Positions 1 through 64,000 of a stretch of DNA of 64,000 nt are shown one piece after another. The first letter of the stretch is position 1, and each line of letters starts with the position of its first letter. The translations under genes were made by a program, and so were the position numbers. This DNA comes from Eledone cirrhosa. Lineage: Eukaryota. The stretch spans positions 3,472,001 through 3,536,000 of the forward strand of contig OZ024743.1 in NCBI GenBank assembly GCA_964016885.1. Reading direction: 5' to 3'. Below the pieces are notes generated by a model that was given only the letters and a program-made list of their open reading frames with translations, was not told where the DNA came from and made no database searches.

Positions 1-246
1 TTAGACTTGTGAAGTCGTTTATGCACGTTGCAACTAGACTTGCTAACTACTGTTGACAATATATGACAGTACATAATAGTGCAAATGCTTCTTCTTACAT
101 TTGTTTGCTTGTCAATGTTTTGTGAATGTGTGTGTGCGTGTGTGGGGGATTGTGAAACTTTGCGATGTTTGTTCTGACTCTATGCACGAGTTCCAAACTG
201 TATCGTCATGTAACCATACACAGACACATACACTCGCTAGCCAGCT

Positions 247-520
247 CTACTGGCTTAGGGCTAGCAGGCTGGTTTTGAGATCAGCGTAAGTCATCTTCAT
301 GATATTCTTCTGGATGTTAATATCTCGGACAACCTTTAATGCTTGTATTCCGACCAAAGAAAAGAATTTCATGGCCATTTGACTTTGGCTACCATCTTGT
401 ATGTTATTCTCCACTTTGTTCACGTAAGCCTTTGTTTCAAAGGCCATGAGCCAGTTTGTAACGTCTTCGACTGTAGGTTTATGTCGCCAAGAAGCTTTCT
501 TTGCCCTATCGTCGACACCA
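247..520 (-). pseudogene. Possible Ty3/Gypsy gag N-terminal remnant
   Basis: Minus frame reads EDVTNWLMAFETKAYVNKVE...FFSLVGIQALKVVRDIN...MTYADLKTSLLA, resembling the gag N-terminus of metazoan Gypsy elements. No LTR or pol seen. Confidence 0.4.
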
Positions 521-869
521 TTGTCGTGTCTTGTTTATTTCCTTATGTGTGTAGGTAATTGAACAAGGAACAGTAATTTACAAATTTCTATTTCAACACA
601 ATAAACTGTTGAACTGAATCGAGCATATAATAATAACACTGAACGTAATTCCAAGCGACAGAAAGAATTGTGTACTCCTCAAACCGTCAAACTGTACTTC
701 GAACTTGGACAGAATTCTGTGCCCCCATTTAGCTAAAGTATAATGTATAGGCAAAAAAACACGAACAAACTTGAAACACGTGATTGTGATATGATTGGCT
801 GTCGTTAGATAATTAAACAATTACACAGCATTTGTTAGATAACACTCAATACGAGTTCAATACACTACG

Positions 870-1190
870 CTTTTATTGGACACAAAGTTCCAAAATATTG
901 GAGACAATACAAAGTAAAAAAACAATGATAACATCGAATGGGTTCCATATTGAGAAAAGAAAGGGTTATCAACAAAAAGAAAACAGTTGGTATAACAATA
1001 ACAATAATTGTAATAAATAATCATAATTGTAACACCGCCATGCCAGGATTTTTGAAAATTTTCCATTATAACCAGACCTGAAAGTCCTCCAGAAGTGTCG
1101 GGTCAGACAATTCTCCTCGACGCCCAGAGCCGCTTCCAAGGTACCCTCGCTCATGCCATACACTACCATCTATAGAAACCAACCATTGTT
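870..1190 (-). mobile_element. Old Tx1-clade LINE 3' end (3'UTR remnant)
   Basis: TTTATTGGACACAAAG...GGAGACAATACAAAG (about 872-914) aligns with the Tx1 3' ends at 28901 and 34965 (TTTATTGGCCACAAGGG...GGGGACAATACAAAG). 1119-1152 resembles 29111-29150. Confidence 0.55.
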
Positions 1191-1300
1191 TTCTGACTGT
1201 CTATAAAGTTGTCCAACTGACAGCATCTGATAGCACTCTAGATGCTTGGTGTTGAAATTTGGTCTGCACTTGACTCAGAACTGAAGCTCGGTCAATCCCC

Positions 1301-1705
1301 TACTGTAGTTTCCAAGCTGAAGAATAATGCTGACCAATCCAATAGATTGAGATGACCATCGTTTAAAGAATGTTATGTATATTCGTGACAAATTTAATTA
1401 TGTATAATATTTGCTGCTCCCTAAATGATGAGCTGATAGACGGTCTATATCGACTGTTATTTCTTGTGGCAATTTACATTCATCACTTTGTCCGTATATA
1501 CCAATATTTACCTTGTTTGTAGATCTACGCATGCGTGCAATATAATTATCATTTTTTGGCGCATCATGCTGGTTCGATGAGAATGGACTCATTTCTCTTA
1601 ACGGGCATTTATATTTTTTCTTAACACTTACAGAATCCTTGAGACGAAAAGCTGTTTAATCTATTGGAATGGTCAGCGCTATTCTTCAGCTTGGAATCTG
1701 CAGTA
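1301..1705. mobile_element. MITE-like element with about 48-bp imperfect terminal inverted repeats
   Basis: TACTGTAGTTTCCAAGCTGAAGAATAATGCTGACCAATCCAATAGATT (1301-1348) is nearly the reverse complement of AATCTATTGGAATGGTCAGCGCTATTCTTCAGCTTGGAATCTGCAGTA (1658-1705). Confidence 0.6.
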
Positions 1706-1941
1706 ATGGAACTTGGTGAAACCCTCTAGCTTTAGGCTACTTAACTGAGACTATATCCACATGGAAAGATGCTTGTGAAAAGATGCTTGTGAAGAGTTCT
1801 TTTTAGATTACTTTATTGTGATCTACCCCTCAGTGATTTCGTATAAGATCTTCTATATGTATTTGCTTCACTGAATGAGATTTTTTTTATCGATCTCTTT
1901 TCTTTGAGAAATTATGTATATTCGTGACAAATTTACTTATG

Positions 1942-1989
<48 letters not shown>

Positions 1990-1991
<2 letters not shown>

Positions 1992-2173
1992 CGAAAGAAA
2001 TGTGGTAAGGAACCAGGTGGACCATAACGCACCAAAGTACTCAATACTTAGGGTAGTAGAGTGGGTAATAGGAACCAGTAAGACCCCGACGGCTGAGCTC
2101 AAGCCGTTTCGACGGCTAATTCTGAATTAGCCGTCGAAACGGCTTGAGCTCAGCCGTCGGGGTCTTACTGGTT

Positions 2174-2178
<5 letters not shown>
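1990..2178 (-). mobile_element. Penelope-like pseudo-LTR fragment (family A) with fold-back palindrome
   Basis: Perfect 55-bp-arm palindrome 2068-2178 centred at 2123. Contains an HHR 3' half (stem II-GAAAC-stem III-GTC). Same family at about 21010-21090, 41953-42132 and 49095-49282. Flanked by (TA)n. Confidence 0.75.
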
Positions 2179-2206
<28 letters not shown>

Positions 2207-2211
<5 letters not shown>

Positions 2212-2589
2212 AAAATGGAACGGGAACAAAGCAGAGAGGCAGTACGAACAAAGGTTTATTAGTTTCACGCTCTTGAGAGTGAGGGGGGGGGGACGTTTCG
2301 GACATAAGCCCTTCTTCAGGCGAAAAGTGTGTGGGAAGAGAGTTCCGAGGGTGTGTTGGGGAGTGAGGGAGAGACATTTAGAAAAAAGGGGGAAAGGAAA
2401 AGGAGGAAAAAACGGTGGAAGGGGTACAAATAAAAATAAATATAAAAAAAATAAAAATAAAAATAAACATGAAGATAAACAAGTGGTGGGAGGGTGTGGG
2501 GCGTGTAGGGGTGGTGGCGGGTGAAGTGGGGAGAGGGAGGTGGGGTGTCCGAGCGGGGAGGGCTGAAGGTGGTGTATGTGTGTAGGTGT

Positions 2590-2624
<35 letters not shown>

Positions 2625-3690
2625 TGAGAGTTGGGGGAAGAACGAGGTTCCATATTCAGGAAAAGGTGTGTGTGTGGGGCGGGGTGTAGGTCGGTGTGTG
2701 TGTGCGCGTGTGGATGGGGAGGGGTGGGGGAGTATGGGAGAGGATTCCGGAGGCTGAGTGTGTATATATGTGGGGGTACGCACGTGTGTGTGGTGTTTAT
2801 ACGTATTGTGGATGTAGGTGGCGTGGTGGGAAAAAAATATTTGTGAGTGTATGTCCGTGGCTAAGTTCCTAAGGTAGTTCCGTAGAGGGTGTGGTGAGTT
2901 GCCGGGTATTTTCCTTGTGATGGAGTTGATTCGTGGGAGCGATGGCCAATGTGTGTAATCCGTGGTTGTGTTGGTCGGAAGAGGGGAGTGTGGGTCTGTA
3001 AGGTGAAGATGGTGCGTTGTTCGACCCTGAGGCGGGTGGCGGGTGTTCCGTGGCATTGGAGTAGGCCACAGACTGTGGGGTGGTGCGCGGAATGTCCAAG
3101 GGAGCCAAAGTGGCGGGCGATGGGGGAACTCCCGCCGAGACGAATATCCCGGAGGTGTTCGGTGAAACGGTCCGCCAGGCGACGTCCAGTCTGTCCGACG
3201 TAGGTTGCGCTACATTCTGTGCAGTGAAGTCCATAGACTAAGTTGGAGGAGGTGCAACGGAAGGCGTGCCGGACATAAAGAGAATGGCCATTGGGACCCT
3301 GGAAGGTGGTGGTGTTGGTGATGTGGGGACAGGTGTTGCAACGTGGCCTGGAACAGGGAAGGGAACCGGGGGAGGGGTAGGGGGCTGCGGACGAGGAGGG
3401 TGCGGATATTGCGTGTGCGTTTGAAGGAGGGGAGTGGTGGGGATGGGAAGATGTGGGAGGTGGAGGGGTCGGACTGGAGGCGTCGGAAGAGGTGGAGGAT
3501 GGTGCGGTAGAGGTTTAGGGTGGAGGGGTGGTAGGTGATGGGGAAGGGGATACGGTGGGAGGGGGTGCTGTTGCGTGGGGTGAGGGTGGTGGAGCGGTGG
3601 ACAGCCCGGCGCAAATGATGGCGGTGTGGACGAGGGGGGGGGGAAGCTCTGCGGATGAAATGGCTGACTAGGGAAAGGGCCTGGGACCGT
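2207..3690 (-). mobile_element. Penelope-like element (Neptune-type), 5'-truncated and frameshifted: linker, GIY-YIG endonuclease, pLTR
   Basis: RIPFPITYHPS...LQSDPSTSHIFPSPPLPSFKRTRNIRTLLVRS, then (frameshift) CSRPRCNTC...CTSSNLVYGLHCTECSATYVGQTGRRLADRFTEH, a GIY-YIG motif. HHR motif at 2292-2326. Confidence 0.9.
2292..2326 (-). ncRNA. Minimal hammerhead ribozyme motif in PLE pLTR
   Basis: Minus strand: CTGAAGA-AGGGCTTATGTCC-GAAAC-GTC. Stem I partner is unclear. Confidence 0.7.
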
Positions 3691-3744
3691 TATATATATA
3701 TATATGTGTGTGTGTATACACACACACACACACACACACACATG

Positions 3745-4200
3745 CAAAAGGCCATATGGCATGACCATCTTCCCGTTCCGCGGTGGCAAACCCCTCGTCT
3801 GGGATGCTACTTGCACTGACACTTTCTGCAGCCGCAACCTGGTGCAGTCTGCGACTAACCCAGGTTCTACTGCACGTCGGGCTGAGGAGGCCAAGCTCCT
3901 CAAATACCGGTCGCTCTCCGACAGGTTTGCGGTTGTACCCCTGGCAGTGGAGTCTTCAAGTGTCTTCGGCCCCAGGGCTACCTCCCTACTCACCACCATA
4001 GGCGCTGAGCTGGCCAGCCGCAGATGTGAGCCCAGCGTATTGGAGTGGCTTTTCCAGCGCGTCTCCCTTGCCGTCCTCCATGAGAACGCCTTCTCCATCC
4101 TGTCCGCCGGGGCTGTGTGGGAGGGGGGGGGGGCATCGCGTAACATTCCATATTTAGGTATCCAGATTAATGGTTTTTATATACACACCACTTGTATTTA
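3745..4200 (+). mobile_element. CRE-type non-LTR retrotransposon 3' end (restriction-like endonuclease domain)
   Basis: KRPYGMTIFPFRGGKPLVWDATCTDT...EEAKLLKY...PLAVESSSVFG...LFQRVSLAVLHENA matches the RLE (RPD..D) C-terminus of CRE-like elements. Confidence 0.8.
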
Positions 4201-4209
4201 TAAAGCCAC

Positions 4210-7200
4210 TCCCTGCTGCAGTAATGCTGCTCCACTCTTCTCACAAAGACACGATTACAACAACAACAAAAGTAATGCTGCTCTAGTCTTTTCACAAAGA
4301 CACAATTACAACAAATACAACAACAACAAAAGAGGGAACTGCTACCCTATCCAATGGTGTAACCACAAATCCAATCAAAAACTGCTCTCTGAACAAGAAA
4401 TGTTTTCTTTTTTAGCTATGAACCTGGCAAAAGAAATAGAGAAAAACATTTTAGCCATCACCCAACACAATCCTTGCTGTCACTAACACACAATCTCAAA
4501 CAAGCCCCATGCAACAGTCAAAATCAGCCACAACACTAGCCTCCACATTCTTACTCAATACACAAGGTATCAGCCCAACCATCAATGCACAAAAATGGAA
4601 GATCCAATTCATTGAGGATTGTGTTAGTAACCATCCATTTCACACCCCCTTCTTCATTCTTACTGAGACCCACCTTGACAACTCCCACTTGGAGGCCGAA
4701 GTAAGAGTGAGGAATTTCACAACCATCCGTGCGGATCGTGTTGGCAGAAGGAAGGGTGGAACTGCCATTTTCCTGCATGATTCCTTTACGGCAGATGGTA
4801 ACACAACATTCTCCAATGGCTACTGTGAATCAGTCACTGTGCACAATAAAGCCAATGACCTGACATTAGTTGGGCTCTATAGGCCAACACAAACACTCAT
4901 AATCTGCTTCAAAGAATGCCTCAACAGTATTAAATGCTTTATTAAACAGTGCCATTCTAGTAACATACTTTTGATGGGAGACTTTAATCTACTCTGTGTC
5001 GATTGTTCTACATATAGTTTGAAACCAGGCACCCCAACCTCAACCACTGACAAAGAAGCAGTCGAGTCACTTCTTGACTTCATGAATGAGTTTTTCTTGT
5101 CCCAACATTCTGGATCTAATGTTTAGTAACCACACTAACACTATCCATAATATTACAGTGGAAAAAACCCTTCTCTCAGACTATGACATGGTTCTTTGTA
5201 ACCTGAGAATCCACCAGCCGAAAGCTAATCCCAGGGTCCTCTTTCCAGCCCACCCATTTGATAACAAGGATCTCTACAATGCCAACTGGGATGCAATCAT
5301 GAACGAACTATCACATGTTTTACACACGCACACATTTCCACCAACATCAAAATATCTTGGCAGATCTTTGTAGACACTGTCACAAATATATGGACTAAAC
5401 ACACCCCACCAAAACCTGTGAACAAAACCAAGTACAGTATCCTCCAAAACAGAAAAACAATTATCAGAAAAATAAAAAGAACAAACAAAACAATTAACAC
5501 ACTAAAATACTGCCAACAACAACACACACATTCGATGGCTATCGCCCTGCTTGAGTAAAAAAAAATATAACCTCCAGCAATGCATGATGACCATCATCAA
5601 TAACAAGAGAGTAGCTGAAGAGAGGTGGGCCATTGAGAAAATCAAACTCAACTCCAAAGTGTTCTTTTCATTTGCTAAAAACACAAGGTCACCGTCTCCA
5701 CTGTTGGCCCCCTAGTTGATGAAAATGGCACACTCCAAGACAATGCCAAAACCATGGACGAGTTACTGCAGAAACAATACTGTTCTGTTTTCAGCAACCT
5801 GATATGGCCGATCTGGGCTGTATCAGTGATGTTAACCCCCAACACACTATATAAGACATAATGTTTGGCGTCCCTGATGTCTTAGCGGCAATAAACAAAA
5901 TTAAACACAAATCAGCAGTAGGCCCCAACAGGTTTCCTGCTTATGTCCTGAAGATGTGTCGACACCAACTTGCATCTGCTCTTGCTAATCTGTGGAGGAA
6001 CTCACTGGATACTGGCTATATTCCTGAAAACTTTCTGTCCCAGTCCGTTGTCCCAGTCTTCAAAAAGGGAGATAAGTCCCTTGCAGTGAACTATCGTCCG
6101 ATCTCACTCACCTCTCATATTATCAAGGTATTTGAGAGGGTGGTGAGATCACGAATAACCCACTTTCTTGAAAGCAACGGCCTGCTGAACTCCAACCAAC
6201 ATGGGTTTCGTAATGGAAGGGACTGCCTAACGCAGCTCCTGCATCACTTTGACGATGTTTTGAGAGCCTTGGGAGAGGGCTCCAGCACTGATGTCATCTA
6301 CCTTGATTTCAGCAAGGCCTTTGACAGGGTTGATCATAAGATTCTACTGAAAAAACTATCCAATGTTGGTGTCTCTGGAAGGTTACTACAGTGGATCAAA
6401 TGTTTCCTGACAGACAGAACCTAGCATGTTGTAGTCGAAGGACTAAAATCAAGTCCTGCAAAAGTCAGCAGTGGCGTCCCACAAGGCACTGTGTTGGGCC
6501 CACTTCTTTTCATCATCTACATTAATGATATTACTGACATCATCAAGCACAGCAATATAAGAATCTTCGCAGATGATTCCAAGCTCCAAAGGGTCATCAA
6601 TGAGATGGGTGATCGGACTTGCCTTCAGTCAGACCTACTGGCTGTTATCCAATGTGCAGAAAAGAATAATATGCTGTTGAATGAGGATAAGTTTGAATTA
6701 ATCCACTTTGGAAAAAAGGATGCCCTGAAACTACCATACTATCTTCCTTTGGGTGAAACTCTAGTGGCATCCAACAACATCAGAGACTTGGGAGTAATTG
6801 TGGACAACAACATAAGCTGGGCCACTCATATAAACAGCAAAGTTGATATGGCCCGCAGAATGTGTTCTTGGATTCTCAGAACTTTCCAGTCGAGAGATAT
6901 TCACACTGTTATCCTTCTCTTCCCCACTTTTGCCCGACCCCACCTTGAATACTGTAGTCTCCTCGCACGAAACAAAGTATCATGAAAGTTGAAGCACCCC
7001 AAAGGTCAATTACAAAAAAGATAGCTGGCATGACAGACCTTGACTATTGGAGTCGATTAGAAAAGCTCAACCTTTATTCTCTCCAACGCCGCCATTAGCG
7101 CTACATTATCTGTATGATGTGGAAAATATTCCATCAGCTTTGCCCAAATGAAGTTGGCATCACCTTTAATGTACACCCAAGGCTTGGGCCCCGTGCTATC

Positions 7201-7340
7201 GGCACACGACAAAAATCTCACTCGCATCTCATAACAACAATACGGCACACTTATTTCACTTCACCCGGATATGCCTCCGTAAACAATAACTCTCGGCTCG
7301 AGTGGGCCATGATTCCCAAACACTGACTTCGCCAGGTGGT
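4210..7340 (+). mobile_element. CR1-type LINE with degraded ORF2 (APE endonuclease + reverse transcriptase)
   Basis: ORF pieces 4509-5126 (LTETHL, RADR..RKGGTAIF, GLYRP, GDFN), 5861-6424 (NYRPISLTS, QHGFR, YLDFSKAFDRVDH), 6491-6985 (LGPLLF, FADD, RDLGV) and 7114-7326. Stops and frameshifts lie between them. Confidence 0.9.
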
Positions 7341-7828
7341 TTCGGCCAGTATTGGCCCAGGCCATATCTATCTTAATAGCACCACCTGGCGAAGTCTTAC
7401 AAATCAGTGTTTGGGCATCATGGCCCACTCGAGCCGAGAGTTATTGTTTACGGAGGCATATCCGGGTGTAGGAGGCTTATCCGGGATTTCTTGAAGGAAT
7501 TTATCCAAACACTTCTTGAACTTGATGGGGTTTGTTTCTGCTTTGATGTGTTTTGGTGTAATGTTAAAGAGAGCAGGGCCAATTGAAGTGAAATAATTGT
7601 GCCGTATTGTTGTTATGAGATGCGAGTGAGATTTTTGTCGTGTGCCGATAGCACGGGGCCCAAGCCTTGGGTGTACATTAAAGGTGATGCCAACTTCATT
7701 TGGGCAAAGCTGATGGAATATTTTCCACATCATGCAGATAATGTAGCGCTAATGGCGACGTTGGAGAGAATAAAGGTTGAGCTTTTCTAATCGACTCCAA
7801 TAGTCAAGGTCTGTCATTCCATCTATCT
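7338..7828 (-). mobile_element. Inverted copy of the CR1 3' end (tail-to-tail)
   Basis: 7404-7733 minus encodes the same C-terminus as 7114-7326 plus about 39 aa deleted in the + copy, and carries the 3'UTR. Confidence 0.9.
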
Positions 7829-7862
7829 TTTTATAAGAATGAAGAATAACACTGATAAGCTA

Positions 7863-8640
7863 TACAGTAGGGTATATTCCAAGCATTAACATATGTATTT
7901 TGATAATTTGACTGGCACAAGCATTATTGTATGGAATCTATAACCTATGAAAGGCAGAGTATACACACGATAATTAAAAATATAAAATAAAGCGTAAATA
8001 AATACATCTATAACTATATAACACCAGTATACATTAATGTGAATATAAGTTGTAACGATGAAAGAATGGTATTGGTACGCGATGGGGCCCACCCACAGCC
8101 CCGGCGGACAGAATGGAGAAGGCGTTTCCCCGGAGGACGGCAAGGGAGACGCGCTGGAAAAGCCACTCCAACTCGCGGGACTCACACCTGCTGCTGGCCA
8201 GCTCAGCGCCTATGGTGGTGAGTAAGGAGGTAGCCCTGGGGCCGAGGACTCCAGAAGTTTCCACTGCCAAGGGAACGACCGCAAATCTGTCGGAGAGTGA
8301 CCGGTATTTGAGGAGTTTGGCCCCCTCAGCCCGACGTGCAGCAGAACCTGGGTCAGTCGCAGACTGCACCAGGTTGTGGCTGCAGAGAGTATCGGTGCAA
8401 GTGGCATCCCAGACGAGGGGTTTGCCACCGCGGAACGGGAAGATGGTCATGCCATCTGGCCTTTTGCCGTCCCCTCGATCCAGCCCCACCGGCTCGAGCT
8501 GGGAAGGGAAGCCTGCAGCGTCCAAGCCATTATTTAAAATCCAGTGTCACAACATTATTGTAGATAGCGATTTTAAGACGCATCCAATCACATACTAGTC
8601 AATGAAACATATGTTAATGCTTGGAATAAACCCTACTACA
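7863..8640. mobile_element. MITE with about 30-bp TIRs carrying a nested CRE fragment
   Basis: GTAGGGTATATTCCAAGCATTAACATATGT (7867-) versus ACATATGTTAATGCTTGGAATAAACCCTAC (-8635). Confidence 0.6.
8030..8530 (-). mobile_element. CRE-type non-LTR retrotransposon 3' end (RLE domain)
   Basis: ORF 8034-8525: LEPVGLDRGDGKRPDGMTIFPFRGGKPLVWDATCTDT...PLAVETSG...FQRVSLAVLRGNA. Confidence 0.85.
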
Positions 8641-8679
8641 TTACACACACACACACACACACACATTTATATATTAATA

Positions 8680-8775
8680 ATAATTGTTTCTGCTTTGGGC
8701 ACAAGGCCAGCAATTACCCAGTACATTACTGGTACTTTATTTTATCGACCCGGTAAGGATGAAAGGCAAAGTTAA
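8680..8775 (-). mobile_element. tRNA-derived SINE, 3' part
   Basis: Reverse complement of the SINE core and tail (CTTTCATCCTTAC..GTCGATAAAATAAAGTACCAG...GGCCTTGTGCCC). Confidence 0.85.
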
Positions 8776-8822
8776 TAATAAAAAGGACGATTTGTTATGT
8801 CTTCATTACGTCTATTAAGTAG

Positions 8823-8905
8823 TGACGCACGTTTCGCTATTAATCCGCTGAAGGTTCGATCTGTATCGATCTAGCCAGACTCTGGAATCAAAAGCTCGTC
8901 GGACC
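8823..8905 (-). ncRNA. Degenerate hammerhead motif with extended stem II (PLE pLTR family)
   Basis: Minus strand: CCGACGA-GCT...TAGC-GAAAC-GTGC-GTC. Same family as 42810-42990. Confidence 0.45.
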
Positions 8906-8931
8906 TCTGTTGTGGTAATGACAGAATCGTC

Positions 8932-9380
8932 CTTGTGGTGGTTTGGCAGTATCGGTAGAGGGTCGGAAGCATAGAGTTACGCCCCTTTACGAAGCATAGA
9001 GTTTGAAGCATAGAGTTACGCCCCTTTACGATCTGAGTTCACATCCCGCCGAGGTTAGCTTTGCCTTTCATCCTTACGGGATCGATAAAATAAAGTACCA
9101 GTCACGCACTGGGGTCGATTTAATCGACTTTCCTCTCCCCCCAAAATGCTGGCCTTGTGCCTATATAAGAAACCATTGGATTGGCAGTACCGGTAGAGGG
9201 TCGGACGCCATGCTTTGACGCATAGAGTTACGGCCCTTGCCATTCTGAGTTCAAATCCCGCCGAGGTTAACTTTCCCTTTTATCCTTACGGAGTCGATAA
9301 AATAAAGTACCAGTAATGCACTGGGTAATTGCTGGCCTTGTGCCAAAAGTAGAAACAATTATTATTATTATTATTATTGT
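8932..9380 (+). mobile_element. Two tandem tRNA-derived SINE copies with (ATT)n tail
   Basis: Box A-like TGGCAGTATCGG, box B GTTCAAATCC, core GCCTTTCATCCTTACGGG.TCGATAAAATAAAGTACC, tail GGCCTTGTGCCAAAAGTAGAAACAATTATT. Junction near 9176. Confidence 0.9.
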
Positions 9381-9491
9381 TATTACACTCTGTTTAGTAC
9401 TACACCCCTATACTTTCTGGAAACTACGCATCGAGTCTCACTCTGGTGAACCTACAGTAACTGGACGTTACAATCTCTCTCTCTCTCCCTA

Positions 9492-9656
<165 letters not shown>

Positions 9657-10223
9657 GGAGACGTTAGACAGTTAGAAGAGATGCCGTGAGACATAGCAAG
9701 CAAGATATAAAGTAGATTAAAGGAGAAAAGAAAATAGATAACGAATTAATAAAAACATTTAAAAAAAAAAAGGAATTTTTTAAAAGGAGAAGCGAAAGCA
9801 GGAACTGAACAGATCTACTTGAAACAATAATTAAAAATATCGACGGCAGGTGTCACATCTAAACTAGGCAATTTCAGATGCGCTGCTCTTGAACATCCAG
9901 CCTGAACATATCGGTGTGTCCTATATTTTTGTTTATTAATCATGAAAAACTAATATATTTTCTTCTGTTTTCGATGATCAGCAAACGTTTTATCTCTTCT
10001 TAATGCGGCTACTTAACTGACCAACCATTTTCGCAAGTGGTGAAACACTGCTCAAAATAATGGTTTCCTGTTTGCAGGGTTAGTCAGATAAGAGACAAGT
10101 ATTTTTCGAGGATCGGATTAAAAAGTATTTTGCTTTTGCTCTATTTATATTATTATTGTTATAATTTGTAGAAGTTTATACGAATTTTTTTTTGTTAGAG
10201 TTGGCGCGGTATTATTGATTTTG

Positions 10224-10320
10224 GTTAACTTTGCCTTTCATCCTTACGGGGTCGATAAAATAAAGTACCTGTAATGCACTGAGGTAATTGCTGGCCTTGT
10301 GCCAAAAGTAGAAAAAATTA
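10224..10320 (+). mobile_element. 5'-truncated SINE with TSD ATTATTGATTTTGG
   Basis: SINE core and tail flanked by the direct repeat ATTATTGATTTTGG at 10211 and 10317. Confidence 0.85.
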
Positions 10321-10393
10321 TTGATTTTGGAAATGTGCTGTTTTTTTCTTAAACTTTAATATATAAATTTCATTACAGTAAACGGTGCTACAA

Positions 10394-10394
<1 letters not shown>

Positions 10395-10424
<30 letters not shown>

Positions 10425-10600
10425 TGTATGTATGTATGTATGTATGTATGTATGTATGTATGTATGTATGTATGTATGTATGTATGTATGTGTATATATG
10501 TATGTATTTATGTGTGTGTGTATATGTATGTGTGTATGTATGTCTGTATGTATGTTTGTGTGTGTGCGTATGTATGTATATATGTGTGTATGTATGTATG
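10395..10600. repeat. (TATG)n microsatellite
   Basis: Direct reading. Confidence 0.95.
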
Positions 10601-10794
10601 CGCGCGCGCGTTTAATAAACGTATAGTCAACATCGCACTATAAATTACACTCCGTGGTTAAACAATGTGGTTTTCTCTACAAATTGCATCTGAACAAAAA
10701 CGTCGATTAGTTTCGCCAGGTTATTGCCAGATAAACGCCGGTTCACCTAGAGTATCTCCAGTATTCGATTTACAGAAAGTTAGAGATTACAGAA

Positions 10795-12512
10795 TGTAGC
10801 TGTGCGCCATCAACCCCGTCCCCAAGTGGCGGATAGGGGGCAATCCATTAGCATAATGGTAAACTGCGAAATAAGTCATCATCGGGTGCACGAATAATCA
10901 GTTGCGGAGAGCCTAGCGGCAGATCCCTCAGATGCGTTGACCTGAATTCTGGTACCTTCTCGTCTATAAAATGTTGCAAATAACTACGAGAGACTTGTGT
11001 CATGGTGAACCAAGGTCACCCGAAAGCCCTTGCCGCTGTCCATGAATTCGATGGTAAATCTTCATGAGATGAGTCTCACTACAATAATTGGAAGTGGTTA
11101 GCAATCTACTCCGTAAAAAAAATACACTTTAATACGAAAACAGTTCAAAGCAGTCAAGGCGAAGGTCGTCTCCCCCTAGAAACAGTATGACTGTTAACTA
11201 AGAAAGCTTCCTTGAAAAAGCTGCCACCCCGAAATCTAGAATCCTGTCGCCAAAATCTCCCACCTGCATTGGATACTGGAACGTACGAACAATGTACCAA
11301 TCATCACAACTGGCTCAAGTGGTCAAGGAAATGGATGCTTACAATTTAAACATATTAGGCCTCAGTGAGCTCCGTTTGACTGATACAGGAAAGTTTATAA
11401 CTGTTCTCAGGACGTCAAGGTGGAGTGCATCAAGTTGGAGTGGCATTTATCTTGGATAAGTCGACAAACGGAGCCCTTGAGGAGTCGACACCCATAAATG
11501 GATGACTTTTGGTGTCAAAATGTTTCACCTCACTCGCTAAAATGAGCATAATACAGTGCTACGCTCCCACAAATGTACATGAGGATACCGACAAGGATAC
11601 ATGCATTCTATCAGCAACTCCAGGATGCAGTTTACATGATACCCCGTTAGATATTGCCATCATCATGGAGGTATGAATGCCCAGACTGGAGGAATTACAA
11701 AAGGGTTTGAGCCTGTCCTGGATCCTTATGGGTTTGGTAACCGCACTGACAACGGGAATAGATTCATTCACATTTCTGTGCAATGATGATCTTTCTTTGA
11801 ACATAAGTCCACCCATAAGATCATATGGACTTCCAACGACTATAAGACAAAGACCCAATTAAATCGCTTAACTGTTTGCAAGATGTTATCGAGGCACTGA
11901 TGTCAGCAGCGATCACTAACTAATTATCGCCAAAATTCAGATCAAACTGAAGAGGCAAAAGAACAAGACATGCCAAAAGTAGAAACAATTATTACCCAGG
12001 AGGTTTGATGTCACCAAACTAAAAGACTCTAGGACAGCCAGAGATTTCGAGGCAGTTCTTCAAAACAGGTTCTCTACCTTAGAAGTCATTCTACCAGGAA
12101 CAGCAGAATGCCATGAAAGCCTAAAGAAAGCAATGACAACTGCCGGTGAAGAAATACTTGGGCACAAGAAACTCACTAGGGAAGCATGGATTAATGACCA
12201 CACCTGGTAACTAATTAAAGAAAGAAAATCTCTACATCAAAGAAAGCAGAACAATAATGGGGACCACAATGTGTTACAGAAATATATTGAAAAAGACAAG
12301 GAAATAAAACGCCGTGCTCAAAAAGACTAACATTTGTGGTTGGAGAGCCAAGCTTAAGAAACAGAGTTCAGTGTTAAAGGAAATCATATGTGTGCTGTAT
12401 ATGAGATTGACAAGAAGATGACTGGTACTTCAGAAGAAGGGTCAAGCCTGATCAATGCAAAGGATGGAGCCTAGCTTTCCAAAGGCGAAGATAATCTCAC
12501 AAGATGGGTCGG
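10795..12512 (+). mobile_element. RTE-clade LINE, 5' half (5'UTR + degraded APE endonuclease)
   Basis: CIGYWNVRTMYQSSQLAQVVKEMDAYNLNILGLSELR (11266-), IIQCYAPT, RGTDVSSDH, RFDVTKLKD. Truncated at the (CA)n tract at 12515. Confidence 0.85.
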
Positions 12513-12603
<91 letters not shown>

Positions 12604-12988
12604 ACAATAAATCAATATGTTTATTGACATTTAGAAACCTTTAGTCTGCGTGTGTTTTAGTAAATTACATAGAATGCTTAGTCAAGTAATTGACGTAATA
12701 CATGGAACTTCACAAATGTGAAGTTCCATTCTTAAAACGCCATTTTAACACGACACTTTCTCCCATTTTTCTTATACACGGTCACACAACAAATTAGATA
12801 AATAAATATAATTAGAAAAATACAAAAAAAAATTACACAAATAAAATTATGCAAGCATTGTTAATGGAATTAGCTGATGTTTTCTGAACCCCCATTGCAT
12901 GTTTCAAACATTGTGGAATGATTGTTGTTATTAATGATGTTGTTGTTACAATTGTCATTTACGTCAAGACCACTCATTCAACAGGCAG

Positions 12989-13022
<34 letters not shown>

Positions 13023-13142
13023 CTCAATAACAATATTATTATTATATATGCGCTACTGACGTAAATAAGCTTATATTTTCGAATGTTCGACAGAACAATT
13101 GAGCAGAAATTTCTAGGAAAAAGTATGTTTATCCCTGTTTGT

Positions 13143-13255
<113 letters not shown>

Positions 13256-13780
13256 ATATAACAAATAACAGTATTGTATTGCATAATATATAAATGTATA
13301 TTTGAAATGTAGTCAAAATATAAATGACTATAATGATAGTTAAAAAGAAAAAGCAGGTAAAATACCCATAGCTACAGTAAAAAAGATGACGGAGGTACCT
13401 GCAAGGGTGCCGTGGATACAAATGGTTGTGTTTAAGAATATTTAAGCCTGTAGCTTCTAAAAGACGGTAACTGGTGGTCAGGCCAAAATAAACAACAAAA
13501 CAAAAACCTATCATGGCAAGACTCTAGTATGTTTTTTTAAATACATAACTATATGGTATATGCTTTCATACACACCCATACGAAGAACCTCGTTATGTTA
13601 GTGCCACTTCTACTTACCTCAAACCAGTTAATTTCGCACTATACGCAAATGAGCTTCATTAGTCGATATTTTGCAAACTAAGAGGCTATATTGATCATGA
13701 AATTATACATACCGTTCCATTATCCAGCAAGCTGCTGAAAACACGTTGTATTGCTGAACTATTAAATGATCAAATCTTTA

Positions 13781-13961
13781 TTAATATATTAGGACTATGC
13801 GACATAATGACGCTAAAAATAGCAGCAAAAAAAAAAAACCGTCTGAAACAAACCTTTTAATTAATATTAACTCCTCTTTAATTTGTAAGTTGTTTTAGAC
13901 AGTGTTTTGGCTGTTATTTCTAGTGTCATTATAAGCCTGACGCATAGTCCTAATATATTAA
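13781..13961. mobile_element. Short fold-back element or MITE bounded by TTAA
   Basis: TTAATATATTAGGACTATGCG ... CGCATAGTCCTAATATATTAA, with imperfect inner arms. Confidence 0.6.
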
Positions 13962-13964
13962 GTT

Positions 13965-14940
13965 TAATTCTGTGGACCGAGACTGCCTGATGAAGATCTT
14001 ACAGGCTTATGGAATCCCCAAGAAGATTGTGAACCTGCTCTACACCAACACCAGAGTCCAATCATCACACCTGACGGGATGACGGAGTTCTTTGAGATAC
14101 TGGCTGGAGTGCTCCAGGGTTGTACATCGGCTCCCTATCATCGCAGTGGACTATTGTATGCGTCTTGTACTGGATAAACACAAGGACTCAGGCTTCACTG
14201 TAGTACCGGCTCAGAGCAGGAGAGTTAAGGCTAAAAAGATATCAGATACTGAATCTGGTGACGTCATAGCTGTGGTCACAAACACAGTGAAGGAGGCCGA
14301 AGGGTTGGTGAAATTGGAGACTGTCGATGAGTGTGGGACTGAGAACATTATGAATGTGGGCGAGAAGCCGCTAGAGTTGGTTGATGACTTCCTGTATCTG
14401 GGAGCAAACATTAGGAACACATAGGGGGAAGTAGGGGAGAGGAAGAGCAAAGCGTGTGTGGCGTGTCACAGTTTGAGGTCGGTGTGGATGTCGGACCTTC
14501 GTAACGACCTGAAGATCCGTCTCTTCGTCGCTACAATGGAGTCTATGCTGCTGTACAGGTCTGAGACTTGGACACTGAGCAAGAGACTCATTCAGATGGT
14601 GGGTGGGTGCTACACAAGGATGCTTAGGATGGCTCTGAACAACTCTGAGCATGAAGAACTCAGAGCTGTACGGGAGCCTTCCAAACGTCAGCTCGAAAGT
14701 GATACAGGAGACTGAGGTTAGCTGGACATGGTCACCGACATCCAGAGGTGATATTGCACTCAGTGGTCCTGTGGGAGCCACTACACGGACACACTAGAAG
14801 AGGGAGACCGAGGTTGACTTATGTTGATGCCCAAAGGACAGACACTGGTCTCTGGGAGACTCGGGACATAGCGACGTTGATGAGAGACCGCTGGAGAGAA
14901 CTCGTTCATGGATCACAGGAATTCTCTCCACTCTAATAAA
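13965..14940 (+). mobile_element. RTE-clade LINE 3' half (degraded RT and C-terminus)
   Basis: VDRDCLMKILQAYGIP, FEILAGVLQG, VDDFLYLG, ESMLLYRSETWTL, RLRLAGH, RRGRPRLTYVD. Confidence 0.85.
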
Positions 14941-14977
14941 TAATATATAAACCTGTAGAGCAAAGATTTATTAGTAC

Positions 14978-15070
14978 AGATTAAAAGTTAAAGCAAATTA
15001 TTTCTGCTTTCACCCTAAGCGGGATCATCTTAGGGTCAAAGCAGAAATAATTTGCTTAAACTTTTAATCT
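14978..15070. mobile_element. PLE pLTR fragment (family B) folded back at a hammerhead motif
   Basis: Left arm on minus reads GATGA-TCCC GCTTA GGGT-GAAAG-CAG..TTGC-TT. Right arm is its inverse. Other family copies at about 22845-22895 and 41732-41790. Confidence 0.65.
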
Positions 15071-15072
15071 TT

Positions 15073-15192
<120 letters not shown>

Positions 15193-15760
15193 AGACGCAA
15201 AATAAGAAAATTATAAAATTAACTTACTTACTAAAATATCACTTCCAACTAATTAGTTTCTGAAATGGAATAAATATATTTTCCGAAGAAAACATAGAGA
15301 ATCATTTCGTCGTCAGGGAAGACTATTCTCATCTAAGTATCCAGGCAAAGCGGGGACTCTGGAAACTTGTTCAAAAATAATTCAGTGGATAGAAAATAGT
15401 AAAAAATAGCAAAAAATAGCAAAAAAATAGCAAAAAAAAAATAACCACTTTCCACTGATTGACCTCGATGTCACGTGATTGATTCTTTTTGAATTTGCCA
15501 CCGACGCAGAGGCAGTGATTTTCTCAATGGCTAGGAATTCAGTCCACGCTTTGCTATTTTCTATCCACTGAATTATTTTTGAATAAGTTTCCAGAGTCCC
15601 CGCTTTGCCTGGATACTTAGATGAGAATAGTCTTCCCTGACGACAAAATGATTCTCGATGTTTTCTTCGGAAAATATATTTATTCCATTTCAGAAACTAA
15701 TTAGTTGGAAGTGATATTTTAGTAAGTAAGTTAATTTTATAATTTTCTTATTTTACGTCT
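15193..15760. mobile_element. Inverted pair of PLE pLTR fragments (about 210-bp arms)
   Basis: 15193-15400 is the reverse complement of 15553-15760. Each arm has an HHR motif. Confidence 0.8.
15632..15711 (+). ncRNA. Type I hammerhead motif with long stem II (inverted twin at 15242-15321)
   Basis: CTTCC-CTGACGA-[stem II region]-GAAAC-TAATTA-GTT-GGAAG. Stem I CTTCC/GGAAG, palindromic stem III. Confidence 0.7.
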
Positions 15761-15880
15761 TTCATATTATTGTTCTGCAACCCCATGCATTGAACCACAA
15801 AGTTACTAAGACAAAACCTATATATTTGCTAGCATTGATATGCATCTGTATGTATATATATATGTTACTAGATATTAATT

Positions 15881-15951
<71 letters not shown>

Positions 15952-16289
15952 TATACATACGCACACACGCACACAAATGTATATAATATTTCAACACATA
16001 CACTGTACATTTTGTTTACTTGTTAACATTTAGTTTTAACAGCTGAATGTGTTTGATGTTTAGTTTGTCACAATATTTACAACAATAGCTATACTATTAC
16101 AATATCTAACAGTAACGACGTCAGCATATGTCATTATCACGGTCGTCGTAGTAGTCGTTGTCCTCATGAAAACCACCACCAACCTTCTCCTCCTCCCTTC
16201 CCCCATCCCCATCCTCCTCATCATCATTACCACCACCGCCACTACCACCACCACCTCCATCATCAGCATCATCGTCATGGTCATCGTCG

Positions 16290-16330
<41 letters not shown>

Positions 16331-16778
16331 GACATCATCATCGATATCAACGCACCGCTTGCACTGTGACTGGGAAAATGCGATATGTCTGAACGGTTGT
16401 GACTATAGATCTCTTTAAGCTGAACAGATATGAAAAAAAAAAAAAAGTCATCTCTCATCAACCGGATCCAGTTAGAAACATTTATATTATTCCATGCCAC
16501 AATATATTATTTAAAGCCTTCCACGCCTGTTAGAATAAAGGGAGCAAATACACTCGTATTGTGCCATATTAGAAATAAACATGATAATATTGAGTTCACT
16601 AGGGTCGATTTCATCGACTTTTCCCCTCACCTAAAATTGTTGGCCTTGTGTCTAAAGTAGAAACAATTATATTTAGCGAGTACAGGCTACCACAAACACT
16701 ATTCATCACCTCTTACAAAACACAAATCATATAATCTATTCCTCTTCGAGACATATCTTATCTGGTTTATATATATAT

Positions 16779-17300
16779 ACTAGCCGAATTACCCGCGCCT
16801 TGCTGCGTTTGCCACATCTTTTTTGTAAGAAAATGATGATTGATTTTAAATCAGTGATATAATTTAGGGAGAAAAACTCTGCATTTCAATATTACTCAAT
16901 GTAAAATGTAATGCATGAACTTATGGAAAATATTATTTTTTGTAATATATCAAATCAAAATTACATTATTAAATCTTATTCTTATTTTGTTTCTTGTAAA
17001 TAATTTTTTTTAAAATATCAATTCAAAACTTTTGTGAATAGGCATCATATCGTGTCATGTACCTATGGTTTAAATTTCATATAAATCGAAGGGGAAAAAT
17101 GTTCAGCGGGGGGTTTCAGCGCGGGTTTGAGCGTCCGGGAAACCCTTTGATTGAAATGAAATATACATAAGAAATCAAATGGGCATGAGCCCCACCCGCG
17201 TGTCAAATTTCATCAAGATCAGTTTGGCAGTTTTTTTAGTTTTAGGTTCACAAACAAACACACAAACAGACAGAAATTGCCATTTATGTATATATGTATA
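16779..17300 (-). mobile_element. Non-autonomous Helitron-like element
   Basis: The ACTAG end with CCCGCGCCTTGCTGCG reads on minus as a hairpin then CTAG. AAATTTCATCAAGATC and (ACAA/ACAG)n lie near the other end, as in Lep1-like Helitrons. Confidence 0.6.
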
Positions 17301-17504
17301 TATATATATATATAATTAAGTTAAAAATGTACATCCATATATGTATACTGAAATACTAGTATGCATATGAATACACACACGTATACATATGTAGATGTAC
17401 CAAGTCTTTCACTGGTTACTTTACTGTGAGTATCCAGCTATTCTGTATGTAAACACACAGACAAACCGGTTTTTAGAGTCACACTGTATGACTGACGCTT
17501 ATTT

Positions 17505-17624
<120 letters not shown>

Positions 17625-17719
17625 TGGAAAATGTGTGAAATCCTTGGTACAGTTAGGTATATTTGAAAAAAGGAAAATAATAACTTCACTTATTTTATAA
17701 TATTATAATTTTACAATGA

Positions 17720-18030
17720 GATTTTCAAAGTTAATGCAAACATGAATTGTTAAACAAAAACCTTAATTTACTGTGCAACCTGCCCACGATGTAAATAATA
17801 CTACATTGGTGAAACAGGAACGGGTCTACATGACAGAGTTTGTGTACATAAACAACAAATTAGAGACCCCTTTGTTAGAAACACCACATGCAGTGAACAC
17901 TTCGCATCATGCGGAAAGGATAAATTTACAATTTTCCCTTCCGGAAATATAAAGAAGCATGCTTCATTAGAAAGTAAAAACTGTTACTGAACACAAAAAA
18001 ATGATATTCCATCTTCCAATAAGGGGATTC
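17720..18030 (+). pseudogene. Penelope-like GIY-YIG endonuclease fragment
   Basis: NMNC*TKNLIYCATCPRCK*YYIGETGTGLHDRVCVHKQQI...CSEHF. Confidence 0.8.
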
Positions 18031-18382
18031 TCTCTTTTTTTTTAAAAATCGCATATTGAAAAAGGAAAAATATTCAAATAGAAGTGGATGACACCCACAC
18101 TTTCAAACATTCGATCTTTAAAGAGAACAACGCTCAGAGGTATACTACCCTTAGACCAATCACCCACCCACGGTATATGTGAACTTAAATATTTGAATTG
18201 TGTGTAGATATGTATGTATGTATATGTGTGCGTATGTATGTCTGTAGGTGTACAGGTATGTGTATGCATGTGTGTATGTATGCATGTATGTATATATATA
18301 TATATGTGCATATATATGTGGATATGTGTATATATAATATATATATATATGTGTGTGTATGTGTATAAGTATATATACTTAT

Positions 18383-18420
<38 letters not shown>

Positions 18421-19283
18421 GTGTATGTGCATGTGTAAATATATGGGTATGTAAGAACTAGAATATGTATATGGGCTGTATGTATGTTTATATGTAGGGA
18501 AGTAAATATGTGAGCTAGCATGATCCGCCCCCCCCCCCCCCTCCAGCTCCCCTCCCAAACAAATATCAACAACATACATTTCTATCAACAAATATTCCAA
18601 AACTAACCTTATTTTTCTCTTTGCTGTCATCTCCTTTTGCACAACCAAATTCATCTTTAATATAGAAAATTGTTGACGTTTTTCAAGATAGTTGATTCAG
18701 CTATAAGAAAAGAAATATATATTTTTGTAAATAAGACAATAGAACCGTGTGGAAATGGAAGCACCAATTGAAACATAAGTTTTAAATCTCCAAAGCCGTT
18801 TATGAAAGTATTGAAGAAGACAAGAAAACACACTTCGATCTTCGGACGTGGAAGGGGCTCCTATCAGAAGAAACCGTCACCGAATCATCATTTTTCTTAC
18901 CTGTTGTACAAACCTGGCTGGACACAGAACACTGCAGAAACATTCTAATAGTTCTATAGAGTTATGAAATAATACATATGAATAAGCCATAGATGACGGA
19001 CATCATTAAGTAATGTCAGTTTCATGAGGAGATAAAACGCCTCCATCCTTTTGAAGGAGAAAAAAAAAAAAATCAGTATAAATCCTGGAAAACTGTAAGT
19101 CCGGTATTGAAAAAAAAAATATCACAAGGTATTGACACTATTTTCCTTTTACTTTGCTCCACTTTTCAAATTAAATGACCCGATTATGATGCAAGACTTG
19201 ACGATTTCGTCAGGTGTTATTTGCGAAATTATATAACATTGAACCCAAACAGAGAATGGAAGATAGAAAATAGAAAAATAGAA

Positions 19284-19333
<50 letters not shown>

Positions 19334-19824
19334 ATACAATAACAGAGATAGCTTAAAGCTAAACTCCGACTGGTAACCATCTCACTCAACAAACATTAGG
19401 TTATATGTTAGTATAACCCAATTTAAGTGTTTGGGGTGCTAACTATATGTATTTTGTGGAAAGCCAGTTGTATTATTTTATGAGATATAATTAAAGTTAA
19501 AATATATCTCTCTTTCCAAACAATTGTTTCATTATAAGTTTTCTACAAATTGGGAGAATGTTTCCAGTTTATGTAGAAGCCTAACATATATTCATGTAAG
19601 ATTATATGTAGGTGGGCACTTATAAATCTTCAGTGGAAGCCCATTAAATTTTGATATAAGAAAAAATTCTTACCGCAGTTAAAAATCGTGTCTGCTAAGC
19701 TGCTCCTTCACGCATCGAATGACCGCCAAATTTGAAATTTCAGCAGTCTTTTGACTGAGGAAGTATCATAGCGTCACTAAGCGGGAAAGGGAGACAACCA
19801 CGATTCACGAGAACAGAAAATAAT

Positions 19825-20210
19825 AAACACGTGGGTTAATTAGTTTTTTCAAAAACATTATCAATCCAACGTGTTAAGAACTCAATTGAAATTTAAAAAA
19901 TAAATGTATGCGTGTATTAATTACACACGCTTATAGATATTTTCTTAGGCTAAAAACAGAAGTGATACCCCAATAACGTGCCGCATCTCAAACCGTAGCA
20001 AATACAGAAAGTTACGCTTTAAAAGGCGATTGGGAATGTAAATCTCTGGCCAAATTAGGAGTAAAATATTTAATACACGCGGGTTAATTAGTTATTTCAA
20101 AACCAATATCAATTCCACGTGTTAAGAACTCAATTAATTTTAAAAAATAAATGTATGCATGTAATTATACACACATGCATATATATATTTTCTTAGGCTA
20201 AAAACAGAGA
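19825..20210. repeat. Diverged direct duplication of about 135 bp (period about 248 bp)
   Basis: ACACG.GGGTTAATTAGTT...GTGTTAAGAACTCAATT...TTTTCTTAGGCTAAAAACAGA at about 19827 and 20074. Confidence 0.8.
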
Positions 20211-20303
20211 ATATATACACACAAAGAATATATACACACAAACACAAGCATGAAAATCAATGAGGGGTGCACATATCACGTTTTTTTCACTAGAATTATT
20301 ATT

Positions 20304-20662
<359 letters not shown>

Positions 20663-21522
20663 GCAAAAATCAGAAATTCGTACTGGTGCTCTGAAATTTC
20701 GATGCATATATATATGAATGTATTTTGCTGGGCCGGCAACCGCTCTGTATGTTAATGAGTTTAAACAGCTCGTATACATAACTGGAATTCTATAAGAATC
20801 CAACTTCTATAACTGTCGGCAGAAGTGAAGGGGTATGTAGTCTTGACAACCACTTACAAGTGAGAAACTAAGTACGTGACGTAGTCACTATTTCAAAATT
20901 CATAACGAATGGTCCTCAAAATGTTTTAAAAAAACAGAGTATATTATCAAATATACTATACATACATTCATTAATATGTATATATATATATATGTGTGTG
21001 CGTGTATAAAACAAAGAGGGTGTGGTAAGATACCAGGTGGGCCATAACGCACCAGAGTACTCAATACTTAGGGTAGTCGAGTGGGTAATCGCTCACATCC
21101 GCACGGCCAAGATGTGTCTTTGCCTTCTCGTCAATATTCGCAAGTTCTTATGTTCAACATGAATTATTGACTTGATTTTCTCATTTTTTCCTCTCTTTAC
21201 GTTGCCTCACCATTCGTGTTTGTTTACCTGTCTCTCTTTCTCCACCCAACTCTTTTTATCCCAATAACTTAATTTAGTTATTGTATCACCCTAGCTTGAG
21301 GTATATGGTCTGTAATGCGAAGAAATACCTATGATAGCTAGTAGACCACTGATGACGGATATTCCTGGCTTCTATTTATAATTCTTCATTTATTATATTT
21401 ATATACACACTACGTAGCCATAATTAATGAATTTTAAACTCTACTTCGCTATTTACTACTCATCCTCACGTCCTTCAACAATACACAGATATACTTGTAG
21501 CCGGTAGAGGACTCTAGGCGCC

Positions 21523-21860
<338 letters not shown>

Positions 21861-21926
21861 ATATATATATATAAATACAAATGGAAGTTTAGTAAAATCG
21901 AAGTTTTGGCTGTGGCCAAGCTAACG

Positions 21927-21984
<58 letters not shown>

Positions 21985-22276
21985 AAAGTTATATTTAAAT
22001 TGTTGGGTTAACAACGAGTAAATATTTATAACTATATATATATATATATATATGGGCTGTCGTATTTTCCGTGGCAAACATCGGTTCCTCAAAGTCTGGT
22101 TGGTCCGACACAAGCCTTCACCACTTAAAACAACATTTTGTGAGGATAGTTCAACATCAGTTCACTTTCTCACATTTCCGCCGGTCTTTTACGGAATTGA
22201 AATGTCACATGAGTCACCGCTATCTTGAGAGTTGAACTTCTGTTGGACACTCATACGTCGGATATCGATGGGAGAG

Positions 22277-22409
<133 letters not shown>

Positions 22410-22646
22410 ATAATAATAAATGTGAAGACTAAAATCTGTTTATTAAAATCTGTTATTTTAATATACCGAATCTTCCATATCGCAAATTTTCGGTCGTTTT
22501 GGTTGATTGTAGACATATTCTACGTGTGACGGTATTTTAACGATAGTTATAGCTCTGATTTATTTGAATTATGGAGCCCTCTGCCGCTCATCTCGAATTT
22601 TGTTTATCGTGAACTCGTGCGCCGATTTTTCGATACTCGATTATTC

Positions 22647-22711
<65 letters not shown>

Positions 22712-22805
22712 GATTTACATATACATAAAGTCACAGATATATATGTGGCAACCGGGAGAGGAAATAGTATATATATTTTATCTATGATTCTAGGGCCATG
22801 ATTTA

Positions 22806-22846
<41 letters not shown>

Positions 22847-22890
22847 ATCCCGTTAAGGGTGAAAGCAGCGATTCTCTGCTTAAACTTTAA

Positions 22891-22930
<40 letters not shown>

Positions 22931-22979
22931 CATGAATTCAGACGTATGGCTGGAACAGGTAAAAGAGTAAAAGATATAT

Positions 22980-23400
22980 TTAGTTATACTATGGAAGGGT
23001 CATGCTGCCAATAAAAACACACGTACCTGTTGGTTTTCACTTATTTTAAATTTCCAATTTGGTTGGTTCGATAGCCGGATGGTTGTTCATATATTGTCAA
23101 AGCCCCCCCCCCCCCATCACACATTCTGTGACTTCTTCAGTGACTAGGTTTTTATTTTGTGTCCCTCCTTTATTCCGCCCTACACCATTTTGTTTTTGTG
23201 TGTTGTGTGCTTAGTTTGTGCATGCGTTACATCCGTGTGCGTGTGTTTATTTATTTATTTATGTGCTTATTTACTTGTCACTAGTTGGTTGTTTGTTCCA
23301 TCTGTGTGTGTTTGATTTGCTTTGTTAGTTTGGTTTTTGTGTGTCAGTATGTCTTCATTTTGTCCTTAATAACTGGTTGTGATGTTGCTATTCCACACAT
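22980..23400 (-). mobile_element. PLE pLTR fragment (family C) with disrupted HHR
   Basis: Homologous to 59115-59460. The GAAA core position is replaced by a C14 run at about 23103-23116. Confidence 0.65.
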
Positions 23401-24099
23401 GTTTTCTGTTTAATTTTGGTTGGTGTTCGTTTATGTTTGTCGCCATCTTTTCTGTGTGTGGATATAATTTTTATCTCTATGTTCTCTAATGTGCCCCTGT
23501 GTACTATTTTGTCATGTTGGTGGAGTACTGATGATTTTTCCCATCATGGAGTTCTCCCCAGTGTTCACTTATCCTTTCTTCTATGCTACGGGTTGTTTCA
23601 CCTATGCATGTTATTTCTTATTCCTACACTGTCCATCTTATGCTATGTACTACGTTCTTAGCTTTGCAGTTACTTTGCGGGCTTAGCTTGCAGACTATGC
23701 ATTGCCTATCAGTTCAGAGGGTTCTTTGAAATGGATATGTTTTACTAATTAGGGTTTTTACGGGAATACTCGGTAATTCAACTATTTTAATATTTAATTT
23801 GAGCTTGTCTAGGAGTCCCAATGTTTTTATCGATGGAGTCCCAACGTACTTATCGATGGAGTCGCAACGTTCCTGGAATTTTTTTAACATTGGAATACTG
23901 GGACCAGGCGATGGGGAAAAGATCTCAAAAACTTTCTTTAATACTAGTTCAAAAATGTAATGGCGGCAGGCCAGCCATAAAAAGGATTTTTTTCAGAGCT
24001 GCATTAATGTTTGTATTGGCTCCTTGGTGCATGTCGGTATTACTGGCGGTGATGTCGTAGGACTCAATTTTGGATCCTCAATTTTGAGTAGTTGAATTT

Positions 24100-24670
24100 C
24101 CTTCAAAACAACTTCAGCTACTTGTCGTCCGGTTCCCTCTCAATAGGAACGCACCAAGAGCTCCTGCTTTTCCTTTTCCTGTAATTAAATTTGTGCTGCT
24201 TCGGGAAGCTGATAGTAATAATTCTCCATCCCAGTGGGAGATTAACCAGTATCTGTTTGTACGTGGGAAAGCGGACAACTCGATTTCCTGAGCCATCATA
24301 TCACATCGACACATTGTGATGTGAGAAGTACTTGCTTGTTATACCAACAGTTTCTCCCGTTCCCACAACGCAGCAAGAGTGGCATCAAGATTTGGCTTTA
24401 TTTGCAATGATTTTTGTGGCGGTGCTAACTTGAAGATTTCATCATCATCATCATCATCACTAATAGCTAAGCTGGATTACGAACTTTCAAGAGATACTTT
24501 CTTAGACATTTTATTGATTTCTTCATCCTGTGTTCTTACTTTCACATCGTGAATATTCTTTTCACTCTTTTGAATGGCTCTCACATGCTCTATATCAACG
24601 CCAACCATAAATGAAGACATCCGATCTTTCTGCTGCGTCTCAAGGAAAGCTTTAGCTTTAGAACTCAACT
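24100..24670 (-). pseudogene. DNA transposase remnant (HWDG-type, hATm-like)
   Basis: AFLETQQKDRMSSFMVGVD and WLISHWDGELL resemble motifs of invertebrate hAT-related transposases. Heavily disrupted; family assignment is from memory. Confidence 0.45.
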
Positions 24671-24708
24671 AGTTTCATGAACACACACACACACGTACGC
24701 ACACAGAC

Positions 24709-24793
<85 letters not shown>

Positions 24794-24829
24794 TAAATAG
24801 ATCGATAGATACGGATAATTAAGATAAAG

Positions 24830-24990
24830 TAAGCAGGAGCTGGTGCAATAATGCGCTGGACATATTTTACGGGCAAAACCAACTGGTAGGGGACCCAGGG
24901 GTAAACCCCGAGAAAGATGGTTGGATAACATCCATGAGCTCGGCTGATCACGCTTGGGGATCCAGCCAGATAAGTTGGAAACAGTTGCTT
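24830..24990 (+). mobile_element. RTE LINE C-terminal fragment
   Basis: HILRAKPTGRGPRGKPRERWLDNI. Confidence 0.65.
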
Positions 24991-27900
24991 CTGTCTATGT
25001 CGATCTCACAGATCACAAATTTGTAGTCTGTGAGATCGACATAGACAGACTTCATAGACAAGGGCTTGGTTACTGGAAGCTGAACGCGTCTTTCCCGGCG
25101 CGCAAAGCCTACAGAGACTGGATTAGCGTATTAGTGATGCGGGCGTTGATGGGAGCGGTCGTCAACAACAGGTGGTGGTTCGCCCTGAAAAGGGCAATTA
25201 AAGTAGAGTCGATTAGTTTAGCAAAGGAGTAGTGATAGAGGAAAACAGAGTAGAGGGAGAGCTAGTCAGAAAGCTAGAAGAGGCGTTTAGGACAGGCATC
25301 GCAACCGATGTGCTTGCGGCGAGATTGGCACTCGACCAATTCTTCAACGCAAAACACGAAGGCTGCGTTGTCAGAGCTAGAGCGCGTGCTCTGAAACACG
25401 AGGGGACAAAATCCGTCCACAAATTTGTGGTCTGTGTAGTCGACTATTTTAAATTGTGGACAACTTATACTAGCCTTATCTAGTTCTCTGCAGAATACCC
25501 TATTGAGATACGATCTGGATGACCCGATGCGGTTTGTCCATGTCCACATTGGCACATTCGGGTGATCCAGTCGATACCTGTCAGACAGTTCAAAATGTCT
25601 GAGCAGGTTGGTGAGGCTCTTGCACCCTCCTCCCCTATCCACTCGCCCCACACGATCCCAGCGTGCATCCAAGATACCGTTCCAGTCGCCCACTAACACT
25701 AAAGAGCGGGACGTTCCAAGAAAGGTCTCTAGACGTCTGAAGAAATCTGGCCGTCCTGCCCCTGTTGGGGCGTAGACGGCTACTAGAAAGCATTGCCTTC
25801 GCTGCCGGTCACGTCTAGCACCACCGACTTACCTCCTGGGTCTAGGAAGATGGCCCGTATCGCGAGATCCAAGCCTCTCCGAAAAAGGACGGCAACTCCT
25901 CCCCCCGATCCTGGACGGCTGGGAGATGCGTATACATCGTAGCCGCCGAAGATCGGTGCGAAGGCTTGTGATTCGGAGATTCTGGTTTCACTGATGGCCA
26001 CCACATCTATGTTTAGTGACCTGAGGTCGTTGAGCAGGTGACCCTGCTTCCAAGATGACCCCAGATCACGTGCATTTATACTGCCTATTCTGAGTACGGC
26101 CATGTTGGATGAGAAACGGAGTAAATGAGAAAGGGTCACTTACCTTGATCATGTTGTGAAGGGACAGTAGAACCGTCCCTTTCGCTGGTCATGGGTGTTT
26201 CCAAGAGGATGTCAGTGTATATCCTCTTGGTAACCGACCCTCTGAAGTCTCCAACTGCGTTGGGGAATTTTTGTTTTAAAGGTTTGTACTGTTCTATTGC
26301 GATTTCGATGATGCTTATGTTTGTCGGGAGAGTTCTTGGTGTTGGTGGGGTGTAGTAGTTTTTTTCTGTGATGTCTGTGTGCTGCTTTATATATTGTATG
26401 AGTTCTTTTTTTGCCATGTTTATGGCTGTGTACTTTGGGGGGGGGGGGGGTGATTTTGTTGCTGTTTTCTTCTTGTTGCTGTTTGGTGTGTGTGTCTTGT
26501 TGTGTTTGCGTTGTTGGTGTTTTTGGTGATGCTGGTGGTGGTGTGGTTGTTGTTGTCAGTGGTGCTTGTGGTGGTGATGGTGGTGGTGTTGCTGCAAGTT
26601 TCCTTGCTGCCTTTACCCTTCTTTGTATGCCTTCGCTTTTGGAGGGCGAATCTAAGGGTTTTTTTGTTTTTTGTTTTTTTGTGGCAGACCGTTTGCCACT
26701 TCACTCCCGCCTCAAACTCCATGTCGGATTCTGTGGCGTCTGGGAGGGGTATGTGCTCTACGGCTGTTGGTGGTGGTAGTGGAGCCCTCTTCGGCAATTT
26801 TGTTGCTGGTGTAGCTACTTCAAATGTAGCTATTGGTGTTGCCGCCACTGATGATGATGCTTTAGTTGTCCGTGGCCTTGGTACGGGTGCTACGGGCGTT
26901 GCCCTCCTACTCACCGTGGAAGGGGCTTCTTCGTTTGTTGCCTGCCCTGCTCTTGGTAGCAGCGGACCAGGTATTGGAAGGAGAGGGGCCTTCTTCGCTG
27001 TCTTCTGCGGGCACAAGGCCCTGAGGTGACCCTTCGACCCACAGAGATAACATTTTGGCCGTCTTCCTTCTACACTTATAGGGAGTTGGAGTCCTTCCTC
27101 GATGTCTATGATATCGGGGATAGCGTCGATACATTCCTGGTCAGTTTGTATAAGCATTTGCATGCCTATACCTGACCAGTTCTCTCTCCCTATTTTTTCT
27201 ACTTGCAGCATGGTCGTCCTGTTCTCGATTCCAGCAAGGACAGACGCGGCCAGCCAAGGTATGGGCACGTCGGGTGGGACCTGGGTCACTTTGACCCTCA
27301 CAATTTTCTGCCCGCAGTAGGAGGGCACCAAGACTATCTCCTCACTCTTTAGGGTTTCCAAAGAGTGAGACTTTGCTTCCTGGGGGTGGCGAAAAGTACG
27401 TCTACTGTGGCGTACTTTCTGCCTCGGGGGATGTGGGTTTTGCGTGCCCAGACGCACCCCAAGGCCTTTTGGATTTGAGCCTCCGTGGCTCTCTCCACCC
27501 GATGTGAGATTTTGCTTACGGTGCGGTAAGTCACCGTCCGTAGCTGCTGGTCTTTGAAAAAATCGGGTGGAGGTTTCAGGGAGACTCTATTTGCGCTTCT
27601 TGTCACCATGGCCCTTGCGACTGTCATCTCCTCCTCTGTAACTAACACTGTCTCGATATTTCGGGCGACACCTGCAAAAGAAGTGGTCCCTTTTTCAGCA
27701 GCACCACTATTGCTGCCGCTACTGGTCTTACTGGTGGTGCTGAGATCGCTAATACAGGTATCGGTGTCATTGTTTTTGTTTTCGTTGGTACAGTTGTTGG
27801 TGTTGTTGTTGTTGTTGTTTTCGTTGATACTGTTGCTGTTGTTACTGTTATTGTGGCTGTTGTTATTATTGTTGTTTTTGCTGATACTGTTCCTACTATT

Positions 27901-28345
27901 ATTGTTGTTGTGGCTGTTGTTATTGTCATTGTTATTGTCGTTCTCGACCTTACCGCTGTTATTTTTGTTATTGTCGTTCTCGACTTTACCGCTGTTATTT
28001 TTGTTATTGTCGTTCTCGACTTTACCGCTGTTATTTTTGTTGTTTCTGTTGTTATTGATGGTGTTGATGTTGGTGTTGTCGTTGGTGTTATTGTTGGTGT
28101 TGTTTGTGTTAGAAATATTTGTTAATTTTAAATCTGTAACAATCTTCTTTTCCTTTGTAATATTTTCGTTTATATTTACCCCCGCTGGGACGCTGTCTTG
28201 TTGACATGCTGATAAAGTCTCCCTCTCTCTGTATTGTCTGACAGCGCTCTCTCTCACTTTCTTTTGTTATCCATATTGAAATTTTTCAAAAAAATATTTT
28301 TACACAAATACGAATACGGCACCCCGTAAAGGGGTGCCGTATTAT
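24991..28345 (-). mobile_element. Tx1-clade LINE (family B): ORF1 + endonuclease part of ORF2, 3'-truncated, with an internal inversion
   Basis: ORF1 pieces 27349-28257 (Asn-rich), 26420-27457 (CYLCGSKGHLRALC zinc knuckle) and 26136-26417. ORF2 from 26103 (MAVLRIGSIN...ISET...GDWN...YTDHKFV). Segment 25008-25417 is inverted. Confidence 0.9.
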
Positions 28346-28489
28346 TTACGAGTGAACCCCTGTATTAGGTGGGCCATTTCTTCTAAACTTTTATCAAATT
28401 TAAAACTTGAATAAAAGGTTTAGAACGGTTGAAAACGAGGTAAAACTTTGAAAAAAAACTGGAGGCGATAAGAAGCGTAGCTTCACCAA

Positions 28490-28690
28490 CAATAAAGCCA
28501 CGATGTCAAGATCGTAACGTCGAAGCTCCTTTGCAACAAGAGCGGTCCTTCGTTCAGGACGCTCCAAGGAATCCCTGTCAAGCAGCGTCCGTACGTTCCA
28601 GCAGCCAAGACTAAATGCCTTGTTTGGCTCTATTACAATGGCACGATGACGAGCGGGCCCAGGTTGTGATACCCTGGGGCCCCTGCTCTT
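28490..28690 (-). mobile_element. RTE/BovB-type endonuclease N-terminal fragment
   Basis: SLGCWNVRTLLDRDSLERPERRTALVAKELRRYDLDIVAL. Confidence 0.8.
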
Positions 28691-28792
28691 ATTGCCAATT
28701 ATCTTTTTTGTTCCAGAACCTAAATTGCCAATTATCTCTTTTATATTGTTCTGAAACATCATTGAATTGGGGAAAAAAAAAAAGAAAAAAAA

Positions 28793-34610
<5,818 letters not shown>

Positions 34611-34700
34611 ACACAACAAGAAATATTTAACAACAAATAATTTTAACAGGCAAATAAAGCGACTTACTGGGAGCGAGCAAAATACGTCCGCTTAGACCAA

Positions 34701-34928
34701 TAATAATAATAATAATAATAATAATGGATTCTTACATAAGCACAAGGCCAGCAATTTTGGGGGAGGGGAAAGTCGATTAAATCGACCCTAGTGCGTGACT
34801 GGTACTTTATTCTATCGACCCCGTAAGGATGAAAGGCAAAGTTAACCTCGGCAGGATTTGAACTCAGACCATAAAGGGACGTAACTCTATGGAGTCCGAC
34901 CCTCTGGTGATACTGCCAATCCACCGCC
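34701..34928 (-). mobile_element. Full-length tRNA-derived SINE between (AAT)n tracts
   Basis: Reverse complement of GGCGGTGGATTGGCAGTATC...GTTCAAATCC...GGCCTTGTGC..ATTATT. (AAT)n on both sides. Confidence 0.9.
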
Positions 34929-34957
34929 CTTATAATAATAATAATAATAATAATAAT

Positions 34958-35708
34958 GATTTCATTTATTGGCCACAAGGGCCAACATGTAGGGGACAAT
35001 ACAAAGACAGGGACAGTGGGGGTTTACAATAAGGTCGAGTAAAAGTGCACAATGGCAAGACTAATTTAACAATGAAGATATACAAATATAAAATAAATTA
35101 TGTATAAATATAACAAAATAAATAAATTCCCCTATCGGGGGTGAACGACTCTGTGGTGACTCAGGTACCCCACCAATCCTGAACCACCCTGGGCTTCTAG
35201 GGCATCCAGGGAGACCACTCCTCTCCTCAAATTAGCTATCCTATAGGCGCATGGTCAGAGTAGGCCCATTCACACGGGGGGGGGGGGGGCATTATCGCTG
35301 CATTCATCCACCTTTTAAGAAATATACTGGTGGTGGGGCGGGGGACAGCACTTCTCTCTCCACCCCCACCTTCCTTTCCAGGTGAAACTTGAAGAAGTTG
35401 ATGAGTGCTTGGCCGAAGAGTAAAGTGTCTGTCTTCAGTCCTTTCAATCTGGTCCACCATATGACCTCTTTCGCAACTGCCACCAGACAGAGGAAAATTG
35501 CCTGCTCTTCCTGACCAAAGGAAGGCGGCGGGTCGATCTTCACTATGGACTCGGCCGAGAGTCGGATCCGTTCTACACGCGACAGTAGCTGTTCGACATA
35601 ACTCCACAAGTCAATAATGCACGGACATTGAACAAGTGCGTGCAGAACGGTTTCGTCGCTCTGTGCGCATCTTGGGTAGGTCCGTCTGACAGCACTTCCG
35701 TGCCTGTA
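34958..35708 (-). mobile_element. 5'-truncated Tx1 LINE (zinc-finger C-terminus + 3'UTR)
   Basis: YRHGSAVRRTYPRCAQSDETVLHALVQCPC...; near-identical to 29170-29600. Flanked by (AAT)n on both sides. Confidence 0.95.
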
Positions 35709-36062
35709 ATAATAATAATAATAATAATAAGAAGAAGAAGAATAAGTGCTGAACTTTGTCAAACTCTGATAAGTGACCGTATACCAATTTGTAGTCTACA
35801 GAGAGTATATTGGCTAATGATTATTGCATCTTTGTTGTAACCTCTTTACGTAATGGTGGCAAGTCGGGCAAAGTTAAAACAGAAAAAAAAAAAAAGAAAT
35901 TTATCAAAATTTACCAAAACGGAATTATGGAAATTTGAAACAAAATGCGTTCGTGTACATTTTGTATTAATCCACATATCCCACTTAATATCATATGCGT
36001 ATTCATTTTGATGAAAAAGGAAAAACAAAAATGATAATAAATAGAATGCTATCACCTGTATT

Positions 36063-36101
<39 letters not shown>

Positions 36102-37520
36102 TATATATATAAATATAAATATAAATTCAGCGAGAATTGCATTTCGGCGGGTAGAAAAAGCGAAACGTAACGCAAATTCAATATATATATATAGCAAGGA
36201 ATCTCACTTTATTAACAAATACGGACCCCGTCTAAACACTTCTCCCTAAGACGAACCCACAACATACACACGTCAACATACATACCTACATCAGCATACA
36301 TCTCTATCCACATATAAACACAATGACATACGTAAACACACATGTTCTATGGTGCAACACAAATATACACAAATTTGCATACCTTTTGATGTCTATAGAT
36401 CAAACGTGCCGACACACACACATACATAAACGCACACATGCATTGCACACTGATGGGCACATACATATTTGTACACAAGTATTCCAATACGGCAGGGCCC
36501 AATGGATTCCCCTTGCAGTACGTACAATCTGGACACTCACACACACCTTGGTGTTATGCCAATACTATATATCATGTCACACCTTTTATTATTAAGGTTT
36601 TTGATGTTCTATTGAGAGAATCGTTTTTACTGAAAATATCGAATAATGTACACCATTTTTACCAGTATCACAAAAATACTGGTCCACCCACACACACACA
36701 CATTCTCACATACACACACACACACACACACACATATATACACACACACACATATATATACATACACACGTACACACGCGTACATTAACATACAAAGAGA
36801 CATATACACACACACACACACACACTTCTCCGTATAAGACAAGAGCTGAAAAATACCTTTTAACATGTTAAAATATCCCCCACACACGTACAGACACATT
36901 CCTACTGACCATCCATCTACCACGAATTGCTCTGCTACACACACACATACACTTGTCTTAATAGGCATTTGAACTGTCAGCAGGCTGCGGTTCGCACACA
37001 CATCCCTGCTGACCATTATCACAACAACGAACCTCTTTACTACTGCTACACACACACACGCACACACACACATATTTGTCTTGAAAGACTTATTTTTCAG
37101 TGACTTCTCAATCAGCCGAGACAAACCAACATTTGGCGCAAAATCAATTTTTAACATTCACATGACCTCTACCGACCAATCAAAATTGTTTTGACCACAA
37201 GAATTTTTTCATACATCTGGAGCCACTTTTTTTTACATAAAACAGGTAGAATTTCCAAAACTAATCAGATCAGAGCAAACATCACGGGCGCTCTATCTCA
37301 AAATTATTTTTGAAAAGCATTAGAAATGCGCAACCGGTAAAACTTAAAACCAAAACTGAATACTAACCAATACTATTACTAATTCTCACTTATTCCTAAT
37401 TAAACTATTTTTCACTGGGAACAATTTGTCAGCATTTTCTTTTCCTTTTTACTAATATATCACAACTCGTGTGTTACACCTCTATTCTTTTAAATATATA
37501 TATATATTTATATATATATA

Positions 37521-37638
<118 letters not shown>

Positions 37639-38493
37639 CTTGCCTAAACGTTCAACTATATATATATATATATACACATAGGCCAACACTTGAAATCGTA
37701 TATACATATATATCAGATGGTCTGTGCGTGCGTGTGTTATCGTATGAGTGTATTTACACGTGTTTGTATGTCTTCGTTTGTGTATGAGTATGTATATGTG
37801 CCTGTGCGTGTGTTAGTCTGTAATTTATGTATAATCTAATACTGACAAGACGTTTGTCATGATTCCTTCCTGTCACCAAAACAACACTAATCCGTGCCTA
37901 ATTAGATTCTTGTCGAAATGATAACTCTAATGAGATATCACCAAATAGAAATTAAAGCAGAAAAAGACAAAATAAACGCCAACAAAATTTCCCCAAAACA
38001 CTAATTTCAACCAATCTCCAATCAGATCCCTTTCTCCATAAAAATTCACAAAAAACAAATTTCTTGAACAGCCAAGGCCGTGTGGTGGCCAGCGCGTGGG
38101 ACCCCATTTGCTAATAATAGTGAGAGGTGGGGAGGGTGAGAGAGACGGAGGCGGTGACACTGCGAATTCGGCTCCTCAGTGTTTGGACCTGGTGTACGTG
38201 TGTGTGTGTGTGTATGTTTACTTCTATTCCTTTGCTAGTAGTTTTATATAGGTTAAAGAATATTCAGAAGACTTTTTCAACAGAGGATTTGCAATACCAC
38301 GCATATACAGAGGCGCACGCACACAACATAACAAACGAAGGAAAACGTAGCCGAGCAAATATTGATAGTAAAATAGGGAAATAGAGAGAAAAGGAAAGAG
38401 AAGTAAACAGAGAGAATGAAAAAGAGAGAGAGAATAACAAAATAATATAACTCTCAGACCTCTCCACTGTAGCAAAAGAAAAAAAATGACAGG

Positions 38494-38814
38494 TGCTCTC
38501 GGGTCATGAATAATCGTCCCCTCCCCCGCTTATTAATTTTTCAGATTCTTCCCCCCATCGCATATTAAATTTTGCTAATTAAATTTTGCTAATTTTGCTA
38601 AATGATTCATATCGATACAGCAGCCGGAGAATCTAATAATAATTTTATTTTACATTAAAAAAAAAATTATATATGACAAAAATAGAACATTACAAGAAAT
38701 TCCATATTTACGAACGTACACTATAAAATTACCGCCCCCATTTACCCCCCCCCTCTCTCATATAAGAATTTAAGCAAATGTCCAACCCGCCCTATTATTT
38801 AGGACCTGAGAGTA
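38494..38814. mobile_element. MITE with imperfect TIRs
   Basis: TGCTCTCGGGTCATGAATAAT versus ATTATTTAGGACCTGAGAGTA. Confidence 0.5.
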
Positions 38815-38979
38815 TGTATTATAATTTTAGGTTATTCGGTTACACTAACAATTTATTACTATTCAATTGTATGTATTTGCAAACAGACATATTTTGATTT
38901 ACACGAGGTGTATCTGGGAGCAATGAATAACCTGAAGACACAAAAGGAATTAAAGAGCTCATATGTGGCAAGGATGTTG

Positions 38980-39090
38980 GGGCGGATGAAATATTCACAC
39001 TGTGGCAGGTCTTTGAGAAATCATGGGAGTATCATCACGAGTTGCATGCTTGTCTCGTAGACATCGAAAAGGTATGTGACCGTGTTCTAG
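38980..39090 (+). pseudogene. RTE-type RT fragment
   Basis: DEIFTLWQVFEKSWEYHHELHACLVDIEKVCDRV. Confidence 0.7.
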
Positions 39091-39248
39091 CTGATCAGTC
39101 AGATCTGCATATTAGCAGATCCACTGATCAGCCAGATTTGTATATCAGCAGACTGGCCAGTCAGTTTCTTGTATACGAGCGATAAATGGCCGGCTTTGCC
39201 AAATTCAAATAAAAAAGAAAATTTCGCTCTACATAGCTGAATACAATA

Positions 39249-39412
39249 AATGTAATCTGAGTGTTTCGAATATTAATAATATTCGATTCGTTTGCAATTA
39301 TGCAAACAAGCCTCAATTTTATAGCCATGTCAGTAGAATGAACACTTCATTCTTGCAAAATTGCAAACGAATCGAATGTTATCATTAATATTCGAAAAAT
39401 TCAGATTACATT
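39249..39412. repeat. Inverted repeat, about 50-bp arms
   Basis: AATGTAATCTGA...TTCGATTCGTTTGCAATT versus AATTGCAAACGAATCGAA...TCAGATTACATT. Confidence 0.75.
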
Positions 39413-39533
39413 ATATATATATATATATATACACATATATATATATATATATATATATTGTTATACCTTGGGAGGGTCATGTTACCAATAAGAAACACAC
39501 GCACCAGTTGCTTTCACTACAATTTATTATAAA

Positions 39534-40550
<1,017 letters not shown>

Positions 40551-40606
40551 CTAGCAGAAAACCACCCGGTGGGCGGTTTTCTGCTAGCAAATCTAGTGTA
40601 TATACT

Positions 40607-41049
40607 GAAATTTTAATCATACCATTAGGTGTGAATAAGGAAATATTTTTTTATTGTCAAAACAAATGTTCAAAAGTTAAACTTCAATTTTTTGAATTAT
40701 TTCCAATTTGTATAAGGACCATTTGAAGAAGGTTGCTGCTGATGAGGTAATTTATTAATCAGATTGCGCAGTTCCATAACCTACGTTTGATTTGTTCAAT
40801 TTTTTTCTTCAATTTTTGTTGTTGTTTTTTTTATTTCTTATTGAAAAAATATAAATAATAAAATAAGGTTAGAAATTTAAATACAATTAAATACGATTTA
40901 ATTTCCATTTCCAGCAGCCAATGTCCAGTGTTCAATTTCATGAAAAAATTGGAAATAATTCAAAAAATTGAAGTTTAACTTTTGAACATTTGTTTTGACA
41001 ATAAAAAAATATTTTCTTATTCACACCTAATGGTATGATTAAAATTTCA
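40607..41049. repeat. Inverted repeat with about 103-bp near-identical arms
   Basis: TGAAATTTTAATCATACC...TTTCCAATTT (40607-40709) versus AAATTGGAAA...GATTAAAATTTCA (40947-41049). Confidence 0.85.
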
Positions 41050-41411
41050 TAGGAATATTTTTTCTCACCGCCAGTTATTTAAATATTATTAAAAATAATT
41101 CAAAAAAAAAAAAGAATGGAAGATTTTGTGGATTTTTTTACCACCTTCCAAGCCTTAAACACTAATTCTCGCGAATTTGTGTTTTGTAATGACCCTCAGG
41201 ACGCTGCTATTGTTGATTCCAATAGTGCCTGGTATTCGAATATGTTAGTATACAATTTTTTGAATAAAATTAAGGCTCAATTAGAGCTGCCAAACAAATT
41301 TTTTTTCGGCTTCGGCCAATATTATTTTTGGGAAAATTCTATTGGCTCTAATGAGTTTGCCTCTGTTGGCGTTATTTGCGACAGTCACCATTTCTTGAGT
41401 TTTAAGTCTCC

Positions 41412-41464
<53 letters not shown>

Positions 41465-41883
41465 CATCTTCCCCGAGGGTCCGGGTAAATCTTTCAATCA
41501 TATCTCATTTTGTTTGACCCGTTTAGCTTGTTCGCTTTTTTGGCTATGGTGGTTAATGGCTTCTTAACCATCGTCTCAGTTATGTTTATAGCTCTGGTAT
41601 CTTCTTCATATCCATGGAGCGCTTGTCTGCACAATATGGAAGTTGCGTTTCGCTAATTTTTACCCGCCGAAATGCGATTCTCGCTAAATTTATATTTATA
41701 TTTATATATATATATTTATTTATTAAAATAGCAGATTAAAGTTTAAGTAAAGAATCGCTGCTTTCACCCTTAACGGGATCGTCTCAAACTACTATATATA
41801 AATAAGAATTTTATTTCTCGCTCTAGCACAGCTGATACATGAAAGTAAGTATGCATACGTACACACACATATATATATACATA

Positions 41884-41952
<69 letters not shown>

Positions 41953-41957
<5 letters not shown>

Positions 41958-42130
41958 AAAATGTTTAATCCCGACGGCAGAGCTCAAGCCGTTTCGACTG
42001 GTATTTCTGCGTCCAGAAATAGCCGTCGAAACGGCTTGAGCTCTGCCGTCTGGGTTAAACATTTCCCTATTAGAGTATTGAGTACTCTAGTGCGTTATAG
42101 TCCATGTAGTTCCTTACCACACCTCCTTCG

Positions 42131-42132
<2 letters not shown>
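41953..42132 (+). mobile_element. PLE pLTR family A (diverged subfamily) with fold-back palindrome
   Basis: Hairpin 41953-42070 centred on CTG-CGTC-CAG. GAAACGGCTTGAGCTCTGCCGTC. Confidence 0.75.
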
Positions 42133-42173
<41 letters not shown>

Positions 42174-42299
42174 TATACATATACATATGTACGTGTGGGT
42201 TATATCGAACATTAATAATAATGTTCGGTTCATTTGTATATATATTTATATATGTATATATATATATATGTGTGTGTGTACTTATGCATATATATATAT

Positions 42300-42510
42300 A
42301 TCATCATCATCATCGTTTAACGTCCATATTCCACGCTAGCATGTGTTAGACAGTTTTGTCCCACTTGATGGTGGATTGGTCGGGAGACCGTGTCTCGCTC
42401 GTATAGAACTGTCTCTGGCAGGTTTTCTACGGCTGGATGCCCTTCCTAACACCAACCACATTTACAGTGTGGACTGGGAGCCTTTTCACCGTGTCTCCTA
42501 CACGACCACT
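42300..42510 (-). mobile_element. Retroposon 3' part with (GAT)n tail (RTE-associated SINE-like)
   Basis: CATCATCATCGTTTAACGTCC...CTACGGCTGGATGCCCTTCCTAAC.CCAACCAC, a recurrent RTE-tail motif. Confidence 0.6.
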
Positions 42511-42552
42511 TTACTACACACACACACACACGCAAATATATATATATATATG

Positions 42553-42584
<32 letters not shown>

Positions 42585-42809
42585 TACATGCATACATACA
42601 TACTCACACACATACGCGCACACACACAGACACACACTCATATATATATATATATAGTTTAATGTGTTGTAACCTTATATTACTGTTGGTTCACCAACTC
42701 GAGCACTCATTGCGTAGGCGGGTCCATTTAAATATAATACGTGGTATTATACTATGGTCAGTCAGTTTTCTTCATGAGCAGAGTGTAGTATTAATAATAT
42801 GTAACAAGG

Positions 42810-42990
42810 TGTCAGAGTATCATCATTAAGTTTGTTCAGGGGTGACGCGCGTTTTGCTACTGTTCAGCTCATTAACGAATCAAGAGTCTGATTTCAGAGT
42901 CGAGTCCCATCGATACAGATCGAACCTTGAGGTGATCAATAGCGAAACGGGCGTCACACCTGAATAACCTTAGTAATGATACTCTGACTC
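42810..42990. mobile_element. PLE pLTR fold-back around an extended HHR stem II
   Basis: GTCAGAGTATCAT...GTGACGCGCGTTTTGCTA versus TAGCGAAACGGGCGTCAC...ATGATACTCTGAC. Confidence 0.65.
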
Positions 42991-43017
42991 CTAAATATGC
43001 TGGGTCCGCCAACTCCT

Positions 43018-43083
<66 letters not shown>

Positions 43084-43534
43084 TAGATAGATAGATAGAT
43101 AGATAGATTAGATAGATAGATATTTTTGTTTATTTGCCACAGAGATAGATAGATATGAGTGTGTGTATGTATGCAGTAGCGGACAGGTTGCCAGGTTGCC
43201 CAATGGCAAGTGGGCCCCAGGGGGCCCACGGTAGCATTGCAAAGCCCACAGTAGCATTGCAGGGCCCACTGTTGTATTTTAGGGGCCAATGCTTTGCTTT
43301 AAAAAATACCTGAAATCTAAGAGAAAGAATATATCTTTTTAAAAAATAAATAAAACAATTAAACAAAGCATTTGGTCAACCAATTCCCCAGGGAATTACT
43401 AGAAACCAAAATATGCGATACTGCAAATAGCTGGAATCAGTGGTTGTACATTCTACTAAATCTAAAGCTTAGTGTATTCATTCATGCTTGCAAACATACA
43501 TATATAGACACAGACACACAAGCATATATATATT

Positions 43535-43880
43535 TAGGTTTGTTGGTTCACCACTGGATAGAACTGGTCATTCCGTATGGTCAACCTCGATGTAATATTA
43601 TGGAGAGCACTCAACGTAATGCAATTCACCCGTCTTCGTTTGTGTTGTTGGTGGTGCGAGTACGGAGTTAATTATTATAAAATAACAGGAGGCTGGACTG
43701 GTGTAATTCCTTAAAAGGTTTATTATACTATGATCATTTCAATGTCCGGGTTCAGTATGAATCCAGTGACATCATCAGGTATTCGAAATTTAACAAAGGA
43801 ATATAATAGACAAAATCCATGGGGCTGAAAATCAGAGACATGAGGGCGACCGAACATTTACCCCGGTCGGCCGCCCTCAT
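43535..43880 (-). mobile_element. PLE pLTR (family E)
   Basis: Homologous to 58674-59032. Contains an HHR. Confidence 0.75.
43724..43783 (-). ncRNA. Type I hammerhead ribozyme motif
   Basis: Minus strand: ATAC-CTGATGA-TGTC.CTGGATTCA TAC TGAACCCGG ACA.-GAAATGATCATA-GTAT, followed by AATAAA. Second copy at 58866-58925. Confidence 0.75.
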
Positions 43881-56790: not shown

Positions 56791-57011
56791 CATACCAAAC
56801 ATACCACCACACACTACGTACACCTATTGCACCCTAGCATCAAGCTATGTCCTACAGAATCTTCTCGTCTCATCCATTTTTAACGAAGTCATTTGATATT
56901 TATTTAATATACTTGTGTGTCAAATTCAATACATCCACACACGCACACACACACACATATATATATATACACGTACATACGTAATACATACATGTATACA
57001 AACACACACAC

Positions 57012-57063
<52 letters not shown>

Positions 57064-57559
57064 CATACATACATACTTACATACATCCACTCACACACAA
57101 AGACATACATACGAACATATATACAGACACCCATAAACACACATACGAACATACATGCATACATACAAACACTCACTCACACATACATATTTATATATAT
57201 ATAGACACACATATACACATAAACACATACATTCATTTATGCACCTACTCACACGCACAGACATGCATATTCGCATGTACACACACACACACACGCATAC
57301 ACCGATACACAGAGCACCACCAACAAACATTCACGTGAGCCTAGTTTAACTGGTTGTCCCATGGGCAAGAAATAGCAGCCACATCTCCCTCAAATCAAAC
57401 TACCGTATTAAAGAAAAGGAATAAATTAGCAACTCTCATCCTGCTATTCCTGTACATAGGGAAAAGAGACGTTGATCTGACCATGTGTGCAAGTCATAGG
57501 ACTAAAGAACAACATGCTCACACACTTCTTGTGACGCTAAACTCCGCCAGTTGCAGACT

Positions 57560-57760
57560 GCGCATTCACCACAAAGTTCGATCACCAGCAGCATAGTTCA
57601 AAGAACAAAGATCAAGTCCAGTCCATAAGTTGACATTGTCAAGACATTATTTTTGGCTGCCGACCTCTGCTTCTCTTACCAGCCAACCTTCCTTCTAGGC
57701 ATAACCTACTCACACCACGAGTTGATCTTTTTATATGGCCGTATGGTCTAAGTTTGGAAA
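57560..57760 (-). mobile_element. RTE C-terminal fragment
   Basis: KLRPYGHIKR...LCLEGRLAGKRSRGRQ. Confidence 0.7.
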
Positions 57761-58181
57761 TGTTGAGCAGCTCACTGATACAGATGCGGTCGTTGAGCCG
57801 CTTACCAGTCACACACATATCAAAAATACACAAGTGATCCCCACCAATCACCCTTGTAGATATGTATGTTACTAACTGTTCGCTGTCCACTTCGTTTACA
57901 TACAACCACTCGGGTATCTAATGTAAATATACTTGTGTGTCAATTACAATACTTTTCACACATACAGTTAAACGCGCACGCACACACACATTCACATATA
58001 CATATACACATTGACTCGCACCTACTCTCATACATACGTACATGAACAGCTCAATTACATTTATACATAAATACATACATACACCTTCTCCATATATATA
58101 TATATATTTCGTTTCTGAATTTGTTGGCAACATGACCCTCCCAAAGTATAACAATATATATATATATATATATATAAAATC

Positions 58182-58309
58182 TTAAAAAAATAATGAATAA
58201 ACAAAGAAACAGTTCCTTATATTAAAAAAATTCATTATTTTACGATCGTAAAATAATGAATTTTTTTAATATAAGGAACTGTTTCTTTGTTTATTCATTA
58301 TTTTTTTAA
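58182..58309. repeat. Perfect spacerless palindrome, 64-bp arms
   Basis: Centre TACGA|TCGTA at 58245/58246. Confidence 0.9.
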
Positions 58310-58673
58310 TATTTTATCTTGACTCTGTTTTCCGTTTATTTTTCACCGAAAGTAGTTTTTGAATGCATCTTCTCTTTCCATGATATCCGGATTACATTGA
58401 GTTCTTCATACGGATTGGACACTACCGTAAACTTTTGGTAGATTTATCTACATATATATATATATGGAGAGGGTGTATGTATGTATATATATATATATAT
58501 ATATATATAAATGGAATAGAATGAAACGAAATTTCATTTCTCACTCTTAGAACGGCACTTACTTAAATGTAAGTATGTATGTATACGTACATACATATAT
58601 GTATACAGATGTACAATAGTATGTATATATATACATACATGCACACATATATATATGCACGTATATATATATT

Positions 58674-59032
58674 TAGGTTTGAAGGTTCACCACTGGATAG
58701 AGCTGGTCATTCCGTATGGTCAATCTTGATGTAATAATATAGAGAGTACTCAACGTAAAGCAGTTCAACCGTCTTCGTTTGTGTAGTTGGTGGTGCTATT
58801 ACGGAGTTAAATATTATAATAAAATAACAGGAGGCTGGACTTGTGTAAATCCTTGAAAGGTTTATTATACTATGATCATTTCAATGACCGGGTTGGGTAT
58901 GAATCCGGTGATATCATCAGGTATTCGAAATATAATAAATGAATGTAACAGATAAAATCCATGGGGCTGAAAATCATAGACCCGAGGACGACCGACCATC
59001 TAGCATCTTCCACTTTAGCCGGACGCCCTCAA
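58674..59032 (-). mobile_element. PLE pLTR (family E) with HHR at 58866-58925
   Basis: Homologous to 43535-43880. Confidence 0.75.
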
Positions 59033-59057
59033 GTATATATATATATATATGTATATA

Positions 59058-59460
59058 TTTCGTTTCTGAATTTGTTTAGCAAGATTCTTTATCTGAAAAC
59101 GTGTGTTGAAACCGATATTGTTATATTTTGGGAGGGTCATGTTGCCAATAAGAAACACACGCACCAGTTGCTTTCACTTCAATTTATTATAAATTAAATT
59201 TATAAATTTAGGAATTTATAAATTTCCGGTTGGTTGGTTGGTTCCACAACCAGATGATTGTTCATATATTGTCAAAGTTCTTTCGTCACACATTCTGTGA
59301 CCTCTTCAGTGACTGGGGATTCTTTTCTTTATTTTTGTGCCTCTCCTTTGTTCTGCGCTACGCCATCTTGTTTTTGTGTGTGTCGTGTGCTTAGTTTGCG
59401 CATGTGTTACATCCGGGTGTCTGTGTGTGTTTATATCTGTTTATTTATTTGTTTATTTAC
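59058..59460 (-). mobile_element. PLE pLTR (family C) with HHR at 59271-59313
   Basis: Minus strand: GTCA-CTGAAGA-GGTCAC AGAATGT GTGAC-GAAAGAACTT-TGAC. Confidence 0.75.
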
Positions 59461-59747
59461 ATGTTACTGGTATTATATATTAATATATTAATAAAAGGAA
59501 TTCCAATTTTGTCAGATTTACTCGTTTTATTTACAATCCTTTAAAATTATAATGGTATTATAATGGTATGGTAGAATATTAAATGTTAAGTGTTAATTGA
59601 ACAATATACTTTCATGCTTTTGCAGTCTTCAGGTTCATATTCTGTGGTGACAGTCAAGTTTGCAATTTTCAATATATATATATAGTTATACTTTGGGAGA
59701 GTCATGCTGCCAATAAAAACACACGCGCATATTAGTTTTCACTTTAA

Positions 59748-60100
59748 TCTATATATATACAACTGAGGATGTCTGTATGTGTGTGTGTGTATGTGTGTGT
59801 GAGTTTGAATCCCTAAAACTCGAGAAGCACCCAATCGACTGTTTTTAAACTTTACACATGTAATACTTATGTTTTAGGGAGTGCTCTGAGCAAAAGAAAT
59901 TTCAAATTTTCAATGCGCTAGGGACCGCATTAGGCGATTTAGCGATCTCTCTTTATAATTCTTAGTCTTTCTCTTTTTACATAGTTACATACATATAGCG
60001 CCGCGCCCTTATAATATCTGTCTGTATGTCTGCCTGTCTGCATTACGTCACTTCCCACAATTCCCTCTTCGTTCAGAACGCGCCCTTATAATATCTGTCT
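59748..60100 (+). mobile_element. Helitron 5' part (same family as 39534-40550)
   Basis: A|TCTATATATATACAACTGAGGATGTCTG...; reverse complement of about 40250-40550. Confidence 0.8.
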
Positions 60101-62035
60101 AGGCACCACCGTCCTCAGCAGCGAGTTCCTCACGGCAAATGTTTTGATTATTTGGTCTCATCTGAGACTAGACTTTTGGAAGACTTTCTGTACATTCTGT
60201 AAAAATTTCAGACCTCTTCTTTAAGTAATCATTTAAGAACATGAGCCTATAAAAAGAAAATCATCTTGTTTTTAACTAGACCCCGCCTCCTTCCTTCTCT
60301 GTCTTCTTCTGGATGATTGCTATTTTTTTCATGTTCAACTTGTTTTAATCCGATTAAACCAGTTGATTGTTGAGACCTGTGACTAAGTTGGTTCATAAAT
60401 GAGATCTAAAATCTGTTTTACTGTTTTGGTTTAAACATTCAAACAGAATAGTATATTAAACAATTTCATATCATGGCTTCTTTTCTTAGTTTTGTTTTTA
60501 GTTTGGCAGGAAACGAAATCTTATTAAATATATATACATACACACACGATTCAGCTCAAGTAACGGACATTGTCGGAATGTATACAGCACATATCTTGCA
60601 TAAGGAATTTGATAACCTACAAGGAGGAATTTATAGAGACGATACATTACTTTTAGCTAAAAGCCTAAATAATCAAAACTTAGAAAGATTACGTAAAAAG
60701 ATTAGAACATTCTTCAATAAATTAGGCCTAAATATCACTTTTGAACTTAACTCTAAAACAGCTACCTTCTTAGATGTATCACTTAACCTAAACACAGGAC
60801 TAATAGAACCCTTCCATAAAAATAGCGAAAAATCTAGCTTACATTACTTATAACTCTAATCACCCTCGCTCCATAATTAACTCCATAGCACATAGTATAT
60901 CCCTTAGAATTTCGCACTTATCTTCTAATCTAGAGATTTTTAACGAACACGCTAACTACTACAACATAGCTTTACTTAAGGCAAACTTTACATAAAGAGA
61001 GACTCAAATACATACCAGATACAAAAAATAACACACTTAACAGAAATAACACTATACACACCTATAGAAACAACAAATCTAGGACTAAACATAAACATTG
61101 GCAACAAGCACCAAAATTAATTGAACCGAATACTAATATAAGGACCTCTAGAAACTTTAGAAGATGCAAAGATTGAAAATAATTATGGTTCAATCCAATA
61201 TTTAACTCCTCTATAAAAACAAAACCACCTTATACTTTCTTTAAATTAATTGACAAACACTTCCCTAAACTTCATAAATACCATAAAATCTTTAATAGAA
61301 ATACTATCGAACTATCTTACTCCACTGCCAACAACATAGAATCGCACATACATAAAATTAACTACAAGAGAATTTCTAATACAAATAGCCCGCAAACAAG
61401 TACCATAAAACCAAATATAAAACTCAAACTCATAACATCATCACAACCAAACACACGTCAGAACACATCTCGACAATTCATCAATAAACCCAATTCTCAG
61501 CTCATGCATAACAACATACAAAACCGTATCGCGGAACCGGCACATAGGAAAGCATCAAAATGTAACTGTCATCTGCCTGATAAATGCCCATTACAAAATA
61601 GATGCCTGGAGTCAAATATATTGTACCTATGTGCTATAAATTCAGGCAACTTAGCATGGCACTACATACTACTACGACGGCGGGGGAGTTCAAGAAAAGG
61701 TGGTATGTCCACAGACACTCTATAAATAACAGGAAGCTTATGAATACAACGACGCTCGCCAATAAAATCTGGCAGCTCAAAGATACAAACCAGGAATACA
61801 GAATCAGCTGGATGAAGTTATTAACGGCAATAGCCTATAGAATTGGCATGTCCCACTGTGGTCTTTATAATATGGAACTATTCCATATTTTAAAATACAA
61901 CAAAATGCTACTTAACAGCAAAATTGAACGAACAATTTTCTGTATGCATAAAACGGCGACCAAATTCGATAATTTTAGACCAACTTAATTCATCCCATCT
62001 ATTCCATAACTCAAATTGTACCACTTAAAACTATT

Positions 62036-62500
62036 ATAATTGTTTCTACTGTTGGCACAAGGCCAGCAATTATCCCAGTGGATTACTGGTACTTTATTGT
62101 ATCGATCCCGTAAGGATGGAAGGCAAAGTTAACCTCGGCGGGATTTGAACTCAGATCATAAAGGGCCGTAATTCTATGCTGCAAAGCATGGCGTCCAACC
62201 CTCAACTGATACTGCCAATCCCTTAAATCTATTATAATAACCTATTATCATTATTATTATTATTATTATGGCGGTAGATTATTATTATTATTATGGCGGT
62301 GGATTGGGAGTATCGGTAGAGGGTCGGACGCCATGCTTTCCAGCATAGTTACGTCCCTTTATGATCTGAGTTCAAATCCCGCCGAGGTTGACTTTGCCTT
62401 TCATCCTTACGTGGTCGATAAAATAAAGTACCAGTAATGCACTGGGTGATTGCTGGCCTTGTGCCTAAAGTAGAAACAATTATTATTATTATTATTATTG
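62036..62500. mobile_element. Two SINE copies, head-to-head (62036-62222 minus; 62295-62500 plus), in (ATT)n
   Basis: Both match the dominant SINE; (ATT)n lies between and after them. Confidence 0.9.
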
Positions 62501-63109
62501 TCATCAACTGTCAATGAACCAACATCATAACCTTTTATATTTTATATTTTATATTTCTCTCTTTCATTTTCTATCTTTCTATTTCTCTCCCTAAATTTAT
62601 TTCATCTCTTACATTATGTCTTATCGTATTATTTTCACTTCTAATATAACTTACAATTAATTAATCAAATAATTAATTAATTATCTAATTAATTTATTAA
62701 AGTAACCAATACATGCATGAATATATTTAACATTTTCATGTTTATGCCATCGTATCTCTATATTTTAACCAACAACACCACAACAATCATACTATGTTTA
62801 CTTTTCACATATAAACATTTTTTATTTATTTATTTTCATATTTTGTATTGTTTTGTATTATCCTCGATGTAACTTGTTTATTAGCATTTATTCATTTATT
62901 GTTTATATCATTATTTCTCCCTTTCTTTTTCTTTTTCTTTACCTTTTATATTTTTTCTTTATCTCTTTCTCTTCTTTTTCTCTCCTCTTTTATCTCTGTC
63001 TTTTTTCTCTATATCTTTCTCTTTTTTCCTTTTCTCCTTTTTCTTTTTTCTCTCTCTTTCTTTATTAATGATGATGTAATTTGAATTTGTGACAACTGAA
63101 CATATTTTA

Positions 63110-63223
63110 ACAGTTTCTCTGATGATCTGGTTAAGCTAACAACGTATTTCAAATTGAGTGGCACAGCTTCAAGTGTTCAACAATTTTTAGACAACTTAAT
63201 CAGTGAAACAATTGTTAGACTGT
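63110..63223 (+). ncRNA. Type I hammerhead motif with about 80-nt stem II region
   Basis: ACAG..TCT-CTGATGA-TCTGGTTAAG...CTTAATCAGT-GAAAC-AATT-GTT-AGACTGT, then AATAAA. Confidence 0.7.
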
Positions 63224-63439
63224 AAATAAAACCCCTTTTTGTACTGTTGACCATGTTATTCATCACTCTTTCAATATTATTACTCCAAGATAAACTTACA
63301 TAGGAATGCAAGAGAACTCATAAACTCGCCACCTACGTAAACCCCTTGTTGAGTCAAACAACACCGTACGCTAAAACTATCTACAATACGAAGTATTCAC
63401 AACCTCTAACTGGATTACGTATAACGATATTTTGTTATC

Positions 63440-63537
<98 letters not shown>

Positions 63538-64000
63538 GTGTATATATATATATATGTGTATATATATATATATATATATGTAAAATATTGGAGGCCATAT
63601 TCAGTTGATTCAAAGAAAAAAGATCAGCAAGAAATTTCATATGCTGACCAAGATACTCTCATGGAATAACCAAACGAGTTCTTTTTTTCTTTCAACATAG
63701 TCCCTGGAAAGAAACATGCCGTTATTAACAAGGAGAGTTGAAATTAATGCATGCCATATTTCACAGCTCTAGCATCCCTTCCTCATATTCAGCTTATGAA
63801 CTTTTCAGACGAATTATTATATATATATAATATTATAATATTAATTCAAAATATTAACAAAATAGATATTCTTGTAATCAATTATATTTTATTATACATA
63901 TTTCAGAGGTACTGAGTTAAGTTCAACAGTACGTCCTCATCAGATAAAATAAAATGATACATGACATACCCTGACATAGTAGATGGTTAAGATTCAGTCA

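What the first reader, a model, noticed from the sequence alone, without database searches (positions are those of the whole stretch)
2068..2178. Fold-back palindrome pivots on hammerhead stem II and deletes the catalytic CUGANGA core
Seen: one arm reads stem II (GACGGCTAATTC-T-GAATTAGCCGTC), GAAAC, palindromic stem III (GGCTTGAGCTCAGCC), GTC, GGGGTC, which is the 3' half of a type I hammerhead. Where stem I 5' and CUGANGA should be, there is a mirror image of the downstream sequence. Known: Penelope-like pLTRs carry hammerheads and often show 5' inversions. Inference: nascent cDNA self-primes on the stem II hairpin, so the ribozyme's own structure sets the inversion point and yields short palindromic, catalytically dead insertions. 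The pattern recurs five times here across three pLTR families.
Basis: partly seen in the sequence, partly recalled or inferred. Interest (0 to 1): 0.78.

Follow-up and report, generated by a model that had tools for sequence, protein, structure and literature searches.

The report
Palindromic stumps of a Penelope retrotransposon
The palindrome is one of more than ten thousand tiny mirror-image leftovers of a Penelope-like jumping gene in this genome, and its mirror point likely marks where the element's RNA begins rather than a hairpin of its ribozyme, which would give a testable answer to how these elements build their head-to-head repeats.

Summary
The palindrome is real (55/55 bp arms). The true unit is 188 bp (1991-2178): a tail-less arm, a mirror arm plus a 77-bp tail, set in (TA)n. 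It is a minimal inverted insertion of a Hydra-type Penelope-like element: 11,583 short palindromes with tail, 1,741 non-inverted arms and an intact 719-aa copy (L093) lie in this genome. The parent core reads YUGANAA (U3-A8 or C3.A8), not CUGANGA. The mirror arm is not the native stem II. No product of a stem II pivot was found, and other families invert upstream of an intact core. Both arms stop in loop II, 31-47 nt upstream of the cleavage site. Centres differ from copy to copy, so most junctions form at insertion. Arms ending at A(-41) carry an untemplated G (8 of 9; 126 double-G palindromes against 2 and 10 in controls), 29 nt below a TATA-like box. Best reading (0.55): two cDNAs, primed at both cut ends from two internal start sites, run off the capped RNA 5' end and are joined head to head. 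The layout is known; this cause was not found in my searches and has no RNA evidence yet.

The parts
1991..2178 (-). Whole insertion: minimal inverted pLTR pair of a Hydra-type Penelope-like element, between (TA)n tracts
   Evidence: same two outer ends in the 30 best-matching loci
1991..2067 (-). 77-bp tail, present on one arm only; in the full-length copy it runs on into the 5' leader of the ORF; its end is the inferred second RT start site
   Evidence: one tail in 66 of 66 palindromes; tail ends at the same base in 73 of 90 copies
2068..2124 (-). Tailed arm: 3' part of loop II (to position -37), stem II 3' strand, GAAAC, stem III, GTC, stem I 3' strand
2124..2178 (+). Tail-less arm: same hammerhead 3' half from position -35 (GAAAC 2136-2140, stem III 2141-2155, GTC 2156-2158, stem I 3' strand from 2159), ending at CCTAT, the inferred first RT start site
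2123..2124 (.). Head-to-head junction, 1-nt microhomology at a CTG/CAG quasi-palindrome, 4-6 nt short of the inferred RNA start A(-41)
   Evidence: row 'win', -35/-37
1943..1990 (.). (TA)n target tract, left
2176..2207 (.). (TA)n target tract, right; shares TAT with the arm end
49095..49281 (+). Second copy, other centre (-32/-38), same subfamily as the full-length copy L093
41953..42131 (+). Third copy, older subfamily, other centre
21021..21089 (-). Tail-only fragment joined to the end of another repeat

Best explanation
The palindrome is a minimal inverted insertion of a Hydra-type Penelope-like retrotransposon, likely made when two cDNAs run off the capped 5' end of the element's RNA and are joined head to head. 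Shown: the family, the full-length parent, the two fixed outer ends, one tail per insertion, inner ends confined to -31..-47, varied centres and an untemplated G at -41. Inferred: transcription starts at A(-41) (also near -45 and -36) inside loop II, below a TATA-like box, so the RNA's first pLTR lacks the 5' core strand; the endonuclease cuts both strands of a (TA)n tract; RT starts at CCTAT on one end and at the tail end on the other; both cDNAs stop at the cap after about 60 and 137 nt, are trimmed, and each is completed on the other. The lost core is then a side effect of where the RNA starts. Rare read-through RNAs give the long and full-length copies.
For: Parent with RT and C-terminal GIY-YIG ORF between two pLTRs (L093). 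Sharp upstream wall: of 86 tailed arms 50 end at -31..-50, 2 at -51..-66, 0 at -67..-89, 8 beyond -90; of 66 tail-less arms 44, 1, 0, 1; all ends -31..-47 in 81 short palindromes although the pattern allowed longer. The arms start 77 nt apart yet stop at the same place. Untemplated G before A(-41): 8 of 9 arms against 6 of 40 at other non-A positions (Fisher p = 5e-5); genome-wide 126 palindromes with G on both arms at -41, 2 with A there, 10 with G at -40. TATTTAAA starts 29 nt upstream of A(-41) (promoter spacing recalled). Either arm can be the longer; blunt and 0-1-nt centres are common. In vitro a PLE protein cuts and extends both strands and starts RT at two internal sites that bound the tail, on uncleaved RNA (PMC11167929). 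Untemplated 5' G is read as cap copying in L1 (PMC9341517).
Against: No RNA data: the start site and cap are inferred from DNA only. 31 of the 50 listed double-G centres are CAG/CTG (counted by eye), which could be short templated copies of the arm itself. Double-G palindromes are 126 of 1,816 with both arms at or past -41; many end near -45 or are trimmed. Among short palindromes the tailed arm is longer in 45 of 81 and equal in 18, a lean that fold-back predicts. Both arms are of one subfamily in 54 of 56, so there is no clean sign of two different RNAs. No DPE-like motif at the usual distance (by eye, consensus recalled). In the second family an untemplated G was seen in only 3 of 50 (by eye).
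Confidence: 0.55

Rival explanations
1. One cDNA, started at the tail end, runs off the RNA 5' end, snaps back on itself by microhomology and is copied back to CCTAT; later trimming of the hairpin tip varies the centre.
For: Arms of one subfamily in 54 of 56; tailed arm longer in 45 of 81 and equal in 18; shares the cap evidence.
Against: Tail-less arm longer in 26 of 63 and 18 of 81, in several by more than 15 nt (e.g. L084, L201, L202, L210); G on both arms around a 0-1-nt centre needs an impossible loop; the fixed tail-less end matches a known RT start site.
Confidence: 0.2
2. Twin priming as in the best reading, but RT stalls at a protein-bound or folded barrier, or at the A/U-rich stretch in loop II, not at an RNA end.
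For: Ends spread over about 15 nt, many near -45; the stretch upstream of -45 is A/T-rich; no RNA start is shown.
Against: Does not explain a G confined to A(-41); the stop lies inside a loop, not at the foot of a helix; other families pivot at other places relative to the ribozyme.
Confidence: 0.12
3. Self-priming on an antisense RNA template, as proposed for head-to-head PLE junctions in bdelloid rotifers (PMC3846280).
For: Published proposal for the same layout; palindromic copies could make antisense RNA.
Against: The extra G sits 5' of the sense strand on both arms; in vitro PLE RT uses the sense RNA.
Confidence: 0.05
4. One reading: the cDNA self-primes on the hammerhead stem II hairpin, so the ribozyme sets the inversion point.
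For: Breakpoints lie just upstream of the stem II 3' strand.
Against: The mirror arm is not native stem II; 0 products that keep loop II in 290 loci plus the window; almost no arm reaches the 5' strand of stem II and stops there (0 of 86 at -67..-89); other families keep the whole core.
Confidence: 0.03
5. A non-autonomous, MITE- or SINE-like 188-bp unit copied whole from a few master copies.
For: Fixed outer ends; 40 scored hits match all 188 bp at 98-100%.
Against: Those 40 were picked by likeness from 1,328 candidates; unbiased copies show 52 centres in 81 matches, the commonest 6 times, in both flip and flop form; arm lengths grade into kilobase copies.
Confidence: 0.04

Closest known systems
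Hydra clade of C-terminal EN+ Penelope-like elements (Craig et al. 2021, PMC8557442)
   Same: Single ORF with RT then GIY-YIG-type EN; RWR (paper: RWK), DKT, CxCX5C, CxxC and CxH motifs, no CCHH seen; insertion into (TA)n; inverted 5'-truncated copy and one-sided tail.
   Different: The paper reports canonical hammerheads throughout the clade; here the core has A8 (U3-A8 or C3.A8) and loop II is about 32 nt. Unit 3.1 kb against 'generally <3 kb'; tail 77 bp against 30-40 bp. The hammerhead of Hydra-1_oBim in its File S2 is a different sequence.
Inverted pLTR plus tail of EN+ PLEs (Arkhipova et al. 2013, PMC3846280; Schostak et al. 2008, PMC2377424)
   Same: Head-to-head inverted pLTRs, tail on one, palindromic junctions, TATA/Inr-like motifs in the pLTR.
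   Different: Explained there by self-priming on an antisense template; here the junction tracks a likely capped sense start. Here the ORF-less minimal form dominates, at over 11,000 copies.
Poseidon PAc from Anolis in vitro (Frangieh et al. 2024, PMC11167929)
   Same: Two internal RT start sites bound the tail; both target strands cut and extended; AT-rich target; uncleaved RNA is the template.
   Different: The parts I read do not address the inverted junction or the RNA 5' end; other clade; canonical C3-G8 core.
U3-A8 minimal hammerheads of Schistosoma Cercyon PLEs (Cervera and de la Pena 2014, PMC4209133)
   Same: U3-A8 core covariation; G10.1-C11.1; palindromic loop III; paired hammerheads on opposite strands 100-700 bp apart.
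   Different: Here stem III is 5 bp, loop II long, and one subfamily has C3 with A8.
Non-LTR retrozymes (bioRxiv 10.64898/2026.07.22.740005)
   Same: Short, non-coding, PLE-derived, hammerhead-related.
   Different: Retrozymes are head-to-tail arrays of complete hammerheads; these are head-to-head halves without the core.

Membership tests
EN+ Penelope-like element | Single ORF with RT and GIY-YIG endonuclease between pLTRs | tested here: met
   L093: 719-aa ORF with YRDD and a C-terminal YIG-bearing domain between two pLTRs 3,118 bp apart; Pfam and PDB gave no hit, so the call rests on motifs
EN+ Penelope-like element | Tandem and inverted pLTRs with a tail at one end | tested here: met
   L093 layout; one tail in 66 of 66 palindromes
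Hydra clade | RWK-like, DKT, CxCX5C, CxxC and CxH motifs; no CCHH | tested here: met
   RWR 37, DKT 117, CNCPDRSIC 572, CNLC 670, CKH 698 against section 11 of PMC8557442; lack of CCHH judged by eye
Hydra clade | Insertion into (TA)n | tested here: met
Hydra clade | Canonical hammerhead core CUGANGA | tested here: not met
   0 of 100 listed parents; G8 in 1 of 41 arms; hence filed as Hydra-type variant
Hydra clade | Placement in the clade by RT phylogeny | not tested
   no reference Hydra proteins were fetched
Type I hammerhead ribozyme (parent) | Three helices around the core, GAAA and NUH in register | tested here: met
   97% of 170 cells paired in 8 natural copies, but no compensatory change, so the alignment is too uniform to prove selection; N3 and N7 vary while A8 and A9 show no listed variant
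Type I hammerhead ribozyme (parent) | Self-cleavage | not testable with these tools
   arms ending near the cleavage site are rare (114) and follow microhomologies; inconclusive
MITE / non-autonomous unit copied whole | One conserved internal structure and a target-site duplication | tested here: not met
   52 centres in 81 matches; a TSD cannot be read in (TA)n
Non-LTR retrozyme | Head-to-tail repeats, each with a complete hammerhead | tested here: not met
   head-to-head arms without the core

The most novel reading that the evidence does not exclude
The head-to-head junction of Penelope-like elements is a genomic record of the capped RNA start: PLEs insert by twin target-primed reverse transcription from two start sites, each cDNA serving as template for the other's second strand, so thousands of palindromes map each family's promoter to the base. 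In this family the start lies inside the ribozyme, so the upstream hammerhead is split by design and only the downstream one, a U3-A8 variant, could cut.
Probability: 0.45. Interest if true: 0.7.

Novelty: new variant of a known kind. Interest (0 to 1): 0.47.

Why it matters
How Penelope-like elements make their tandem and inverted structures is stated as unresolved in PMC8557442 and PMC11167929; the one proposal I found for the head-to-head junction is antisense self-priming (PMC3846280). This family offers over 11,000 independent junctions and a base-precise prediction (capped start at A -41) that one CAGE or 5' RACE experiment can test, plus an intact ORF for in vitro work. It also shows a Hydra-type family with a non-canonical core that CUGANGA-based searches miss, and that thousands of perfect 55-bp hairpins which look like MITEs or microRNA precursors are retrotransposon stumps.

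Tried and rejected
Rfam scan of the window: no hammerhead model listed; the palindrome only hits plant microRNA models below their gathering scores. CTGANGA 4-30 nt before the arm: 38 genome matches; 30 of 38 inspected were junction-made words or chimeras with other families; that gap was too short for the native spacing, so it does not exclude a canonical long-loop parent. First breakpoint parser over-extended through the palindrome and was replaced; a few rows are still artefacts (e.g. L158, L164, L218, L219), and one search counts a few loci twice. A peak of arm ends at the ribozyme cleavage site (11 of 86 at -3..0) did not hold up: the 100 listed of 114 genome matches follow microhomologies. 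Two-template chimeras: 2 of 56 discordant; L198 looks like a patch of gene conversion. Sequencing runs: no RNA holder listed; contigs of three runs were laid and show the same depth step, but cannot show starts. Pfam and PDB searches of the ORF were blank. Literature searches for the cap or run-off explanation found none: (open-access library only; the 2005-2006 PLE reviews were not read). 'Octopus' was a guess at the taxon and was not tested; PMC13282606 has no word on palindromes or hairpins. Look-ups of earlier scan notes by sequence and by place were blank.

Full report
Observation. Window 2068-2178 is a perfect inverted repeat of 55-bp arms around one base, far beyond chance (z = -24.5). 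One arm reads as the 3' half of a type I hammerhead. The repeat unit is larger: read on the minus strand it is (TA)n, a tail-less arm, the mirror arm, a 77-bp tail, (TA)n, 188 bp in all. The window lies in G000, an animal genome of 3.0 Gb whose taxon I did not determine. Positions below count from the predicted cleavage site (GTC^GGGG; -1 is the C).

The family. A 24-letter arm motif occurs 52,348 times and the arm-tail junction 34,216 times, with 0 for the reversed controls. Palindromes with a centre of at most 30 nt and a tail number 11,583. These are exact-match lower bounds. Outer ends are fixed: arms end at CCTAT before (TA)n or run into the tail (223 of 237 arms), the tail ends at one base in 73 of 90 copies, and each of 66 parsed palindromes has exactly one tail.

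The parent. 1,741 arms are not inverted and show the whole ribozyme: stem I ACCCC, core (C/T)TGA(G/T/A)AAG, stem II 5' strand CTCGGCTATT, a loop of about 32 nt, then the half seen in the window. None of the 100 listed reads CTGANGA; among 41 arms from my loci one has G8. The helices pair in 97% of cells in 8 copies, with no compensatory change. U3-A8 cores are known from Schistosoma PLEs (PMC4209133, parts 1-2 of 4 read). L093 holds a full copy: pLTR, tail, a 719-aa ORF, 3' UTR, pLTR, with an inverted copy at its 5' end. The ORF has RWR, DKT, YRDD, CxCX5C, CxxC and CxH, the marks of the Hydra clade (PMC8557442: passages, section 11 and supplement part 2 of 59 read). No tree was made.

Where the arms stop. 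In the first 90 tail-anchored copies on contig 1 (90 of 34,216), 50 of 86 placed tailed arms and 44 of 66 placed tail-less arms end at -31..-50; none ends at -67..-89; 8 and 1 run past -90; 26 and 20 are shorter. In 81 short palindromes every end lies at -31..-47, with 52 different centres: 29 with an insertion, 15 blunt, 24 with 1 nt and 13 with 2-4 nt of microhomology. Summed contig depth of a public run rises about 15-fold across this site and falls after the tail (not a copy number). So the junction is mostly made anew at each insertion, at a fixed wall in the 3' part of loop II.

Not stem II self-priming. The mirror arm is a copy of the 3' strand, not the native 5' strand. A pivot on native stem II would keep loop II; none was found in 290 loci and the window. 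The tail-less arm is the longer in 26 of 63 pairs and 18 of 81. Other families make the same palindromes with the CTGANGA core kept in both arms; one of them has 739 palindromes that pivot about 42 nt upstream of its core, 34 of 50 listed at one junction (by eye). For that family I saw no non-inverted parent, so a native hairpin there is not excluded.

What the wall is. At junctions with an insertion, arms that end at A(-41) have G just before it in 8 of 9 cases, where the parent has T or C; other non-A positions give 6 of 40. Genome-wide, 126 palindromes have G on both arms at -41, 2 have A there, and 10 have G at -40, out of 1,816 with both arms at or past -41. An untemplated 5' G is the accepted trace of cap copying in L1 (PMC9341517, passages). 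A(-41) lies in TTAGTC or TCAGTC, an initiator-like word (recalled), 29 nt below TATTTAAA. pLTRs are known to hold promoters (PMC2377424 and PMC3846280, passages). Caveats: 31 of 50 listed double-G centres are CAG/CTG and could be templated; many arms end near -45 or short of -41; the second family gave only 3 of 50 G; there is no RNA evidence.

Mechanism. PMC11167929 (parts 1-2 of 4 read) shows a PLE protein cutting and extending both target strands from two internal RT start sites that bound the tail, on uncleaved RNA. Applied here (inference): RT starts at CCTAT on one cut end and at the tail end on the other; on an RNA that begins at -41 both cDNAs run off after about 60 and 137 nt; their 3' ends are trimmed and joined by little or no homology, and each is completed on the other. 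This gives one tail, fixed outer ends, varied centres, either arm longer, and no 5' core strand. Both arms are of one subfamily in 54 of 56, so the template is one RNA or RNAs of one locus. The main rival keeps the RNA end but uses one cDNA that snaps back; it is favoured by the lean to longer tailed arms (45 of 81) and disfavoured by longer tail-less arms and 0-1-nt centres.

Known and new. The layout is textbook for PLEs. The published account of the junction is antisense self-priming. My searches found no paper tying it to the capped RNA start; subscription papers and older reviews were not covered, and the supplements of PMC11167929 and PMC3846280 were not read. The bioRxiv retrozyme paper was read in part 1 of 5 and PMC13282606 in passages. 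Earlier scan notes from other genomes report like palindromes built anew at each insertion; they are unchecked leads.

Verdict. New variant of a known kind, interest 0.47.

Noticed in passing
window 2208-3700, minus strand: A different Penelope/Poseidon-like element directly beside the finding, with a GIY-YIG fragment (2861-3514; Pfam E = 0.023) and a complete minimal hammerhead CTGAAGA...GAAACGTC near 2293-2319.
   Followed up: partly
window 14978-15070, 22845-22893, 41709-41790: Second hammerhead-bearing pLTR family; most parents read TCAGAAGA in the core, and several short copies begin near TTAGTT just upstream of it.
   Followed up: partly
window 60548-61952, plus strand: Decayed fragment of another Hydra-type ORF, 33-55% identical to the L093 protein in four pieces.
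   Followed up: partly
window 45330-45560; L109:5700-5860: Third pLTR family with a canonical core and a TATAAATA box about 24-33 nt above the place where its palindromes invert (few copies, by eye).
   Followed up: partly
L146:60-385, L218: A pLTR family whose upstream part looks like a tRNA gene (A and B boxes by eye) and which inverts at a GTAC word right after it; possibly a tRNA-headed PLE derivative.
   Followed up: no
L040, L050, L057: Chimeras in which another family's hammerhead 5' half is joined to this family's 3' half at short shared words, rebuilding a CTGANGA core.
   Followed up: partly
window 49401-49507: Full-length U6 snRNA copy (110 bits) next to the 49095 copy, between simple repeats; likely a retrocopy.
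   Followed up: no
window 58174-58317: 72-bp-arm A/T-rich palindrome of another repeat family, found in 5 of my loci; not shown to be a pLTR.
   Followed up: partly
window 15186-15767: Longer inverted pair (218-bp arms) with CTGACGA...GAAA in both arms, another PLE-type family.
   Followed up: partly
L121, L113, L120 and others: One abundant subfamily pairs C3 with A8, a mismatch expected to cripple the ribozyme, yet it spread to many copies.
   Followed up: no
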